Shown: positions 1 to 64,000 of the stretch, one piece after another | Layout of the letters: every line of letters starts with the position of its first letter | Numbering within the stretch: position 1 is the first letter of the stretch | From: Myxococcota bacterium | Lineage (GTDB): Bacteria; Myxococcota_A; UBA9160; SZUA-336 | Reading direction: 5' to 3' | DNA: 64,000 bases | Assembly (NCBI GenBank): GCA_965247115.1 | Contig: CBDFGR010000003.1 | Coordinates: 128,001 to 192,000 of the forward strand | Made by a program: the position numbers and the translations under genes | Notes under the pieces: generated by a model | What the model was told of the DNA's origin: nothing | Seen by the model: the letters and a program-made list of their open reading frames with translations, nothing else | The model's database searches: none

Positions 1-966
1 CTCGACGATCTCAACGGGGTGGTGCCAGTCGGTGCTCTCCTCCTCGCCTCTGGCAGCACTGAGCCGCTGCATGAGCAGGGGCAGCAGCTCCGGGGCTCGC
101 TCCCAGCCCAGGAGCTCGATCAGCTCGAATGACTTGTTCCAGGCGTCAAACAGGTGGCCCCCCTCCGCATACAGTCGCTCGCAGGCCACCCCGAAGCCCA
201 GGTCGGCGAGCTCGGCGTGGGAAAGGCAGCGCAGCGCGGTCAGAACCGTGCGCTCGGCACCGTCTCGATGTCGGGTCATGACCCACTGGCGCAGCCACCC
301 CTTCAGAGCTTCGGCCGGGTGATCGTCCGCATCCAGCGGCTCGCGCTCGCGCCTCGGGACCGAGCCGCTCGTCTCTGCCGCGATCTGCCGGATCGCGTAC
401 AGGAGCGCCTGGTAGGCTGTCTCCCGCGTCAGATCGGGATACAGGTTCGCGACGCAGCTCAGCCGAACCATCCCTTCGGTCCAGCTGTTCAGGTTCGCGC
501 TCCCATAGCGCGCGACCTCGACCGCGATCCCGTCGAGATCCCCCCCGGAGTCGATCAGGCAGAGCAAGCTCTTGGCCTGCACGAGCGGGATGTTCTGCTC
601 CATTCCCAGGCGCAGGCGACGCCGGTGGTACGCGGCGTCACGCTGACGGAACGGCTCGCTTGCGACGTAGACCTCGTCTCTCTCGATCCGCGTCTCGAAA
701 CGCGGCACGTCGTCGGCCCAGAGGTCGAAGGTACAGCCGCTGCGCAGGTCGAAGCGCGCCTGATGCCAGTGACAGGTGAGGATGCCGTCCCGCACGGTCC
801 CCTGATCGAGTGGAAAGCCCATGTGCGGACATCGGTTGTCCACCGCCCACACATCCGCTCCGTCCGCGAAGACAGCGATCCGTTGGCGCCCCGCTCGCAC
901 CGTCACGGCACCCTGTGTCTCAAGCTCACGCAACGTGGCCACGCGTACGAAGTCGGGGCGGCTCAT
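1..966 (-). CDS. Rieske [2Fe-2S] domain protein with long helical C-terminal region (3' end runs off the window)
   Basis: Not in the ORF track; translated by hand from ATG at 966 (AGGAG RBS upstream): MSRPDFVRVATL...DNRCPHMGFPL...LTCHWHQARFDL, the CxH...CxxH Rieske ligand set. Confidence 0.85.
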   Translation of the reverse strand, partial: MSRPDFVRVATLRELETQGAVTVRAGRQRIAVFADGADVWAVDNRCPHMGFPLDQGTVRDGILTCHWHQARFDLRSGCTFDLWADDVPRFETRIERDEVYVASEPFRQRDAAYHRRRLRLGMEQNIPLVQAKSLLCLIDSGGDLDGIAVEVARYGSANLNSWTEGMVRLSCVANLYPDLTRETAYQALLYAIRQIAAETSGSVPRREREPLDADDHPAEALKGWLRQWVMTRHRDGAERTVLTALRCLSHAELADLGFGVACERLYAEGGHLFDAWNKSFELIELLGWERAPELLPLLMQRLSAARGEEESTDWHHPVEIVE

Positions 967-977
967 TGGAGCTCCTT

Positions 978-1001
978 TTTATAAAGATATCACTTTATAA
1001 A
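978..1001. promoter_or_regulatory. Perfect AT-rich palindrome TTTATAAAG-N6-CTTTATAAA, probable repressor operator
   Basis: 9-bp perfect inverted repeat immediately upstream of the Rieske gene RBS, in a GC-rich background. Confidence 0.65.
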
Positions 1002-1121
1002 CACTAGCGTGACGCTTTCTTGAACTCGGGTCAAGCAGAAACCACCCAGTGTTTGACGCGATTTTCGGGGACGCCGCGCTTTTCAACGGGGTAGTCGAGT
1101 CTGGGACTATACTCGTCTTCG

Positions 1122-1490
1122 ATGGACCACCCGCAGCGAAAGACTACGAAGTCGCACGTCGCGCGCCTGCGCAAGCTCTGTCTGCGCTACCCGGAGGCGG
1201 TCGAGGTGGAGCAGTTCGGCGGGCCGTGGTGGAAGGCGGGAAAGAAGTCCTTCTGCATCTACGGTGCCGACGGCGGCCGCTCCGGCGCAGCCTTCAATCT
1301 GTCCGCCATGGATCAGGTACTCCTCATCGAGGACCCGCGCTTCTCGAAAACTCGCCACCTGGGGCAACACGGTTGGACGACCATGCAGTTCGATGGGGCG
1401 GTGGACTGGGAAGAGGTCGAGGAGCTGATCGACGTTGCGTATCGGCGGGTGGCGCTGAAACGCATGCTCAGGGCGCTCGACGGCGCCTGA
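1122..1490 (+). CDS. MmcQ/YjbR family protein
   Basis: LRKLCLRYPEAVE...FGGPWWKAGKKSF...HLGQHGW...VDWEEVEELIDVAYRRVA pattern. Confidence 0.8.
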   Translation: MDHPQRKTTKSHVARLRKLCLRYPEAVEVEQFGGPWWKAGKKSFCIYGADGGRSGAAFNLSAMDQVLLIEDPRFSKTRHLGQHGWTTMQFDGAVDWEEVEELIDVAYRRVALKRMLRALDGA

Positions 1491-1503
1491 CGGAGGTTAC
1501 GCC

Positions 1504-2145
1504 ATGCTGAAATTTGTCTTTTTCGTGAAGCGCGCCGACCACGTCACACACGACGAGCTGGTCGGGCACTGGCAAGAGGTCCACCTGCCCGGCGTCTCGG
1601 AGCACCTGCGTCCGGACCACTACCGCGTGACTCTCTTCGACCAGAGGGCCGAGACTCCCTTCGATGGGATGGCGGCGCTCTGGTACGCCGACGCGGAGCG
1701 CGGCCGTCACATGCTGGGCGAAGGCTCGCCTGTAGCCGTCCGCGACGACGGCTTCCTCGAGCGCGTCCAGACGCCGCTCGTCTCGCTCGAGTGCGAAGAG
1801 CACCTGATCGTCGATGGCCCCCGACCCGAGGAGGCACTCAAAGTCACAGGCCTGGTCAGCGCGAAGTCGGGTATCGACCGCCAGGACATCTACCAGCACT
1901 GGCTGGACGTGCACGCGCCGAACGTGGCGAGAGAGCTTCGGTCCACTGCAGGCGGCCTGCGCTATGCGGTGTCGTTCGCGACGCAAGGGCCGAGTGAGCC
2001 GGAGTTCGCGGGTATGGCGGAGCTGTGGTACCAGAGCGCTGACGCCTCGCGCGCTCATGCAGAGAAGCTCGAGGACGACGGTTTCGGCCGCTATACGGGC
2101 GCGGCCACCATGCTCATCGGGCGAGAGATCGTCGGGGTCGCCTGA
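1504..2145 (+). CDS. Tandem EthD-domain (dimeric alpha/beta barrel) protein
   Basis: Two repeats of HWxxVHxP ... F(D/A)GMAxLWY; GGAGG RBS. Confidence 0.8.
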   Translation: MLKFVFFVKRADHVTHDELVGHWQEVHLPGVSEHLRPDHYRVTLFDQRAETPFDGMAALWYADAERGRHMLGEGSPVAVRDDGFLERVQTPLVSLECEEHLIVDGPRPEEALKVTGLVSAKSGIDRQDIYQHWLDVHAPNVARELRSTAGGLRYAVSFATQGPSEPEFAGMAELWYQSADASRAHAEKLEDDGFGRYTGAATMLIGREIVGVA

Positions 2146-2188
2146 CTCGCCTCACTCCAACGCGGAGCACAGTGATACACTCGGATGC

Positions 2189-2602
2189 ATGATGAATGAA
2201 CAGGAACGTGAGGCGTTCTTGAAGGAGACACGCCTGGGAGTTCTCAGCACGCTGGACGAAGGGCGTCTTCCCGTTTCCGTGCCGGTCTGGTTCGAATGGG
2301 ACGGCCAGGTCGTCCGGATGTTCTCGGGCAATGACACCCCGAAGGTGAGGCGTCTCCAAGCAGACCCTCGAGGATCGCTACTGGTGGTGAATCACCTTCG
2401 CGAGCAGGAATCGTGGCTCGCGTTCGACGGCGAGATCGCGATCAGCGACGAGGGCGGATTGGCCCTGGCGGAGCGGATCGCACCGAAGTACTGGGACCTG
2501 AGCGATCCCGCGCGGGCCAACATGCTAGAGGAATGGCGGAAGAGCCCCGAAGCCTTCTGCTTGCTCACGCTCACGCCTTCGCGCGTACGGACGGGCAGCT
2601 GA
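2189..2602 (+). CDS. Pyridoxamine 5'-phosphate oxidase-like (PPOX class, flavin/F420-binding) protein
   Basis: MMNEQEREAFL...GVLST...PVSVPVWF...KVRRLQADPR; start trimmed from the 1814 ORF. Confidence 0.8.
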   Translation: MMNEQEREAFLKETRLGVLSTLDEGRLPVSVPVWFEWDGQVVRMFSGNDTPKVRRLQADPRGSLLVVNHLREQESWLAFDGEIAISDEGGLALAERIAPKYWDLSDPARANMLEEWRKSPEAFCLLTLTPSRVRTGS

Positions 2603-2619
2603 ATCCATAGCCTTGCAAG

Positions 2620-5559
2620 GTGGAGAGTTCGGCGATCAGAGCGGTCGAAGAACGACTCGAGCTGACCGGCCTCGGAGCGGAGCTTCGCGCCGCCTGCGGG
2701 GTCGGGCCGGAGCCTCGGGCCGCGCTCCAGCGGGCAGGCGCCGTGCTGAGCGCCGCGGCCGAAGCGGATCCGTCGCGCTTGACCACGGCCTGGCAGCGCG
2801 ACGGGGCCGGGCTGGCCCGCGCGCTCTGCATTCCAGCCGGCATCGCACCCTTTCTCGTCCGCTACCTGGTCCGCTACCCTGGCTGGCTCTTCACGCTCGC
2901 TGAAGACGACCTCCGCGCGGCGCGTTCGACCGCCGACTACGAGACCGGCCTCGACGGGGCCCTTGCCGGAGTCTCGCCCCAAGAGGAGGACGACGCGCTC
3001 CGACGCTACAAGTACCTCGAGCTGGCGCGAATCACCCTGCGCGACGGATCGGACGACCTCGTACCGCAGGAAGCCGTGGGCGAGACCCTGGCAGAGCTGT
3101 CGCACCTTGCAGATGCTCTGCTCTCGCGGGCGCTGGAGGTCGCAGGACGCAGCCTTGCTAGCCGGCTGGGAGCGCCGCACTGGGAGGGAGCCGGTGGCGA
3201 AGAGGTCTCCCCCCGGTTCTGCGTGCTCGGACTCGGCAAGCTCGGCTCCGAGGAGCTGAACTATTCCTCCGACGTCGATCTTGTCTACGTGTTCGAGGCC
3301 GAGCCGATTTCCGCGGGGGTGCGCGATGGCCCCTCCGAGCTCGGGCCGCAGGAGTACTTCACCCGCCTCGCACACGAGTTCGGACGGCGCGTCGCGACCG
3401 CGACCTCAGAGGGATTCCTGTACAGAGTGGACCTCGGCCTGCGACCCGAAGGTGCCCAGGGGACGCTCGTCGTGTCCGGCGACTGGCTTGCGAGCTATTG
3501 CGACAGCTGGGCCGCGACCTGGGAGCTGGCCGCCTGGATGAAAGCTCGCCCCGTTGCGGGGGATCTCCGCTTTGGGTGGGACGTGATCCGCTCGCTCGCT
3601 CCCATGCTCTACCGCTCGGCAGTGGACTATGCGGGGGTCGAGGGCATCAAGTCGATGAAGAGGCGAATCGAGCGCGAGATGGAGCGCCGTGGCGAAGACT
3701 TCGATGTCAAGCTCGGGCAGGGCGGAATTCGCGACGTCGAGTTCGTGGCGCAGGCGCTGCAGCTCCTGCACGGCGGGCGCATTCCTCAGGTACGCGGGCG
3801 CTCGACGCAGAGCGCGCTCGTGTCGCTCGCAGAGTGCGGCGCGCTCGAGCGAGAGCAGGCAGAGGGTCTGCTCAGCTCGTACCGTTTCCTGCGACGCGTT
3901 GAGAATCGCCTGCAGATGCGCGAAGAGCGGCAGACGCATCGGCTTCCGCTTCAGGCAGAGGCCCGCGAGCGTCTGGCCCGCTCGCTCGGCTACGCAGGAC
4001 GCGACGGCGTCGCGGCTTTCGATACGGATCTCCAGAGCCAGCGCGAGCGTGTGCGCGGGATCTTCGACCAGCTCCTCTCGGAGGAGGGCAGCGATCGTGT
4101 CCTGCCGCTCTTTGCCCGAGGAGCCGCGCGGCTGCTGGCGATCCCCTCCACGCGCACGATGGTCGAGGATCTTGCCCAGCGCTTCGCTCGCGAGATCGAC
4201 ACGTCTGCCGATCCCGAGCTCGCCCTGAACAACCTCGATCGCTTCATCCAGGGAATCGGCACCCACCCGTCGTACTACGGTCTGCTCCTCGATCGCCCCG
4301 AGCTTGTTCCGCGGCTCGCGCGGCTCTTCGGCGCGTCCAGGTACCTGTCCATGTTCTTCGCTCGGCACCCGGACCTGATCGAACCGGTATTCCGAGATCC
4401 GGACACCCTGCTGCCTGCAAAGCAGGTCCTGCGCGACGACGCGGCGCAGATCCGCTTGCAGCTTGCGGAGCAAGGCCGCTTCGACGCGACTGCCGCCGAG
4501 TTCGCCGCGCTGCGTTTCTTCTACCACCGAGGCGTCGTGAACGTGGCGCTGCTCGACCTCGACGCAAAGATCACACGACCCGAGGCGGAGGTGGCTCTCA
4601 GCGAGATCGCCGACGTCTGCCTGGAGCGAGCCCTCGCACTTGCGCAGGAGCAGGTTCGAGCCTCGCTGGGGGGCCCGGTCACGGCGGCGGATTTTCTGGT
4701 CGTGGGTATGGGCAAACTCGGCAGTCGCGAACTCAGCTACGGCAGCGATCTCGACGTGATCTTCCTCTACGACCTCGAAGCCGGCGATGATGCCGCGTTG
4801 CTCGAGGCGCAGGGGTCTTCGGTTCAACTCGCGCAGAGGCTCATCGGCGCGCTGCAGACTCGCACAGCAGAGGGCACCTGCTACGAGGTGGACGCGCGCC
4901 TGCGACCATCGGGAAGACAGGGCACTCTGGTTACCTCGCGTGCCTCATTCCGGAGCTACCACGAGACCAGCGCGGTGTGGGAGCGCCAGTCGCTCCTGCG
5001 GGCGCGCTCGGTGGCCGGGAGTCCGACGCTTGCCGCGCGCTTCGAGGAGATCAGGCAAGAGATCCTCCGCCGGCCGCCCCGCGCTGACATCGCCGTAGAG
5101 ATCCACCGCTCCCGCTCGCGAATTGAGCGCGAGCTGGCGCAGGAGCGACGCGGGCGCTACGACCTGAAGACGGGTCGCGGGGGCCTCCTCGACGTGGAGG
5201 ACGTCGTCCAGTACTTGCAGCTTCGGAACGGCGCGGCGTATCCGCAGCTGTTCGACCCGGAGTCGATCGTGACGCAGCTGGGTCGGATCGAGGCACTGGG
5301 CCTGATCGGAGCTGAGCCGGCCGCGCGACTGCGCGAGGGGTGGGAGTTCCTCCAGCGACTGTCGAGCCGCCTCCGGATCGTCGAGAACCGCTCGATCTCC
5401 AACCTGGACGAGGACCGAGGGGACCTGGAGGCGGTGACGCGCGCCCTCGGGTATTCCGATTCCGGCCGGTCGGGCAGCTCCCGACGGCAGCTGCTGGACG
5501 ACTACCGACGTCACACCGAAGCGATACGCGCTGTCTACCTCGAGGTCCTGGCAGTCTGA
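2620..5559 (+). CDS. glnE: Bifunctional glutamine synthetase adenylyltransferase/deadenylylase
   Basis: Two nucleotidyltransferase motifs (GKLGSEELNYSSDVDL; GKLGSRELSYGSDLDV), VDxxLRP and KxGxGGxxDVE motifs, 979 aa. Confidence 0.95.
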   Translation: MESSAIRAVEERLELTGLGAELRAACGVGPEPRAALQRAGAVLSAAAEADPSRLTTAWQRDGAGLARALCIPAGIAPFLVRYLVRYPGWLFTLAEDDLRAARSTADYETGLDGALAGVSPQEEDDALRRYKYLELARITLRDGSDDLVPQEAVGETLAELSHLADALLSRALEVAGRSLASRLGAPHWEGAGGEEVSPRFCVLGLGKLGSEELNYSSDVDLVYVFEAEPISAGVRDGPSELGPQEYFTRLAHEFGRRVATATSEGFLYRVDLGLRPEGAQGTLVVSGDWLASYCDSWAATWELAAWMKARPVAGDLRFGWDVIRSLAPMLYRSAVDYAGVEGIKSMKRRIEREMERRGEDFDVKLGQGGIRDVEFVAQALQLLHGGRIPQVRGRSTQSALVSLAECGALEREQAEGLLSSYRFLRRVENRLQMREERQTHRLPLQAEARERLARSLGYAGRDGVAAFDTDLQSQRERVRGIFDQLLSEEGSDRVLPLFARGAARLLAIPSTRTMVEDLAQRFAREIDTSADPELALNNLDRFIQGIGTHPSYYGLLLDRPELVPRLARLFGASRYLSMFFARHPDLIEPVFRDPDTLLPAKQVLRDDAAQIRLQLAEQGRFDATAAEFAALRFFYHRGVVNVALLDLDAKITRPEAEVALSEIADVCLERALALAQEQVRASLGGPVTAADFLVVGMGKLGSRELSYGSDLDVIFLYDLEAGDDAALLEAQGSSVQLAQRLIGALQTRTAEGTCYEVDARLRPSGRQGTLVTSRASFRSYHETSAVWERQSLLRARSVAGSPTLAARFEEIRQEILRRPPRADIAVEIHRSRSRIERELAQERRGRYDLKTGRGGLLDVEDVVQYLQLRNGAAYPQLFDPESIVTQLGRIEALGLIGAEPAARLREGWEFLQRLSSRLRIVENRSISNLDEDRGDLEAVTRALGYSDSGRSGSSRRQLLDDYRRHTEAIRAVYLEVLAV

Positions 5560-5727
5560 AGGCACGGCCCGGGCCGGCGCCATCGCAACCCAAGCTGGCG
5601 ACTCCAGAACTTATGTGTGTCGGTAGGTTCGAGACCAACTGTCATCCGATTCATGCGAGTTCCGCTGGGCGGATTCATGCGCCCGTTGACATCGGCCGTC
5701 GTGTTTCAAGTATGCTGGATAATTCCG

Positions 5728-6840
5728 ATGTGCCTGTCCGACTCCCAGGCTCGCTGGATCGCTCCGTTCCTGCTTTGGGCCGCTCTTCTGAGCTGCTCCG
5801 CTGCCCAGCACGGCTTTCGCCTGGCTGAGTACGAGGGACAAGTCCTCGTTGCGACGGAGGGTCGAGGAGCCGCACGCGTCCGGGTCGAAGCGGACTACGA
5901 CTCTACGATCGACGAGTGGATCTTCCAGCACGGTAGGCCCGACTACGTCCACGTGGAATCCGGAGACAAGGTGGAGTTCTGCTACCTCGCTCAGGATCGA
6001 GCCATCGTCTTCACGCGACTTGGCTGGCGCAGGCGGAGCAGCGTGGAGATCGTCCGACCCGTTCCAGATCGTCTAGCCAGGTTCTTTGTCGGACAGGATC
6101 GAGAACGCCTTCGTTCTTCACGCGAAGTGGCGTCGGGACATGGCGGCATGATCTACGCGACGACTACCGCGAACATCCGCGAGGGCCCGGGCCTGAGCTA
6201 TCCCGTTGTCGCAAGAGCAGTGCCCGCTCAGGCGCTTGCCTACCGCTATCAACAGGCGGAGTGGTACAGGCTGGCTCGCCATGGCTGGATACACAGATCC
6301 GTGGTTTCCCGGACTGTACAAACCCCGCCAGACTACGAGATTGCGGCCGTGGAGGACACGAGCATCGGCAGCGTCAAGCGCCTGCAATACCGCGTCAGGC
6401 TGTCACGTGGCGCATCGGAGCAAGAGTTGACGACGATCAGTGAGTCGATCATCAAAGCAGCGCCTCCGCAGAACGGGCTGGACATCCTCTACTATCTTCC
6501 CGAGTCGTCGGTGGATGGCGGCTACACCGCGGGCAAGGCCGACTGGTGGCCCTACGGAGAAGTCGCAGATGCGGCGGGCGGACGCACGGGGGACTATTCG
6601 CTCCACCAGCTCGAGATTCAGACCGGTAGCTTCGCAGGCCCCATCCCCGAGCCGAAGGTCTCTGCAACACTGCCGCTGTCAGTGCGACAGGAGATCTTCT
6701 TCCATGCGGTCCAGCTGGAAGATCGTGGCTACAACCGAGAACAGGTGCACCAGGCCCTCGGGTCGAGCTATCAGATTAGCCCGGAAGCTACCGACGAGAT
6801 CCTCCTTCAGGGCGCCGTGAGTGGTTGGCCGATGCCTTAG
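5728..6840 (+). CDS. Putative lipoprotein with central bacterial SH3 domain
   Basis: Hydrophobic N-terminus ending LLSC; ANIREGPGLSYPVV...WY...GWI SH3b motif. Start uncertain. Confidence 0.6.
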   Translation: MCLSDSQARWIAPFLLWAALLSCSAAQHGFRLAEYEGQVLVATEGRGAARVRVEADYDSTIDEWIFQHGRPDYVHVESGDKVEFCYLAQDRAIVFTRLGWRRRSSVEIVRPVPDRLARFFVGQDRERLRSSREVASGHGGMIYATTTANIREGPGLSYPVVARAVPAQALAYRYQQAEWYRLARHGWIHRSVVSRTVQTPPDYEIAAVEDTSIGSVKRLQYRVRLSRGASEQELTTISESIIKAAPPQNGLDILYYLPESSVDGGYTAGKADWWPYGEVADAAGGRTGDYSLHQLEIQTGSFAGPIPEPKVSATLPLSVRQEIFFHAVQLEDRGYNREQVHQALGSSYQISPEATDEILLQGAVSGWPMP

Positions 6841-6874
6841 GTCCGGCTCCAAACGCGTCTAGAGGTCGCCCACG

Positions 6875-7369
6875 ATGGATACGCCAGAGATCTTCCGACT
6901 ACAGTTCCTTCTCAGCCTTGTTGTTTGGACCGTGATTGCCAGGTCGCTGGTGGGTCCCTGGTTGAACGGCATGGCACGCGACCGGGCTCTCCTCTGGCTC
7001 ACCCTGCCGCATGCGTTTCGCCACATAGGAATGGTGTTCCTTGTCCCTGGCGTCGTAGCCCAACCGCTGCCAGCCGACTTCTCCGTTCCTGCAGCGTATG
7101 GGGACTTGCTTGCGGGTGTGCTCGCGTTGGTGGCCCTCATCGCACTTCGGGCTCGCTGGGCGGGCGCCGTGGCACTGGTCTGGCTCTTCAACCTCGTCGG
7201 CACGGTGGATCTGTTGAATGCCCTGCGCCATCGAGGCGTTGCGGCAGACTTTGGGGCGGCGTGGTTCATTCCCACGTTTCTCGTTCCCCTGCTCCTGGTG
7301 ACCCACTTCATGATCTTTGTGCGGCTCCTCCGAAGAGAGCGTGGGACCACGCGGATGGACGCACCCTGA
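6875..7369 (+). CDS. Hypothetical integral membrane protein
   Basis: About 5 hydrophobic segments; PHAFRHIG, AYGDL and IPTFLVPLLLVTH motifs. Confidence 0.75.
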   Translation: MDTPEIFRLQFLLSLVVWTVIARSLVGPWLNGMARDRALLWLTLPHAFRHIGMVFLVPGVVAQPLPADFSVPAAYGDLLAGVLALVALIALRARWAGAVALVWLFNLVGTVDLLNALRHRGVAADFGAAWFIPTFLVPLLLVTHFMIFVRLLRRERGTTRMDAP

Positions 7370-7408
7370 TAGGCTGAACGCGGCTGCCCGAGTCGGAGGT
7401 TTCGTCCC

Positions 7409-7876
7409 ATGGATCGTCCCAAGCCCGGCATCGCTCTCACAATCGCGGCCCTGTTCTTCGTCGTCATCGCCGTGGAGAGCGTTCTCAAGCCGTTCGAAAC
7501 GCGGCCGGGCATGGGATTCATGCTGCTCGGGTTTCGCACGGATGGACTTCTGGAGGCGATCGTCGCCCGTGTGCACGCGGCCCTCATGCTCGCGATCGCC
7601 TATGGCATCTGGCGGCTCAGGCGCTACGCCCTCTACTCCCTGCTGGTCTACGCACCGTACGTACTGTTGAATATCATCCTGTTCTCCTTGCGCTACGACT
7701 GGCCCGATCTTCAAGGCGGAGGTCCAACCGGGATCCTAGGAACCGGGATCTTTGGGCTGCCCTCTCCGGGCGACATCCCCGGTCCCGTGTTCGCGGTCAG
7801 CTACGCGCTCTTCGCCGTCGGCATGCCCTGCGTAATCGCCTATCTGCTGTTCCGGCGTCGTCCCGAATTGAGCTGA
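7409..7876 (+). CDS. Hypothetical membrane protein (about 4 TM)
   Basis: GGAGG RBS, alternating hydrophobic stretches. Confidence 0.7.
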   Translation: MDRPKPGIALTIAALFFVVIAVESVLKPFETRPGMGFMLLGFRTDGLLEAIVARVHAALMLAIAYGIWRLRRYALYSLLVYAPYVLLNIILFSLRYDWPDLQGGGPTGILGTGIFGLPSPGDIPGPVFAVSYALFAVGMPCVIAYLLFRRRPELS

Positions 7877-7995
7877 GCTCGTACCAGCGGATCGACAACC
7901 CCTCGATACGCAGACAGTGCGATCGCAACGGATTGGTCCGTCGTTGCCTCGACTCCTTCTCAGAGTGGGTTCGGCGCTAAGAGAGGTATTGCGTC

Positions 7996-8844
7996 TCAGT
8001 CCACGACTTTGAACACCTGCTCCAAAGAGCGACGGAGAAGGATCTGTTCGACCATCTCAACGCGGAGCCGGCCATCCGGGAGGCGGATCACCTCTCGGGA
8101 GAACTCCGAGCTATCAACCGGGATGTCGTCGCCCCGAAACCCGAAGAAGAACAAGGGGTGAGCGCCAGCTGGGCCATCGCTCAGGTATGTGTTGATCCTC
8201 AGGCCCCCTCCGGGAAATTCGGCCGGGTCATCATCTATTCGGTCACCAAGAACTTCGTCGCCCGTAGCCTCCACCCGAAACCTGAACCCGTCGGTACCCT
8301 CGACCCGGATTTTTACACTAACCTCCCCCTCGCTCTGCTTGACCGTCCATCTGAACTCGCCGTCCCGAGCCACGTCCGACCCGAATACGTCGTTGAAAAC
8401 GTCCGGGTCGGTTGTGTAGAGCGCAAGGACCGCGAACTCTGCCTGATCGGGATCGGTGGTGGTGTTATTTACGAATGCCGTCACGCTCGATGTCGAGATG
8501 GAACCAAAGAGCATGCCGTCGTCCCGCTCTTCGATGCGCTCGATGGTGGCCAAGACGAAGACCCGCGAGAGGCCCGGGAAGCCTGGAGCCTCGAAGGCCT
8601 CGTACCCGCCGCCTGTGAGATTGTCGAGCAGCGCCTGAAGGTCGGACGTCGGGACGAACAGGTCCGTGCGGATCCTCCAATGCGAGAAGTCGCGCAGCTC
8701 TGGATCCAGCAGGTCCGGAGACATGAACTTGGCGTGCATGGGCGGCGGCCCTGCCTGTGCCCAGATACTCCTGCCTGTGCCAAACGAGAACACCAAGGAG
8801 AGAACTGCAACTAAGCCAGAAGCAATCGGTCGTGAGTTCGACAA
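7996..8844 (-). CDS. Hypothetical secreted beta-rich protein
   Basis: TTG start at 8844 with AGGAG 7 nt upstream, signal-peptide-like N-terminus (..SIWAQAG), beta-strand-like mature region. Confidence 0.6.
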   Translation of the reverse strand: MSNSRPIASGLVAVLSLVFSFGTGRSIWAQAGPPPMHAKFMSPDLLDPELRDFSHWRIRTDLFVPTSDLQALLDNLTGGGYEAFEAPGFPGLSRVFVLATIERIEERDDGMLFGSISTSSVTAFVNNTTTDPDQAEFAVLALYTTDPDVFNDVFGSDVARDGEFRWTVKQSEGEVSVKIRVEGTDGFRFRVEATGDEVLGDRIDDDPAEFPGGGLRINTYLSDGPAGAHPLFFFGFRGDDIPVDSSEFSREVIRLPDGRLRVEMVEQILLRRSLEQVFKVVD

Positions 8845-9230
8845 CGGGGATCTCCTCTGTGGATGAAAATCGAGCTTATCAGCCCAAGAGCGAATGTGCG
8901 GGGGGAAAAGGCTACTGGGCGTTCGGCAACTTCCCCCGTCACCGCAGGCTGTCCCACCCGCTGCACTGGGGGCAGGGTACGACGACAAACCTTCAGAGAT
9001 CCTTGTCGCTCGCGTGAACTTCTTCACGATCGGGCGGCTGTTCCCCTACGTGCTGCGTCCTACGGCCCAACCAAGACGACAACCAAAATACGAAACGCTG
9101 GCATGCGGCCTGCTCGTCGAGGCCGAGCGCCCAGGCATAGGTAGTAACGCCGAACGCACTGACCAATCGATCGCCGGGCCGATTGGCTCCGAATCCGGCT
9201 AGAACCTAGGATTCGGTAGCTTCCCAGACC

Positions 9231-10313
9231 TTACGCGAAGCTGTCCCACTCCCCGCACTGGGGGCAGCGCCAGTGGAGGTTCGAGTCCTGAGTACCGCAG
9301 GCGCTGCACTGAAGGGTCGGGGGTTCGCGCGGGAGGAACTCGAGCAGCCGCCCGACGGCTTCGATCGCTTCCTTGTCTCGATTCTCTGCGAGGAGTGTGC
9401 GCGTCATCTCGGCGTGCGCGGGCAGGAAGCCCGGCTCCTGATCGAGAAGTCGATCCAGTGTCGCCAGGCTGTCGGTGACCCGCTCCTGCTCGATGAGCAC
9501 CCGGGCGAGCCAGAGGCTCGCATCCGCGTCCGCTGCCGCGGTTGCGATGCGCTGCACCAACAGGGTCTCGAAGCCTTGCAAATCGTCCGTGCTCTTGAAC
9601 GCGTCCCATAGGCGCGGGTACGCCTCCAAACCAACCGCGGGATGCAGGTCGAGAACGCGGCGCCAGTGACCGATCGACCTCTTCGGCTTCCCCTCGCGCA
9701 AGCACTGATCGCCCAGAGCGAGGTACGCCTCCGAACAGCTCTTGTCGTGTCCGAGTGCGCGACGGAACGCTTTTCTCGCCTCGCTCTCACTCGACTCTGC
9801 CGCACGCCGACGTCCGAGCCCGGTCCACAGATGCGCCAGGATGCTCGGCGTGCCCGGCTCGCGCGACCCGATCCGCTTGCGGATGCGGATGGCCTCCTCC
9901 CACTCGCCGCCATCGACCCGAATACGCTCGAGCTCGCGCAGGGCTTGGATGTTGTGCGGCTCGACTTCGAGCAGCTCCTCGAAGGATGAGGCCGCGCGCT
10001 TCAGGAACCCGCCGCTGCGAAAGTCCAGAGCCAATCCGAGGAGCGCCTCTTCACGCAGCTCCTTCGGGAGGTCTTGCCGCAGCAGCAGATTCTGGTGGAC
10101 CTGGATGGCTCGGCCAACGTCACCGCGCGCCCGATACAGATTCGCCAGCGCCATGTATACGTCGGACGACGAGGAGTCGACGCGACCCGCCTCGGCGAGC
10201 GCCAGCTCCGCAGCACTGAGATCCCCGGCAAGCACGTAGTGCAGCGCCAGCCGCATCTGAGCCGTCGCGCTGGCAGGCGGTCCTTCGGGCCGCCTGCGTC
10301 GGAGCCAGCGCAC
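9231..10313 (-). CDS. lapB: LPS assembly protein B (TPR repeats + rubredoxin-like Zn finger)
   Basis: LYRARGDVGRAIQVHQNL, ALDFRSGGFLKRA, C-terminal CSACG...WRCPQCGEW; next to lapA. GTG start at 10313. Confidence 0.88.
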   Translation of the reverse strand: MRWLRRRRPEGPPASATAQMRLALHYVLAGDLSAAELALAEAGRVDSSSSDVYMALANLYRARGDVGRAIQVHQNLLLRQDLPKELREEALLGLALDFRSGGFLKRAASSFEELLEVEPHNIQALRELERIRVDGGEWEEAIRIRKRIGSREPGTPSILAHLWTGLGRRRAAESSESEARKAFRRALGHDKSCSEAYLALGDQCLREGKPKRSIGHWRRVLDLHPAVGLEAYPRLWDAFKSTDDLQGFETLLVQRIATAAADADASLWLARVLIEQERVTDSLATLDRLLDQEPGFLPAHAEMTRTLLAENRDKEAIEAVGRLLEFLPREPPTLQCSACGTQDSNLHWRCPQCGEWDSFA

Positions 10314-10317
10314 GGGC

Positions 10318-10641
10318 TCAGCTCTCCTGCGCCTGCCGCTCCGGCGTCTCCTCCGAGAGGGGTAGGGTGCGGAGTCCGTGAAGCTCCTGCTCGAGCTCGT
10401 CGATGTTGCGTGCCTGTCTGCGGACGCGCAGCCTCGTTCGAAGCAACGGCCAGGAGAGGAAGCCCACCGCAAGCGCCGCTCCCACGATGGCAGAGCTGAA
10501 CAGTGCCATCCAGACCGGGACCTCGGTAGGACGGGCGATCAACAGGTTGATCTCCGGGATTCGGCCGGTGTTCTGATACGCGAACCACCCCACGACAGAA
10601 ACGAGCGCTAGAGCGGCGACCGCGGTGAGCGCCTGTCTCAT
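10318..10641 (-). CDS. lapA: LPS assembly protein A family
   Basis: FAYQN motif, two TM segments plus coiled coil; position in the ihfB-lapA-lapB order. Confidence 0.8.
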   Translation of the reverse strand: MRQALTAVAALALVSVVGWFAYQNTGRIPEINLLIARPTEVPVWMALFSSAIVGAALAVGFLSWPLLRTRLRVRRQARNIDELEQELHGLRTLPLSEETPERQAQES

Positions 10642-11129
10642 GGTAGCTCCCGGAACCGCTCGGAGAGCTCCGCGTAGATGTGCTCGATGTGCGTAGGGAT
10701 GACTCGGATCTCACCCACGACAGTCATGAAGTTGTGATCTCCGCTCCAGCGTGGGACCACGTGAAAGTGGAGATGATCCTCGAAGCCAGCGCCTCCTGCA
10801 CGGCCGATGTTCGCGCCAATGTTGAGCCCGTCGCACCCGTAGTGCGCTCGCAGGAGTCCGGCAGAAGCGGAAATCCGGGACATCAGATCCTGCTGCGTCT
10901 CGCTGTCGAGCTCCTCGACCAGGCCCACATGCTCATAGGGGGCCACCATGACGTGTCCAGGCGAGTACGGGAAACGATTGAGGAGCACGAAGACGCGCTC
11001 GGATCGAAGCAGTATGAGGCGCTCCGCATCGGAAACGGGCTCGGCGGGCTCACAGAAGATGCAGGCCCGAGCCTGGTCCACACCCTCGATGTATTGCATC
11101 CGCCAGGGAGCCCAGAGGGGGCCCTCCAC
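10638..11129 (-). CDS. HIT family nucleotide hydrolase (Ap4A phosphorylase-like)
   Basis: LWAPWRMQYI, CIFC, LNRFPYSPGH, HLHFHVVPRW triad; GTG start at 11129. Confidence 0.9.
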   Translation of the reverse strand: MEGPLWAPWRMQYIEGVDQARACIFCEPAEPVSDAERLILLRSERVFVLLNRFPYSPGHVMVAPYEHVGLVEELDSETQQDLMSRISASAGLLRAHYGCDGLNIGANIGRAGGAGFEDHLHFHVVPRWSGDHNFMTVVGEIRVIPTHIEHIYAELSERFRELP

Positions 11130-11130
11130 G

Positions 11131-11484
11131 TCAGCGGACCTCCGAGGACCCCGCGGCCGGCTGCGCGCCGCCTCCGACGCCCTGGTCCGTAAGCTCCCGC
11201 TTGCGACGCTCCTCGATCCGCTCCTTGAGCTCTTTGCCCACCTTGAAGAACGGGGCCCGTTTGGCGGGGATCCTGACCTCGTCACCAGTCTTCGGGTTCC
11301 GTCCCTCCCTGGCCTCGCGGATCTTCACCTGAAAACTGCCAAAGCCTCGAATCTCGATGCGATCCCCTTGCTTCAATGACTCCGTCATGCTGTCGAAGAT
11401 GGTGTTGACGACCGTCTCCGTATCCTTCTTTGAGATATGTGGCAGCCGTTGGGCAACCCGCTCGATCAGATCACTTTTCGTCAT
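11131..11484 (-). CDS. ihfB: Integration host factor beta subunit
   Basis: MTKSDLI...IEIRGFGSF...GRNPKTG...PFFKVGKELKER; follows rpsA. Confidence 0.93.
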   Translation of the reverse strand: MTKSDLIERVAQRLPHISKKDTETVVNTIFDSMTESLKQGDRIEIRGFGSFQVKIREAREGRNPKTGDEVRIPAKRAPFFKVGKELKERIEERRKRELTDQGVGGGAQPAAGSSEVR

Positions 11485-11526
11485 ACGAAAGAGCTCCCCC
11501 CGTGTCCCTCCGCTGCTTCTCGCGGC

Positions 11527-13305
11527 TCAGTCGTCCTCGGAGGACGGGCCTCGTCCTCCCAGCCTGTCGCGTGCCTCTCGCGAGAGCAGGTCACCGAGCG
11601 TCGCGCTCTGAGAACGCGACTGCGCGGCCACACGATCGATGGCCTTGCGCTCCTCTCGGTCGTGGATGGCGCGCATCGACAGCGCGATCTTCTGCTCCGA
11701 AGGGTCGATGCGAACCACAAGGGCCTCCACCTCGTCTCCCTCTTTGACCACCTCGCGGATGTTCTCCACGTCCTTACCCACTTCCGACGAATAGACCAGG
11801 CCCTCGATCCCCTCCTCGACCTCCACGAAGACTCCGAAGTCGGCGATGCTCGTCACCTTGCCGGTGATCTTGCTGCCGATCGGGAACTTCTCCGGAATAT
11901 CGTCCCAGGGATTGCGTAGCGTCTGCTTGACGCCGAGTGAGAACTTCTCGTTCTCCTTGTCGACCTTGAGAACGACCGCCTCGACCTCATCGCCCTTCTT
12001 GTAGAGCTCCTTCGGGTCGCGGATCTTCTGCGTCCACGAGATGTCGGACACGTGAATCAGGCCGTCGATCCCGTCCTCGATGCCGACGAAGACACCAAAA
12101 TTCGTCACGTTGCGGACGACGCCCTTGACCTTGGTTCCCGGCGGGTAGCGGTCTTCCAGCAGGGACCATGGATTCGGCTCGATCTGCTTCATGCCGAGCG
12201 AGATCTTGCGGCTCTCCTCGTCCACGTCGAGCACGATCACGTCGACCTCGTCGCTGATAGCGACGACTTTGGACGGGTGTTTGACACGCTTGGTCCAGCT
12301 CATCTCCGAGATATGGATCAGGCCCTCGATGCCCGGCTCGAGCTCCACGAACGCGCCGTAATCGGCCAACGAGACAACCGACCCGTGGATGCGCAGGCCG
12401 ATCGGATAGCGGGACCCGACATCGATCCACGGATCGGGCAGGGTCTGCTTCAGACCGAGGCTGACACGCTCGCTGTCTCTGTCGTACTTGAGGACACGAA
12501 CCCGAACCTGGTCGCCCACCTGGAAGAGCTCCGAAGGGTGAGCGATGCGACCCCAGGACATGTCCGTGATGTGCAGGAGGCCATCGATGCCGCCGAGATC
12601 GATGAACGCACCGTAGTCGGTGATGTTCTTGACGATGCCCTCGACAACCAGGCCCTCCTTGAGAATCTCGAGCGTTCGCTCGCGCAACGACTGACGTTCG
12701 GTCTCGAGCAGCGCCCGACGCGACAGGACGATGTTCCCGCGCCTCTTGTTGAACTTGATGATCTTGAACTTGTGCTGCTCGCCGATGATGCGGTCCAGAT
12801 TCCGCACTGGCCGCAGATCGACCTGGCTTCCAGGCAGGAAGGCCTTCACGCCCTTGAGACCGACGGACAGGCCGCCCTTGACGCGGCCGGTGATGAGGCC
12901 CTCGACGACTTCGCCCTGCTCGTACGCGTCCGATAGCTGGTCCCAGACGCGGAGCCGATCCGCCTTCTCCTTGGAGAGGACGATGACTCCATCATCCGTC
13001 TCCATGGTCTCGACGAGCACCTCTACCGTCTGGCCCGGCTCTATGCGTGCGACGCCGCTCTGGTCCGCAAACTCCCAGGTGGCGATCCTGCCCTCGGACT
13101 TGCAACCGACGTCGATCAGGACGAACTCGGGATCGGCGGTGAGGACGGTGCCCTCCACGACGTCCCCCTCTTTGATCATCTTCGCCGTGCCCTCGAAGAG
13201 CGCCGCGAAGCTCTCCTCCTCGGGAGCCCCAGCAACGGCGGCAGCCGCAGGAGCGGCGGGAGCCAGTTCGGCTTCAGGTTCTGTGGTCTGTGCTTCTTCC
13301 GACAT
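11527..13305 (-). CDS. rpsA: 30S ribosomal protein S1
   Basis: Six S1 repeats (AFLPGSQVD, YGAFIDLGGIDGLLH, EGLIHISEMSW). Confidence 0.97.
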   Translation of the reverse strand: MSEEAQTTEPEAELAPAAPAAAAVAGAPEEESFAALFEGTAKMIKEGDVVEGTVLTADPEFVLIDVGCKSEGRIATWEFADQSGVARIEPGQTVEVLVETMETDDGVIVLSKEKADRLRVWDQLSDAYEQGEVVEGLITGRVKGGLSVGLKGVKAFLPGSQVDLRPVRNLDRIIGEQHKFKIIKFNKRRGNIVLSRRALLETERQSLRERTLEILKEGLVVEGIVKNITDYGAFIDLGGIDGLLHITDMSWGRIAHPSELFQVGDQVRVRVLKYDRDSERVSLGLKQTLPDPWIDVGSRYPIGLRIHGSVVSLADYGAFVELEPGIEGLIHISEMSWTKRVKHPSKVVAISDEVDVIVLDVDEESRKISLGMKQIEPNPWSLLEDRYPPGTKVKGVVRNVTNFGVFVGIEDGIDGLIHVSDISWTQKIRDPKELYKKGDEVEAVVLKVDKENEKFSLGVKQTLRNPWDDIPEKFPIGSKITGKVTSIADFGVFVEVEEGIEGLVYSSEVGKDVENIREVVKEGDEVEALVVRIDPSEQKIALSMRAIHDREERKAIDRVAAQSRSQSATLGDLLSREARDRLGGRGPSSEDD

Positions 13306-13315
13306 GTGGGCTTAT

Positions 13316-14155
13316 TCAGTCTCCAGTTCGCTCGACGTTTAGTGCCCTCGCCTGGGCGTGTTCCAGCTCATCTTCCAGCGCTGCTCGATCTCCGTGCTGC
13401 AACGCATCTGAAATTCTGTGGAGATCCTCTTCGAATCGGCCAATCTGTTCGGCCACCCTGTAACGGTTCCTGAGCAGAATCTCACACCACAGCTCGGGGT
13501 TGGCTCGAGCTATGCGAATGAAATCACGCAGTCCGGGACCCGCCAACCGCAAGACGTCCTGATCGGGCAGACCCCGCGCGAAGGCAAAGGCAATCACGTG
13601 CGGGGCGTGAGAGAGAACTGCGGTGATGGCGTCGTGCTCCTCCGGGGCTCTGCGAACCGTAACTGCGCCAAGACACTGCCAGAATTCGTCGATGCGGTCC
13701 ACTACTTCGGCCGCTTCGTGGCCTTCGGGAGTGAGGATGCAGGGCGCCCCGACGAACAGATCGGCCCGGGCTCGCGCGAAACCGGTCTGGTGGCCTCCCG
13801 CCATTGGGTGTGCACCCACACAGTTCTCGGGATTCGGTAGGATTCTTCTCGCCATCTCCGCCATCGGAGCCTTCACGCTGGCGAGATCTGTGATGAGTGT
13901 GTCGGGCCGGAGATGGGGGACCAACCCCTTGAGTACGCTCTCCATCGCCTCGATCGGGACGGCGAGCAGCAGACCGTCCGCCCAGCGTCCGGCTTCGGCC
14001 AGCGAGACCAGCTCGATCTCGCCAGCATCCGCGAGATTGGGGTCGACTCCTCGTACCTCGTCCGCCGCGCCCCGGTCTCGCGCCGCCAACGCCGCCGAGC
14101 CCCCCAGCAGTCCCAACCCTATGACGGCGAGGCGAGAGAACCCGGGGACGCTCAC
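13316..14155 (-). CDS. tyrA: Prephenate/arogenate dehydrogenase
   Basis: GLGLLGGS, TDLASVK, HPMAG, EEHD...SHAPH, GLRDFIRIA. Confidence 0.92.
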   Translation of the reverse strand: MSVPGFSRLAVIGLGLLGGSAALAARDRGAADEVRGVDPNLADAGEIELVSLAEAGRWADGLLLAVPIEAMESVLKGLVPHLRPDTLITDLASVKAPMAEMARRILPNPENCVGAHPMAGGHQTGFARARADLFVGAPCILTPEGHEAAEVVDRIDEFWQCLGAVTVRRAPEEHDAITAVLSHAPHVIAFAFARGLPDQDVLRLAGPGLRDFIRIARANPELWCEILLRNRYRVAEQIGRFEEDLHRISDALQHGDRAALEDELEHAQARALNVERTGD

Positions 14156-15270
14156 CCCCGGAGCTCGTCGGCCAGCGCCGCCAGGAAACGCTCGTTCTCC
14201 TCGGGAAGTCCCACCGTCACCCGCAGGTGTTGTGGTAACCCGAAGCCAGCCATGGCTCGGGTGATCACGCCGCGCCGCAAGAGGCCCTCGTACAGTGGAG
14301 CCGCCTCCCGGCCGGCGTCGACGAGCAGGAAGTTCGCGTCGCTCGGTGCGACCCCCAGGCCGAGTGCCTGCAAGCCAGCTTCGAGCTGGGACAGGCCCTT
14401 GTGTGTCAGGTCCCGCACCCTGCGCACGTGCTCACGATCCTGGAGGGCGCCGCGCGCGGCGGCCTGGGCCAGGCTGCTGACGTTGAACGGGTGTCGCGCC
14501 CGCGCCAGGTAGCCGATCAGCTCGGGATCACCGATTCCGTAGCCGACGCGAAGTCCTGCCAGCCCATAGACCTTGGAGAACGTGCGCAGCACGACCAGAG
14601 TCGGTCGCCCGGACAACGCGGCCACACTGTCGGGAAAGTCCGGCCGGCGCACGTATTCCAGGTACGCCTCGTCGGCAACGAGAACGACCCGCTCCGGCAG
14701 CTCGGCAAGCAGGGTCCGGAACGCCTCCGCCCCGATCGACGTCCCCGTCGGGTTGTTCGGGTTGGCCAGAAACAGGAGACGCGTTCGTTCCGTGACGGCT
14801 TCCAGAAGCGCAGCGACGTCGGCGCGCAGCTCGGCGTCGAGCGGCACCTGGATCGCAGTCCCGGCGACGCTTTGCGTGACGATCGGGTACATGGCAAAGC
14901 TCGGCCAAGGAAAGACGGCCTCGTCTCCCGGCCCGAGCAGGCACTTTGCGAGCAGCTCGAGAATTCCGTCGGAGCCTGTACCGAAGATCAGGCTCTCGCC
15001 TGCGATGCCCAGGCTCTCGGCCAGCTCCCCCCGCAGGTAATGACAGGAGTCCTCCGGATAGCGGTTGATGTCTTCGGCCGCGGAGAACATCGACTGCATG
15101 GCAAGGGCAGAGGGGCCGAGCGGACACTCGTTTGAGGCCAGCTTGATCGACTCGCGGATCCCGAGCTCACGCTCGAGCTCCTCGATCGGCTTGCCGGGGG
15201 AGTACGGCTCGAGGTCGCGGATGTGCGGGTTGACGAGCTCGCGCAGCTTCAGCTTCCGCTTCAGCGTCAT
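14152..15270 (-). CDS. hisC: Histidinol-phosphate aminotransferase
   Basis: KLASNE, NPNNPTG, DEAY, RTFSKVYGLAGLRVG. Confidence 0.95.
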   Translation of the reverse strand: MTLKRKLKLRELVNPHIRDLEPYSPGKPIEELERELGIRESIKLASNECPLGPSALAMQSMFSAAEDINRYPEDSCHYLRGELAESLGIAGESLIFGTGSDGILELLAKCLLGPGDEAVFPWPSFAMYPIVTQSVAGTAIQVPLDAELRADVAALLEAVTERTRLLFLANPNNPTGTSIGAEAFRTLLAELPERVVLVADEAYLEYVRRPDFPDSVAALSGRPTLVVLRTFSKVYGLAGLRVGYGIGDPELIGYLARARHPFNVSSLAQAAARGALQDREHVRRVRDLTHKGLSQLEAGLQALGLGVAPSDANFLLVDAGREAAPLYEGLLRRGVITRAMAGFGLPQHLRVTVGLPEENERFLAALADELRG

Positions 15271-16358
15271 CCCGAGCCCTCAGCCTCCGGGTAGCTGCCG
15301 AGCACCTTCACAAAGTCACAGCGAGGTCGGAGCTGCTCGATAGCCTTCGCGACGTCGGGCTCCTCGACGTGTCCCTCGAAGTCACAGAAGAAGACGTATT
15401 CCCAGGCACGGGCGCGGGTGGGCCGCGACTCGATTCGGGTCAGGTTCACGCTGTTCTCTGCGAAAGGTTGCAGAGCCTTGTAGAGCGCGCCCACCTGGTC
15501 GCGCTTGATCGAGAACAGGAGCGACGTGATGTCGCGCGAGCTCCGCAACGGGGGCTGCTTGCCGATCACGAGAAAGCGCGTCGTGTTCTCGGAATGGTCC
15601 TCGAGGCCCGAGCGAACGACGCGCAGCCCATAGAGCTCGGCAGCGATCGGGCTCGCGATCGCTGCCGCACGCTCTTCACTCGTCACGCGCTCCGCTGCCT
15701 GTGCGGTGGAGTGAGTGGAGTGCTGTGGCACGTTCGGAAGGTTGAGCTCGAGCCAGCTGCGGCACTGGGCGAGCGCCTGAGGGTGCGAGTACACGACCTC
15801 GATCCGACTCTCGTCGCCGCTCTTCGAGAGCAGGTCGTAATGGACGGCGACGTGGACCTCGGCACAGATCGTGAGCGGCGAGTCGACGAAGAGGTCGAGC
15901 GTGTGGCTGACCACGCCTTCGTTCGAGTTCTCGATGGGTACCACGCCGTACTCCGCGCCACCCGCCTCGACGGAGTCGAAGATCTCCCGGGTCGTCGAGA
16001 CCGGCACCAGATCCGCCATCTGTCCGAACTGCTGAATGGCAGCCTGCTGCGTGTACGTCGCGGGAGGTCCCAGGTACGCAACACTCACGCCGCGCTGAAG
16101 CGAGATCGAGGCGGAAATGATCTCGCGGAATACGTTCCGAATGGCGTCTTTGGGAAACGGACCGCGGTTCCTCGCCTCCAGGCGCTCGAAGATCTCGAGC
16201 TCCCGCCCCGGCACGAAAGGCGTAGAGCCGCTTGTGGCCTTGAGCTTCCCGATCTCCGCGTTGCAGCTGGCGCGATCGTTCAGCAGGTCCAGGATCTGGT
16301 CGTCGTGCGCGTCGATGCGAGCGCGCAAGGCGGCGATCTCTTTGTCCCTCTCCGTCAT
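15267..16358 (-). CDS. pheA: Chorismate mutase/prephenate dehydratase (P-protein)
   Basis: N-terminal CM domain (LRARIDAHD), VPIENSNEG, SHPQALAQC, NTTRF, ACT domain (LTRIESRP); ATG at 16358. Confidence 0.95.
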   Translation of the reverse strand: MTERDKEIAALRARIDAHDDQILDLLNDRASCNAEIGKLKATSGSTPFVPGRELEIFERLEARNRGPFPKDAIRNVFREIISASISLQRGVSVAYLGPPATYTQQAAIQQFGQMADLVPVSTTREIFDSVEAGGAEYGVVPIENSNEGVVSHTLDLFVDSPLTICAEVHVAVHYDLLSKSGDESRIEVVYSHPQALAQCRSWLELNLPNVPQHSTHSTAQAAERVTSEERAAAIASPIAAELYGLRVVRSGLEDHSENTTRFLVIGKQPPLRSSRDITSLLFSIKRDQVGALYKALQPFAENSVNLTRIESRPTRARAWEYVFFCDFEGHVEEPDVAKAIEQLRPRCDFVKVLGSYPEAEGSG

Positions 16359-16375
16359 TCCAGGCTGTTCTCCCA

Positions 16376-16420
16376 GTCTTGCGGGTCCCGGCGGTTGAGC
16401 GGTCGCGCGGCGCTCGCTGG
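16376..16420 (+). repeat. Partial, degenerate copy of the ~95-bp structured repeat
   Basis: GTCTTGCGGGTCCCGGCGGTTGAGCGGTCGCGCG matches the 5' part of the copy at 45891. Confidence 0.6.
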
Positions 16421-16553
16421 CCCGAAGTCGGCGCGAGGCGCGCGAAGCCGGAGCGAAACGCGCGAAGCCGGCGCGACTATACCCCAGGGGCACATCGGTG
16501 CCAACTCGTTCGCAGGAATTTCTTTAGCAAAGACGGACTGTTAGGAGGTTGCG

Positions 16554-17348
16554 TCAGTGCAGTGCCGCCGCCAGACCCGACACGAACTCGGTCGCTGCAG
16601 AGACGGCAGCCGAGCGGCTGGTGGCCGCACCGATGCGACTGACGAGGGCGCTTCCGACAATCACGCCGTCTGCCAGACGACCCACCGCAGCCGCGTGCTC
16701 TGGTGTGGAGATTCCAAAGCCGACACAGACTGGAGTCGCGGTCACACGCTTGATGCGGCCCACGAGCAGCGACAGGTCGCTCGGCAGCTCGGCACGCTCG
16801 CCGGTTACGCCCGTCGTCGACACACAGTAGACGAAGCCTCGGCTGCGGGCGGAGATCTGCACGGTGCGCTCGGGGGTGCTCGTCGGCGCGACCATGAGGA
16901 TGCGGTGCACGCTGTGCGCGTCGCAGGCGCTCTGCAGCGCGGGCGCCTCTTCGTAGGGCGCGTCGGCCACGATCAGGCCGTCGACCTGCGCGGCGGCGCA
17001 GTCCCGAGCGAAGCGTTCCTCACCTCGCGCGAGCACGTTGTTCAGATAGCCCATCAAGATGAGCGGCGCGTCGCTTACCTCGCGCGCCGAGCTGCAAAGC
17101 TCCAGTACCTGGTCCAGGTTTGTCCCCTGCTCGAGCGAGCGGAACGAGGCGCCCTGAATGGTCGGACCCTCGGCGATGGGATCGCTGTGCGGCACTCCGA
17201 TCTCGATGATGTCCGCACCCGCGGCGAACAGCTCGGGGATTAGGTCGGCGGTGGTCGCGATGTCGGGGTCTGCGGCCGTGATGAACAGGATCAACGCCGC
17301 GCGGCCCTCGGCACGGGTCTCGGCCAGTACGCGGTCAATCCGGTTCAT
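16554..17348 (-). CDS. trpA: Tryptophan synthase alpha chain
   Basis: [41 protein letters not shown]. Confidence 0.96.
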
Positions 17349-19132
17349 GTCTTCTTTCCCAGCAGGTCACGCGCTTCGGCCGCGTCCTTGTCGCCGCGTC
17401 CCGACAGGTTCAAGACCACGAGGGCGCCCGCAAGCTGCGGTGCTCGCTTGCGCAGCGCGGCAATGGCGTGCGCCGACTCGAAGGCCGGAATGATCCCCTC
17501 CATGCGCGCGAGGTAGACGAATGCGTCCAGAGCTTCGGCATCTGTGGCCGCCACGTACTCGGCGCGACCAGTGTCCTTGTAGTACGCGTGCTCGGGTCCA
17601 ATGCCAGGGTAGTCCAGCCCAGCCGCGATCGAGTGGGCCGGAAAGATCTGCCCCGCGTCATCTTGAAGGACGTACGAACGGCTCCCGTGCAGGACGCCCG
17701 GGCTGCCCGCAGCCAGCGGCGCCCCGTGTCGTCCCTGCGTCAGGCCCTCGCCGCCGGCCTCAACACCGAGCATGCGCACCCCACGATCGTCATAGAACGG
17801 GTGGAACAGGCCGAGGGCGTTGCTACCACCACCGAGACACGCGACCAGCAGATCCGGGAGCCGACCCTCGGCGGCCAGGATCTGCTTGCGCGTCTCCTCT
17901 CCGATTACGGCCTGGAGATCGCGGACGAGTCGCGGATAGGGATGAGGACCGGCGGTCGAGCCGATCAGGTAGTACGTGCTGCGAACGTTGGTCGCCCAGT
18001 CACGCAGGGCCTCGCTCATCGCATCCTTGAGCGTACGGCTGCCGGCTGATACGGGATGCACCGTTGCACCGAGCAGCTCCATGCGAAAGACGTTGAGCGC
18101 CTGGCGACGCATGTCCTCCTCACCCATGTAGACCTCGCAGTCGAGGCCATAGCGCGCACAGGCGGTGGCACTCGCAACGCCGTGCTGTCCTGCGCCGGTC
18201 TCGGCGATCACACGCTGCTTTCCCATCCGTCGAGCGATCAGAGCCTGCCCTATGGCGTTATTGATCTTGTGCGCGCCGGTGTGTGCGAGCTCCTCGCGCT
18301 TCAGGTAGACGCGACAGCCCAGGTCCTCGCTGAGTCGCTCGGCAAGAGTGAGGGGTGTGGGCCGGCCCGCGTAGGTCTGTCGCTCGAGCTGCAGCTCGTC
18401 CCAGAAGCTCTGGTCCTGCGACAGCGCGTCGTAAGTCTCGCTCAGCTGCTCCACCGCGGGAACGAGAGTCTCCGGAACGTAGCGTCCCCCGTACGCGCCG
18501 AAGTATCCGAGCGCGTCCGGACGTCCCACGTCGAGCGGCGCGTGGGCTGCCTTGACGAAGCGGCGCACCTGCTCCGCGGACTTGCGACCCGGCTCCGACT
18601 CGAGCGACGACGAGGCGTCCACCCCGTGGGGCTGGGCTGCTCGCACCGCGGCGGCCACGTTCTCGGCAGACAGGCCACCCGCCAGCCAAACGCGTCGCCC
18701 GCGCGAGACGAGCGACCGGGCGAGCTCGAAGTTCCAGCTCTTTCCGCTTCCACCTCCCCCGGGGTGATCGATGAGGAGATCGGCGGCGGGATAGCGGGCT
18801 GCCTGTGCCTCGAGCGACTCGTCGCCTCGAAGGACCACGATCACGGGATATCGAAGCTTCGCAACGTAGGCCGGGGACTCCTGGCCGTGAAGCTGTACCG
18901 CGTCCAGGCCGACGCTCTCAACGAGCTCCTCGATTCGCTCCGGCGCTGCGTCCTGGAAGACACCCACGCGCAGAACGCGACCAACGGCCAGGCGGCTGAT
19001 CTCGAGAGCGCGCTCCGGGTCGAGCGCGCGCGGCGTTCCCGGGACGAAATTCAGCCCAATCGCGTCGGCCCCCGCCTCGATCGCGGCGCGTGCGTCTTCC
19101 ACGGAAGTCAGGCCACAGATCTTCACCTGCAT
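17345..19132 (-). CDS. trpB: Fused phosphoribosylanthranilate isomerase (TrpF) - tryptophan synthase beta chain (TrpB)
   Basis: N-terminal VKICGLT, VQLHGQE, LAGGL, GVDASS (TrpF), continuing in frame into [43 protein letters not shown] (TrpB). Confidence 0.93.
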
Positions 19133-19911
19133 CAGCCCGTCCCCCGCAGCCTGGCCAGCTCTTCGCCCGGCTCAGGTGCCCGCATCAGCGCCTCGCCGAT
19201 CAGAAACGCCTCGACTCCCTCGGCCTGCAGCGAGCGCAGCGTCGCCGCGCTGTCGAGACCGCTCTCGCTGACCACGCTCCGACCGGCCGTGTGTGGCAAG
19301 AGGGAGCGCGTGACAGCGACGTCGGTGTGGAAGGTCTTGAGGTCGCGGTTGTTGATGCCGAGAATCCCGCCGTCGAGCGCGAGGGCGCGGTCCAGCTCCG
19401 GACGAGAGTGGACCTCGACGAGGACGTCGAGACCGCTCTCGAGGGCCGCGGCAGCGAGCTCGTGCAGGCGGGCGTCGTCGAGCGCCGCGACGATCAACAG
19501 CACGGCATCCGCTCCGGCGGCGCGCGCCTCCAGCACCTGGATCGGGTCGACGGTGAAGTCTTTGCGCAGCACGGGAAGCGTGCAGGCGGCCCGTGCCGCA
19601 CGAAGGTCCGCGAGGCTGCCCTGAAAGAAGTCGGTATCCGTAAGCACGGACAGCGCCGAAGCGCCAGCGTCCTCGTAGGCGGCGGCGATCGCGGCCGGAT
19701 CCGCGGCTGGCCGAATGGCCCCACGCGAGGGCGAGGCTCGCTTGAACTCTGCGATCACGCGAGGCCGCGTGCCGCTGCGCAGCGCCGCGGCGAAGCCGCG
19801 CGCGGGCTCGGCCGAGGAGACCAGCTCGCAGAGCGCCGACTCGCCAACGCTTCGACGCAGAGCGCTCGCCTCTTCTACTTTGCGAGCGAGGATCTCCTCG
19901 ATGATGCTCAC
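19132..19911 (-). CDS. trpC: Indole-3-glycerol phosphate synthase
   Basis: [33 protein letters not shown]. Confidence 0.96.
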
Positions 19912-20926
19912 AGTGCAGCCTCATCGCCGCGTGTGAACGCGACGAAGCTTGCCAGCAGCCGCTCTGCCTTGCCGGAGTCGATCGTCTCCGCCGCAAGCTG
20001 GACACCGTCCTCGAGGCTGGCGGTGCGCTCGGCCGCGCAGAGCCCGGCTGCCGCGTTCAAGAGCACGACGTCGCGCCGCGGGCCGCGTTCCCCGGAGAGG
20101 ATGGCGCGCGCGATCTCGGCGTTCTCGTCGGCGTCTCCTCCGACCAGCTGCTCGGGATCCGCCGCCGGCACGATCTCGTCGGGTTGCAGCCTGCGCTCCT
20201 GGGTCTGACCCGCTTCGTAGCTGAGCACTCGAGTCGGCGCGGAGATCGAAATCTCGTCCAGCCCGTCTTCGCCATGAACGACCCAGGCACGGCTAGTACC
20301 GAGCTCGATCAGCGCTTGCAGCATCGCATCCATGTGATCCTGCACCGCGACACCGACGACCTGTCTGCGTACGCCCATCGGGTTCGTGAGCGGTCCCAGG
20401 CGGTTGAAGAGGGTCCGAATGCCGAGGGCCGAGCGGATCGGCGCAACCCGGGCCATGGCCGGATGGCAGGCGGGCGCAAACAGAAAGCCGATCCCGACGT
20501 CCTGCACGGACTGAGCCATCAGGTCGGGTGGCGCGTCCAGGTCCACGCCGAGCGCCGCCAGTACCTCGGCGCTCCCGCAGCGACTGCTCGCCGCGCGGTT
20601 GCCATGTTTCGCCACCGGCACGCCGGCGCCCGCCACCACCAGGGCAGAGACCGTCGAGATGTTGAAGGTGTTCGAGCCGTCTCCTCCGGTGCCGCACGTA
20701 TCGATCGCGCCCTCGGGTGCCTCGGGCAGCTCCACTGCGAGCTCGCGCATCGCCTGCGCAGCGCCGATCAGCTCTTCCACGCTCTCGCCGCGCGTGCGCA
20801 TGGCCGCGAGCAGACCCGCGATCTCCAGCTCGTTGCCATCGCCCTGCATGATGGCGCGTACGAGCTCGTTCGCCTCACCGCGCTTCAAGACCTCGCCATC
20901 GACCACTCGCTCGAGAACGTCTGGGA

Positions 20927-20930
<4 letters not shown>
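19908..20930 (-). CDS. trpD: Anthranilate phosphoribosyltransferase
   Basis: [23 protein letters not shown]. Confidence 0.96.
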
Positions 20931-21513
<583 letters not shown>

Positions 21514-21517
<4 letters not shown>

Positions 21518-23016
21518 GCTCGTTCGCCTCGACCTGCAAGCTCCACCGCCTGGAGCGGGCCCCTGGCCTTGTGCAGGGACTCCTGATACTCGAGCTCCGG
21601 ATCCGAGTCCGCAACGACGCCGCCCCCCGCCTGGATGTAGACCTGACCGTCCTTGATCAGCAGCGTCCGGATCGCGATACACATATCCATGTTACCGCGG
21701 TAGTCGATGTAGCCCACGCTTCCACCATACAAACCGCGCCGCTCGGGCTCTAGCTCCTCGATGATTTCCATGGCGCGGATCTTCGGCGCTCCCGTAAGCG
21801 TACCGGCCGGGAATGTGGCTCGGAGCAGGTCGATCGCGTCGCACTCCGGCCGCAGCTTGCCCCGCACGTTCGAGACGATGTGCATGACGTGCGAGTAGCG
21901 TTCGATCACCTGGAACTCGTCCACCTCCACCGAGCCGATCTCCGATACGCGCCCGATATCGTTGCGGCCGAGATCGACGAGCATCAGGTGCTCGGCGAGC
22001 TCTTTCGGGTCTGAGAGCAGCTCGGCCTCGAGGCTGCGATCCTGCTCTGGCGTCGCGCCACGTGGCCGCGTTCCGGCAATCGGCCGCAGCTCGATGTTGT
22101 CCCCTTCCAGACGCACGAGAATCTCCGGCGACGATCCGGTCACGACGTGATCGCCGCAGCGCAGAAAGAAGAGGTAAGGCGACGGGTTGACCACCCGAAG
22201 CTGGCGATAGATGGAGACTGGATCGGTCTCCAGGGGAACCCTGAGTCGCTGCGACGGCACTACCTGGAAGATGTCGCCCGCCTGGATGTACTCCTTCGCC
22301 CTCTTCACCACCTCGCAGTAGCGCTCCCGGGTGGTGTTCGAGCGGACCTGCGTGTCGCCCTCAGGGGGAGCCTCGGTGGTGACGTCCGCGGGACGAAGCG
22401 GCTGAGCGAGGCGCTCCAGCACGCGCTCGATCTCGGCCAGGCCTTCTGCGTACGCGGCATCGGTCTGCCTCGGGTCCGCGACGCGGACGGGGTGAATGAT
22501 CATGAGTCGCTGGAGCTTGCGATCGTGCACGAGCACGGTCCGCGGCACCGTGAAGAAGCAGTCCGGGACGCCAAGCGTGTCGGGATTCTCCTCCGGCAAG
22601 CGCTCCACGTAGCGCACCCAGTCGTAGCTCAGATAGCCGACGGCACCGCCAGCAAAGCGTGGCAGCCCCGGCAGCTCCACCGGCCGCAGCTCCGCGATGA
22701 GCGTGCGCAGCCGGCTGAGCGGATCCACCGAGTGGTCCCGAGGGAGCTCGACGGTCTCCGTCTCGCCATCACGCGTGACCTCGACGCGTCCCTTCCGCGC
22801 GATCAGCGTCGCGCAGGCGCCGAAACCGATGAAGCTGAAGCGCCCCCAGTGCTCCTCGCCCTCGGCGGACTCGAACAGAAACGTCGTCTCGCCATCGTCG
22901 ACTTTCAAAAAGGTCGCGAGCGGCGTGTCGAGGTCGGCTAGAACCTCGCGTACGAGGGGGACGACGGCCCCTCGGGCAGCGAGCGCCCGAAAGGAAGCAA
23001 GATCGGGCCGAACCAT
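21514..23016 (-). CDS. trpE: Anthranilate synthase component I
   Basis: [48 protein letters not shown] at 23016. Confidence 0.95.
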
Positions 23017-23067
23017 GGAACTGACCTCATGGCCGCGGAATTTCCCACACTGCCCACCGAACGTCAA

Positions 23068-25620
23068 CTAGGGCGAGCGGTCGTCGCGGTCCCTCTCCAG
23101 ATCGTAACCCAAGACCCTGGCCCGCCGACCGAGACCGAGGAGATTCAGAACCAGCACAAAGCGCGTCTCCCGCGGACGGGTTTTGTGCTCAATGGCAGCA
23201 ATCAGGTCCCAGCAGCCGCAACCCGAGGTCAGGACGAGGCCCGTGGCCCCCGAGCCGTTGGACGCCGACTGCAGGGTCACATAGCCCTGTGCAAACAGCC
23301 GCACCCGCTTCGAGATGGCCAGCTCGCCGTTGATGTTGAGTTGCTTGACCGTGTCGCCGCTCTCGAACCGCCCGTAGACGTCGTCGTTGAACTGGAAGTT
23401 CTCAAAGCCCACCGAGGCGTCGCGCAGGTAGCGGTAGCGCAGGGCAAGGAAGTTGTCGCCCTGCCCCCGCCAGCTCAGGCCGATCTCCGCATCGCCGAGC
23501 TCCTTCTCCGCGAGCTCGTAACCTACGTCCCAATCGAGCCTCAGTCTCGGACTGACGACCCAATGACCCTCCACGAACAGGCGCGTCCACTCGTCTTGCA
23601 GGAAGTCGTAGCCTGAGCCGACGTTCAGCTTCACGATCTCCGACCCTCGTCTGCCGCTGGCCGCGTCCGTGCGGTAGAAGTAGTTCACGAGCTGAACCAG
23701 GAGGAAGCGCTCGTCCGCGACCCGATCACTCGGGTTGCGGGTCAGCACGCGCAGGTCTCCGTCGATCAGGCGCCGGAGACGAACGCTAGAGGCGGGAATG
23801 AACAGCGGATGTTTTTTCTGATCGGGCGTCGACAGAAAAGCGAAGCCCAGCCGCGGCTCCACGACGTGCCGCACCCCCCCGCCGAGTTGAAGGTCCTTTG
23901 AGAAACGGCTGCGGGCCTCGAAGCGACCCGTCCAAAGGCCGCGGCGCTCGGAGGAGGCGCGCTCGGGGAAGTAGAGTGTCTCGCGGTAGCCGATCTCGCT
24001 CAACGTCTCGACGATGCCGACGCGCATGGGCAGATAGGTATGCGGGTATACGTCGAGGCGATGGCCCCAGTCCGCGAGTACCTCGCCTTCCTGAAAGAGT
24101 CCGTCTCCCTGCGAGAACTGATCCGCGGTCCTTCCGGGAAAGAGGAAATCGTCGTTGCTGTTGTCGCCGCCCGTGAAAGCGCCCAGCGAGTCGGGCTCGT
24201 GCGGATTGAAGAGCGCGTCCTGGCCCGTGTCGAAGAACTGCCCGTTCACCGGCGTGAAGCCGTCGATCTGCCTGCTCCGGTCAAAGCGGTAGAAGTAGTC
24301 GTAGCGGCTCTCGACGCCGAAGCGCAGCGGCGTCCCCCCGAGCTTGCCAGGCAGCGTGGCGATCCGCACCTCGGGTAGCGGCTGTAGTAGGTAGTCATCC
24401 CGGTCGAGGTCGTTCGGGCTCTGCAAGTCGTCTGCGAGCGAGAGCTCGACGCCGGCATAGAGCGCATCACGCGCGTAGCTGTACCAGGCGGAAGACCACA
24501 GGAAGCGGGCGTGGCGCAGTGTGTCGTCCCCGCGTCGCTGCGAGAGCGAGATGGAGCTCCCATTCCGACCTGACGCGTGGGGGTCGTCATCGAGGTAGCC
24601 ACCAGCCTCCTGCTCCAGGAGGCCCAGCGTGAGGTCGCGGAAGTCGATGATGTAGTCGTTGTCGCTCACTCGCTTGATCGACGCGCCGAGCCGGATTCCC
24701 GGCGCCAGGGGCTGCTCGTGCCTCAGCCAGAGCGCCCAGCGATCGTCGCCGTAGCGCGTCTCCGGGTCGTCGCGATCGACGACGTTGTCGCTGGGCAGCA
24801 CAGCCGCACCTCCTTCGCTCCAGCCGGACTCGCCGAACAGGTACTCAAAGGACGCGCTGTACTTCATGCCCCTGCGCCCGATCAGCCTCGGACGGGCCAG
24901 CACATTGAGATTCTCGGCAGCCGCCCAGAAGAAAGGCACCTCGACCTCGACACCGTCGCGGGTGGAGGTGCTGTAGGTGGGCAGCAGGAAGCCGGTCTGT
25001 CGCTCCGTCTTGGCGGGAAAGATGGCCCACGGCATGTACACGATGGGCAGTCCCAACGTCTTGAACCACAGGTTCCTGGCAACGCCGTACCCACCGATCT
25101 CGACGTTCGCCTCGCTCACGTCGACCTCCCAGGGGGGCGTCGACTCTCCGCTGGCCTTTGGCGGGCAGCGGCAGGCGGTGAGCGTGCCATGCTCGATGCG
25201 GTAGCGGTTGAGGCCTGTTCGCTGGATCGACCGTCCGCCGGCGATCAGGCCAGGCTTGCTGCTGTCCAGGGTCGCCTCTCCCGCCAGGGACACGCCCGTG
25301 TTCATGTTCAGGGCCAGGTACTCCGCCTCGACGACCTGGTCTCCATCCTCCATGCGCACGTTCCCGGTGGCGACGCCGACTCCGGTCGGAACGCTGAAGG
25401 TCACCCAATCGGCGATCAGGACCTGCCCATCTTCCTGGACGATGCGGACGTTACCGGTCGCCTCGTACAGGTCCCGAGCGTCGTCGAACTCCAGCTCGTC
25501 GGCGGTGAGCTCGTAGCTCGGGCGCTGGCCACCCTCGGCGATCTGGCCGAGGGCTGCGCCTGGCAGCAGCAGGCCACAGAAGACGAGGGCAGCAGCAGCG
25601 GGGCGGAGGGGGCGCACCAC
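23068..25620 (-). CDS. lptD: LPS-assembly outer membrane protein LptD
   Basis: Signal peptide, OstA-like N-domain (ELTADEL...EATGNV), TACRC, RQTGFLLP, SDNDY, beta-barrel ending ..CGCW..VLNLLGLG. Confidence 0.88.
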   Translation of the reverse strand: MVRPLRPAAAALVFCGLLLPGAALGQIAEGGQRPSYELTADELEFDDARDLYEATGNVRIVQEDGQVLIADWVTFSVPTGVGVATGNVRMEDGDQVVEAEYLALNMNTGVSLAGEATLDSSKPGLIAGGRSIQRTGLNRYRIEHGTLTACRCPPKASGESTPPWEVDVSEANVEIGGYGVARNLWFKTLGLPIVYMPWAIFPAKTERQTGFLLPTYSTSTRDGVEVEVPFFWAAAENLNVLARPRLIGRRGMKYSASFEYLFGESGWSEGGAAVLPSDNVVDRDDPETRYGDDRWALWLRHEQPLAPGIRLGASIKRVSDNDYIIDFRDLTLGLLEQEAGGYLDDDPHASGRNGSSISLSQRRGDDTLRHARFLWSSAWYSYARDALYAGVELSLADDLQSPNDLDRDDYLLQPLPEVRIATLPGKLGGTPLRFGVESRYDYFYRFDRSRQIDGFTPVNGQFFDTGQDALFNPHEPDSLGAFTGGDNSNDDFLFPGRTADQFSQGDGLFQEGEVLADWGHRLDVYPHTYLPMRVGIVETLSEIGYRETLYFPERASSERRGLWTGRFEARSRFSKDLQLGGGVRHVVEPRLGFAFLSTPDQKKHPLFIPASSVRLRRLIDGDLRVLTRNPSDRVADERFLLVQLVNYFYRTDAASGRRGSEIVKLNVGSGYDFLQDEWTRLFVEGHWVVSPRLRLDWDVGYELAEKELGDAEIGLSWRGQGDNFLALRYRYLRDASVGFENFQFNDDVYGRFESGDTVKQLNINGELAISKRVRLFAQGYVTLQSASNGSGATGLVLTSGCGCWDLIAAIEHKTRPRETRFVLVLNLLGLGRRARVLGYDLERDRDDRSP

Positions 25621-25650
25621 CCACCTTCTTAACCCGGCGTCGGCTCCGGT

Positions 25651-26265
25651 TCAAGCGGAGAGCTTTTCGAGCTCCTCTACCTCGAGGACGGCCAGCTGGT
25701 CGTCGACAAGCCGGATCACGCGGTCGTCGAGCAAGGCCTGCAGACAGACATAGGCGTCGTGCATCGAGACCCCGGCCTGCTCCGCCAGGTCGGCGAGCTT
25801 GCCCTTTACGGCGCTCGGGGTCTCGCCGGAGACGCGAGCCACCAGGATGGCCCGCACGAACAGCTTGCCGGCGTCCCTGGCCCCAGTCTTCGCGCTACGG
25901 CGCTTACTGCGCCGCGGGGCGGGAATGGCGGCGACCTGCGTCTGCCCGAGCTGCTGCGCGAGGTGCCGGAGCAAGCGGAACGAGAACTCCTGGCTGTCGC
26001 GGCAGAGCTCGTTCAAGAGCGGCAGGGTGATGCCCAGGACGGAGACGTCACCCTCGGCCTCGGCCCGGAAGGGATACGGCTTGCCCAGAATGACGGCCGC
26101 CTCGCCAAAGATCTCCCCGTGCGAGACCAGGCGGGGCGCATCGTCCTCGGTGGGGTAGACCCGAACGATACCGGTGCGTACGACGAAGAGGGTATCACCG
26201 GGATCACCCGGCTCTACGATGCACTCGCCACTGGCAAACCAGCGCTCAATTTCCCGTTGATCCAT
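25651..26265 (-). CDS. Cyclic-nucleotide-binding (Crp/Fnr-like) protein with C-terminal HTH
   Basis: GDPGDTLFVVRTG, GEIFGEAA cNMP fold, C-terminal LADLAEQAG helix-turn-helix. Confidence 0.8.
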   Translation of the reverse strand: MDQREIERWFASGECIVEPGDPGDTLFVVRTGIVRVYPTEDDAPRLVSHGEIFGEAAVILGKPYPFRAEAEGDVSVLGITLPLLNELCRDSQEFSFRLLRHLAQQLGQTQVAAIPAPRRSKRRSAKTGARDAGKLFVRAILVARVSGETPSAVKGKLADLAEQAGVSMHDAYVCLQALLDDRVIRLVDDQLAVLEVEELEKLSA

Positions 26266-26289
26266 GCGTGGCGCACTATCCCCGTGCCC

Positions 26290-26317
26290 CAATCGACGCA
26301 AGACCAGGACTGCTTGA
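26290..26317 (-). promoter_or_regulatory. Sigma28-like promoter TCAAG-N15-GTCGATTG
   Basis: Matches FliA/SigD-type consensus; same spacing as five other sites in the window. Confidence 0.55.
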
Positions 26318-26321
26318 GTGA

Positions 26322-26704
26322 GTCTTGTGGGACCCGGCCCGCGGGCGGCCGCGGTCCACCCACCTCCGCTCAGGCCTTCGGCCTTCGCTGCGCGCGCCGC
26401 GTTCCGCGGCGCTTGCAGGGAGGTCCCAAAGAAATCGAACTTGGGGACGGTCCTAAATCCGAACTTATTCCGCGTGAGACGACCGCAGCGACGTCCATAT
26501 GAACGAATGTGCCCGAGAGTCCTACTTCAGTGACCAGAAGTTCCGACTTCGGCCAAACAAGTTCGGATTAAGGACCGTCCCCAAGTTCGGATTCCTACGG
26601 GGCTTGGCACCCATGCAAGTGCCGCAGAAGCGGCGCGCGCAGCGAAGGGCGAAGCCCTGAGCGGAGGTGGGTGGCCCGCGGCCGCCCGCGGGCCGGGTCC
26701 CACA
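26322..26704. repeat. Composite nested inverted repeat: two opposed ~92-bp repeat copies enclosing a 31-bp inner inverted repeat
   Basis: Outer arms 26322-26417 (+) and 26614-26704 (-); inner arms 26436-26466 and 26559-26589 (one mismatch). Confidence 0.9.
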
Positions 26705-26707
26705 GCT

Positions 26708-27190
26708 CTAGCCGTGGCGGGCTAGGAGCTCGTTGAGCTCTTGGCGGTCGTGGAAGCCTGGGGGGAGGCGTTCGACGATGCGGCCGTCGGGCGAGATGAG
26801 GATGTGGTAGGGGAACTGATCGGCGCCGTAGGCCAGGGCCAGCTCGAGATCTCCGATGGCCACGGGGTAGAGCACACCTTTCTGGGTGACCCAGTCTTCC
26901 ACGAACTTGCGCGGCTCGGTGTCGATGGAGATGGCGAGGACCTCCACTCCGTTCTCCCGGTGAGCGGCGTAGAAGGCGTTCAGCTCCGGCACCTCGCGCA
27001 CACAGGGGGCACACCAGGTGGCCCAGAAGTCGATTAGCACGGTCTTGCCCTGCAGCTCTCGCAACGACACCCGGCCGCCGAAGAGCTGCTCGAGCTCGAA
27101 GGCAGGAGCGGGCTCGCTCTTCCCGGGAGGCTCCGCGCTGCAGCCCAGACAGACTGCCAGGACGCCTGAGAGGACCCACCCGCTTCTCAT
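26708..27190 (-). CDS. TlpA/ResA family thiol-disulfide oxidoreductase (lipoprotein)
   Basis: CLGC lipobox-like segment, DFWATWCAPCVRE. Confidence 0.92.
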   Translation of the reverse strand: MRSGWVLSGVLAVCLGCSAEPPGKSEPAPAFELEQLFGGRVSLRELQGKTVLIDFWATWCAPCVREVPELNAFYAAHRENGVEVLAISIDTEPRKFVEDWVTQKGVLYPVAIGDLELALAYGADQFPYHILISPDGRIVERLPPGFHDRQELNELLARHG

Positions 27191-27268
27191 GACAGCTCTT
27201 TCATCGGAGCCCTGTGCCCCTCGCGCCGTCAGGATAGCCACCCGGTGGAACGGCCGTCCAACTCGATC

Positions 27269-27718
27269 CTAGGAGTCCTCACCTGTGTCCAGAATCAGCG
27301 TGACGGGGCCATCGTTCGTGAGCTCGAGCTCCATCCGAGCCCGAAAGCGTCCGGTCGTAACCGTGACGCCCCGGTTCTCCAGGTCCGCGACCAGGATCTC
27401 GATCAGGCGCTCCGCCTCGTCGGGTGGGGCAGCCGCGTTGTAGCTCGGTCGTCGGCCCTTGCGCGGGTTTCCGAGGAGCGTGAACTGCGACACGATCCCC
27501 AGGGAGCCGCCGGCGTCGAGGACCGAACGGTTCATCTTCCCGGTCGCGTCGGGAAACACGCGCAGGTGGACGAGCTTGTCGGCGAGCCAGCGCGCATGCT
27601 CAGGCTTGTCGCCGACGGCCACGCCAACAAGCACCAGCAACCCGATCCCCATCGCGCCCACCCTCTCTTCGCCAACACGGATCTCCGCCCGACTGACGCG
27701 CTGGGCCACGGCCCTCAC
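27269..27718 (-). CDS. dtd: D-aminoacyl-tRNA deacylase
   Basis: AQRVSRA, LRVF, SQFTL, GRRPS, NDGPVT; GTG at 27718. Confidence 0.95.
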   Translation of the reverse strand: MRAVAQRVSRAEIRVGEERVGAMGIGLLVLVGVAVGDKPEHARWLADKLVHLRVFPDATGKMNRSVLDAGGSLGIVSQFTLLGNPRKGRRPSYNAAAPPDEAERLIEILVADLENRGVTVTTGRFRARMELELTNDGPVTLILDTGEDS

Positions 27719-28230
27719 GGCGACTCCTGCCGCGCATACTTTCCGCTGTACACCGCCTCGCCCTCGGTACGCTGGAGAACGATCTGGCAGATGCGCGTGC
27801 CGGGTTGCAGCTGGAGCGGTATTCCCGCGAGGTTGCTCATCTCGAGCACCTGGCGATTCGAGACGCCGGGCTGGATGAAGCCGGAGCTTGCGTGCACGGT
27901 GAGACCGAAGCGCGCGATGCGACTGCGGCCCTCGATCCACCCACAGATGTCTGGCGGGAAGACCAGGCACTCGCGAGTCACTCCGTGGACCGTGCGCCCG
28001 GGCTCGAGCACGTACGGCGACGTGAACGGAACCACCTCGGTCTGCATCAGCGGCTCCTCCTCGTCGCTCACCGGAACCGGGCCGTTCTGGTGCAGGGACA
28101 GAATGCGCAGCTCGCTTCCCAGATGAAGGTCGATCGAGGCCGCACCGATCTGGCACTCCTCGAGCGGCTCCACCCGGAGCCTGCCGAGCTCGATCTCGCG
28201 CAAGATCACGTCCCGGGTCAGAACACTCAT
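27715..28230 (-). CDS. dcd: dCTP deaminase
   Basis: ASIDLHLG, EGRSRIARFGL, LEMSN, RICQ, YSGKY. Confidence 0.88.
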   Translation of the reverse strand: MSVLTRDVILREIELGRLRVEPLEECQIGAASIDLHLGSELRILSLHQNGPVPVSDEEEPLMQTEVVPFTSPYVLEPGRTVHGVTRECLVFPPDICGWIEGRSRIARFGLTVHASSGFIQPGVSNRQVLEMSNLAGIPLQLQPGTRICQIVLQRTEGEAVYSGKYARQESP

Positions 28231-28313
28231 GAACTCTCCTCAACCGCCGCCTCCCGAACGTCGCGTTCGGCGGCCGCTTGTCAAGGCACCGACGGCGCGC
28301 CTACGGTGTGCCG

Positions 28314-29102
28314 ATGCATCCTTTCCTGGCGCTCGACCCACCACACCTGTTTGGCCATCGGGGAGCGAGCGGTGAGGCGCCAGAGAACACCATGGTCTCG
28401 TTCGAGCAAGCATGGGCGGCGGGCGTGTCCTACCTGGAGACGGACTGTCACGCAACGCGCGACGGTGTGATCGTATTGCAGCACGACCCGACCCTCGATC
28501 GCACGACGGATGGCGAGGGGCCGGTCAGCGCGCACTCGTACACCGAGCTTCAGCAGCTCGATGCCGGCTATCGCTTCACGCCAGATGGCGGGGTCACCTT
28601 CCCGTTTCGAGGTACGGGGATCCGCGTGCCGCGCCTCTCGGAGCTGATCTCGGCCTTTCCAACAGCCCGGATCAACCTGGAGATCAAGGCGGCGGAGCAA
28701 GCAACGGTCGACGAAGTCATACGCCTGATTCGAAGTGCGAATGCCGAGCACCGCTTCCTGTTGGCGGCGGAGAGCGACGCGATCATGACCAGGATTCGCA
28801 GCGCTTGCCCGGGAACCGCCCTGGGGACGTCCCGTGGCGGAGTCATCGAGTTCTTCACTGCTCTGCAAGAGGGACGTATCGCAGACTTCGCAGCGCCCGG
28901 CGACGCACTTCAGATTCCACCGGCCGCTTTCGGACAGGAGCTAGTGACTCCCGCCTCGATCGAGGCCGCGCACTCGCTGAACATGCAGGTGCACGTGTGG
29001 ACGATCAACGACCCGAGCGAGATGCGGCGTCTGCTTTCACTCGGTGTCGACGGACTGATGTCCGACTACCCCGGCACGCTCGTACGAGAGGCTAGGAGCT
29101 GA
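28314..29102 (+). CDS. Glycerophosphodiester phosphodiesterase
   Basis: [43 protein letters not shown]. Confidence 0.93.
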
Positions 29103-30156
29103 GCTGCGCGAGCGCCCAGCTCGCGGCATCTGCGAGCACCGGGTCCGGGTCGTCGAGATAACGCTCGACGCTGGGCAGCAGTGCACGGTCACCCAGGTTC
29201 CCTGCGGCTATCAGAGCGTTGCGGCGCAGGCCGTGCAGCTTCGTCCGCTTCATCGATGAGTGACGCAGACGCAGCTTTAGCGCGGCATCGTCCAGACTCA
29301 AGACATCAGCCAGCGATGGCGCGTGCCAGCTGTCACGCGGCTGGAACGCCTCCTCGTCTGCCAACGGCCGACCCGTTCGCTGGTTCCACGGACAGACCTC
29401 CTGGCAAAGATCGCACCCGAACAGATGGTCGCCCAGGCCTGGGCGCAGCCCGGCGGGCACGGACCCGCGCAGCTCGATGGTCAGATAGGAGATGCAAAGC
29501 CGCGCATCCAGCACGCCTGGCTCGGGAAACGCGTCGGTCGGACAGACATCCAGACAGGCCCGGCAGGTGCCACAGTGGTCCACTGCAGGTGGATCCGGAG
29601 CGATCACGAGGTCAGTGAGGACGACTCCAAGGAACAGGTACGACCCCCATTCCGGGTCGATCACGCAGGAGTTCTTCCCGATCCAGCCGACGCCGGCGCG
29701 CTGCGCGAGCAAGCGTTCCGGCACGGGACCTGTGTCGACGTAGGGACGGAATGCGGCCTGTGGGAATTGTCTCTGCAGCGCCGCGATCAGCGCCTCGAGG
29801 CGCGCCGACACCACCCGGTGGTAATCGTCCCCCCAGGCATAGCGGGACACCCATCCCGTATGCTCGGGACGCGCCGCGGTCGAGTCCGGCTCCCCCGTAT
29901 CGTAGGGGACACCGACAACGATGACCGAGCGTGCCCCGGCCAGAACCCGGGTGAGATCCGCGCGCTCTTCGAGACGCCGCCCGATGTAGTCCATCTCTCC
30001 GGCGTAGCCGCGCGCCACCCACTCGCGCACGCGCTGCATCTCCGGATAGGCCTCGACAGGGGTCACGCCGACCCGCGCGATCCCGAGTTCCCGCGCCAGA
30101 ACGTCGAGCCTCTCGCGCAGCGATCTGGCCGACTCATCGCTGACCGGTTCAAGCAT
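29092..30156 (-). CDS. queG: Epoxyqueuosine reductase
   Basis: [54 protein letters not shown]. Confidence 0.95.
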
Positions 30157-30242
30157 TGCTAGGCTTGCGCCGTGCCGGGACCCACGTGGCCAATCAGCCT
30201 AGCCCTTCCCGAGAGCTCCATCGACCACTCCGGGTTGAGCGG

Positions 30243-30331
30243 GCAAGCGCTGCGGGCCGGGCCACGCAACTGCGAGCCGCAGGCGAGCGAAGGCGAGTGA
30301 CCCGCGGCCGCCCGCGGGTCGGGACCCGCAA
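30243..30331 (-). repeat. Diverged copy of the ~95-bp structured repeat
   Basis: Reverse complement reads TTGCGGGTCCCGACCCGCGG-GCGG-CCGCGGGTC...CTTCGCTCGCCTGCGGC...GCGCTTGC. Confidence 0.75.
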
Positions 30332-30356
30332 TGCCCGCCCCGGTCCCAAGACAGGG

Positions 30357-30782
30357 ATGTTCACTGACGGCTCGTGCGAGGGGAATCCCGGTCCGGGGGG
30401 CTGGGCCTTCGTGTTCGTCGAGGACGATCGGATCGTGGCAGAGAAGCACGGCCGCGAGCCCGACACGACGAACAATCGGATGGAGCTACGCGCCCTGATC
30501 GAAGCCTACCGCTACTTGCCCGAGGACGAGCGCACCACCGTCTATTCGGACAGTGAGCTGTGCGTCAAGACGATGAACGAATGGGCTCTGCAATGGGAAC
30601 AGCGCGGTTGGCGCAGGAAGGGCGGCGCCATCAAGAACCTCGAGCTCGTCCAGGAGCTCTACGCGCTCGTCAACTCCCATACAGGAGTCGAGCTGCGCTG
30701 GATCCGTGCACACTCGGGCTCGCGCTGGAACGAGTACGTCGACTCGCTTGCCTCGGGCTACCTGCGCGACCGTCGATCCTAG
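30357..30782 (+). CDS. rnhA: Ribonuclease HI (start uncertain)
   Basis: FTDGSCEGNPGPGGW, TTNNRMEL, YSDS, WIRAHSG, NEYVD. Confidence 0.92.
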   Translation: MFTDGSCEGNPGPGGWAFVFVEDDRIVAEKHGREPDTTNNRMELRALIEAYRYLPEDERTTVYSDSELCVKTMNEWALQWEQRGWRRKGGAIKNLELVQELYALVNSHTGVELRWIRAHSGSRWNEYVDSLASGYLRDRRS

Positions 30783-30815
30783 TCCGGTATCACGCTGCGA
30801 ACGCTCTCGACCACG

Positions 30816-31256
30816 TCAAAACAGCATAGCGTCGAGCGAGTAGGCGCCGGGTCCCAGCAACGCGAAGACCAGGCAGACCACAGCCAGGTTGATGGTGTAC
30901 TCGGCGCCCGGAGGCTCGTTCGTGATCAGATACCCCGCGCCCCGATGACCGATCCGTCCGGCGACGATCATCGTGAGAATCAACAGCAGACATGCGGGAC
31001 GGGTGAACAGCCCCAGGGCGAGCAAGGCGCCCCCGCTGAACTCCGACAGCATGGCCATGCGAGCCTGGATGTGGGGCATCGGCACGCCGAGCTCGTCCAG
31101 CCAGGCAACGAAGCCAGCCATGGTGCCTGTGCCAACCACGCCCAGCTTCCCGAGTGCGTGGATTATGAAACAGACGCCGATGGCAACACGCCCGATCAGC
31201 GCAGCCAGGTCGACCAAGGACTGGCTGGTCCCCGTGAAGAGGGTCTCGAGACTCAT
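30816..31256 (-). CDS. DoxX family membrane protein
   Basis: GRVAIG..HALGKL, EFSGG..LALGLFTR, GAEY, GPGAYSLD. Confidence 0.9.
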   Translation of the reverse strand: MSLETLFTGTSQSLVDLAALIGRVAIGVCFIIHALGKLGVVGTGTMAGFVAWLDELGVPMPHIQARMAMLSEFSGGALLALGLFTRPACLLLILTMIVAGRIGHRGAGYLITNEPPGAEYTINLAVVCLVFALLGPGAYSLDAMLF

Positions 31257-31522
31257 CGCACACCTCCGAGTGAGCTCTCTTGTACCAGATCCGCCCCCGA
31301 TGGAAGGCACCCGGCTCGGATTCTGTGCGTACCCGTCTTCGGGCGGACACCGGAGTGGCCGTATCTGCGAGGGGGTGCGCCTCGAAGACAACCAACTGCG
31401 AGAGAAATCTCTCGGAACTGCTCATCCATAAAGCGTTTCAATACTTTACTCCGGCAAGCGCGGCACCCTGTAGCCGCGGGCGCTGGACTCCGGGCCACTT
31501 CAAGCGGTATATCAGGGTGCGC

Positions 31523-32317
31523 ATGGCTGCCCCCGCCGAGACCCCCCTGCATCTACTCGAGCTGCCGGAGGCACGTCCCGACTCCGCTAGGGTCGCGCTG
31601 CCACCGGCCGACGACTCGCGCGGCGAAGTGGAGTACTGCCTGGTGGACGAGGGTGGGTCCTGGCAGGCAGTACGGCTCGCGGAGCACTCTTACTTCTGGG
31701 AGCGCCCGGACGTCTACGAGTACCTCGTTCGGGACCTGCTCGAGGGCCAGGCAGCGGAGACGATCTCCAGGATGCTCGCGCGCGAGGTCGAGACCGTAGG
31801 GAGCCGTATCGAGCGTCTGCGCCTGCTCGACTTCGGTGCTGGAAACGGCTGGGTCGGCGGCGAGCTCGCCGAACTCGGGGCGCGCCAGATCTACGGCATA
31901 GACCGCTCCCCGGCGGCAGCCTCCGCGGCCGCGCGCGACAATCCCGGTGTATACGAGGACTATCTGGTCATGGACATGCGCCGGCTGAGCGAGGCGCAGC
32001 GAGACCAGCTCATGCACTTCGACTTCAACTGCCTTGCCTCGGTAGAGCCCCTCAGCGCGGATGAGCCAGCACCGAACGCCTTCACCGAGGCGTTCAACGT
32101 CCTGGCACCCGGCGGCTGGGTCGCGTTCCACCTCCATGAAGAGGCCCTCCTGGGCCAGCGTGAGTCTCACTTCGCTGCCCTCGTACGCCAGATGGTCGAG
32201 AGCGGCGCCATCTCACTTCACGCTAGAGAGCGCTACAGGCACCGGCTGACGACCCAGGGAGAGCCGCTGGTGCACGTCGCCTTCGTGGGTCGCAAGCACC
32301 GCGACTTCGAGGCGTGA
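31523..32317 (+). CDS. Class I SAM-dependent methyltransferase
   Basis: LLDFGAGNG motif I, GID motif II, LAPGGW. Confidence 0.82.
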   Translation: MAAPAETPLHLLELPEARPDSARVALPPADDSRGEVEYCLVDEGGSWQAVRLAEHSYFWERPDVYEYLVRDLLEGQAAETISRMLAREVETVGSRIERLRLLDFGAGNGWVGGELAELGARQIYGIDRSPAAASAAARDNPGVYEDYLVMDMRRLSEAQRDQLMHFDFNCLASVEPLSADEPAPNAFTEAFNVLAPGGWVAFHLHEEALLGQRESHFAALVRQMVESGAISLHARERYRHRLTTQGEPLVHVAFVGRKHRDFEA

Positions 32318-32411
32318 CTTGTGGGACCCGGCGCGCGAGCGGGCGCGCGCCACCCACCTTCGCGCTGGCCTCCGGCCCGCGCTGCGCGCGCCGCGTTCCC
32401 GCGGCGCTTGC
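32316..32411 (+). repeat. Copy of the ~95-bp structured repeat
   Basis: CTTGTGGGACCCGGCGCGCG-AGCGGG-CGCGCGCCACCCACCTTCG...GCGCCGCGTTCCCGCGGCGCTTGC. Confidence 0.88.
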
Positions 32412-32473
32412 CTTGTGGGGCCCCCCAATGCTCCGTTGTCTCATCGGCCCGCGTCATTGTTCCTGCGCGCCCG

Positions 32474-34288
32474 TCAGAGCTGAACTTGGGGACGGTCCTT
32501 GATCTGGACTTTTCGCGCCGGGTTGAGGGGGAGGTGTTGGTAGAGGGGGCCCTGGTGGAAGCCCAGGCGGGTGTAGTAGCGGCGCGTTCCGATGGAGGAG
32601 ATTACGGCCAGGTCGGGGTAGCCGGCGCTGCGAGCGAGGTTCGTGGCGTGGGTGATGAGGCGTCGACCGAAGCCCTGGTGTTGGGGGGCGGTAGTGGGGC
32701 GCTCTCCGAGGGGGGTGAGGGCGCCGTAGACGTGGACCTCGCGGATCATGGCGCTGTTCGCGATCTCGTCGATATATGCGCGGTCCATCGGGAGTGCAAG
32801 GCGGAGGAAAGCGAGGAGACGGTCGTCCGGCGTGGTCATCGACAGGAAGTGCTCGGTGCCGGTTGACGTCTCGTAGCGGAGCTCGCGGAGCTCGGCCTGA
32901 CTCGCGTCGATAGCTCCGTCGCGGATCTCGCGGCTGCGGATCTCCGCGAGCCGTCGGCCCTGCGCCGCGAGTCGCGTCTCGACGACCTCGCGCAGGTTGG
33001 CGGTCCGGTTTCCGGCGACGATGTCGGTCGACGAAATGTCCCGAATCACGCGCGTGAGACGACAGTAGGCCGGCGTGCTCGGGAGCGCGTGCTCCAGCAC
33101 CTGAAGCAGCTGCTCGCGCGTGTACGGTTGCCAGGAGCCCGACCGATATTGCTTCATCAGCTCGGCGCTCTCGATCAGGCTACACGGGTAGATCTTGAGC
33201 TCATCGGGTCGGACCGCCGGATCCTCGAAGAGCCGGTCGTAGTCCTCCAGGTCCGCTTCGACGCTTGAGCCGTGCAGGTTCGGCATCCAGTGCACGTGGA
33301 TCTTGAACCCGGCTTGTCGCAGCAGGCCAAGGGCCCTCCGGGTAGTGGCTACGTCGTGACCACGCTGGTTCGCCGCCAGCACCTCGTTCGAGAGGCTCTG
33401 CACTCCGACCTGTACTTTCGTCGCACCAAGGCGCCGCAGTGCCACCACCTCTTCCGGGCTGACGTGGTCCGGGCGGGTCTCGAGAGAGATGCCGACCGCA
33501 CGGTAGCGCCGCCCTTCGTTCTCGTGCTGGGCCGCCTCGAGGTCATCCCACCCCGCGCTCTCCCACGCGCCGACCAGCGCGCCTGCGAGGCGTTCGCGCA
33601 GGTACGTAGAGACGACGGTATTGTAGGAGGGTCCCGCATCCGCACCGTGGACCGCTGCCGAGACCTCGCGAAAGTCGGGCCCGGGCGAAGCCGGGCTGGC
33701 CGCTGCGCCATCCGGACTTCCGAAGTCGTTGAGCGCGTCGATACAGCGCTTGATGAACCAGATCCGGTACGGCTCCGGATAGTACGACCACGTACCGCCG
33801 AGCACGATGAGCTCGACCTTGTCGATCGGATGACCCAGCTCGTAGTAGGCCTGCAGGCGCACCCGCGTCTGCAGGTACGGATCGAAATTCTGCTCTGCCG
33901 CGCGCTGCGCACCAGGCTCGAGCGCAAGGTAGCTCTTGGGCATGCGCACATCGCTGGGACAGAAGATGCAGCGGCCGGGACACGGGAAGGGTTTCGTCAA
34001 CACCGTGACCGGAGCGACCCCGCTCAGCGTACGCACGCGGCGCTTGCGCAGCTTTTCCAGAAAGGACGCTTCGTTCTCCCAGCCGCGCTCGCTAGCCAGC
34101 CGGCGAAAGCCCGCGATCAGCTCGGAGCGCGAGAAGAAGCCCTTGCCGTCGCGGGGGTGCTTGCGCAGAATCCGCTCCAGATCACGCTGCGAGAAGGCGG
34201 GCAGAGATCGGACCTCGGAGATGATGGCGACGAGCTCGCGTTCGTGTTGTTCTGGATCGAAGCTGGGTTTGGTCCAGCGGCTCGTCAT
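32474..34288 (-). CDS. elp3: Elp3-family tRNA uridine(34) acetyltransferase (radical SAM + GNAT)
   Basis: RTLSGVAPV, CPGRCIFCP, LGGTW, ETRPD, HWMPNL, LKIYP, IREVHVYG, QHQGFG, IGTRRYY. Confidence 0.9.
   Translation of the reverse strand: MTSRWTKPSFDPEQHERELVAIISEVRSLPAFSQRDLERILRKHPRDGKGFFSRSELIAGFRRLASERGWENEASFLEKLRKRRVRTLSGVAPVTVLTKPFPCPGRCIFCPSDVRMPKSYLALEPGAQRAAEQNFDPYLQTRVRLQAYYELGHPIDKVELIVLGGTWSYYPEPYRIWFIKRCIDALNDFGSPDGAAASPASPGPDFREVSAAVHGADAGPSYNTVVSTYLRERLAGALVGAWESAGWDDLEAAQHENEGRRYRAVGISLETRPDHVSPEEVVALRRLGATKVQVGVQSLSNEVLAANQRGHDVATTRRALGLLRQAGFKIHVHWMPNLHGSSVEADLEDYDRLFEDPAVRPDELKIYPCSLIESAELMKQYRSGSWQPYTREQLLQVLEHALPSTPAYCRLTRVIRDISSTDIVAGNRTANLREVVETRLAAQGRRLAEIRSREIRDGAIDASQAELRELRYETSTGTEHFLSMTTPDDRLLAFLRLALPMDRAYIDEIANSAMIREVHVYGALTPLGERPTTAPQHQGFGRRLITHATNLARSAGYPDLAVISSIGTRRYYTRLGFHQGPLYQHLPLNPARKVQIKDRPQVQL
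32482..32511 (+). repeat. Solo copy of the 30-bp inner repeat arm, overlapping the Elp3 3' end
   Basis: GAACTTGGGGACGGTCCTTGATCTGGACTT; 27/30 identical to the reverse complement of 26559-26588. Confidence 0.8.
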
Positions 34289-34312
34289 GTGGGATGCCCT
34301 CCGGGCTCAGCC

Positions 34313-35077
34313 GTGAACGACGCGACCGCTCACGCGCTCAACTCGATCAACCGCGCCTTCTACCGCGACCATGCCGTGTCCTTCCACCTGACCCGCCGCG
34401 ACCCGTGGCCGGGCTGGACGCGCCTGGTCCCGTACCTGGCGCGCGCCGGCGTGCCAGGAACTCCTCTATCCGTCCTCGAGATTGGCTGCGGAAACGCTCG
34501 CTTCGCCCGCTTCTTGTACGAGACTTTCGAGCGCCCTGTTGTGTATCGGGGCATCGACGCGAGCGCCAGCTTGCTCGAGGAAGCGCGGATCGCCACGCGC
34601 GGGATGGATGCCACACTCGAGCAGCGCGACCTGGTAGAGGATCCACTCAAGCCGCCGAGGGACGCCGCCTCCCGGGCGTGCGTTGCTGCGTTCGGCGTCC
34701 TCCACCACATTCCTGGGGCCTCTCGACGGCGGCAGCTGCTCCTGAGCATGGTCGAACGGCTCGGGCCGGGGGGCCTCCTCGCCCTCGCCTTCTGGGACTT
34801 CGGTGCGGACCCGCGCTTCGCCAAGCGGGAGCTCAGCGTATCCGAGTACAACCGCAGGGCGCCGCAGCCGGTTGACCCGCAGCAGCTCGAGCGAGGCGAC
34901 ATGCTGTTGCGCTGGGGAGCGCCGGAGGTGGATGCGCTGCGCTACTGCCATTGGCTGGATCCGGACGAGGAGCGGGAGCTTCTCGAAGGGCTGGGGCTGG
35001 TGACGGTCGCGGCCTTCGCCAGCGACGGGCGCAGCCACGCACTGAACCGGTACCGGGTGCTGTCGCGACCAGATTGA
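34313..35077 (+). CDS. Class I SAM-dependent methyltransferase
   Basis: GTG at 34313; F..TRRDPW, VLEIGCGNARF, GIDAS, VLHHIP, LGPGG. Confidence 0.85.
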   Translation: MNDATAHALNSINRAFYRDHAVSFHLTRRDPWPGWTRLVPYLARAGVPGTPLSVLEIGCGNARFARFLYETFERPVVYRGIDASASLLEEARIATRGMDATLEQRDLVEDPLKPPRDAASRACVAAFGVLHHIPGASRRRQLLLSMVERLGPGGLLALAFWDFGADPRFAKRELSVSEYNRRAPQPVDPQQLERGDMLLRWGAPEVDALRYCHWLDPDEERELLEGLGLVTVAAFASDGRSHALNRYRVLSRPD

Positions 35078-35102
35078 CCAGCTGTCAAAAATGACAAACA
35101 AT
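35074..35102 (+). promoter_or_regulatory. Putative leaderless promoter TTGACC-N17-AACAAT overlapped by palindrome TTGAC-N5-GTCAA (likely TetR operator)
   Basis: Inverted repeat 35074-35088; -10 box ends 6 nt before ATG 35109. Confidence 0.5.
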
Positions 35103-35108
35103 CAGTCT

Positions 35109-35747
35109 ATGCCTTTGACCAGTCAGGACGCGGCTCCCGACCGGCGGGAACGGAGAAAGGCGGAGACCCGACGCCGGCTCCTGGACGCCGCGCGGCGGCT
35201 TTTCGTCGAGCGCGGCTACGACGCCACCCGTCCCCAGGACGTCGCTCGCCTGGCCGACGTGGGGGCCGATACCTTCTACCTGCACTTCCCGGACAAGCCG
35301 GCTGCCTTCCTGGCCTTCACCGATGAGGCTGCGAGCGAGCTCCTGGAGCACATCCGACAGCGGCTCCAGGGAACGGCGAATTTCTCGACGCAGTTCGGCG
35401 CGGCGCTCGAGGCCGTCCTCGACTACCGCGACCGGCAGCCCGGGGTGCTGCGCGCAGCCTTTGCAGACGAGGCCGTGATCTCGGCCCACCTGCCCGGCCG
35501 AGCGGGCCTGCGCGAGCGCCTGGCCAGTCAGCTGGCCGAGATGCTTCGCCGCGCCATGGCACGGAACGAGATCTATTCCGACTACGATCCGCCAGTGATC
35601 GCGTGGGGCATCGTCGGGATGGTGCAGCAGTCGTGCGGGATCGCGTGTTCCGCTGACCGCGCTCGACTCCTGGACAACCTGACCCGCTTCTGCGAGCGCG
35701 CGCTGGTGCCCAAACCGGCAGCTCCGAGTAAGGAGGTTCGAACGTGA
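35109..35747 (+). CDS. TetR/AcrR family transcriptional regulator
   Basis: RRERRKAETRRRLLDAARRLFVERGY...DVARLADV...TFYLHFPDK. Confidence 0.93.
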   Translation: MPLTSQDAAPDRRERRKAETRRRLLDAARRLFVERGYDATRPQDVARLADVGADTFYLHFPDKPAAFLAFTDEAASELLEHIRQRLQGTANFSTQFGAALEAVLDYRDRQPGVLRAAFADEAVISAHLPGRAGLRERLASQLAEMLRRAMARNEIYSDYDPPVIAWGIVGMVQQSCGIACSADRARLLDNLTRFCERALVPKPAAPSKEVRT

Positions 35748-36766
35748 CCAGGCTCGTGTACTGCGAAGAAGAGCTCATGCGCTCGCACGATTACGCGCGG
35801 GAACACGTCGTGGCCGGACGCCGCATCCATGGGGGCTTCGACGCGAGCGGCACCTACATGCCTCCACGACTCGCGGTGCGCGAGCCGGCAATCGCAGCCT
35901 GGACCCACGCGCTGCGCGCGCGTGGCGGAGACTTGCTGGCGGCGGACTCCTCGTTGCTGGCAGGAAAGCGCTATCCGAGCGAGGCGCAGCAGAAGCTCCT
36001 GCTCCAGGAGGGGATTCTCCAGCCCTTCTGGAACTCACTCACCATCACCGGGAAGATCGAGGGCCGCGGGCGCTTCCTTGCAGAGGCGCAGTTCCCTGAG
36101 CTTCAGGACGTGATCTGCGAGGACATCTCAGAGATGGCCGTCGGGCACTTGAAAAAGGGTCTGCTGGTGGCGCACGGCATCGACGAGGGGGGACAGCCTG
36201 AGCTCGGCATTGGTGGGCACGACGTGATGTGGTTCGCGGCACGCGACCTCGCCTATGGAGAGACGGACTTTCCGGATCCGCCGGTGCCCGAACGGATCGG
36301 CCGACCGGAGGGAGAAGCTGCCGAGATCGAGGGGCTCTCGCTGCCTCACGATCGACTCGTTCAGTTCCTGCTCAACCTGCTCATGATCGAGTTCCGCGCC
36401 GAGCTCGGCTTCGCGTTCTCGCAGCGCCTGTTTCGCGACCCCGAGCTGTTCACCCAGCGCCGCGCAGAGTCAGAGGAGGCCGCCGAGCTGATCGGACGGA
36501 TACGCCGCGACGAGGAGATCCACGTGACCTCGCTCCGACTCTACCTGGGAGAGCTCAAGAGCCTGACCTTCCGGAAGACCGACGGCGAAGGCATCCCGGG
36601 CGCGGAGGTCATCGATCCGATCTGGCGAACGATCGTGCAGTGGGCCACCGTGGAGCAACCCAAGCTGGTAGCCGAGCGCGAACGGGGGAGCCTCAAGGCA
36701 GAGATCCTCACGCACCCCGACGGCCTCTCTATTCTGGATCGCTTCGACGGGCTCGAGGCCGCCTAG
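35744..36766 (+). CDS. Ferritin-like (putative diiron carboxylate) protein of unknown function
   Basis: Spaced acidic/His motifs IEGRG, DEGG..GGH, IEFRAE, RDEEIH; GTGA overlap with tetR. Confidence 0.65.
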   Translation: MTRLVYCEEELMRSHDYAREHVVAGRRIHGGFDASGTYMPPRLAVREPAIAAWTHALRARGGDLLAADSSLLAGKRYPSEAQQKLLLQEGILQPFWNSLTITGKIEGRGRFLAEAQFPELQDVICEDISEMAVGHLKKGLLVAHGIDEGGQPELGIGGHDVMWFAARDLAYGETDFPDPPVPERIGRPEGEAAEIEGLSLPHDRLVQFLLNLLMIEFRAELGFAFSQRLFRDPELFTQRRAESEEAAELIGRIRRDEEIHVTSLRLYLGELKSLTFRKTDGEGIPGAEVIDPIWRTIVQWATVEQPKLVAERERGSLKAEILTHPDGLSILDRFDGLEAA

Positions 36767-37394
36767 CACCGCGCGGCGAGAGCGAAGCCTCCAGCTCCGC
36801 GAGGGCCTGATCGGGATCCTCGACCTTGATGGTGGTCATTCCGAGCTGTCTAGCGGGCTTGAGGTTCCGGCCGATGTCATCCAGGAAGACGGCGGCGCGC
36901 GGCTCCACGCCGAGCTCGGCGCACACATGCCGGTAGATCCGGGGATCCGGCTTGCGCAGGCCGACCACGCTCGACTCGACGAAGACGTGAAACAGAGGGC
37001 GCAGCTCGTGCGCTCCTGCCTCGCGCTTCTCTTCCGAAATCCAGTTGTTCGTCAGTGCCGCCACGCGCAAGCCCTGCTCGCGGATCGCGCGGATGGCAGC
37101 AATCATCTGCGGCCGCGGCCCGGCGCCTTCGGCAATGCTGGCCATCATGTCGCGCGCCGAGATCGATTGCCCGGCCCGCTCGCAGTCACGATCGAACGCG
37201 TCATAGAACTGCTCGATCGGAAGCTCCCCGCGCTCAAGCCGTGACCAAGCCCCCGACCCCCCCGTATCCACGACAACGCGATTAACAAAACCCTCGGCAA
37301 TCCCCAGTCGCCGCTCATAGCGCGCAATAGCGTGCAACGGCGAGCTCACCACCACACCACCCAGATCAAAAATCACCGCCGAGTACGCCACCAC
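36729..37394 (-). CDS. HAD-IA family phosphatase (sEH-N/ACAD10-N-like)
   Basis: IFDLGGVV, LTNNW, ESS..GLRKPDP, FLDDIGRNL. Confidence 0.92.
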   Translation of the reverse strand: MVAYSAVIFDLGGVVVSSPLHAIARYERRLGIAEGFVNRVVVDTGGSGAWSRLERGELPIEQFYDAFDRDCERAGQSISARDMMASIAEGAGPRPQMIAAIRAIREQGLRVAALTNNWISEEKREAGAHELRPLFHVFVESSVVGLRKPDPRIYRHVCAELGVEPRAAVFLDDIGRNLKPARQLGMTTIKVEDPDQALAELEASLSPRGARRPRARRSDPE

Positions 37395-37463
37395 GCCACT
37401 CTACAGCACCCCCCAGCTCATGATCTCGACAGCGCGCAGGCAATCGAGTGAGAGCCGGCAACC

Positions 37464-37556
37464 GCAAGCCGCGCCAAAAGGCGCGGCGCGCAGTGAGCCG
37501 CAGGCGAACGAAGGTGGGTGGAGCGCGGCCGCCCGCGCTCCAGGGCCCCACAAGAC
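37464..37556 (-). repeat. Copy of the ~95-bp structured repeat
   Basis: Reverse complement reads GTCTTGTGGGGCCCTGGAGCGCGG-GCGG-CCGCGCTCCACCCACCTTCG... Confidence 0.85.
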
Positions 37557-37616
37557 AGGCTACACTCCCTCCGCTCGGGAGAGCTCGGGCAGGGAGCTGA
37601 AGAAGAGGGCTGCGTG

Positions 37617-38384
37617 ATGGAGCTCGAACGAATCGCCTTCGTTGCCGGTGACTCGGACGTCGCGCAGGCTTCGCTCCGACGCCTGCGCGATCGCTATGCG
37701 AGCAAGTCCGTCGAGGAGGCCGACATCATTGTCGCCCTCGGGGGCGACGGCTTCATGCTCGAGACCCTGCACAAGAACCGGGAGCGCGGCGTGCCTATTT
37801 ACGGCATGAATCGGGGCACGATCGGCTTCCTGATGAACAGCTACGACGAGGACGACCTACTGCAGCGCATCGAGGATGCCGACGTGACCACACTGTACCC
37901 GCTCCGCATGGAGGCGCGCAGGCAGTCGGGCGAACAGCTCGAGCTCCTCGCGATCAACGAGGTCTCGATGTTGCGTCAGACCCACCAGGCGGCAAAGCTG
38001 CGCATCTACGTGGACGAGATCGCGCGCGTGCAGGAGATGGTCTGCGACGGCGTCCTGGTCGCCACGCCCGCAGGGAGTACCGCCTACAATCTTTCCGCAC
38101 ACGGTCCGATCCTGCCGCTCGACGCGGGCGTGCTCGCACTCACGCCGATCAGCGCCTTTCGCCCACGACGCTGGCGCGGTGCTCTCCTGCCCCGCAACGC
38201 CACGGTCCGGCTCGAAGTGCTTGATCACGCGAAGCGTCCCGTGAGCTGCGCTGCGGACTCGAACGAGGTCCGCGACGTCGTCGAGGTCACGATCCGCGAA
38301 GACCGGGAGTGCGAGCTCAAGCTGCTCTTCGACAGGGGACACGGACTCGAGGAGCGCATTCTGAACGAGCAGTTCGTCCCGTAG
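37617..38384 (+). CDS. nadK: NAD kinase
   Basis: [35 protein letters not shown]. Confidence 0.95.
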
Positions 38385-38396
38385 CTCAGTGGGGAC

Positions 38397-39896
38397 CTAG
38401 AACTCCGACACCCACTTGATCGTTCCAGACACATGCATGCGCGACGGTAGGTCCGAGCCGCCGGCCTCGAGCTCTTCCGTCGTGGTAGCGGCACCGGCCG
38501 CAACGTCGAGCTGCAGGTGCGTGAAGCGCAGACCGAATCCCGCGGTGACGGTGATCCCATCGTCCCCGTCGGACGCGAGGTTCTTGTAGGCCCCGGCCCG
38601 GAGCGCGAGGCTCCCCACCCAGAAGGGGATCCGGAGCTCCGTACCCAGCGAGAGCATGCGCGAGGAGAAGCCGTCGACGTTGATGGACTCGTTCTCCGTG
38701 AGATCGTAGTCCGCGGCCAGCAGCCAGTTCGGTGTCAGATTCAGGCCGATGCCGGCGCGGATCTGCTCGTCGAGCTCCACACCGTCAGGACCGTTGCTCT
38801 TGAACTCCGGCGTGTTCAGGTTCTTTGCGACGACCCCGACGCGGAGCCAGTCCACGGGCTTGAGCAAGACCCCGACGTCTACCGCCATGCGTTGGCTGGT
38901 CTCCCTGTTGTTGGAATCGGTGATGTCATCGACCAGATCATCCGTACCGGTGATGTCGTCGTACTGGATAAAGGTGTAGTACGACATCCCGTATACAGCG
39001 CGGACGCTGGCCCCGACACCGATCCGCTCGCTGAACAGAGGATGCCCGTAGGCAAGCCCGACCTCCTGCGTCAGGAGCCCCTGCACGAGCACGCCGCTCC
39101 CGTTCCGCGAGAGATCGAGTGCTGTGATCCCGCCGGTCGCGTTCGCGACGCGCGAGACGATGTCCTGGATGGGCAGCGTCGACGTGTCGAGCCCTGCGAG
39201 CTCCGCCTGGAAGACGAGCTCCTCGGCCTGGTCCTGAGACCAGGTCCCGAGAGCCAACGCAATGGTGTCGGCGAGCGCCTGGCTGCCAGCATTCGTGAAG
39301 ACCCCGGAACGGTCGGCGCCCACACCCACCACGTTCGCCACCTGGGTGAGCGCATCGAGATCGTCACTGAAGGAAAGCCCTGTGAGGTCGAGGATCGGGT
39401 CGAGCCCAAAGGAGCCGTTCGTCTTGGTACTGAGCATCAGGCCCCGCCTGCGGAAGTTCAGCCCCGTGTCCAGGCCGGTCAGGAATCCCTCGGCGTCGGC
39501 TCCCAGGGAGACCAGCTTGTCTGCAAGCGCGAGTGAATCCTGCAGCTCGGCCGCGGTCAAGACCTGGCCGGCTTGAATCTTGGTCAGAACCGCATCAAAG
39601 CTGTTCGCGTCGATGAACTGGACGATGTCGTCGGCATCGCGAATCACCTCGCCCACGGACAGGGCCGTTGCGCTGAAGGGCAGCTCAAACTCCGACGACT
39701 GCGTGAAGACCAGCGCACCCGGGTTCCAGTGCGCGGCCCGGTTGTCGTTGACGATGGCAACTCCAGCGCCGCCCATTGCCTGATACCGCGAGCCCTGGAT
39801 CGCCCACTCCTCCGCCCTTGCGGTAGACGCGAGGACCGCGTGAATGCATAAAAGGGTTGCTGCTACCAAGAGCAGGAGACGGCCGTGCTTACTCAT
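38397..39896 (-). CDS. TraF_2-like / FadL-like outer membrane beta-barrel protein with helical insert
   Basis: Signal peptide, AMGGAGVA...HWNPGAL, VVAKNLNTPEF, QIRAGI, LRAGAY, terminal Phe. Confidence 0.7.
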   Translation of the reverse strand: MSKHGRLLLLVAATLLCIHAVLASTARAEEWAIQGSRYQAMGGAGVAIVNDNRAAHWNPGALVFTQSSEFELPFSATALSVGEVIRDADDIVQFIDANSFDAVLTKIQAGQVLTAAELQDSLALADKLVSLGADAEGFLTGLDTGLNFRRRGLMLSTKTNGSFGLDPILDLTGLSFSDDLDALTQVANVVGVGADRSGVFTNAGSQALADTIALALGTWSQDQAEELVFQAELAGLDTSTLPIQDIVSRVANATGGITALDLSRNGSGVLVQGLLTQEVGLAYGHPLFSERIGVGASVRAVYGMSYYTFIQYDDITGTDDLVDDITDSNNRETSQRMAVDVGVLLKPVDWLRVGVVAKNLNTPEFKSNGPDGVELDEQIRAGIGLNLTPNWLLAADYDLTENESINVDGFSSRMLSLGTELRIPFWVGSLALRAGAYKNLASDGDDGITVTAGFGLRFTHLQLDVAAGAATTTEELEAGGSDLPSRMHVSGTIKWVSEF

Positions 39897-40099
39897 GTGT
39901 TCCCCTCCCGACGGAGTGCGTGGCTGTGCGGCCGACCGGATCGGCCCGCTTCTGTTCGGAGCTTCGTCGAGCGGGCCCCAAACTTGAGGAGGCGGGCGAC
40001 GGCTCAGCTTCCCGAGCTCTTCCACACAGACAGCTGCCTCGCGCCTTTGGCTGCACGAGTTGCAGCGTCGTTGCGTATCGACGCCCTCGGTCCGGCGGC

Positions 40100-40127
40100 T
40101 AAGGGCAGCCTCGCGATCTGCCGAAAC
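40100..40127 (+). promoter_or_regulatory. Sigma28-like promoter TAAGG-N15-GCCGAAAC
   Basis: 16 nt upstream of GTG 40144; shared spacing. Confidence 0.5.
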
Positions 40128-40143
40128 AGCAGCCGAGGTGGCT

Positions 40144-40821
40144 GTGCTCCGCTCGACTTCCGTCTACGACCGAACGCGAGTGCTCAAGGCGGCGGCTCGC
40201 GCGCGCTCCAAGCGTCGTCGCAAGAAGGCGATCGCGCTCTACCGCTGGGTGCTCGCCGTCGAGCCGGGCAACGCGGAGATTCACGGCAAGCTCGCCCCCC
40301 TGCTCGCTCGCACCGGCCAGACCTTCGATGCCTGGGTGAGCTACCGTCGCGCCGCGCGAGGCCTGGCACGAGAGGGGTTGACGGAGAAGGCGCTGGGGAT
40401 CTACCGGGAGGCGGGGAGCTACCTGCCTCGGCAGCTCGAGACCTGGCTTGCCATCTTCGAGCTGGAGCGGCAGCGAGGCCGCGACGCCGACGCGAGAGAG
40501 GCCCTCCTCGAGGGTCGCCGGCGCTTCCGGGGCCGACGCTTTCGCCCGCAGGCGATCTACCTGCTCAGGCGCATGCGCACCGTCGATCCCTGGGAGCTCG
40601 AGACCGTCCTCGATCTCTCGCTGCTGCTCGCCAAGACCGGCCAGCGCCGCGAGGCGGAGATGCTGCTTCGGGAGATGGGGTCCCGCTGCAGGGGACGCCC
40701 GCTGCGGCGCGTGCGCACGGCCCAGTGGAGGATGAGTCCATCCATCGCCAACACCTGGCTGTGGCTGCACGCCATGTTCCAGACGGGCGGAAGGTCGGCG
40801 CCCGCCCGAGCCTCCCGCTAG
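40144..40821 (+). CDS. Basic TPR-like helical repeat protein
   Basis: KAIALYRWVLAVEPGN, KALGIYREA, QAIYLLRRM..VDPW repeats. Confidence 0.7.
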   Translation: MLRSTSVYDRTRVLKAAARARSKRRRKKAIALYRWVLAVEPGNAEIHGKLAPLLARTGQTFDAWVSYRRAARGLAREGLTEKALGIYREAGSYLPRQLETWLAIFELERQRGRDADAREALLEGRRRFRGRRFRPQAIYLLRRMRTVDPWELETVLDLSLLLAKTGQRREAEMLLREMGSRCRGRPLRRVRTAQWRMSPSIANTWLWLHAMFQTGGRSAPARASR

Positions 40822-40824
40822 CGA

Positions 40825-41142
40825 CTAGGGCTGCACGAGCGGGGTCGCGGATCTCTTCCACCCGCTGACCCGACAGCCGAGACAGCGTATGAAGGTCGCC
40901 TCTGCGGGACCCCTCACGAGCACGTCGAAGAACGAGGGATCCCGGCTGAAATAGGTGAACGGCAGCGTTACCGCATAGATAGCAGCCCCGACGAGAGTAA
41001 CGCCCAAGGTCGCGGGTCGGGTGAAAAGCGCGTCCCCGGCGTACACGACGTACTGCCTGATCGGCTGTCCGTACAGCTGGTCCGCCTGTGCCGGTGCGGC
41101 CAGGCAGGTCGCGAGTAGCGTGGCCACGAGAAGTCTGCCCAT
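40825..41142 (-). CDS. Small exported/membrane hypothetical protein
   Basis: Signal peptide (AQA), DALFTRP..G....TLPF, PAEATF.RCLG pattern; AGGAGG RBS. Confidence 0.75.
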   Translation of the reverse strand: MGRLLVATLLATCLAAPAQADQLYGQPIRQYVVYAGDALFTRPATLGVTLVGAAIYAVTLPFTYFSRDPSFFDVLVRGPAEATFIRCLGCRVSGWKRSATPLVQP

Positions 41143-41291
41143 CACAGTTCCTCCTTCCGCATTTTTCTCGAGCGTGAGTAGTGAGGGTATTATCCCTCGT
41201 TAGCTTGGACGCCGGCAAGAAGCATGATGGTGGGTGGGCACTGCTGCCGATACGATACGCAGCGCGGCACCACGCGCGGAGGGGCAGCGAG

Positions 41292-43199
41292 ATGAGCCAC
41301 CCCTGCAAGCGCCGCGACGCGGCGCGCGCAGCCAGGGCCGTTGGCCTCTGCGGAGGTGGAAGGAGCGCAGCCCTATGGGCAATGCTCCTCCTCTTGCTCT
41401 CCCCTGCGGCCTGGGCGGGCGAGACGCTTCTGGTCATGGATGTGTCCGAGAGCATGGCCACGACGTGTCCAGCGGGCGAGGACTCCCTGCTCTCACTCGC
41501 AATCGCGAGAGTCCGAGAACACCTGGACGCTCTGCCCCCGGGCGAAGCACAAGTGGGTCTGATCGCATTTGCCGCGGAGGCCGTGGTTCTTCAGCTGCCA
41601 ACGACGGACATCGGCGCCCTCCGGACACTCGTGGCCACCGCAACGCCAGTTCCAGAGACCGCTTCGCTGCTCGGGGCCCTGGTCACCGCGGCCCGCGTCC
41701 TGGAAGAACGCGGGACAGAGCAGGGTAGTCGGATCCTCGTTTTTAGCTCCGGTGGCACCGATGCTGGCGGGCCGCTCCTCGCGCTTCTCGCCTCGCTCCA
41801 CGCACGGGGCGTGTCGGTCGAGATCGAGCTACTCGAGCCGCGCCAGTCGAGCAGCGGTGAGGCGTGGGGGAGCGTCGACACCAGGGTTCGCGCAAGCGCG
41901 TGCGCCGGCGGCGAGCCGGCCGCGGCAGGCAGCCAGATGGAGGACTCGGTCCGCCGCACCGTCGCACGCCAGCTCGGGGTTCCCGCCGAGAGCCTGAGCC
42001 CCGGCACCGACCTCGTCGAGGACCTGGGGGTGGATCGCGCTACGGCGTTCGAGGTCCTGGCGCGCATCAGCGACGAGTACGAGGTGAGGGTTCCCGATTC
42101 CGGCGATCTCACCCGGATCGGTGCGATCGCGGACTACGTGGCCAGCGTCGAGGGCGCTGGCCTCCGAACCCGAGCTCCCAGCTCCGCGTACGTCCAGACC
42201 ATCCTCTACGGGACGAACCGCAAGCCCAAGCGTTCGTCAGATCCCGTCGATCTCTACTCCAGCGAACGCAGCCGTGTCGGCCAGCTCCACTACGGCGCGT
42301 GCGAGGTTTCGATCCCGCTGCGCGCGCACAAGCCGGGCTCTCTCGAGACGCCATTTCTCGACCTCGAGTACCTGGCCGATGGGAGGCAGCACATCTCGTT
42401 GAAGAAGGTGGAGCCGATGGACAAGGCCGGTTTCTTTCGAGGCCTGCGCTCCAAGCTGCATTCGGAGGACGTGAGCGAGGGCCCGCGGGCAGACGCCATG
42501 GTCTTCATTCCGGGCTTCAACACCACGTTCGGCAGCGTGGCGCGGAGGACCGCGCAGATGTCGTACGACCTCGGCTTCCGCGGTGCTCCGATCATGTTCT
42601 CCTGGCCGTCCGACGGGAGCGCCCTTGGTTACCTGCCCGATCGCGAAGACATCGAGTGGAGCGTGCCTCATATCGAGAGGTTCCTGACGGAGATCATCGA
42701 GGAGGGGAGCCCCCGAAGGCTGCATCTGATCGCGCACAGCATGGGCAACGAGGGCCTGCTCAGGGCCCTGATGCTCATCGCGACGCGCACGAACCCAGGA
42801 GACCCACCACTCTTCGAGAACGTCATCCTGGCCGCTCCGGACTTCGACGCGCAGATCTTCGCAGAGCAGACCGCACCGCGGGTCCGCGGTCTCGCCCGAC
42901 GCTGGACAGTGTACGTCTCCGACCAGGATGGCGCGCTCAACGTGTCGAGCAAGATTCGAAGTGCAAGGCGACTCGGTCTCCCCATCACGCTCACTGCAGG
43001 AGTGGACACCGTAGATGCTACGGGAGTCGAGGTGACACCCTGGAGTGTACCCGAGTTCCACTCCTACTACGCCACGAAGCAGCTTGTTATTGCCGACCTG
43101 ATCGGCGTGCTCGAGGGACTCGACCCGTCCAGCCGCCGGCTGTTCTCCCTGATGAGCGGCGAGCTCCCCTACTGGTCGTTCACGGAGGGGCTCCCGTAG
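41292..43199 (+). CDS. Putatively secreted vWA + ACP-like + DUF900 alpha/beta hydrolase fusion protein
   Basis: Signal peptide (SPAAWA), LVMDVSESM (MIDAS), ACP-like segment with DLGVDR, then GTNR, GFNTTF, FSWPS, AHSMG, AAPD. Start 41292 or 41382. Confidence 0.8.
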   Translation: MSHPCKRRDAARAARAVGLCGGGRSAALWAMLLLLLSPAAWAGETLLVMDVSESMATTCPAGEDSLLSLAIARVREHLDALPPGEAQVGLIAFAAEAVVLQLPTTDIGALRTLVATATPVPETASLLGALVTAARVLEERGTEQGSRILVFSSGGTDAGGPLLALLASLHARGVSVEIELLEPRQSSSGEAWGSVDTRVRASACAGGEPAAAGSQMEDSVRRTVARQLGVPAESLSPGTDLVEDLGVDRATAFEVLARISDEYEVRVPDSGDLTRIGAIADYVASVEGAGLRTRAPSSAYVQTILYGTNRKPKRSSDPVDLYSSERSRVGQLHYGACEVSIPLRAHKPGSLETPFLDLEYLADGRQHISLKKVEPMDKAGFFRGLRSKLHSEDVSEGPRADAMVFIPGFNTTFGSVARRTAQMSYDLGFRGAPIMFSWPSDGSALGYLPDREDIEWSVPHIERFLTEIIEEGSPRRLHLIAHSMGNEGLLRALMLIATRTNPGDPPLFENVILAAPDFDAQIFAEQTAPRVRGLARRWTVYVSDQDGALNVSSKIRSARRLGLPITLTAGVDTVDATGVEVTPWSVPEFHSYYATKQLVIADLIGVLEGLDPSSRRLFSLMSGELPYWSFTEGLP

Positions 43200-43202
43200 G
43201 AG

Positions 43203-43886
43203 CTACGATCCCTCGCCGATCCAGCGGTCCTGCCACCCCTCGTCGGGCTGCTTCTCCGCGAACTCCCAGCTCTGCGCGAAGCGTTCCCGGAACACCACGC
43301 TCTTTACCGGCTTGCGGCGTACGGGACCGTGCTTGTCGGAGGGATAGCCGATGGGAAGCAGGCTGAAGACCTGATTGCTCTCGGGAATATCCAGCATCTC
43401 CATCAGCTCGGTGACATGTCCCAGCGGCAGGTTGAAAACGGAGCCGCTGAGTCCCAGTGCTCGAGCCGCCAGCAGCAGGTTCTGGACCGCCGGGAAAGTG
43501 CTGCCGCCCGGGGTGGAGTGGCGCCCGCGCAAACCGCAGACCACGATCACGGCGGGGACCTGCGCAAGATGCTTGACGAGGTGCTCGACGCTACGCAGCG
43601 AGAGCCGGCGCGTCCGAGGAAGCGCGTCCATGAGCTCCGGCCGTTCGACGTACTCGGGCTGGTAGCGGGCCCAGCCCTCCTCCGCCCACGCCTGTAGGCT
43701 GCGCTTCACGGCCGGGTCGGTGACCACAACAAAGCGCCAGTCCTGTACGTTCTGACCGGATGGCGCTCGGATTGCCGCGTCGAACAGCTGGAAGAGCACC
43801 TCCTCGGGAATCGGATCGGGCCTGAACCTGCGCAGCGCGCGCATCGTGTACATGGTGCGAAAGAGATCGGGTCGTTCTGCGTTCAT
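43203..43886 (-). CDS. Nitroreductase family protein
   Basis: MRALRRF, APSGQNVQDWRFVVV, QNLLLAARALGL, PIGYP. Confidence 0.92.
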   Translation of the reverse strand: MNAERPDLFRTMYTMRALRRFRPDPIPEEVLFQLFDAAIRAPSGQNVQDWRFVVVTDPAVKRSLQAWAEEGWARYQPEYVERPELMDALPRTRRLSLRSVEHLVKHLAQVPAVIVVCGLRGRHSTPGGSTFPAVQNLLLAARALGLSGSVFNLPLGHVTELMEMLDIPESNQVFSLLPIGYPSDKHGPVRRKPVKSVVFRERFAQSWEFAEKQPDEGWQDRWIGEGS

Positions 43887-43952
43887 GTGCTTCGCTCCAG
43901 TGGCGGGCCGTAGAGCGGGCCAATGTACCATGGGCCTTCTGGGGCGAAGCCG

Positions 43953-44801
43953 ATGGCTACCCTATACTGGTATGGCCCCCGTCAGGAGGAGCAGATCAGT
44001 ACTCCCGAGGACAGAGGACCTGCGGACGAGAGCTCGCCGAGCGCCGGGAGCGAGCGACCAAGCTTCGCGCAGCGCAGAGAACGACCCCGAGAAGGCGGAG
44101 CGTGGATGCTGATCGTGGCCCTGGCGGCCGCCTTCCCGATCTACTGGGGCTACCAGCGCTTCATCGCCACCGACGACGCCCAGCAAAGCTCCAGCGCAGA
44201 GGAGGAGCGAGCTGACTTTCTCGCCGTTGCCGACGACTACGCTGCAAGCCTGTTCGCGGAGGGACGGTGGGAGGAAGCAGCCAAGGCGTACCGCGTGGTG
44301 CGAGAGAGATACCTCGAGGCCAACGACGGGGTCCACGACGAGTCCGCCGCAGCCCTCCTCTTCAACCAAGCCGCGAGCGAGCTGAACCGGGGCAGGAGCG
44401 ACGTCGCGCAGACGCTTCTGCTGGAGCTTCAAGTAGAGGCGCCGACGTATCGCCCGGAGGAGATCGCGGAGCTCGTCCGGGAGACGGCCGACCGAGCCCC
44501 GACCGATCGGTACGAGTACCTGACGGCACAGGCATCGTCGGCCTTTGACGAGGGCAACTGGACGCTAGCGGTACAGCGCTACCGGGAGCTCCTGGTCCAC
44601 CTGCGTTCGATGGGGTACTCCGAGACCGACGACCTGTTCTCGCAGGCCATGTTCGACCAGGCCATGGCGTACTCGAATGAAGGTCAGTACGTGGAGGCCG
44701 AACGGATCCTGAACGACCTCAAGGCAGGCAACCCGGACTACGACCCTGCTCGCATCGACGAGCAGCACCAGCGCGTCATCGCGCTTCTCCGGGACCAGTA
44801 A
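43953..44801 (+). CDS. Single-pass membrane-anchored TPR protein
   Basis: One TM segment then two duplicated TPR pairs (F.EG.W..A...YR / LFNQA and MFDQA). Confidence 0.72.
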   Translation: MATLYWYGPRQEEQISTPEDRGPADESSPSAGSERPSFAQRRERPREGGAWMLIVALAAAFPIYWGYQRFIATDDAQQSSSAEEERADFLAVADDYAASLFAEGRWEEAAKAYRVVRERYLEANDGVHDESAAALLFNQAASELNRGRSDVAQTLLLELQVEAPTYRPEEIAELVRETADRAPTDRYEYLTAQASSAFDEGNWTLAVQRYRELLVHLRSMGYSETDDLFSQAMFDQAMAYSNEGQYVEAERILNDLKAGNPDYDPARIDEQHQRVIALLRDQ

Positions 44802-45351
44802 ACCTTCGGCAGCGGAACACGAAGTCGGAGTGGCCGATCCGGAAGCGGTCGCCGTCCTGGAGGGGCTGCTCGGCTCCCTGCAAGAGACCGCGGAAGTAGG
44901 TGCCGTTCTTGCTCTCGAGGTCGCGGAGAAAGTACCGCTCGCCGGTCCGGATGATCGCAGCGTGGCGCCGGCTCACGGAGTCATCCTCGAGCGTCACCTC
45001 GACTCCAGGGTCGCGACCTACCACCGTCCTCGGGCCGGCTACGGTGAATTCGCGCCCGATCTCTCCGCCGCCGTAGACCATGAGAACCGCCTCCCGAGGC
45101 ACGGTTTCCAGCGCGGGGCCTGGGCGTTCTAGAGGAGCGGGGGCCTCAGGGGGACCGACGAAGAAGGTCGACTTCTCCAGCGCCACTCCGGAGTCGAACG
45201 CGGCCTTGCGCTGCTCCTCGCCGACGATCGCGCGCTCGGCGCTCTCCAGCTTCCTGTGGTTGCCGCGATCGCGCGCCTCGTCAGCAACGCCGTACAGGAA
45301 ATCCAGCGTCGCATCCGCAGCCGCGCGCCTCGCATCCACACTTTTGCCCAC
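44776..45351 (-). CDS. FHA domain protein
   Basis: VGRD, SVSRRHA, DLESKNGT, LQDGD.F.IG; start inferred as GTG 45351. Confidence 0.85.
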   Translation of the reverse strand: MGKSVDARRAAADATLDFLYGVADEARDRGNHRKLESAERAIVGEEQRKAAFDSGVALEKSTFFVGPPEAPAPLERPGPALETVPREAVLMVYGGGEIGREFTVAGPRTVVGRDPGVEVTLEDDSVSRRHAAIIRTGERYFLRDLESKNGTYFRGLLQGAEQPLQDGDRFRIGHSDFVFRCRRFTGPGEAR

Positions 45352-45385
45352 CCGTGAACCCCCCGGACAGCCGGTCGTCCGCACC

Positions 45386-45413
45386 GAATCGGCGGGGCCG
45401 CGCGTGAACTTTA
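45386..45413 (-). promoter_or_regulatory. Sigma28-like promoter TAAAG-N15-GCCGATTC
   Basis: Best match in the window to TAAAGTT...GCCGAT; upstream of the FHA gene. Confidence 0.65.
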
Positions 45414-45486
45414 GCCTGGGGGCTCCACCTTGACCCATAAGCCGCGCGCCGCGCCGCCGAGTCGCTTCCCGCCCGCAGCTCGCGTC

Positions 45487-45514
45487 TAAAGTCCGCGCTC
45501 GCCGTGACAGATAA
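45487..45514 (+). promoter_or_regulatory. Sigma28-like promoter TAAAG-N15-ACAGATAA
   Basis: Divergent partner site upstream of the PilZ gene. Confidence 0.45.
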
Positions 45515-45520
45515 GGGAGC

Positions 45521-45832
45521 ATGAACCCGGAGCGCAGCGCGAGTACCCGCCACGAGATCCCGGCACCCGTCGCGTACTGGGGTCCCGATCTCAGGGGCGA
45601 TGGCACGATCGCGAACATCTCCGCCTCCGGTGCCCTCATCGAGCGAGCGTCCTCTCCCGTCAGCAAAGGCACGCGCCTGGGCATCCTCGTGCGCTACTTT
45701 CCGGACGGCGCCGAGCACTGCTCGCTCGAACTCTCGTCGGAAGTCGTACGCACGACGGACGGCGGCTTCGCGGTGCAGTTTCAGAACCTCGGACCCGAAG
45801 CCCTCTTCCTTCTCTGCGGACTACTCGGCTAG
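45521..45832 (+). CDS. Stand-alone PilZ domain protein
   Basis: ERSASTR (R-rich motif), NISASGA, EVVR..GGFAVQF. Confidence 0.85.
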   Translation: MNPERSASTRHEIPAPVAYWGPDLRGDGTIANISASGALIERASSPVSKGTRLGILVRYFPDGAEHCSLELSSEVVRTTDGGFAVQFQNLGPEALFLLCGLLG

Positions 45833-45890
45833 CTTCCCCAAAGCTGCACGGGAGCTGCCGCCCCGGCCCCGGCCTCCGACTCCTTGCCCA

Positions 45891-46021
45891 GTCTTGCGGG
45901 ACCCGGCGCGCTAGCGGTCGCGCGCCGCCCGCCTCCGCTCAGGGCTTTGCCCTTCGCTGCGCGCGCCGCTTTCGCGGCGCTTGCAGGGTTACCCCGCCTC
46001 TACCTGCGGGTCCCGCAAGAC
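45891..46021 (+). mobile_element. 131-bp MITE-like unit: repeat copy bounded by perfect 14-bp terminal inverted repeats
   Basis: GTCTTGCGGGACCC (45891-45904) ... GGGTCCCGCAAGAC (46008-46021); no obvious target-site duplication. Confidence 0.65.
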
Positions 46022-46080
46022 CTGACGTGGTAGGCTAAGCTCCATCGCACGTCACGTCTGGTGACGGCGCCGCCCCCGAC

Positions 46081-48558
46081 ATGGTCCGCCTACTGCAACA
46101 CGCATATCACGGGCTCTTTCTGACACGCCCGCAGACTGCTCTCACGCTCCTACTTCTGCTTCTCGCCTTCTTCTCGTACCACGCGAAGGACTTCCGGCTC
46201 GACGCCTCGGCCGACTCGCTCCTGCTGGAGAACGACAAGGATCTTCAGCTGTTCCGCGAGGTCAGCGCGCGCTACGACACCCGAGATTTCCTGGTCGTCA
46301 CCTTCACGCCCCCCGGCGACCTGTTCTCCGACGAATCCCTGTCCCTTCTCCAACGGGTTCGCGACGAGCTGCGTTCGCTCGAAGGCGTGGATTCCGTCCT
46401 GAGCATCCTGGACGTACCGCTGGTCAGGAGCTCCGACGTTCCCCTGCTACAGATGGCTGAGTCTGTCCAGACTCTGGAGACTCCCACAGTCGACCGCGCG
46501 CGGGCCCGCGATGAGCTCGTCAACAGCCCGGTCTACCGAGATCAACTGATCAGCCCGGACATGCAGACCTCGGGGCTGCTGATCAGCCTGGAGAAAGACC
46601 AGCGCCTCTCCACCCTCCAGGAGGCGCGCAACAGGCTGTTCATGAGACAGGGATCCGGGCAGCTGAGCGACGCCGACCGGCGGGAGCTGAAGGCAGTATC
46701 GGTCGCGTACAAAGCGGAGCGGGAGACGTTCAACGAGAGGCGCCATGGGGAAATCGCGCAGGTGCGAGCGGTGCTCAGCGGGTACCGCGGGCTCGTCCGT
46801 CTACACCTTGGCGGGGTGCCCATGATCGCGGACGACATGATCACCTTCGTACGGAACGACCTGATCACGTTCGGAACAGGCGTCCTCGTCTTCCTGATCG
46901 TCGTGCTGACCGTGATCTTCCGCCAGACTCGGTGGGTGGTTCTGCCCTTGCTGAGCTGCTTCTACGCTGGCATGACCATGATCGGGCTCCTCGGGCTGAT
47001 CGGTTGGGAAGTCACCGTCATCTCTTCGAACTTCCTGTCGCTGATGCTGATTATCACGATCTCCATGAACATCCACCTCGCGGTCCGATACAGACAGCTG
47101 TACGGCGACTTGCCGGAAGCCAGTCACCTCGAGCTGGTCTCCCTGACACTGCGACGGATGGTCTGGCCGTGCCTCTACACCGCGCTCACGACCATCATCG
47201 GGTTCAGCTCGCTTGTGTTCAGCAACATAAAGCCCGTGCAGGACTTCGGCTGGATGATGAGCGTCGGATTGGCAGTGGCTTTCCTGACCTGCTTCTCGCT
47301 GTTTCCCACGGTGCTGATGTTGCTCGGGAAGCCGCGGTCCGGCGTTCGCCAGCAGAAAGATCTGCGGGTCACCAGCAGGCTTGCCGCCTTCACAGAACGC
47401 CGCGGGAATGTCGTGCTGGTGGCTGCAGTCGTCATGATGATCGTCAGCGGGATCGGGATCTCGCGACTTACCGTCGAGAACAGCTTCATCAACTACTTCC
47501 GGACCGATACCGAGATCTACCAGGGCATGAAGCTCATCGACGAGAAGCTCGGGGGAACCACCCCGCTGGAGGTCCTGCTCAACCTTGATAGCGCGCCAAA
47601 AGAGGAGGAGGTGGCGGAGCTGGAGGAGCTGGACGAAGAGGACTTCGAAGACTGGGATATCGACGTGGCTGCCGCACCGGCGTACTGGTTCACTCCCCTC
47701 CGGATCGAGCGGATCAAGCAGGTCCACGACTACCTGGACGGGCTGCCTGAGGTCGGCAAGGTCCTGTCCCTCGCGTCTGTCATCCGCGTCGCAGAGGAGC
47801 TGAACGACGGCAAGGAACTCGACGGCCTCGAGCTCTCCCTGCTCTACCAGCGCTTGCCCGAGGAGGTCAAAGGGTCCCTCGTCGATCCGTACTTCTCCTT
47901 CGAGCACAACGAAGCGCGCATACAGGTCCGGATCCTGGACTCCAGGGAAGACCTGCGCCGACAGGAGCTGCTGGAACGGATCCGCGACGATCTCCACGGT
48001 CGACTGGACCTGGCTCCGGAGGACGTCACCGTGACCGGCATGCTCGTTCTCTACAACAACATGCTCCAGAGCCTGTACACGTCGCAGATCTCGACCCTGG
48101 GGGCAGTCATGGTCGGCATTGCGATCATGTTCCTCCTCCTCTTCCGGTCGGCCCTGCTCGCCGTCATCGGCATCATCCCCAACGTGCTCGCCGCCACCAC
48201 CGTCCTCGGACTGATGGGGCTTGCCGGGATTCCACTGGACATGATGACCATCACGATCGCCGCGATCACGATCGGCATCGCGGTCGATAATGCCATCCAC
48301 TACATCTACCGCTTCCGCGAGGAGTTCCCCCAGCAGCCCGGCTACGCGGAGACCCTGCGCGTCTGTCACTCGAACATCGGGAGGGCGGTGCTCTACACGT
48401 CGACGACGATCATCTTCGGCTTCTCGATCCTCATGCTCTCGAACTTCCTTCCGACCATCTACTTCGGCGCCTTGACGGGACTCGCGATGTTCATCGGACT
48501 CCTGGCATCGCTCACGCTTCTGCCACGACTTCTGCTGCTGTGGAAGCCTTTCGCCTAG
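46081..48558 (+). CDS. MMPL/RND superfamily lipid exporter
   Basis: Two repeats of TM1 + periplasmic loop + 5 TM; LTTIIGFSSL, GIAVDNAIH, GRAVLYTS motifs. Confidence 0.9.
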   Translation: MVRLLQHAYHGLFLTRPQTALTLLLLLLAFFSYHAKDFRLDASADSLLLENDKDLQLFREVSARYDTRDFLVVTFTPPGDLFSDESLSLLQRVRDELRSLEGVDSVLSILDVPLVRSSDVPLLQMAESVQTLETPTVDRARARDELVNSPVYRDQLISPDMQTSGLLISLEKDQRLSTLQEARNRLFMRQGSGQLSDADRRELKAVSVAYKAERETFNERRHGEIAQVRAVLSGYRGLVRLHLGGVPMIADDMITFVRNDLITFGTGVLVFLIVVLTVIFRQTRWVVLPLLSCFYAGMTMIGLLGLIGWEVTVISSNFLSLMLIITISMNIHLAVRYRQLYGDLPEASHLELVSLTLRRMVWPCLYTALTTIIGFSSLVFSNIKPVQDFGWMMSVGLAVAFLTCFSLFPTVLMLLGKPRSGVRQQKDLRVTSRLAAFTERRGNVVLVAAVVMMIVSGIGISRLTVENSFINYFRTDTEIYQGMKLIDEKLGGTTPLEVLLNLDSAPKEEEVAELEELDEEDFEDWDIDVAAAPAYWFTPLRIERIKQVHDYLDGLPEVGKVLSLASVIRVAEELNDGKELDGLELSLLYQRLPEEVKGSLVDPYFSFEHNEARIQVRILDSREDLRRQELLERIRDDLHGRLDLAPEDVTVTGMLVLYNNMLQSLYTSQISTLGAVMVGIAIMFLLLFRSALLAVIGIIPNVLAATTVLGLMGLAGIPLDMMTITIAAITIGIAVDNAIHYIYRFREEFPQQPGYAETLRVCHSNIGRAVLYTSTTIIFGFSILMLSNFLPTIYFGALTGLAMFIGLLASLTLLPRLLLLWKPFA

Positions 48559-48671
48559 CGAATCCCGCACAATGGCCTGACTCCAAGGCCAGATGGCAGG
48601 CTTTTGGGGTGAAGAAGATGCGGGGCAAGCGCTGCGAACAGTCGGTCGGCCCCCGGGGAGGGGCAACCGTC

Positions 48672-48746
48672 TGGAGCGGGAGACGGGGATTGAACCCGCG
48701 ACCCATAGCTTGGGAAGCTATTGCTCTACCACTGAGCTACTCCCGC
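48672..48746 (-). tRNA. tRNA-Gly (CCC)
   Basis: GCGGGAG acceptor stem, TAGCTCAGTGGTAGAGC D arm, ATAGC-TTCCCAA-GCTAT anticodon arm, GGTTCAATCC T arm, encoded CCA. Confidence 0.97.
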
Positions 48747-48787
48747 CCGCCACCCGAGCTTAGCACCTCTCTCGAGGCTCCTCCCAG

Positions 48788-48879
48788 TTCTTGTGGGACC
48801 CGGCCGCGGGCGGCCGCGGCCACCCACTCTTCGCGCAGGCCTGGGCCTTCGCTGCACGCGCCGCGTACGCCGCGCTGGC
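48788..48879 (+). repeat. Copy of the ~95-bp structured repeat
   Basis: TCTTGTGGGACCCGGCCGCGG-GCGG-CCGCGGCCACCCACTCTTCG...CCTTCGCTGCACGCGCCGCG. Confidence 0.85.
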
Positions 48880-48912
48880 TGGTTGCCTGGTCGTTGCGCG
48901 TCCGTCCCGCGA

Positions 48913-50433
48913 CTAGTCGACCTGGATGGCGTCGAAGAGAGTTTCGAAGTCGTCGTCGTCCGACGCAGCCACGGGTTCGCCGACTTCGAGCGGCTCTGCA
49001 GCGGCTTCCGCCGCCTCGTCAACGCCCGTGAGGAGACTCTCCAGATCAGGGCCCGAGTCCGAGCCGACTGGCTCGGCTGTGCCCTCGACCTCGGCGGTAA
49101 TCTCCTCTGGCTCAGCCGTCCCGGCGACCGCCTCGAACTCCAGGTCGTCCATGTCGTCTTCCATCGGGCTGATGTCCAGCTCGAGCTCCGGGTCAGCGGG
49201 CGCTATGGGCGCTTCTTCGGGCTCGTCGGTCGGGAGCTGCAGCAGCCCTTCGAGATCGAAGTCTTCATCCTCGCTCCCGGAGTCGGGGGCCTCGTTCTCA
49301 GCCGCATCGACCTCCCCAACCCCGAACTCCTCGTCCGGACCGGGATCCTCGAGGTCCCCGGGGCCGCTCGGGAAGTCCTTGAACTCGAGCCCACCGGTAT
49401 CGTCCTCTTCTGGCTCCTCCCACAGCCCACTCTCCCAGCTCGAGGGTCCGGCCTCCGCCGGCCTACCTTCCTCGTCGTCGGGCAGCTCGAGCGCGACGGC
49501 CGAGGCGGAAGCTGCGGGGAGTGGCGGCACGTCCTGATTTGCAGACGATGCCGCGCGGGAACCCTCGACGTAGGGGGCGGCCGGCGGGCTGACCCTGGAT
49601 ACGGCCCGCGAGTCGTCCCCGGAACTGAGGCCCAGTTCGTCGGCAGCATCCGCGACGATCGAAGCATCGACCGGCGTGGCCTCGGCGAGAAACCCCTCGA
49701 AGATCGCGTTGTCGGCAAGCGTGTTGAGGACGCGCGGGACACCGCTCGAATAGCGGTACAGTGCCTCGATCGCCTCCTTGCCCAGAACCGGACCCGACGC
49801 TCCGGCGCAGCCGAGGCGATGCTGGATATAGGCGGTGGTCTCCTCCTGCTCCATCGGCCGCAGCTCCACACGGACGTCGATTCGCTGCTCGAGCGGTGGA
49901 TCCAAAGCGATCACGTCCGAAAGTTCTGGGAGCCCGAAGAGCACGATCGAGATCACCTTCTCGTCCTGGTGCACGAAGTTGAGCAAGCCGCGAAACTCCT
50001 CCATCGCCTGGGTGTTCCGGAACAACTGGGCCTCGTCTACGAAGAGCACCGAGTGCTGCCCCGCATCCCGAACTTCCGCAAGCCGGGCGCCGATCTGCTC
50101 GAGAAGCTGGGGGATGTGGTCGGAAGGAGTATCTACACCGAACTGCGTTGCTAGTTGGGGCAGCAGCCAGCCGTGAGCGCAGGCCGAATGCGGCACGACG
50201 ATGAGCCTCGTTGCGCAGCGCTCCTCGTCCAGGTCGGAGCGCAGGTGGTGGGCCAGGGTCGTCTTGCCGCAGCCCGGGCCGCCAATCAATACGGAGAGCC
50301 CCTTCTTCTGCTCGACACCGCGTAGCAGCCGTAGCCGCGCGCGCCGCTGTCCATCGCTCTCGAAGTAGAAGCGGCGATTCAGGTCGTTCTTGAATGGCTC
50401 AAGCTTGAGATCGTAGAACTTCAGATAATCCAT
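48913..50433 (-). CDS. ExeA/GspA-family AAA+ ATPase with long acidic C-terminal tail
   Basis: YLKFYDLKLEPF, GGPGCGKTT, LFVDEAQ, GLPEL, YIQHRL, SSGVPRVLN. Confidence 0.88.
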   Translation of the reverse strand: MDYLKFYDLKLEPFKNDLNRRFYFESDGQRRARLRLLRGVEQKKGLSVLIGGPGCGKTTLAHHLRSDLDEERCATRLIVVPHSACAHGWLLPQLATQFGVDTPSDHIPQLLEQIGARLAEVRDAGQHSVLFVDEAQLFRNTQAMEEFRGLLNFVHQDEKVISIVLFGLPELSDVIALDPPLEQRIDVRVELRPMEQEETTAYIQHRLGCAGASGPVLGKEAIEALYRYSSGVPRVLNTLADNAIFEGFLAEATPVDASIVADAADELGLSSGDDSRAVSRVSPPAAPYVEGSRAASSANQDVPPLPAASASAVALELPDDEEGRPAEAGPSSWESGLWEEPEEDDTGGLEFKDFPSGPGDLEDPGPDEEFGVGEVDAAENEAPDSGSEDEDFDLEGLLQLPTDEPEEAPIAPADPELELDISPMEDDMDDLEFEAVAGTAEPEEITAEVEGTAEPVGSDSGPDLESLLTGVDEAAEAAAEPLEVGEPVAASDDDDFETLFDAIQVD

Positions 50434-50465
50434 GGTCGTCTCTGTAAAGGGGTAAGTCGCCGCAC

Positions 50466-52913
50466 TCAGGACAGCTCCTGGAGTCGGTCCGCTACCTCGC
50501 GAAACCCCGGCTTCTTGGCTGCGACCTGTTTGAACGCATCGAGCGCCCCGACCCGATCACCGGCCGCAAGGAGCGCCTCTCCGAGGTCGTACCGGAGAGA
50601 GATCGCCGAGTCGGCGCCCTCGCCGACTATCGCCAGCGCCTCTCCCAGATGCGTGGCCGCGACGGCGGCCTGGCCTAGCTCGAGCTTGCACGCGGCCATC
50701 AAAGAGAGCGTCTCGGCCGGACGCGCGCCCGCACGCTGCACCGTCTCGAGCTCGCGGACCGCGTCCTCTAGCAACCCCATCTCCTTGTAGGCGATGGCGA
50801 GGTCGTAGTGCGTCTCCGACTCCTCTTCGCCGACCTGATCCTGAATACCCTTCTTGAAGGCTGCGAAGACCTTGTCGAAGGCTGTACCAGACTTCTCAGC
50901 CGTCGCGAGGACAACATCCTCGTCCTCGAGCTCCGCCGCGAGATCGAAGTCGTCCTCGGGCTCCGGCTCGACGGCGGCAACAGCGGCCTCGGCGTCCGCC
51001 AGCAGATCCTCGAGGGTCTCCTCCGTGGCGTCGGGGAAGGTACGCTCGCTGAAGCTAGGCGGCCGCGGCAGCGGCGCAGCTTTCGGCCGCTCCAGCTTGA
51101 CCTCTGGGATCGGCGGCGCCTCGACCGGGCTCTCAGCTTCGTCGACGTGCGTATCCCCCAGCAGATCTGTGACCCCGCAGGTCACCGTCTCGCCTCGCTC
51201 GCTCAGAATCTCGCCCAGCCGCAGCATCGCCTTTGGGTGGTTCGGTGAACGAGCGAGCACCTCCCGGAGGATGCGCTCCGCTTCGGGGATCATCCCCTGC
51301 TCGAGGAAGAACTCGGCCTCCTCCAGATCCTCACTGACGCGCGCGGACTCGGCGCTCCAGTCCTCAGCGCCAAAGACGTGGGAGTCGGTCGCCCGTCCGG
51401 CAGGAGCGGATGACACCTCGAGCTCGCCGGGCTCCTCGTCCAGCTCGATGTCGATCTCGATCTCTTCGTCGTCCGGCTCCGCGCTGGGGGGCGGAGCTCT
51501 CTCGATTCCGCGCGGAGGATCGATCGAAGCGAAGGCATCGTCGCGGTCCTCCTCGTCGTCCAGAACCAGTTCGATGTCCGGCAGCGTCTCGAGGGACTCT
51601 TCTTCGAGAACGTCCTCCAGCGGAGGCTCGGCAAGCGGCTCCAGGCGAGGTTGGACAGCGGGCCCTGCGAGCGGCTCCGCTTCTACCTCGAGAGCGACTT
51701 CCTCCGGCGCCTCGATCCGGGCAAGCAGCTCCTTCGCCTCGGTGCTCGAAGGCTCGAGTCGCAGGACCTGCTGCACGAGTCGCTCGGCCTCTTCCGCATC
51801 GCCGAACTCCAACGATACCTTGGCCTCCGCCAGCAGATCGCTCGCATTGAAGAGCGGCACCGACGAACGAATGGACTGACCGAGGGCTGCATCGAGCGGA
51901 GCCCCGTCGCCGATGACCTGCCCACCCTGGTCGAGGAGCTCGTCGGCGGCCAACGTGAGCGGGTCTTCCGACTTGGGCGGCGCGGGCGGCTCCTCCTCCT
52001 CGGTCAGGAGAATGCTCGGCGAGGTCTCCCCTTCGGTATCCAGGAGCGGTTCCGCCGACACGTGCCGTTGTAAAATGTCGCGGGCCGTATCTGGCTCGCC
52101 GCGGTTCTTGTAGATCTCCGCGATCCGCCGGTAGACACCGCGCACACCCTCTGAGTCGCCGTCGGCCTCGTAGGCCATGACGAGGACCTCGTGGAACTCG
52201 ATGTCATCGCCGAAGCTAGGCAGCGCTTGCTTCAGCAGCTCGATGGCCTTCTTGGGCTGGCCGGTGCTGATCTTGACCTCCGCCAGCGTCGCGAGCGCTT
52301 CCTTGTGGGTCGGGAACGCATCGAGCGTGGCTTCTGCCACGCGCGTCGCCATCTCTGCGCTGGTATGCCTGGCGACCTCTTTCAGCAGAAGGCCGAACTC
52401 CTGCTGGGCGTCGTCTTCGAGGCCCTGCCGCAACATCAGGCTGGCCAGGTTCAGCCGATTGGGAATATTCCCCGGATCGAGCAGGGCTACCTTCTTGAGC
52501 TGATCGAAGGCTTCGCGCTTGAGGTCGTTGGCCTGACAGAACTTGACTGCGATCTGGAACTCGCGCAGTGCGTCGGAGGCCAGGCCCATGCGCTGGAAGT
52601 GATCGCCGAGCTGTATTCGCGCCTCCAGACACTCGCTGTCGACCCGAAGGATCTGCTTGAAGATCGCGACCGCCTTCGCGTCGAAGCCCCCCTTCGAAAA
52701 CTGCTGCGCTACCTGTGAGTACGCTTCGATCGCTTTCTGTTTGTCACCTTTCTTCAGGTGAAGGTCGCCGATCTTCAAGCGGACGTTCGTATCCCGGGGG
52801 TCCGCAGCTAATAGCTTTGCGTACTCCTTGAGCGCTTTGTCGTACGCTCCCTTCTGAGCGTACTTTTGCGCGGTCTCGAGCGTCTTCCGCTTCTTCTGTC
52901 CCGACGCAGCCAG
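50466..52913 (-). CDS. SgmX-like multi-TPR protein (probable CTG start)
   Basis: N-terminal TPRs, acidic linkers, C-terminal ETHYDLAIAYKEMGL TPR block; frame stays open upstream of 52778 to CTG 52913, with AAGGA 7 nt upstream. Confidence 0.78.
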   Translation of the reverse strand: MAASGQKKRKTLETAQKYAQKGAYDKALKEYAKLLAADPRDTNVRLKIGDLHLKKGDKQKAIEAYSQVAQQFSKGGFDAKAVAIFKQILRVDSECLEARIQLGDHFQRMGLASDALREFQIAVKFCQANDLKREAFDQLKKVALLDPGNIPNRLNLASLMLRQGLEDDAQQEFGLLLKEVARHTSAEMATRVAEATLDAFPTHKEALATLAEVKISTGQPKKAIELLKQALPSFGDDIEFHEVLVMAYEADGDSEGVRGVYRRIAEIYKNRGEPDTARDILQRHVSAEPLLDTEGETSPSILLTEEEEPPAPPKSEDPLTLAADELLDQGGQVIGDGAPLDAALGQSIRSSVPLFNASDLLAEAKVSLEFGDAEEAERLVQQVLRLEPSSTEAKELLARIEAPEEVALEVEAEPLAGPAVQPRLEPLAEPPLEDVLEEESLETLPDIELVLDDEEDRDDAFASIDPPRGIERAPPPSAEPDDEEIEIDIELDEEPGELEVSSAPAGRATDSHVFGAEDWSAESARVSEDLEEAEFFLEQGMIPEAERILREVLARSPNHPKAMLRLGEILSERGETVTCGVTDLLGDTHVDEAESPVEAPPIPEVKLERPKAAPLPRPPSFSERTFPDATEETLEDLLADAEAAVAAVEPEPEDDFDLAAELEDEDVVLATAEKSGTAFDKVFAAFKKGIQDQVGEEESETHYDLAIAYKEMGLLEDAVRELETVQRAGARPAETLSLMAACKLELGQAAVAATHLGEALAIVGEGADSAISLRYDLGEALLAAGDRVGALDAFKQVAAKKPGFREVADRLQELS

Positions 52914-52997
52914 GTCGCAGTCCTTGCTTTCGTTCCGTCACGCGTGCGCAACACCCCCTCTAACCGAAGAGAGACGTGGAGCACGCGGCTACGGATG

Positions 52998-53025
52998 GTA
53001 TCGGCGATTCCGAAGCTTCATGTGA
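52998..53025 (-). promoter_or_regulatory. Sigma28-like promoter TCACA-N15-GCCGATAC
   Basis: Near-consensus -10 box upstream of the SgmX-like gene. Confidence 0.5.
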
Positions 53026-53116
53026 GCGCTACGAGATGCGGTTGCCGCCTGCCGATCTGGCGCGACCCGACCCTGGTGCGTCACGTGTACGCGCCGGTCG
53101 GTAGTCGGAAGACGAC

Positions 53117-53548
53117 TTACTTCAGCCGGGCAACGAGGGCGCTGACGGCGAGCTCATACCCCAGTGCTCCCAGACCGCAGATCTGGCCTACCGCGATCCC
53201 CGCGACCAGCGAGCGGTGCCGGAACTCCTCCCGAGCATGAATGTTCGAGAGGTGGACCTCCACGACAGGCAGGTCGATGCCGGCGAGCGCATCTCGGAGA
53301 GCGACGCTGGTGTGCGTCAGCCCCCCGGGATTGATCACGATCCCCTGATGGGTCTGGCGGGCGGCCTGGATCCTGTCGATCAGTGCGCCCTCGTGGTTGG
53401 ACTGGTACGTGTCCACGGTGGCACCGAGCTGCGCTCCGTGCTCGCGGAGGCGCAGATCGATCTCGGCGAGCGTCGCGCGGCCATAGACCTCGGGCTCGCG
53501 TTCGCCCAGGAGGTTGAGGTTCGGGCCGTGCAGGACCAGGATCTTCAT
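53117..53548 (-). CDS. aroQ: Type II 3-dehydroquinate dehydratase
   Basis: [43 protein letters not shown]. Confidence 0.97.
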
Positions 53549-53564
53549 GACGCGCGAGTCCTAT

Positions 53565-53930
53565 CTAGAGCGCTTCCCTCAGCTCTTGTAGCACGGTCCG
53601 CACGAGGTAGCGCGCTTTTCCCAGGCTGCCGAAGGGCTCGATCGCCACCACGAGCACGAACTCGCTGTCGATCCGGCGGAACAGGACCTGGTGCCGCTCG
53701 GTCACGACGATCAGCTCGTGGAGCGCGTCGTCTCCGGAGCCGTAGAACGTACCTGCCACCTTGCTGGACTGGTCGAAGATCTGCTGGAACTCGACCGCCA
53801 GAGCTGCCAGATCGATACCTTCCTCGCGCACGTGCTCCTCGATCGGAATCCCGTCACTCGCCATGATCGCAGCGGCGCACGCTCCTGGCGTGTCGTCGAC
53901 GACGGTCGAGAGGATCTCTTTGAACGTCAC
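53565..53930 (-). CDS. Roadblock/LC7 domain protein (MglB/MglC-like)
   Basis: FKEIL..VVD..PG...AAIMASDGIPIE, GSLGKARY; GTG 53930; position downstream of pilQ. Confidence 0.82.
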   Translation of the reverse strand: MTFKEILSTVVDDTPGACAAAIMASDGIPIEEHVREEGIDLAALAVEFQQIFDQSSKVAGTFYGSGDDALHELIVVTERHQVLFRRIDSEFVLVVAIEPFGSLGKARYLVRTVLQELREAL

Positions 53931-54412
53931 GCGTGTGCCCTCCCCTGTCGGAGCCGTCGAGCGTTTGCGAGCCACCGCGAGAGCTCGTCGATCACGTTCT
54001 GATCACGAGCGGAGCCGGTCTTGAGCTCGGCCCTGACGGCCAGCGCGCGCTCATCGTCCGGATTCTGCTCGAGCAAGCTCGTCGTCACGGCCAGTGCCTT
54101 GTCGGCGTGCCCTTGCTTTGCGAGCAGCCGGGCCAGCGTGGGCGTGGTGAGCGGGGACGACGGCTCGAAGTACCGCCCCGCCCGGGGGCCTTCCGCTCCC
54201 AGGACGCGCCGGATTCGGGCCACGACGAGGGGCGAGGCGCCCACATCGTCGGCCTTCACGAGGTAGGCGTCGAGCTCTGAACGAAGCTCGTCCGGTACAG
54301 GCGTGCCGTTTACCGCACGCTCGAGACAGTGGAGGGCCTCGTCGTACTCCTGGAGATCCCAGTGCAGACGAGCGATCTTCAACCGAATCTCGAGTGGCTG
54401 TTCCGCACTCAT
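53927..54412 (-). CDS. Small TPR protein
   Basis: TPTLARLLAKQGHADKA...LLEQNP, IDELSRWL. Confidence 0.75.
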   Translation of the reverse strand: MSAEQPLEIRLKIARLHWDLQEYDEALHCLERAVNGTPVPDELRSELDAYLVKADDVGASPLVVARIRRVLGAEGPRAGRYFEPSSPLTTPTLARLLAKQGHADKALAVTTSLLEQNPDDERALAVRAELKTGSARDQNVIDELSRWLANARRLRQGRAHA

Positions 54413-55485
54413 GCCATCCCCGCGAGGATCTCGTCCGGTGTGAGCCTCATGACCTCTGCGCGGCCAATTTCACGCAGAACGACGAATCCTACCCGATCGT
54501 CTCGCATCTTCTTATCGACCGCGATGGCGCGAAGGTAAGCTTCGCGGTCCGCGAGCGAAGCAGGGACCTCGGTGGGCAGACCGGCACGTTCCAGAAGCGC
54601 GCGCACCCGCTGACGTGTGCCGCGCGGACACAGCGTCCGCTCCTCGGAGAGCCGTGCTGCGTACGTCATGCCCATGGCCACCCCCTCACCGTGCGTAACC
54701 TGGCTGTAGCCCGCAACGTTCTCGATCGCGTGACCCAGCGTATGTCCGAAGTTCAGCAGCGCCCGCAGTCCCGCCTCACGCTCGTCGAGGCCGACTACCT
54801 CTGCCTTGATCGCGCAGGCGCGGGCGATCGCGTCGCAGACTGGCGTCGGCTCGAGCGCCGTGATCGCCTCCAGGTGCTCCTCGAGCCAGCGAAAGAAGTC
54901 CGCGTCCCAGATCACAGCCACCTTGATGACTTCCGCAAGTCCCGTCCGCAGCTCGCGTTCGCTCAGGCTGGAGAGCACTTCTGGATCGACCCACACCAGG
55001 CGAGGCTGATAGAAGGTCCCGATCAAGTTCTTGCCTCGCTCGTGGTTGACCGCGGTCTTGCCGCCAACGCTGGCGTCGACCTGAGCGAGGAGAGTCGTGG
55101 GAACCTGCGCGAGCGGGACACCGCGAAGGAACGTCGAGGCGACGAAGCCTGTCAGGTCGCAGGTCGCGCCGCCCCCCAGGCTGACCAAACACGTCTGGCG
55201 ATCTGCCCCGAGCTCGATCAGCTGGTCGTACAGCAAGGATGCCTGGTTCAGCGTCTTTGCGCTCTCCCCATCTGGAACCTCCAGGCTCGAGCTCTGCAGC
55301 CCGGCGCGTTTCAGCTCTGCCTCGACGACTCCGCCGTACAGGCCCGCAACCTTCGGCGTCGTCACGAGGATCGCACGCTGAAAGCCAGACTCGCTCGCCA
55401 GCACTTGGCCCAGCTCCCGGAGCGAGCCCCAGCGGATGTGGATGGGATAGCTGCGGTCGGCGAGCATCACCGAGACGGTCGTCAT
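54409..55485 (-). CDS. aroB: 3-dehydroquinate synthase
   Basis: DGESAK, LGGG...DLTGF, PTTLLAQVDASVGGKT, LNFGHTLGHAIE, HGEGV, DKK. Confidence 0.97.
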   Translation of the reverse strand: MTTVSVMLADRSYPIHIRWGSLRELGQVLASESGFQRAILVTTPKVAGLYGGVVEAELKRAGLQSSSLEVPDGESAKTLNQASLLYDQLIELGADRQTCLVSLGGGATCDLTGFVASTFLRGVPLAQVPTTLLAQVDASVGGKTAVNHERGKNLIGTFYQPRLVWVDPEVLSSLSERELRTGLAEVIKVAVIWDADFFRWLEEHLEAITALEPTPVCDAIARACAIKAEVVGLDEREAGLRALLNFGHTLGHAIENVAGYSQVTHGEGVAMGMTYAARLSEERTLCPRGTRQRVRALLERAGLPTEVPASLADREAYLRAIAVDKKMRDDRVGFVVLREIGRAEVMRLTPDEILAGMA

Positions 55486-56021
55486 GCCGCGTGCTCCCAA
55501 CCCAGCGCGGCGAGCACCGCGTCACAGACTTCGTCTGGCGAGCGACCGTCCGTCGGGATCCGGACCTCGGCTGCAGCGTAGCTGCAAGCGCGCTCGGCTC
55601 GCAGAGTGGTGAGGCGCTCCCTGCGACCTGTGGCGTCGAGACCCGCGAGCAAGGGCCGACCGTCCGCCTCACGCAGGCGCGCGGCCAGTGTCTCCGGCTC
55701 GGCGTCGAGCCACACCAGCGCGCCACCCCGAGGTAGCGCGCCGCGAGCGGCGTCTTGCAGGAGGGCGCCACCACCGAGAGCCACGACCGCCCGCTCTGCC
55801 GGCAGTGCCCCCAGCGCGTCCCGCTCGAGCTCGCGAAAGCGCGACTCCCCTTCGCGTCGAAAGATCTCGGCCACGGACAGACCTCTGGTCCGCTCGATCT
55901 CAGCGTCGGTGTCGATGAAGCTCCAGCCCAGGCGCTCGGCCAGCGCTCGCCCGACAACGGACTTTCCGCTGCCCATCATTCCGGTGAGCAGGATCACGCG
56001 CCGGCGATTGCCCCGGGCCAT
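55482..56021 (-). CDS. aroK: Shikimate kinase
   Basis: GMMGSGKS, DTD, EGESRFRELE, LGGG, RPLL. Confidence 0.95.
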   Translation of the reverse strand: MARGNRRRVILLTGMMGSGKSVVGRALAERLGWSFIDTDAEIERTRGLSVAEIFRREGESRFRELERDALGALPAERAVVALGGGALLQDAARGALPRGGALVWLDAEPETLAARLREADGRPLLAGLDATGRRERLTTLRAERACSYAAAEVRIPTDGRSPDEVCDAVLAALGWEHAA

Positions 56022-56062
56022 GCGCGGCAGAGTAGCAAACCGCCAGCCAGACGAGCTGGCCG

Positions 56063-58870
56063 CTAGAGATCGTTCGTGGCTCCGAGAACGACTCTGGGTG
56101 TGACGAAGATCAGCAGCTCGCGACGTTCGTCTGCAACCGTGGCGCTGCGAAAGGCGGCCCCGAGCAGCGGGATGTCGGCCAGGAACGGCACCTTGTTGCG
56201 ATTGTGCCCGTTCTCGACCACGTAGATGCCGCCGAGCACCATGGTCTCGCCGTCGCGGACCAGGGCCTCCGTCGTCGCCTCGTTCTTGTCGATGCCGACG
56301 ACCTCGCCCGTCGCAGCGGAGAGCTGCGGCGCGTTCCGAGATACCTTGATCTTCATGATGATCGACTTGTTCGCGGTGATGTGAGGCGTGACCTTCAGCT
56401 CGAGAACGGCATCCACGAAGCTGGTCGTGATCTTGTCATCCGTGACCTCGACGAACTTGATCGCGACGCCCTGCTTGATCACGGCTTCTCGATTGTCGAG
56501 CGTCACCACGCGCGGAGACGAAATTACCTTGCCCTTACGATTCTCCTCGGCGGCCTGAAGCTGCAGGTCGAGCTGGAGGTGATCGTCGGCGCCCAGCAGG
56601 CCGAGTGTCAGCAGGCCATTGAGGGCGCCGGATACCGGGTTGGAGGTGATGAAGTTGTTGGTCTGCACGGCGTCCGGCAGGTTGATGATGTCCCCTACGG
56701 AGCCATCGCCCAGGTGCACGTCGCCACCGCCGCCGCGAGAAGCAAGCGGTCGGTAGCCGAGCCCCCAGACGGCACCAAGCGAGCGCGAGAAGTTCAGGCT
56801 CGCCTCGACGATCTTCGCCTCGATCAGCACCTGCGGAGTCTGCGTATCGATCGCCTTGAGCAGGGCCGTCGCCTCATGAATCACCGAGGGGATGTCCTTG
56901 ATGATCAGCGTGCTGGTGCGCCTATCGACGTTGACGGAGCCGCGCGGCGAGAGCAGCCGTTCGACGAGCTTGGACACTTCCTTCACGTCGGCGTAGTTCA
57001 CCGGCTGAAGCTTGACGACCAGATCTTCCAGCTTCTCCTTCGCTCGACGCTCCTGGAGGCGCGCCTCGCGTTCGATCTTCAGCGTCTCGATGGGAGCGAT
57101 CCGGAGCACGCTTCCGACACGAACAAACCCGAGACCCTTCGTGAGCAGGATCACGTCGAGTGCCTGGTCCCACGGAACGTCGACGAGGCGGATGGTGACT
57201 TTTCCATCGACCTCGTCGCCGGCGATGACGTTGAGATCGGAGACCTCCGCAATTAGGCGCAGGATGTTCCCAATGTCGGCGTCCTTGAAGTCGAGCGAGA
57301 TGCGCCGCCCCTCGTAGGCCTTGTCCTCGTCAAAGCCGCCTTCCTCGAGAATGTCGATCGAAGCCGGATCTGCGGGGCCGAACAGAAGCCCGTCCTCCGA
57401 GAGCGGGCCTCCGTACGCCTCCAGCGCGGCCTCCGAACCGGACAGGATCGGCTCCGGGCCCAGGGGCATCTCGTCGCTCTCGGCGGAGGGCGCGAGGGGC
57501 ATCACGTCGGCATCTGCTCCCTCGAGGACTGGCTCGTTCGCGCCCAGCTCGCTCGGCGGCAGGACTTCTGCATCGACGTCGAGAGCGCCCTCGGGGGCCG
57601 CTGCTCGGTCTCCGGAGTGCGACACCGAGATGACGAGCTGGCTGCCCTCCCAAACAAGCTCCGCGTTTCTGGCATCGCGGCGCCGCAGGATGACGCGGAC
57701 CTCGTTCTCGATGTCCGGTGTCTGGAAGATCGAGAACATCTCGATCGGCCCGCCGAACTCGCGCGTGTCAACCCGGCGTTCAGTGGATTTTTCCATCGTG
57801 GAGCTCAGGATCCGTACGATCAGAGTCTCTCCGTCGGGCTCGACGATGCTCGCCTTCACCTCGTGATCCATCTCGACCACTATTCGATCCACTCCCGCCA
57901 GCGACTCGAACCGCGCGCCGGAGACCGTAGCCACACCGCTCCAGGCGGACTCAGGCGCTGGTGTTGCCGAGGCGGGCGGACTCCCCGCCGCACTCGCGGG
58001 ATCGCTGCCGATCTCGATGCGGACACCTCGGTCGGAGGGCACAAGGCTGTGCTCTCCGCCGCCATCTCGCATATCGAGGACCACGCGGACCTTGTCCGCA
58101 TGCGCGCCGATTCGCACGCGTGCGACGCTGCCAAGCGCGAAGCTCTGCTTGGCGGGCTTGGCCGTGCTCTTCACCCCCCAGAAATCCACCACGATGCGAT
58201 CCGGATCCCTGAGAACGAAGGAATCCATGTTATCGATGGGTCCATCGGCCAGAACCTCGATCCCAGCGTCGATCCGCTGCACACCGACGATCTTCCCGGC
58301 CGCGCCGGGAACGAATGCCACGGGTGTCGCGGCGGGCTTCGCAGAGGGCGGGGAGGCCATCGCCTCGGGAGGCGCCGGGGCAGCGTCGGGCTCCTCGCTG
58401 ACGATCTGCTTTTCTCCCGGATCGGCGGTCGCAGCGCTCTCGGTCGACCGCAGCTCGACGACGACTTCGCCCGGCCCCGGAATCACCTCGTACTCCGAGG
58501 CCTGTTCGAGCCCGATGCTGACGCGGACCATGCTTCGCGCCAGCTTGGGATCTCCAATCTCGCTTAGCGTGACACTGCTCACGAGCCCGTTGTTCACGGA
58601 GATAGGAGAGTCGACGCGCTCGAAGGTCACGTCAGGCAGCTCGATGATCAGCCGCCGCGGATCCTCGCGCATGAAGGCAGTGTAGATAGGCTGCTCAGCA
58701 CCTCTCATGGAGATCCGCGTCACCCCGCCCTCGTCGCGGACATCGACGGCCGAGATCGTCTGGGTTTCGCGCACCGCCGCCCTCGCGTCCGGCACAGCGG
58801 CAATTGCCAGCGCCAACGCAGTGCTGATCCGGAGCACGTGCTTCATGCAGGAGATCCCCATCCGCCTCAT
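56063..58870 (-). CDS. pilQ: Type IV pilus secretin with multiple N-terminal AMIN domains
   Basis: AMIN-like repeats (PRRLIIE, PDRIVVD, RIVVE), ISLDFKDADI, VPWDQALD, QVLIEAKIVE, VPFLADIPLLG, ELLIFVTP. Confidence 0.95.
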   Translation of the reverse strand: MRRMGISCMKHVLRISTALALAIAAVPDARAAVRETQTISAVDVRDEGGVTRISMRGAEQPIYTAFMREDPRRLIIELPDVTFERVDSPISVNNGLVSSVTLSEIGDPKLARSMVRVSIGLEQASEYEVIPGPGEVVVELRSTESAATADPGEKQIVSEEPDAAPAPPEAMASPPSAKPAATPVAFVPGAAGKIVGVQRIDAGIEVLADGPIDNMDSFVLRDPDRIVVDFWGVKSTAKPAKQSFALGSVARVRIGAHADKVRVVLDMRDGGGEHSLVPSDRGVRIEIGSDPASAAGSPPASATPAPESAWSGVATVSGARFESLAGVDRIVVEMDHEVKASIVEPDGETLIVRILSSTMEKSTERRVDTREFGGPIEMFSIFQTPDIENEVRVILRRRDARNAELVWEGSQLVISVSHSGDRAAAPEGALDVDAEVLPPSELGANEPVLEGADADVMPLAPSAESDEMPLGPEPILSGSEAALEAYGGPLSEDGLLFGPADPASIDILEEGGFDEDKAYEGRRISLDFKDADIGNILRLIAEVSDLNVIAGDEVDGKVTIRLVDVPWDQALDVILLTKGLGFVRVGSVLRIAPIETLKIEREARLQERRAKEKLEDLVVKLQPVNYADVKEVSKLVERLLSPRGSVNVDRRTSTLIIKDIPSVIHEATALLKAIDTQTPQVLIEAKIVEASLNFSRSLGAVWGLGYRPLASRGGGGDVHLGDGSVGDIINLPDAVQTNNFITSNPVSGALNGLLTLGLLGADDHLQLDLQLQAAEENRKGKVISSPRVVTLDNREAVIKQGVAIKFVEVTDDKITTSFVDAVLELKVTPHITANKSIIMKIKVSRNAPQLSAATGEVVGIDKNEATTEALVRDGETMVLGGIYVVENGHNRNKVPFLADIPLLGAAFRSATVADERRELLIFVTPRVVLGATNDL

Positions 58871-59367
58871 CCTCCGTGCCTTTCGTACAAGTACAGATCG
58901 ACTTCCTTGGTGGTGGCCTTGTTGTGGAAGTCGATGTAAGTCTCTTTGACAACGACCCGGTTGTCGTCAATCCGTACGACGCGTCCCTTGTTCTTGCCGA
59001 TCCCGGCTCCCTCGGCCACGATGTAGCCCTTCCCCGTCGGGTCCTCGACCAGGGCCCGAGGCCTCTTCGTGGACCAGATGATCCCGGTTACGCTGAGCTG
59101 AGAGAGGTCGAAGCGCTCCAGGGGCGAGAGCGCCTCCGTGTCCTGCACGAGTTGCATCCGCTTGAGAAACGACTTGAACGGATCGGGCTTTCCGGTCGGG
59201 TCGTAGCGGTACTCTTTCTCGATGTGCTCGACGACATCCTCTTCGGTCGTCTCCGAGGCATAGATCTGGCGCTGAGCACCGCCTGCCCTTCGGCCGCCGT
59301 CGTCTGAGCAGGCCGATACGAGTACGGCAAAGGCAAGCAGGGCCGAACTCGCACGCGGGTGCGTCAC
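58867..59367 (-). CDS. pilP: Type IV pilus lipoprotein PilP
   Basis: VSAC lipobox, YDPTGKPDPF, PLERFDLSQL, IGKNKG. Confidence 0.93.
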   Translation of the reverse strand: MTHPRASSALLAFAVLVSACSDDGGRRAGGAQRQIYASETTEEDVVEHIEKEYRYDPTGKPDPFKSFLKRMQLVQDTEALSPLERFDLSQLSVTGIIWSTKRPRALVEDPTGKGYIVAEGAGIGKNKGRVVRIDDNRVVVKETYIDFHNKATTKEVDLYLYERHGG

Positions 59368-59368
59368 G

Positions 59369-59983
59369 TCACTCGCCTCCCGCCTGCGTGGTCACATCGA
59401 TGAAGAAGTAGGTGGTCGCGATCCCCGTCACTTCGAGTCGCGGAGTATCGCTTCGATACTCGGAGAGTGACATCGCGAGCTCGGTAATGTTGACGATGCG
59501 AGAGAGCTTCGCGAGGCGATCGAAGAAGATCCCAATGTCGTGATACGCACCGTAGAGCTTCAGTGCGATCGGCACTTCTGCGTAGAAGCCCCGCTGGATC
59601 TCCCCACTGGGACGGAACTGATGGATCTCGAGGCCCGACTTCTTCCCCAGGCTGGTAATGTCCGTCAGGAGCACCGGCAGGTCGCTCGAGTTCGGAAGCT
59701 GCTGCAGCGCGGTGCGGAGCTCGACCTCCAGCTCCTTCTGCTTCTCCTGGAAGCTCGTCAAGTTCGAGGCGACTGTCTTCGCCTCGACGATGTCGCTTTC
59801 GATCTGCGTGAGCTGCGTCTTCAGCTGCCCGAGGTTCTGACGGGTACTGCTGAAGATCGTGAACCAGTAAGCGGCGACCAGGACCGCAGCGACCCCCGCC
59901 AGGATCCCGAAACGAGCGGGTGCGGGCAGCTTGTCGATCTGCTCGAGGATCTTCTTGGCGTCCAGACCTTCGCCTACTGCCAT
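59369..59983 (-). CDS. pilO: Type IV pilus assembly protein PilO
   Basis: TM + coiled coil, QLP, FYAEVPI, GAYHDIG.FF, RIVNI. Confidence 0.93.
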   Translation of the reverse strand: MAVGEGLDAKKILEQIDKLPAPARFGILAGVAAVLVAAYWFTIFSSTRQNLGQLKTQLTQIESDIVEAKTVASNLTSFQEKQKELEVELRTALQQLPNSSDLPVLLTDITSLGKKSGLEIHQFRPSGEIQRGFYAEVPIALKLYGAYHDIGIFFDRLAKLSRIVNITELAMSLSEYRSDTPRLEVTGIATTYFFIDVTTQAGGE

Positions 59984-60001
59984 AACGGTCCCTCGCCCCG
60001 C

Positions 60002-60595
60002 TCAGTGCCCGCGCCGCGCCGTCGACGCAGGTGCAGCCGCTTCTGCCAGGAGCGGCTTCATTTCTGGATAGTTCGCTTGGATCTTGAAGCTGTTGAGCTT
60101 CAGGCCGTCGATCTCCTCGAGCTTCGTCTCCAACAGCTCGACTTTGGAGAGCGACGATTCCTCGAGGCCGGTGAGGAAGGCCGCCACGATCTCGGCATCC
60201 AGACTCAGCCCCTGGAGCGCCAGCCGACCATCCTTCGCGCTCAGCTTGAGCAGCCACAAGCGCTCGGGGATCCTCGAGGCGATCTCGTCCATCAGGCGCA
60301 CGGGACCCGTGCGTGCCTTCTCGAGCTGCGCGATCACATCCAGCTTCTGCTCGATCTCCTTGCGCTCCGCCTCGAACCGCTCGACCTGCTTGCGCGTCTC
60401 CTCGAGCGAGGCCAGCTCCGCGTTCTTCTGCACGATCAGGCGTTTGTGCTGTGCGATCCGCGTGCTGACGGACAGGTGAAGGCCCACACACGCGACGATC
60501 CCGATCCCCGCAGCCACACCGAGCAGGATCCCCTGATTCCGGAGCCCCGCCTGGCGACGCGCTTCTCGGACCGGGAGTAGGTTGATCCGGATCAC
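60002..60595 (-). CDS. pilN: Type IV pilus assembly protein PilN
   Basis: IRINLLP motif, TM, IPERLWL; GTG 60595. Confidence 0.93.
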   Translation of the reverse strand: MIRINLLPVREARRQAGLRNQGILLGVAAGIGIVACVGLHLSVSTRIAQHKRLIVQKNAELASLEETRKQVERFEAERKEIEQKLDVIAQLEKARTGPVRLMDEIASRIPERLWLLKLSAKDGRLALQGLSLDAEIVAAFLTGLEESSLSKVELLETKLEEIDGLKLNSFKIQANYPEMKPLLAEAAAPASTARRGH

Positions 60596-60597
60596 GG

Positions 60598-61656
60598 CTA
60601 GTCCATCCCTCTCATGGCGAGCCCGAGTGCCACGCACAGAGAAGGACCCAGGTCATGGAGCTGCTCCGGATCGAAGCTCCTGGTGCCAATCTCCACCTTC
60701 GAGAACGGGTCCGCGATCTCTACCGGGATCTCGATCTTCTCCTGAAAGAGCCGATCCAATCCGGCCACACGTGCCGCACCACCGCACAGGATCATCTTCT
60801 CCAACGACCCGCTCGGGCTCGTCGCGCGGTAGAAATCAAGCGAGCGCTGGATCTCCCCCAGGAGCGTTTCCGAGACCGCCCGCATCGCTTCTTCGACCTC
60901 TTGCGGTACCACGTCCTTGCTGGTTCCGGTCGTGACACCGCCGACCTTGATTCGCTCGGCCTCTTCGGAGCTGATGCCCAGCGTCTTCTGAATCTCCTCG
61001 GTGTACTGATTCCCGCCCGTGGTGATATCTCTCGTGAAGGCCGGTACGCCTCCGGTCATCACGTTGATGTTGATTACGGAGGCCCCGATGTCGACCAGCG
61101 CCACCGTGCTGTTGGCCGAGGGGCTGTAGCAGCACTCGTACATGTTGCCAACAGCAAACGAGTCGACATCCAGCACCGAGAGAGAGAGGCCTGCATCGGC
61201 GATGACGCTGGTGTAGTCATCGATCAGATCCTTCTTCGCCGCGACGAGGATCACGTCCATCTGTCCCTCGAGGCTGTCTTCCTGGAGGACCTGGTGATCG
61301 ATGTTCACCTCGTTGATGTCGAACGGGATGTATTGCTCCGCTTCCCAGCGAATCGTTTCGTCGAGCTCGTCTTCGCTCTGGATTGGCAGCGAGATCCGCT
61401 TGACGATGACCGAGTGCCCCGACACCGAGGAGGCCACCTCTTTCGAACTCGTGCCCGCCTCGTCGCACGCATCCCGAATGGCACTCGAGATCGCGGGGGC
61501 GTTCATGAAGGACCCCTGTACGATCGCTTCCGACGGCAACGCCGCATAGCCGAGCCCGGTCAGCTTGTACCCACCAGACGATGACTCGAGCTCAACGGCC
61601 TTGACCGAGCTGGATCCGATGTCCAGACCCAGGATGCACTTGTTTCGGAACAGCAT
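60598..61656 (-). CDS. pilM: Type IV pilus assembly actin-like protein PilM
   Basis: GLDIGSSSVK, EAEQYIPF, LVAAKK, LVDIGA, EIQRSLDFY, GLAMR. Confidence 0.96.
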   Translation of the reverse strand: MLFRNKCILGLDIGSSSVKAVELESSSGGYKLTGLGYAALPSEAIVQGSFMNAPAISSAIRDACDEAGTSSKEVASSVSGHSVIVKRISLPIQSEDELDETIRWEAEQYIPFDINEVNIDHQVLQEDSLEGQMDVILVAAKKDLIDDYTSVIADAGLSLSVLDVDSFAVGNMYECCYSPSANSTVALVDIGASVININVMTGGVPAFTRDITTGGNQYTEEIQKTLGISSEEAERIKVGGVTTGTSKDVVPQEVEEAMRAVSETLLGEIQRSLDFYRATSPSGSLEKMILCGGAARVAGLDRLFQEKIEIPVEIADPFSKVEIGTRSFDPEQLHDLGPSLCVALGLAMRGMD

Positions 61657-61666
61657 GTGATCTTCC

Positions 61667-61921
61667 TCAGATCGAACCCAACGGCTCTCCGCCGCCGCCG
61701 TGTGGTACCAGACCGTCGGGCGACTGGTCGCCGAAGACGCGATCCTTGTCGGAGACCTTGAGCCCGAGCGCGTGGAGGATCTTGCGCTTCGTGTCTAGGC
61801 GACAGGCCTTCCCGGCCTCGACACGATCGATGGTCAGGGTCGAGAGCCCGGACTTGCGAGCCAGCTCGGCCTTGCTCATCATGAGCGCTTCACGTATCCG
61901 TCTGACGTTGTTCTCAGACAC
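61667..61921 (-). CDS. Small XRE-family HTH protein upstream of pilM
   Basis: NNVRRIRE..MMSKAELARKSGLSTLTIDRVEAG..CRLDTKRKI. Confidence 0.88.
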   Translation of the reverse strand: MSENNVRRIREALMMSKAELARKSGLSTLTIDRVEAGKACRLDTKRKILHALGLKVSDKDRVFGDQSPDGLVPHGGGGEPLGSI

Positions 61922-61965
61922 TGACCGCCTCCGACACCGCTGTGTTCAAGCCTCTAGTCCGGGGC

Positions 61966-61993
61966 TGATCGGAGATTGATGACAGTGACTTGA
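61966..61993 (-). promoter_or_regulatory. Sigma28-like promoter TCAAG-N15-TCCGATCA for the HTH-pilMNOPQ operon
   Basis: Shared motif and spacing; 44 nt upstream of the HTH start. Confidence 0.55.
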
Positions 61994-62064
61994 GGGCTGC
62001 AGAACCCAAGCTTTGCGTCTACGGCCAGCAGCTCTGATGCAACGCCAAAGCGGCCAGTAACGTC

Positions 62065-62997
62065 TCACTGTGCAGCCGCCGGACTGGTTCCCCAGCTGAG
62101 GTCCAGTGAATACCGTTGCAAGGTCCGCGCGCCATGCGGATCCGAGACCGACAGCTCGATCGGAAAGCTGCCGTCCGCATCGCGAGGCACTTCCCAGGTC
62201 ACGATGCCCGAGCTCGCGTCCACCCGCATGCCCGAAGGGGCCTCGAGCAGCTCGTAGGTCAGGGGCTGATCACCGTCCGGATCTGCCGCGTTTACCGCGT
62301 ACTGATACAGCCCGTCCGTGTTGAGTGTATACGTGGGCTCTGTCGTGATGCTCGGCGCGGAGTTTCCAATGAGCAGCGCGTCGGACCGGACCCAACGCCC
62401 GATGTCCGTCCCATCGAACCCCGCGAGCTCGACCTCGACTCGGTTCCCTCTCTTTGTCGTACGCGGTGGCAGCTCGGCGTCCTGCGCGTCGATGCGTCGA
62501 TCGTCGACGTACCAGCGATAGCGATACTCGATCTCGTCTCCGTCGATGTCGGTCGCACCCACGTTGGCGCGGATTGCGTCGTCGGCGAGCGCGGTCTCTG
62601 GAGAGAGCCCGAGCGAGGTAATCTGAGGAGCCGTGTTCCCGATCAGGACCTCCTCGCTGGTCCGAGAGACCGAGTCGACGCCGTCGCTGACGTGTACGAC
62701 AACATGAATTCGGTCCCCCTTCGCGAAGGAGAACGGCTTCAAGCTCTGAGCCACGCCCTTCTGGTGGAAGCCGCCGTTTCGGTACCACGCCACCTCGAGG
62801 CTGACGTCGTCGCGGTCCGGATCCTGTACGCGGACAGTTACTGAGAGACTGTCCGAAGCGGCCGGGAGCCTGGGTAGTAGCGAGACCATGTCGACCCAGG
62901 GGGGACGGTTCTCGGTGGCGACAGTGGCGTCAGGGCTGTCGCTTCCGCCACAGCAGATACACAGGGCGGCGACCACGGTAGCGCCGGTCCGAGACAT
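62065..62997 (-). CDS. Putative lipoprotein with three Ig/cadherin-like domains
   Basis: LCICCGG signal end; repeated N.(A/P)P and DPD/DID(G)D motifs; final putative Ig domain (AADPDGD..LTYEL..APSGM.VD..SG). Confidence 0.78.
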   Translation of the reverse strand: MSRTGATVVAALCICCGGSDSPDATVATENRPPWVDMVSLLPRLPAASDSLSVTVRVQDPDRDDVSLEVAWYRNGGFHQKGVAQSLKPFSFAKGDRIHVVVHVSDGVDSVSRTSEEVLIGNTAPQITSLGLSPETALADDAIRANVGATDIDGDEIEYRYRWYVDDRRIDAQDAELPPRTTKRGNRVEVELAGFDGTDIGRWVRSDALLIGNSAPSITTEPTYTLNTDGLYQYAVNAADPDGDQPLTYELLEAPSGMRVDASSGIVTWEVPRDADGSFPIELSVSDPHGARTLQRYSLDLSWGTSPAAAQ

Positions 62998-63039
62998 CTC
63001 CACACTCCCTCCGAGCCTGGCAAGACACTGCCTTTGCGC

Positions 63040-64000
63040 TCATCTCGTATCGGAGTGCGCCGGCAGCGGATTGAGGGGAGCGATCTCGTACTCCTTGAGC
63101 TTGTACTGAAGAGCTCGCGGACTGATCTGCAGGATCCTGGCGGCCTGTGTCCGGTTTCCGGCAGTCCGTTGCAGGGCGAGCCGAATGAGCTGCTCCTCTA
63201 GAGCCCGCCCCCGCCGCTTGATCGACAGATCCTCCGTCTCCGGGCCGCCACCCGAAGGGCTCGCCAACGGGCGATCGGCGGTGAACGGAAACAGCTCAGG
63301 CGACAGGCGCTCGCCCGGCGCGAGGATCAATGCACGCTCGAGCGTGTTCTCCAGCTCGCGTGTGTTCCCCGGCCAGCCGTAGGTCCCGAGCAGATCCAGC
63401 ACCTCGTCATCCAGCGGCTCGACGGGCTTTCCCAGGCGGCGTGAGAGATCGCGCAGCAGCTGGTCCGCCAGGATCGCGAGATCTTCTCCCCGCTCGCGCA
63501 GGGGCGGGATGTGGATGCGGAGGATGTTGAGTCGGTAGAACAGATCTGCCCGAAAGCGCCCGGCCTCGACCTCCGCCTCGAGGACACGAGCCGTCGCGGA
63601 GATAATCCGCACGTCGGTTGGCAGCGGCTTCGGCTCTCCGACGGGCCGTACCTCCTCTTCCTGCAGCACACGCAGCAGCTTCACCTGCATCGCAGGCGGT
63701 AGCTCGCCGATCTCGTCCAGGAATAGCGTGCCTCCTTCGGCCTCCCGGAAGACACCGAGAGTCTCGTGCTCCGCACCTGTGAACGCGCCTTGTCGGTGCC
63801 CAAAGAGCTCGCTCTCGATCAACGTCTCGGGAATCGCCGCACAGTTGATTCCGATGAAGGCTTGCGACGAGCGATCCCCCAGGTCGTGAATCGTACGGGC
63901 GACGACCTCCTTTCCGACACCGCTCTCTCCAGTCACGAGGACCGTCGTCTTGTACTCCGACGCGCGCTCGACCAGTGAGTACACCTCGCGCATCGGCGCA
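63040..64000 (-). CDS. Sigma54-dependent (NtrC/PilR-type) transcriptional activator, 5' end outside the window
   Basis: [52 protein letters not shown], Fis-type HTH. Confidence 0.95.

Follow-up and report, generated by a model that had tools for sequence, protein, structure and literature searches.

Among the described systems, those closest to the repeat presented here are the REPs, the IS91 family and the terminal repeats of the TIRYT transposases. TnpA-REP of E. coli requires the AA/GC stem irregularity of the REPs, and cleavage and rejoining on either side of REPs constitute an HUH precedent (PMC8266576); a rolling-circle model exists for BIMEs (PMC2817692), IS91 targets CTTG, generates no target duplication and takes along adjacent DNA when termination fails (PMC13181058), and the terminal repeats of TIRYT (TnpA-Y1 subclass 2.1) bear the core GGGG[AT][CG]A[CG] (PMC3733652, PMC6006769). 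How REP-like repeats devoid of a transposase multiply is stated to be an open question, both for the CGTC REPs (PMC3733652) and for REP dissemination (PMC8266576).

The family dealt with here, named E, is a non-coding unit of ~95 bases present in a 64,000-nucleotide stretch of DNA (the window) from a Myxococcota bacterium whose own genome of 5.17 Mb is designated G000. A first profile HMM, built from the window copies, gave 198 matches in this genome, and a rebuilt profile yields 195 copies with E<1e-3, the reversed genome giving none; this number, together with the presence/absence polymorphism described below, disposes of the possibility that E is a matter of few copies. As had been remarked from the sequence, the copies are essentially intergenic, only 17 of the 195 overlapping a predicted gene by more than 30 nt. 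Their neighbors are ordinary chromosomal genes, as are the genes between paired copies among those listed, and long stretches of the contigs are free of E. No split half-elements around a gene were found, and replichore orientation gave no clear signal of bias (three contigs, weak skew). Rfam 15 at gathering thresholds does not match E, recognizing only a tRNA within the window and giving a best E-value of about 1 at the focal locus; in the initial annotation E was not recognized as a named REP/MITE family.

With a profile made from the genome's own copies, the window contains seven full copies scoring 33–84 bits. Eight had originally been counted; seven of these are full, the one at 16376 is partial and weak, and a ninth, partial copy had been missed. 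In the following list G002 is the genome of a congener and R is a second repeat, described further on.

16375..16411, plus strand: partial copy, start and first stem only, 5.3 bits; 46 nt match the 45887 copy at 85%
26322..26417 (profile match 26321-26420), plus strand: the focal copy, with its left end at 26322 and minus as its folded strand
26614..26707 (profile match 26612-26708), minus strand: copy with its left end flush against the TAG stop (26708-26710) of a thioredoxin-like gene
30243..30352 (profile match 30243-30333), minus strand: copy with the short form of arm 2 and, at ~30334-30352, a stacked start fragment
32315..32500 (profile match 32315-32413), plus strand: copy flush with a TGA stop; a start fragment and R (at 32482) come after it
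37463..37557, minus strand: copy without counterpart at the orthologous G002 site
41302..41372, minus strand: partial copy without left end, the ninth of the window
45890..45988, plus strand: copy without counterpart at the orthologous G002 site
48787..48882, plus strand: copy divergent to a tRNA-Gly, 41 nt from the tRNA 5' end

Positions 30770-32300 of the window are strain-variable, with low cover in four runs and partial absence from G002, and hold two frames without a Pfam match.

The pairing of E is conserved in many genera: 95.3% of the cells are paired in 79 model hits, as against 26–56% in slid controls, and double-sided changes occur in 18 of the 23 pairs, none of 500 shuffles reaching any of these measures in an alignment that was fitted to the model and whose members are kin and not independent. 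The covariation first perceived among the window copies is strong. The three-hairpin fold proposed at that time holds insofar as the hairpins covary, but was incomplete, there being an extra outer helix, and hairpins 2 and 3 extending through near-invariant 2x2 loops; furthermore, the fold belongs to the strand opposite to that used in the initial annotation, i.e., to the minus strand. The focal copy has three arms:

26327..26363, minus strand: arm 1, with the outer helix GTGGG/CCCAC, an asymmetric loop, then the 9-bp hairpin 1 (26336-26357)
26368..26388, minus strand: arm 2, with 2 bp, tandem GA/GA, a 5-bp stem and a C-GAA-G triloop; the arm is bordered on this strand by GCA and GNAG
26389..26417, minus strand: arm 3, with 3 bp, an AA/GC internal loop, a 7-8-bp stem and a GAA loop

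The outer helix under hairpin 1 covaries as GYGGG/CCCRC, occurring as GTGGG/CCCAC or GCGGG/CCCGC and in further versions in other genera. In unconstrained alignment columns, arm 2 is seen to extend via a TC/TC loop (146–152 of 152 per column), which is GA/GA on the minus strand, and arm 3 via a GC/TT loop (150–151 of 152 per column), which is AA/GC on the minus strand. The parsed copies reproduce the stem variants of hairpin 1, the swap AGGCC/GGCCT versus AGGGC/GCCCT of hairpin 2 and the five GNA loops of the latter in window copies, all as originally described; the loop of hairpin 1, described as a conserved GCGG, is not invariant, since 33 of the 134 parsed copies have GCGT, against 77 with GCGG. 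Arm 1 is preceded on the folded strand by GNAG, and the GNAG inside E is GGAG in 80, GAAG in 46 and GTAG in 8 of 134 copies.

Several observations bear on the strand and on the type of molecule that is read. Single mismatches in the stems amount to 30 G-T on the minus strand vs 9 on the plus strand and those of the outer helix to 10 vs 1, counts that come from related copies, so that p-values are overstated. Among the 267 copies parsed, 194 have GNA as the minus-strand loop of arm 2 (85/130 in the own genome, 24/36 in G002 and 85/101 in other genomes), whereas 4 have it on the plus strand; loop and closing pair together read C-GNA-G in 58 of 75 cross-genus hits. Folded as DNA, the focal copy has z=-3.3 on the minus and -1.6 on the plus strand. 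GNA mini-hairpins are far more stable as DNA than as RNA (PMC13037366; PMC3201870). Taken together, the minus-strand excess of G-T, the GNA triloops and the AA/GC loop indicate that a protein probably reads the folded minus strand of E as DNA, a wording kept at this level because the minus strand is likewise the more stable one as RNA (126 of 134 copies). The early proposal of a structure-selected, multicopy, polymorphic element with a DNA-like, strand-specific fold is thus supported.

The better folding of the minus strand as RNA is also what could be expected if E were kept as an RNA structure in 3' UTRs, as a nuclease barrier or in connection with Rho-dependent termination or terminating ribosomes, its spread being secondary. 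Indeed, a gene reads into one or both ends at 162 of the 195 copies, and REPs have been proposed to be RNA elements (PMC3733652). Nevertheless, this role is improbable: the adjacent gene that contributes the stop codon reads the plus strand, i.e., the poorer fold, triloops prevail and not RNA tetraloops, the U-tract of a terminator is absent at the focal locus, about 40% of the sites turn over within the genus, and no functional class is evident among the gene neighbors read.

As to the extremities, the left end of E is fixed and repeatedly remodelled and the right end is ragged. The former reads G(T/C)CTTG(T/C)GGGACCC and in the focal copy corresponds to the following feature:

26322..26328, plus strand: GTCTTGT, the motif of the fixed left end, which lies against stop codons and recurs at the beginning of stacked fragments

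Behind a co-oriented gene, the first full or partial start of E lies at most 7 nt from the stop in 50 of 81 copies and at most 12 nt in 71 of 81; the G of TAG is common to stop and start in 14 copies, and in 11 the start comes directly after the stop. In low-copy genomes the 3' end of a tRNA is flush with E in 4 of about 33 copies, a situation encountered in none of the copies of the own genome. From the right end, 20–380 nt separate E from the next stop. Nearness to stop codons is known for ordinary REPs (PMC3733652), and short intergenic gaps partly explain that of E, 46% of the convergent gaps being ≤20 nt.

Close inverted pairs are joined right end to right end in 21 cases and in the opposite manner in 0, and head-to-tail arrays comprise up to six units with imprecise junctions. 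A truncated start lies directly upstream of 37 of the 148 non-tandem copies (7 of 61 in G002), vs 5% in the control; its heptamer is unlike that of the full copy in 29 of the 37, and some of these stacked fragments are local duplications keeping a rare start variant. Base -9 of E is C in 103 of 148 copies, and CTTG precedes E in 123 of 170, the G of this tetranucleotide pairing inside E; CTTA, CTAG or CTGA is found at this position in other genera. The two ends of E bear merely a degenerate 7-nt likeness to each other.

Comparison of the abutted stops between congeners gave an identical junction in 2 of the 10 cases flagged as flush in both G000 and G002; where the flag is on one genome only, the protein of this genome is shorter than that of the congener in 8 cases, longer in 2 and equal in 25, the baseline of length changes in either direction at genes without E being 66 of 534. 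These flags are pattern-based; two or more of them are false, and a more distant copy is present on some sides that bear no flag. E may also be met inside reading frames. At G000:C2:1554039-1554308 three tandem copies lie in frame in an ORF that is purD-like by sequence likeness, adding ~90 residues, and are lacking in G002; at L053:10321 of G002 a copy lies in frame just 5' of a prepilin-like GFTLLE motif, G000:C2:743020 keeping arm 3 only.

The region 26322-26707 is one 386-bp composite consisting of E, R, a spacer, inverted R and inverted E. The two copies originally listed here (26322 plus and 26614 minus) are thus both real, but are not separate, as they enclose an inverted pair of R. The inner parts of the composite are the following:

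26437..26466, plus strand: repeat R with the GGGGACGGTCC core, TIRYT-type, which also flanks a Y1 gene at C3:2177573
26467..26558, no strand assigned: conserved spacer of the R pair, belonging to the shared tail carried by E
26559..26588, minus strand: second R copy, inverted
26589..26613, minus strand: linker of the shared tail, in shortened form, between R and the minus-strand E copy at 26614

R occupies 102 sites in the own genome and matches the TIRYT-type core with one mismatch. E leads into R on the same strand in 55 of 195 copies, and R stands on the left side of one copy. The shared tail (linker, R, spacer, R) is present on 42 of 179 E copies at 40 loci, in graded lengths from 20 to about 200 nt; the linker occurs without E only where an IS adjoins it directly upstream, and the composites start at the fixed end of E, not at R. 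E thus carries downstream DNA, a pattern directly seen in the copies and attributable, by analogy, to a mechanism like that of IS91 upon failed termination.

The fusion with R leads to the question of whether E could be a passenger of RAYT/TIRYT (Y1) transposases, or a substrate for them, some of these enzymes having later been lost from the genomes. Besides the 55 copies that lead into R, and the Y1 gene of the own genome that R flanks, this would be in keeping with the group-2 REP irregularity of arm 3 and with the GNAG before arm 1 on the folded strand. However, with two profiles (PF01797 and NF047646) Y1 was detected in 0 of 12 genomes of genus g10, 11 of which have E, and in 9 of 32 genomes of the family; three genomes (G007, G013 and G020) have Y1 and no E match. 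In the own genome there are 17 Y1 matches, and all 16 that were located lie at least 3.1 kb from E, so that the clustering of E around a RAYT/Y1 gene that had been envisaged is not seen at these 16, and the composites begin at the fixed end of E. Such a dependence on Y1 enzymes is, in our judgment, still less probable than an RNA role.

Other repeats and Y1 genes were noticed in the own genome. At G000:C3:2177079-2178048 (L001) a TIRYT-type Y1 gene is placed between inverted R copies, its family character seeming to be lost after ~180 residues, possibly by a frameshift. A divergent multicopy Y1 family of ~235 residues with a common upstream region, poorly seen by Pfam, occupies 16 sites (e.g., C3:117917 and C2:942791), and the upstream remnants of several of its copies are presumably IS481-like. 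A third repeat family, GTCGGAGGTCGGGAACGTCCCC, forms inverted pairs ~105 nt apart that often share gaps with E (C3:516724-516830 and C2:1589406-1589510, with a remnant at window position 45877) and for which no partner gene was seen. Finally, a 12-nt unit of the CAGCGTCCCTCG type makes up long arrays within a multicopy cassette (G000:C3:804793-805117, C3:1214607-1215315 and others).

The turnover of E was followed in G002, which is about 87% identical and of whose 5.8 Mb 793 kb were compared. Of 58 orthologous sites, 23 are without E in G002, and G000 in turn has no E at 21 of the 53 sites taken from G002, so that about 40% of the orthologous sites differ between the two congeners. Few junctions are clean, the cleanest empty site (L025) displaying no target duplication, and the new sites have no homology to E; at the focal locus G002 has no virgin site but an inverted E pair that has collapsed. 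Most empty sites are ragged at 87% identity and some are deletion remnants, so that a missing copy may reflect either gain or loss of E. In near strains the contigs of four runs mostly break at E and offer no clean empty allele. Sites common to other genera amount to 5 of 51, no more than baseline (p=0.28), in a count that left out nine loci of one close-kin record as well as non-Myxococcota or duplicate loci.

Over a wider range, BLAST found E in 31 of 61 genomes including the own one, and with a covariance model 49 of the 151 genomes from the class have it, including 17 of 22 in the family and 0 of 49 in family f5; phylum-wide, 7 of 151 genomes have E, all from families already seen in the class. 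Most of the named records that contain the core pattern carry the label Myxococcota, Myxococcales or Deltaproteobacteria, and one that is rich in copies bears the label Spirochaetales; the same architecture is found in most of 80 metagenome loci. The specific pattern gave 0 matches in viral contigs, where the 56 loose-pattern matches are mostly chance ones lacking the fold; plasmids gave one 38-nt partial match and phages none. A similar CTNCGCTC...TCGCTGCGC core with different arms was observed in L131, L140 and L410 (haloarchaeal or TFIIB-bearing) and in L128 and L142 (Gammaproteobacteria). Between the replication gene and rop of ColE1 (L268:1312-1367), the pattern GC-GNA-GC-GA...GA-GC-G-G is in common with the E core.

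The fixed end by CTTG raises the possibility that E, as a non-autonomous miniature of the IS91 family, is mobilized by local Y2 transposases, given that IS91 is reported to target CTTG without target duplication and to carry adjacent DNA (PMC13181058). However, the ends downstream of the local Y2 genes are mostly CCTATCC, unlike E, with one weak E-like match in 26 Y2 loci and no E-like end at the own genome's Y2 fragment; Y2 is found in 14 of 32 family genomes, in 80 of 151 class genomes and in 27 of the 49 genomes of f5, which is free of E; furthermore, the G of CTTG pairs inside E and the tetranucleotide is another one in other genera. Of all the readings weighed here this is the one to which we give the least credit.

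Three additional candidate partners were rejected. Reverse transcriptase (PF00078), which had been named as a possible partner, is present in only 4 of 32 family genomes and in none of G002, G004, G010, G011 and G023, the match in the own genome being a broken fragment >300 kb from E. TnpB is present in 2 of 32 family genomes, and one TnpB that adjoins E has its own ends. The only GIY-YIG match of the own genome is in a 669-aa frame far from E. With regard to the tnpB gene at L228:110-1500 of G012, a genome with four TnpB matches, it lies between an E left end and a tRNA, and is bounded by ~27-bp terminal inverted repeats with an apparent 5-bp duplication, so that its ends are TIR-type rather than of the IS200/IS605 kind. 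A motif scan of the predicted proteins gave no other HUH candidate, and clustering of neighbors combined with Pfam gave no recurring mobile gene among the 99 scanned of the 121 neighbors without G000 homologue, 22 short or duplicate ones having been left out. The PF02720 (DUF222) profile missed even the DUF222 cassettes of the own genome. Most relatives are incomplete metagenome bins, in which an enzyme gene may be lost or unassembled. These searches thus yielded no enzyme, and the mobilization of E in trans by an HUH enzyme, postulated in the initial annotation, remains a suggestion drawn from the shape of the ends.

The reading that we prefer, with a probability of about 0.5, is that E is a REP-like element spreading by one-ended single-strand transfer, in the fashion of IS91, via a putative, probably HUH-like cut-and-join enzyme. 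One polar process of this type would account for the shape of the ends, the start fragments, the shortened proteins, the carried tails and the arrays. The minus strand of E would fold once exposed at a fork or in an R-loop, and would be bound via its irregular loops; cut and strand transfer would occur just beyond the fixed end, at a distance of a few bases and in a loosely defined C-N-N-G context, after which copying or transfer would enter E and halt late or early, giving rise to tails, head-to-tail arrays and fragments. If an old copy were nearby, homology could complete the event; a join downstream of the old start would leave a stacked start fragment, a join upstream would delete the flank, and repeated rounds would walk the fixed end leftwards until selection halts it at a stop codon or a tRNA end. 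No host function of E would be needed for such a spread. Only tentatively can it be suggested that E is the substrate of an unrecognized system for cutting and joining ssDNA, be it a novel protein family or a host enzyme put to this use, which would move this class-wide repeat in a one-ended manner without RAYT, IS91 or RT and drive it up against stop codons and tRNA ends.

The circumstance that Y1/RAYT, IS91 Y2, RT and TnpB do not track E could be accounted for by host replication or repair, if the folded minus strand were to stall or prime replication like an ssi or primosome site and template switching or gene conversion were to copy E from its fixed end. Compatible with this mechanism are the start fragments that are local duplications with a rare start variant and the resemblance of the E core GC-GNA-GC-GA...GA-GC-GNA-G to ColE1 1334-1359, between the annotated replication and rop genes, a stretch that is presumably the PriA site. 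A PriA site is located downstream of the ColE1 origin (PMC3167613) and mini-hairpins occur at phage and plasmid priming sites (PMC13037366), which also counts in favor of the host machinery. Yet host enzymes are universal, whereas E is absent from all 49 genomes of one family and patchy elsewhere, most start fragments (the 29 of 37) are unlike the neighboring copy, and the new sites have no homology to E; we therefore deem this explanation rather unlikely.

Returning to the preferred reading of a one-ended transfer, the patchiness of E across the class (49/151, with 0/49 in one family) makes its mover findable by gene-content profiling, and the polar ends provide exact predictions for a cleavage assay. 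E edits its host, the last codons of genes being clipped and a purD-like frame being entered in frame. Should an unrecognized cut-and-join system be at work, E would be a tractable model for the spread of REP families that have no transposase; should no new enzyme emerge, E would be one more REP-like family in an uncultured lineage. The open literature yielded no description of E, subscription papers, supplements and ISfinder being outside the scope of this search.

How, then, does E compare with the known systems? Like the group-2 (E. coli-type) REPs, BIMEs and REPINs (PMC8266576, PMC2817692), E is high-copy, intergenic, near stops and organized in doublets and tandem arrays, and it has a strand-specific fold, the AA/GC irregularity, GNAG at the foot of a stem and lineage-specific subtypes. 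Unlike them, it is 95 nt long with three arms, instead of a single 20-50-nt hairpin, lacks the terminal GTAG (GT(A/G)G), has strictly polar ends and mostly single copies, and no RAYT adjoins or tracks it. With the CGTC-tagged REPs (PMC3733652) it has in common abundance, a palindromic nature and the lack of a dedicated transposase; unlike these, it has neither the CGTC tag nor a single 8-9-bp stem with a short CCA tail, is not mainly arranged in head-to-head dimers and belongs to another phylum.

The likeness to the IS91 family (PMC13181058) consists of one precise end by a CTTG that partly pairs inside E, no target duplication seen at the one clean junction and adjacent DNA carried from the other end, whereas the absence of a transposase gene and of a single termination tetranucleotide, a sequence unlike the local IS91-type ends and a distribution unrelated to Y2 genes set E apart. 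As to the TIRYT repeats, the core with one mismatch and the inverted placement around a Y1 gene are properties of R and not of E, and no more than 55 of the 195 E copies are fused to R. Bacterial MITEs such as Correia and ERIC (PMC3733652) are, like E, small, non-coding, multicopy and adjoining coding sequences, but E has no conserved terminal inverted repeats and no target duplication at the readable junctions, and its ends are polar. E thus works like a REP endowed with IS91-like polarity, yet departs from GTAG REPs, CGTC REPs, IS91 and MITEs in defining features of each.

Follow-up and report, generated by a model that had tools for sequence, protein, structure and literature searches.

Acyl carrier proteins (ACPs) are cytoplasmic cofactor carriers in textbooks, and a gene in the window (a 64,000-nucleotide stretch of Myxococcota DNA, contig CBDFGR010000003.1, positions 128,001 to 192,000) raises the question of what an ACP fold does in a predicted exported hydrolase when the residue that should bear the phosphopantetheine is replaced. 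The ATG at 41292, within an enclosing open reading frame of 41181..43199 on the forward strand, was taken as the start of this gene, and its product is referred to as P0001. The order of a vWA domain, an ACP-like segment and a DUF900 hydrolase, which the original prediction had read from the sequence, was recovered in a Pfam scan, where VWA_2, PP-binding and DUF900 each scored over its cut-off. Full-length relatives at 78-82% identity exist, and a dN/dS of 0.23 relative to the copy in a sister genome, compared with 0.09-0.24 for the neighbouring genes, indicates purifying selection. In the ESM Atlas, P0001 matched "hypothetical protein / DUF900" clusters only. The features of the gene are collected in Table 1.

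Table 1. Features of the P0001 gene, in window coordinates
Feature	Position	Strand	Basis or remark
Shine-Dalgarno-like GGAGGGG	41278..41284	+	GGAGG 9 nt 5' of ATG 41292
CDS P0001, 635 aa + stop	41292..43199	+	signal peptide, vWA, pseudo-ACP, linker, DUF900 hydrolase
Predicted Sec-type signal peptide, residues 1-42, AWA↓GE	41292..41417	+	sequence and conserved pattern in alignment A1
vWA domain, residues 44-203	41421..41900	+	Pfam VWA_2; Foldseek; alignment
ACP-fold domain, serine-less, residues 212-288	41925..42155	+	Pfam PP-binding, PDB profile matches, AF2 model
CGC = Arg249, position of the phosphopantetheine-bearing Ser	42036..42038	+	codon read; alignment to DS motif
Flexible linker AGLRTRAPSS, residues 289-298, R292-T-R294 then A295	42156..42185	+	candidate protease site
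DUF900 alpha/beta-hydrolase, residues 299-635, including N-terminal beta-extension	42186..43196	+	Pfam, AF2, fold search
Ser483, AHSMG elbow nucleophile	42738..42740	+	nearly invariant in alignments A1 and A3, invariant in A2
Asp517 (AAPDFD), probable triad acid	42840..42842	+	invariant in A2 and A3; alternative D519
His590 (PEFHSYY), probable triad base	43059..43061	+	invariant in A3

For the N-terminal part, the predicted signal peptide combines a basic n-region, the h-region AALWAMLLLLL and the putative cleavage site, and a segment of the same kind is kept across the homologues, as the original prediction of a signal-peptide-like segment would lead one to expect. A heuristic scan of 52 family representatives detected export signals under strict settings in 46 and an N-terminal hydrophobic segment in 51. 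The vWA domain that follows was matched by VWA_2 at residues 45-154 (45.6 bits, cut-off 27), and the Foldseek matches to its fold comprised BatB (3ibs, E 4e-8), Rpn10 and CMG2. Its MIDAS is incomplete, since D50-x-S52-x-S54 is kept and the Asp of the beta4 "TDG" motif is replaced by Ser (FSSGG); both the DVSES motif and the altered ILVFSSGG that had been described are indeed in the sequence. In the family alignment, the third MIDAS Ser is not conserved.

For the middle domain, PP-binding (PF00550) matched residues 219-282 with 35.8 bits (cut-off 20.8, E 9.5e-9), and a profile of 23 family members matched solved ACPs at E 7.4e-11 in a PDB sequence search. Because Foldseek with the full-length P0001 model returned vWA matches only, the ACP and hydrolase part was folded separately. 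The predicted model of the ACP part superimposed on E. coli-type ACPs with TM scores of 0.80-0.86 (rmsd 1.4-2.4 A over 73-76 residues), and a second fold search gave Z scores of 11.1-11.3 to ACP structures. With the NCBIfam ACP models, the domain scored far under the cut-offs (31 bits versus 66-106), and a word-index-limited homologue search with the ACP segment alone returned at least five relatives, the closest ones. Pfam, the PDB profile match, the predicted structure and the fold search support an ACP fold for the segment.

At the position of the carrier serine, the Arg codon called earlier was confirmed. The status of this site in homologues, which the same prediction had left to be checked, proved freely variable: among 52 sequences it holds Arg in 12, Gln in 8, Ser in 7, Pro in 7, Thr in 4, Ala in 4, Glu in 3, His in 3, Phe in 2, Tyr in 1 and Leu in 1. 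The ACP-like domains of the family have kept an Asp just before this site, a net acidity and a hydrophobic core, and no conserved surface patch was seen on them beyond the fold residues. P0001 resembles the E. coli AcpP-type ACPs (PF00550) in sequence, in the helical-bundle fold of its predicted model and in this Asp, core and acidity, but differs from them in having Arg for the carrier Ser, in lying behind a predicted export signal and in being fused to a hydrolase. These comparisons support a genuine ACP homology of the middle domain, which would not be loadable at the canonical phosphopantetheine site, and the pattern of an unloadable pseudo-ACP behind a conserved, predicted export signal holds across the family. 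The two-domain model of ACP and hydrolase reached a pTM of 0.82; a complex prediction of the pseudo-ACP (208-292) with the hydrolase (296-635), made in two runs without controls, gave an ipSAE of 0.00 and is uninformative on docking.

For the C-terminal domain, DUF900 (PF05990) matched residues 392-604 with 138.7 bits (cut-off 20.5), and the AHSMG elbow is present at S483, in line with the DUF900-type assignment made at the outset. P0001 is thus like other DUF900 hydrolases in its strong Pfam match, its conserved GxSxG-type elbow and its predicted export. Conservation points to S483, D517 and H590 as the probable catalytic triad. In fold searches, the predicted model of the domain had phospholipase A1, PhaZ7, lipases, Tle3 and PlaB as its best neighbours in a flat list at Z 12-13, so that the structural matches of this model are generic; among the 60 matches listed in the PDB sequence search there was no alpha/beta-hydrolase. 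DUF900 is listed as a family of unknown function in one source (PMC11878206), and a preprint gives it for 69% of the archaeal proteins homologous to cinquedea, a bactericidal phospholipase secreted by Haloferax (bioRxiv 10.64898/2026.06.10.730825). Any relation of P0001 to cinquedea would run through this domain. Lipase-type chemistry is favoured by the structural neighbours, by the occurrence of DUF900 among cinquedea homologues and by PLD-type lipoprotein genes at some family loci, and the substrate may be a lipid or envelope ester.

The combination of these domains is not peculiar to the window. The ACP-like domain occurs together with DUF900 in about 50 clusters at 50% identity, 19 of which also have the vWA domain, and the vWA/pseudo-ACP/DUF900 architecture is a family trait. 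The family is small: these roughly 50 clusters with the ACP-like domain compare with 5,111 clusters matched at E<=1e-30 by a three-domain profile built from alignment A1. Literature searches on serine-less or secreted ACP domains and on DUF900 returned no description of this architecture, in agreement with the earlier statement that no described protein of this kind was known.

The genes next to the family members, which had no part in the original prediction, are informative. In the fetched DNA, a C14 or CHAT gene was present in 23 of 32 ACP-clade locus clusters, and where at least 4 kb of flank was available, a Peptidase_C14 or CHAT protease gene lay near 21 of 23. For control clusters with DUF900 only and a complete N-terminus, the corresponding figures were 1/30 overall and 1/19 with at least 4 kb of flank. 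Loci were collapsed at 90% identity before these neighbours were counted; the family loci come from MAGs and metagenomes and are interrelated, so the counts overstate independence. Many of the protease genes are immediate neighbours, at a distance of 0-200 bp and often in the same orientation. Two long-flank clusters (L031/32/38/39/40 and L042) had no protease within reach.

The linked proteases score over the Pfam cut-offs for Peptidase_C14 or CHAT, and the GHG His and DxC Cys are kept in all 27 aligned C14 domains. An export-signal-like N-terminus was seen in 20 of the 22 partner ORFs examined, and TPR, WD40, HEAT or Sel1 repeats are present in the partner proteases. These results establish a clade-specific, tight linkage of ACP-bearing DUF900 proteins to catalytically intact, predicted-exported C14/CHAT proteases. 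Among close relatives, DUF900 is also fused directly to C14 (P0215, P0253), to CHAT (P0120) or to papain-type C1 (P0201, P0212, P0231). PLD-type lipoprotein genes adjoin in L007, L012 and L013 and are present in L006.

The linker between the pseudo-ACP and the hydrolase is a low-confidence stretch of the P0001 model (pLDDT <50 at residues 290-294). Family linkers are unalignable apart from an Arg-Gly motif, and are enriched in Arg followed by Gly or another small residue. Of 84 distinct linkers, 42 contain "RG", compared with 16.8±3.2 in composition-preserving shuffles (maximum 28 in 500 shuffles), and 11 contain "R.RG", compared with 1.3±1.1; the reverse motif "GR" is depleted (7 versus 16.6). 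In DUF900-only relatives the enrichment of "RG" is weak (42/144 versus 30.9±4.5, maximum 47). Orthocaspases are described as cutting after positively charged residues (PMC6426788), and the linker motif fits this P1 preference. In P0001 itself the linker reads R-T-R followed by Ala, with no Gly after the Arg. A second internal cut at the invariant R326 was considered and set aside, because every DUF900 relative has this Arg and a cut there would remove conserved strands.

In the window's genome (98% complete, 3 contigs) neither a Peptidase_C14 nor a CHAT gene was found, which leaves P0001 without the proposed activator. In the sister genome, OmpA-like and C14 genes lie upstream of the hydrolase gene, which is split by an IS; each genome thus lacks one half of the pair. 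Among 40 relatives, a true orthologue of the P0001 gene was found in the same genus only, and synteny around it likewise extended only to a same-genus genome. The genes surrounding it encode a TraF_2-like barrel, TPR, nitroreductase, FHA, PilZ and MMPL proteins; as they show no conservation with the family, they were left out of account as functional context.

Bacterial gasdermin modules place a latent membrane-directed effector beside a C14 or CHAT protease fused to TPR or WD40 repeats. The arrangement proposed here is like them in that a latent effector would be encoded beside a C14/CHAT protease with TPR/WD40 repeats, and unlike them in that the effector is an enzyme instead of a pore former and probably acts in the envelope, not in the cytoplasm. 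PADLOC gave no match for the P0001 protein, and for the partners it returned the generic "caspase", "TPR" and DrmC (PLD) models only.

A closer parallel is the LcCaspase/LcHydrolase system of Lysobacter capsici (Evans et al. 2025 preprint, PMC12642450), with which the principle that an alpha/beta-hydrolase can be switched on by a caspase-like protease is already in print. The zymogen of that hydrolase is cut by the protease at two R↓G sites, which 161 homologues share, and cells are killed by the cut form (PMC12642450). Both systems have an alpha/beta-hydrolase gene beside a caspase-like cysteine protease gene, a protease often fused to repeats such as WD40, a lipase-like hydrolase, and an Arg followed by Gly, which is scissile in LcHydrolase and is enriched, as a candidate cleavage site, in the linkers of the P0001 family (PMC12642450). 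LcHydrolase, however, is a protein of about 33 kDa cut twice inside its fold, whereas the motif of the P0001 family lies in an inter-domain linker; and its partners are described as cytoplasmic and phage-sensing, in a paper that does not mention signal peptides, whereas both partners of the P0001 family look exported (PMC12642450). The hydrolase of the P0001 family is a DUF900 protein that begins with a pseudo-ACP, in some members preceded by vWA, and the linked protease of that system has no equivalent in the window's genome.

We give a probability of roughly 45% to the reading that P0001 belongs to a family of latent, protease-gated, lipase-type extracytoplasmic DUF900 zymogens. The protein would be exported through its predicted N-terminal signal, the vWA domain and the serine-less ACP fold would act as a pro-region or docking part of the hydrolase, and the switch would be a cut behind Arg in the flexible linker, made by a caspase-like protease, by which the enzyme may be released or activated. 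A pro-region or docking role is preferred to an acyl-chain function because of the exported caspase-like protease neighbours and the Arg-Gly motif of the linker. In the window's genome the enzyme might stay latent, be activated by another protease, or be active uncleaved. Possible, and put forward more tentatively, is the wider proposal that the family is an extracytoplasmic counterpart of caspase-gated death effectors, in which an exported protease licenses an envelope-directed DUF900 lipase whose pro-region is a cofactor-less ACP fold.

Rather unlikely, in our estimate, is an autonomous secreted or periplasmic esterase or lipase that involves no protease, with a vWA domain that serves adhesion and a pseudo-ACP that is an acyl-chain pocket, a lid or an autoinhibitory substrate mimic, an option close to that of the original prediction. 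Carrier-thioesterase pairs join an ACP with an alpha/beta-hydrolase, and the arrangement in P0001 resembles them; the gene is intact, under purifying selection and stands by itself where the genome has neither C14 nor CHAT, the ACP core and acidity are kept, and the two-domain model is compatible with such an enzyme. This explanation, however, accounts neither for the protease linkage, which is nearly confined to the DUF900 clade with the ACP-like domain, nor for an Arg-Gly motif in linkers that cannot otherwise be aligned, and no conserved patch beyond the fold residues was seen on the ACP surface.

The pseudo-ACP, alone or together with vWA, might instead dock or scaffold the hydrolase to the TPR, WD40 or HEAT repeats of the protease, or to another envelope protein, cleavage not being the switch. 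ACPs serve generally as protein-binding modules, protein contacts are also made by vWA domains, and the repeats of the partner proteases favour this reading, and yet we hold it improbable: the window's genome has no partner, and the linker motif suits the P1 preference of the protease family (PMC6426788). A homotypic adaptor, with the ACP-like domain also in the proteases, was rejected, as no ACP-like matches were found in the partners. It is very unlikely that P0001 is merely the orphan remnant of a two-gene module, its protease deleted and its role lost or changed. The missing C14/CHAT genes, the OmpA-like and C14 genes retained upstream of the IS-split gene in the sister genome and the confinement of the orthologue to one genus would fit such a remnant, but the open reading frame is intact, all conserved catalytic positions are present, the ribosome-binding site is good, the dN/dS is low, and there are the other full-length relatives.

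The retention of the ACP fold behind export signals, with the serine lost, suggests that the fold has been reused for something else, and the link to exported caspase-like proteases gives a testable function together to three poorly understood groups, DUF900 hydrolases, periplasmic orthocaspases/CHAT proteases and the pseudo-ACP. With the protease lost in the window's genome and the hydrolase disrupted in the sister genome, the module may have been caught in decay in this genus. If the protease-gated reading is true, the logic of the proteolysis-gated effector would extend from the cytoplasm to the cell envelope, and the family would be the first case of an ACP fold serving there as a cofactor-less regulatory domain.

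The window gene (41292..43199, +) encodes the 635-aa protein P0001, and its ATG at 41292, the start chosen in the original prediction, has a GGAGG 9 nt upstream. The vWA/ACP-like/DUF900 fusion predicted for this gene is confirmed by a Pfam scan with curated cut-offs, which all three domains exceeded, by fold search, and by confident AlphaFold2 models of the full-length protein (pLDDT 85.1, pTM 0.69) and of residues 205-635 (pLDDT 87.8, pTM 0.82). For the vWA domain, Foldseek matched those of BatB, Rpn10, and CMG2. The family alignment revealed an incomplete MIDAS, in which conservation extends to D50 and S52 but not to the third Ser, and the β4 Asp, as anticipated, is replaced (by Ser in P0001). 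Most three-domain relatives conserve Cys59 of the vWA domain (window 41466-41468), a Cys at about 201 just past it (window ~41892), and Cys337 (YGxCEVSIP; window 42300-42302), among which a disulfide would fit an extracytoplasmic location.

Domains of P0001 and ORFs at the window locus
Feature	Position	Strand	Score or remark
TraF_2/PorP-like outer-membrane β-barrel ORF	window 38397-40025	-	conserved with same-genus genome alone
TPR protein	window 40060-40821	+	conserved with same-genus genome alone
Small signal-peptide ORF, no Pfam match	window 40825-41145	-	conserved with same-genus genome alone
Hydrolase ORF	window 41181..43199	+	open reading frame call
VWA_2	P0001 residues 45-154		45.6 bits (Pfam cut-off 27)
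PP-binding	P0001 residues 219-282		35.8 bits, E 9.5e-9 (Pfam cut-off 20.8)
DUF900	P0001 residues 392-604		138.7 bits (Pfam cut-off 20.5)

The assignment of the middle segment to the ACP fold was borne out. A profile built from 23 family members matched solved ACPs at E 7e-11, and this part of the model superposed on E. coli-type ACPs with TM 0.80-0.86 (rmsd 1.4-2.4 Å, 73-76 residues) and matched ACPs with Z 11.1-11.3 in an exhaustive structural search. P0001 scored weakly against the NCBIfam ACP models (31 bits vs cut-offs of 66-106), which argues at the sequence level that the domain, although homologous to ACPs, has diverged from ordinary ones. In the profile alignment with solved ACPs, the D-R of the window protein takes the place of the carrier motif's D-S, and codon 42036-42038, predicted to have lost the phosphopantetheine Ser, is indeed CGC (Arg).

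A word-indexed homologue search with P0001 returned 278 relatives. When 1.84 billion representatives were searched exhaustively with a profile, 17,885 matched at E<=1e-3, of which 5,111 reached E<=1e-30; nearly all of these matches cover the hydrolase alone. Among the best 150 of these matches, from which the family was grouped, 19 clusters span all three domains, 8 have a degenerate N-terminal domain, and 24 consist of the ACP-like domain and the hydrolase with nothing else; beyond these groups the score falls from 413 to 345 bits, with DUF900 alone thereafter. The members derive from MAGs labelled Myxococcota, Chromatiales, Deltaproteobacteria, Desulfobulbus, Nitrospinaceae, Alphaproteobacteria, and Gammaproteobacteria. 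In 51 representatives plus P0001, the residue at the carrier Ser position is R in 12, Q in 8, S in 7, P in 7, T in 4, A in 4, E in 3, H in 3, F in 2, Y in 1, and L in 1. Conserved features of the domain are the Asp preceding this position, the DLG loop, the hydrophobic core positions, and the Pro that follows helix II; its acidity is also retained (median net charge -5.5). The variable Ser position beside the conserved core, Asp, DLG, and Pro argues that, family-wide, selection maintains the ACP fold but not the cofactor site.

Export from the cytoplasm is predicted for the family. All 23 sequences reaching the N-terminus in the alignment of three-domain relatives have a basic n-region followed by a hydrophobic core, with a small-x-small site (AWA|GE in P0001) just before the first vWA strand. 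In a crude pattern scan, 46 of the 52 representatives were signal-peptide-like; of the six negatives, five retain a hydrophobic N-terminus and probably have mis-called starts, and P0172 alone lacks one. Some members carry lipoboxes.

In the more distant family loci, the gene adjoins genes for caspase-like proteases, Peptidase_C14 or CHAT, often fused to TPR, WD40, HEAT, Sel1, CARDB, or DUF4384. Local HMMs built from the first protease examples were run over all fetched loci, which were collapsed at 90% identity of the hydrolase domain; 11 clusters with truncated targets, two of which (L009 and L062) have a C14 neighbour, were left out. C14/CHAT genes were found in the fetched DNA of 23 of 32 ACP-bearing clusters (21/23 with at least 4 kb of flank), versus 1 of 30 DUF900-only controls with a complete N-terminus (1/19 with such flank), counts that come from MAGs and metagenomes not independent of one another. 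The ACP-bearing loci without a protease are mostly contigs shorter than 4 kb. The spacing between the two genes is often 0-200 bp, often on the same strand. All 16 newly found proteases exceeded the Pfam cut-off, and the catalytic GHG His and DxC Cys are kept in 27/27 aligned C14 domains. Signal-peptide or lipobox-like starts were seen in 20 of 22 protease ORFs examined, the other two being ambiguous, and likewise in the recurring PLD-type and DUF4384 lipoproteins, and the neighbourhood therefore looks extracytoplasmic.

Several three-domain loci (L003:7856-12454; L004:11-4371; L005:1058-5817; L006:4509-5159) share a recurring exported set beside the hydrolase and C14 genes: a ~550-aa signal-peptide protein without a Pfam match, a ~710-aa lipoprotein with a C-terminal DUF4384, and a ~215-aa lipoprotein sharing an N-terminal region with the latter. 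A PLDc_2 lipoprotein gene lies directly upstream of a two-domain ACP-DUF900 gene at L007:2518-4185, L012:4210-5823, and L013:4310-5896, so that two predicted lipolytic enzymes stand beside a TPR-CHAT protease; a fourth locus also has such a gene (L006:1-1379).

At the window locus, the gene is flanked by a divergent small lipoprotein-like ORF and a convergent nitroreductase gene, and no neighbour conserved past the genus was found. An FHA-domain protein, a PilZ-domain protein, and an MMPL/RND-type transporter are encoded downstream (window 44776-45832 and 46081-48558); no link between them and the hydrolase gene was seen. A single DUF900 gene, and neither C14 nor CHAT genes, was found in the genome (5.17 Mb, 3 contigs, 98% complete). 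Among 40 relatives, only the same-genus genome G002 has a true orthologue, the remaining matches being the relatives' ordinary ACPs or a DUF900 paralogue with 33% identity, which argues from gene content that the gene is accessory and patchy. Compared with the window, G002 (L001:1360-6000, contig C28) has an extra ~2.7 kb between the lipoprotein and hydrolase genes, comprising an OmpA-family gene and a Peptidase_C14 gene with a signal peptide, upstream of the hydrolase orthologue. That orthologue is interrupted at codon ~78, corresponding to window 41523/41524, by a 1.27-kb IS encoding a DDE transposase (DUF772/DDE_Tnp_1). The 5' part of this locus contains a short tandem duplication (L001 4371-4428 / 4464-4521). 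Thus, the pair is incomplete in both genomes: the window genome lacks the protease, G002 an intact hydrolase. The window gene is intact, with dN/dS of 0.23 against the G002 copy (vWA 0.30, ACP 0.42, hydrolase 0.17; neighbouring genes 0.09-0.24). The window protein may be latent or may be cleaved by a different protease; it may also work without cleavage, or the gene may be in the process of being lost.

Between the final helix of the ACP-like domain and the first strand of the hydrolase, the linker differs in length from member to member, cannot be aligned across the family, and forms the model's low-confidence stretch (pLDDT < 50 at residues 290-294). Compared with composition-preserving shuffles, Arg-Gly is well above expectation in 84 distinct linkers: RG occurs in 42 (shuffled 16.8±3.2, max 28 of 500), R.RG in 11 (1.3±1.1), and [RK]G in 51 (28.6±3.9). 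The reverse, GR, is below expectation, in 7 (16.6). The RG excess is weak in the 40 residues before the hydrolase of DUF900-only relatives (42/144 vs 30.9±4.5, max 47). The window linker reads L-R-T-R|A-P-S-S; orthocaspases are described as cleaving after positively charged residues (PMC6426788).

For the hydrolase domain, the family alignments retain the predicted AHSMG elbow (S483), D517/D519, and H590. No solved α/β-hydrolase was among the matches listed in a profile search of PDB sequences. The Foldseek matches were weak (E about 5e-5, TM about 0.4) and fell on folds of the cutinase/polyesterase type and of Streptomyces lipase, and the exhaustive structural search gave a flat list (Z 11-13) headed by vespid phospholipase A1, PhaZ7, lipases, Tle3, PlaB, PGAP1, and LPLA2. 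These model-based matches point to a lipase-like α/β hydrolase and nothing finer. DUF900, a family listed without a known function in PMC11878206, occurs in 69% of archaeal homologues of cinquedea, reported as a secreted bactericidal phospholipase (2026 preprint 10.64898/2026.06.10.730825). Close DUF900 relatives are fused to C14 (P0215, P0253) or CHAT (P0120). Other close relatives carry a papain-C1 peptidase with a Glucodextran_B-like domain (P0201, P0212, P0231; one also with DUF4384), DUF4384 alone (P0194), or a TIR domain (P0101), fusions that suggest a widely reused effector-type module.

Given the protease linkage and the linker Arg-Gly motif, the most likely reading of the family, with a probability of roughly 0.45, is a cell-envelope zymogen gated by a protease. 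In this reading, the N-terminal vWA and cofactor-less ACP domains would act as a pro-region or in docking, cleavage after the linker Arg would come from a caspase-like protease exported alongside, and the DUF900 domain, once freed, would work as a lipase-type hydrolase. The linkage, the motif, and the domains are observed; the cut, the activation, and the substrate are what we infer here. In a system described in a 2025 preprint (PMC12642450), cleavage of an α/β-hydrolase zymogen by a caspase-like protease, at two R|G sites that 161 homologues conserve, yields a form that kills cells; its substrate is given as unknown. The present family would parallel that system in pairing such a protease with an α/β-hydrolase and in an Arg-Gly motif, here a candidate cleavage site. 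Unlike that system, for which the preprint mentions neither signal peptides nor the periplasm, the family is DUF900-based, extracytoplasmic as predicted from sequence patterns, and equipped with a putatively exapted ACP fold. The architecture had been proposed as undescribed, and in the literature searched neither a serine-less ACP in fusion with an exported hydrolase nor an association of DUF900 with caspase-like proteases was found described, but the general principle, a caspase-like protease licensing an α/β-hydrolase at R|G, is already in print in that preprint, and the present family would be its extracytoplasmic DUF900 variant.
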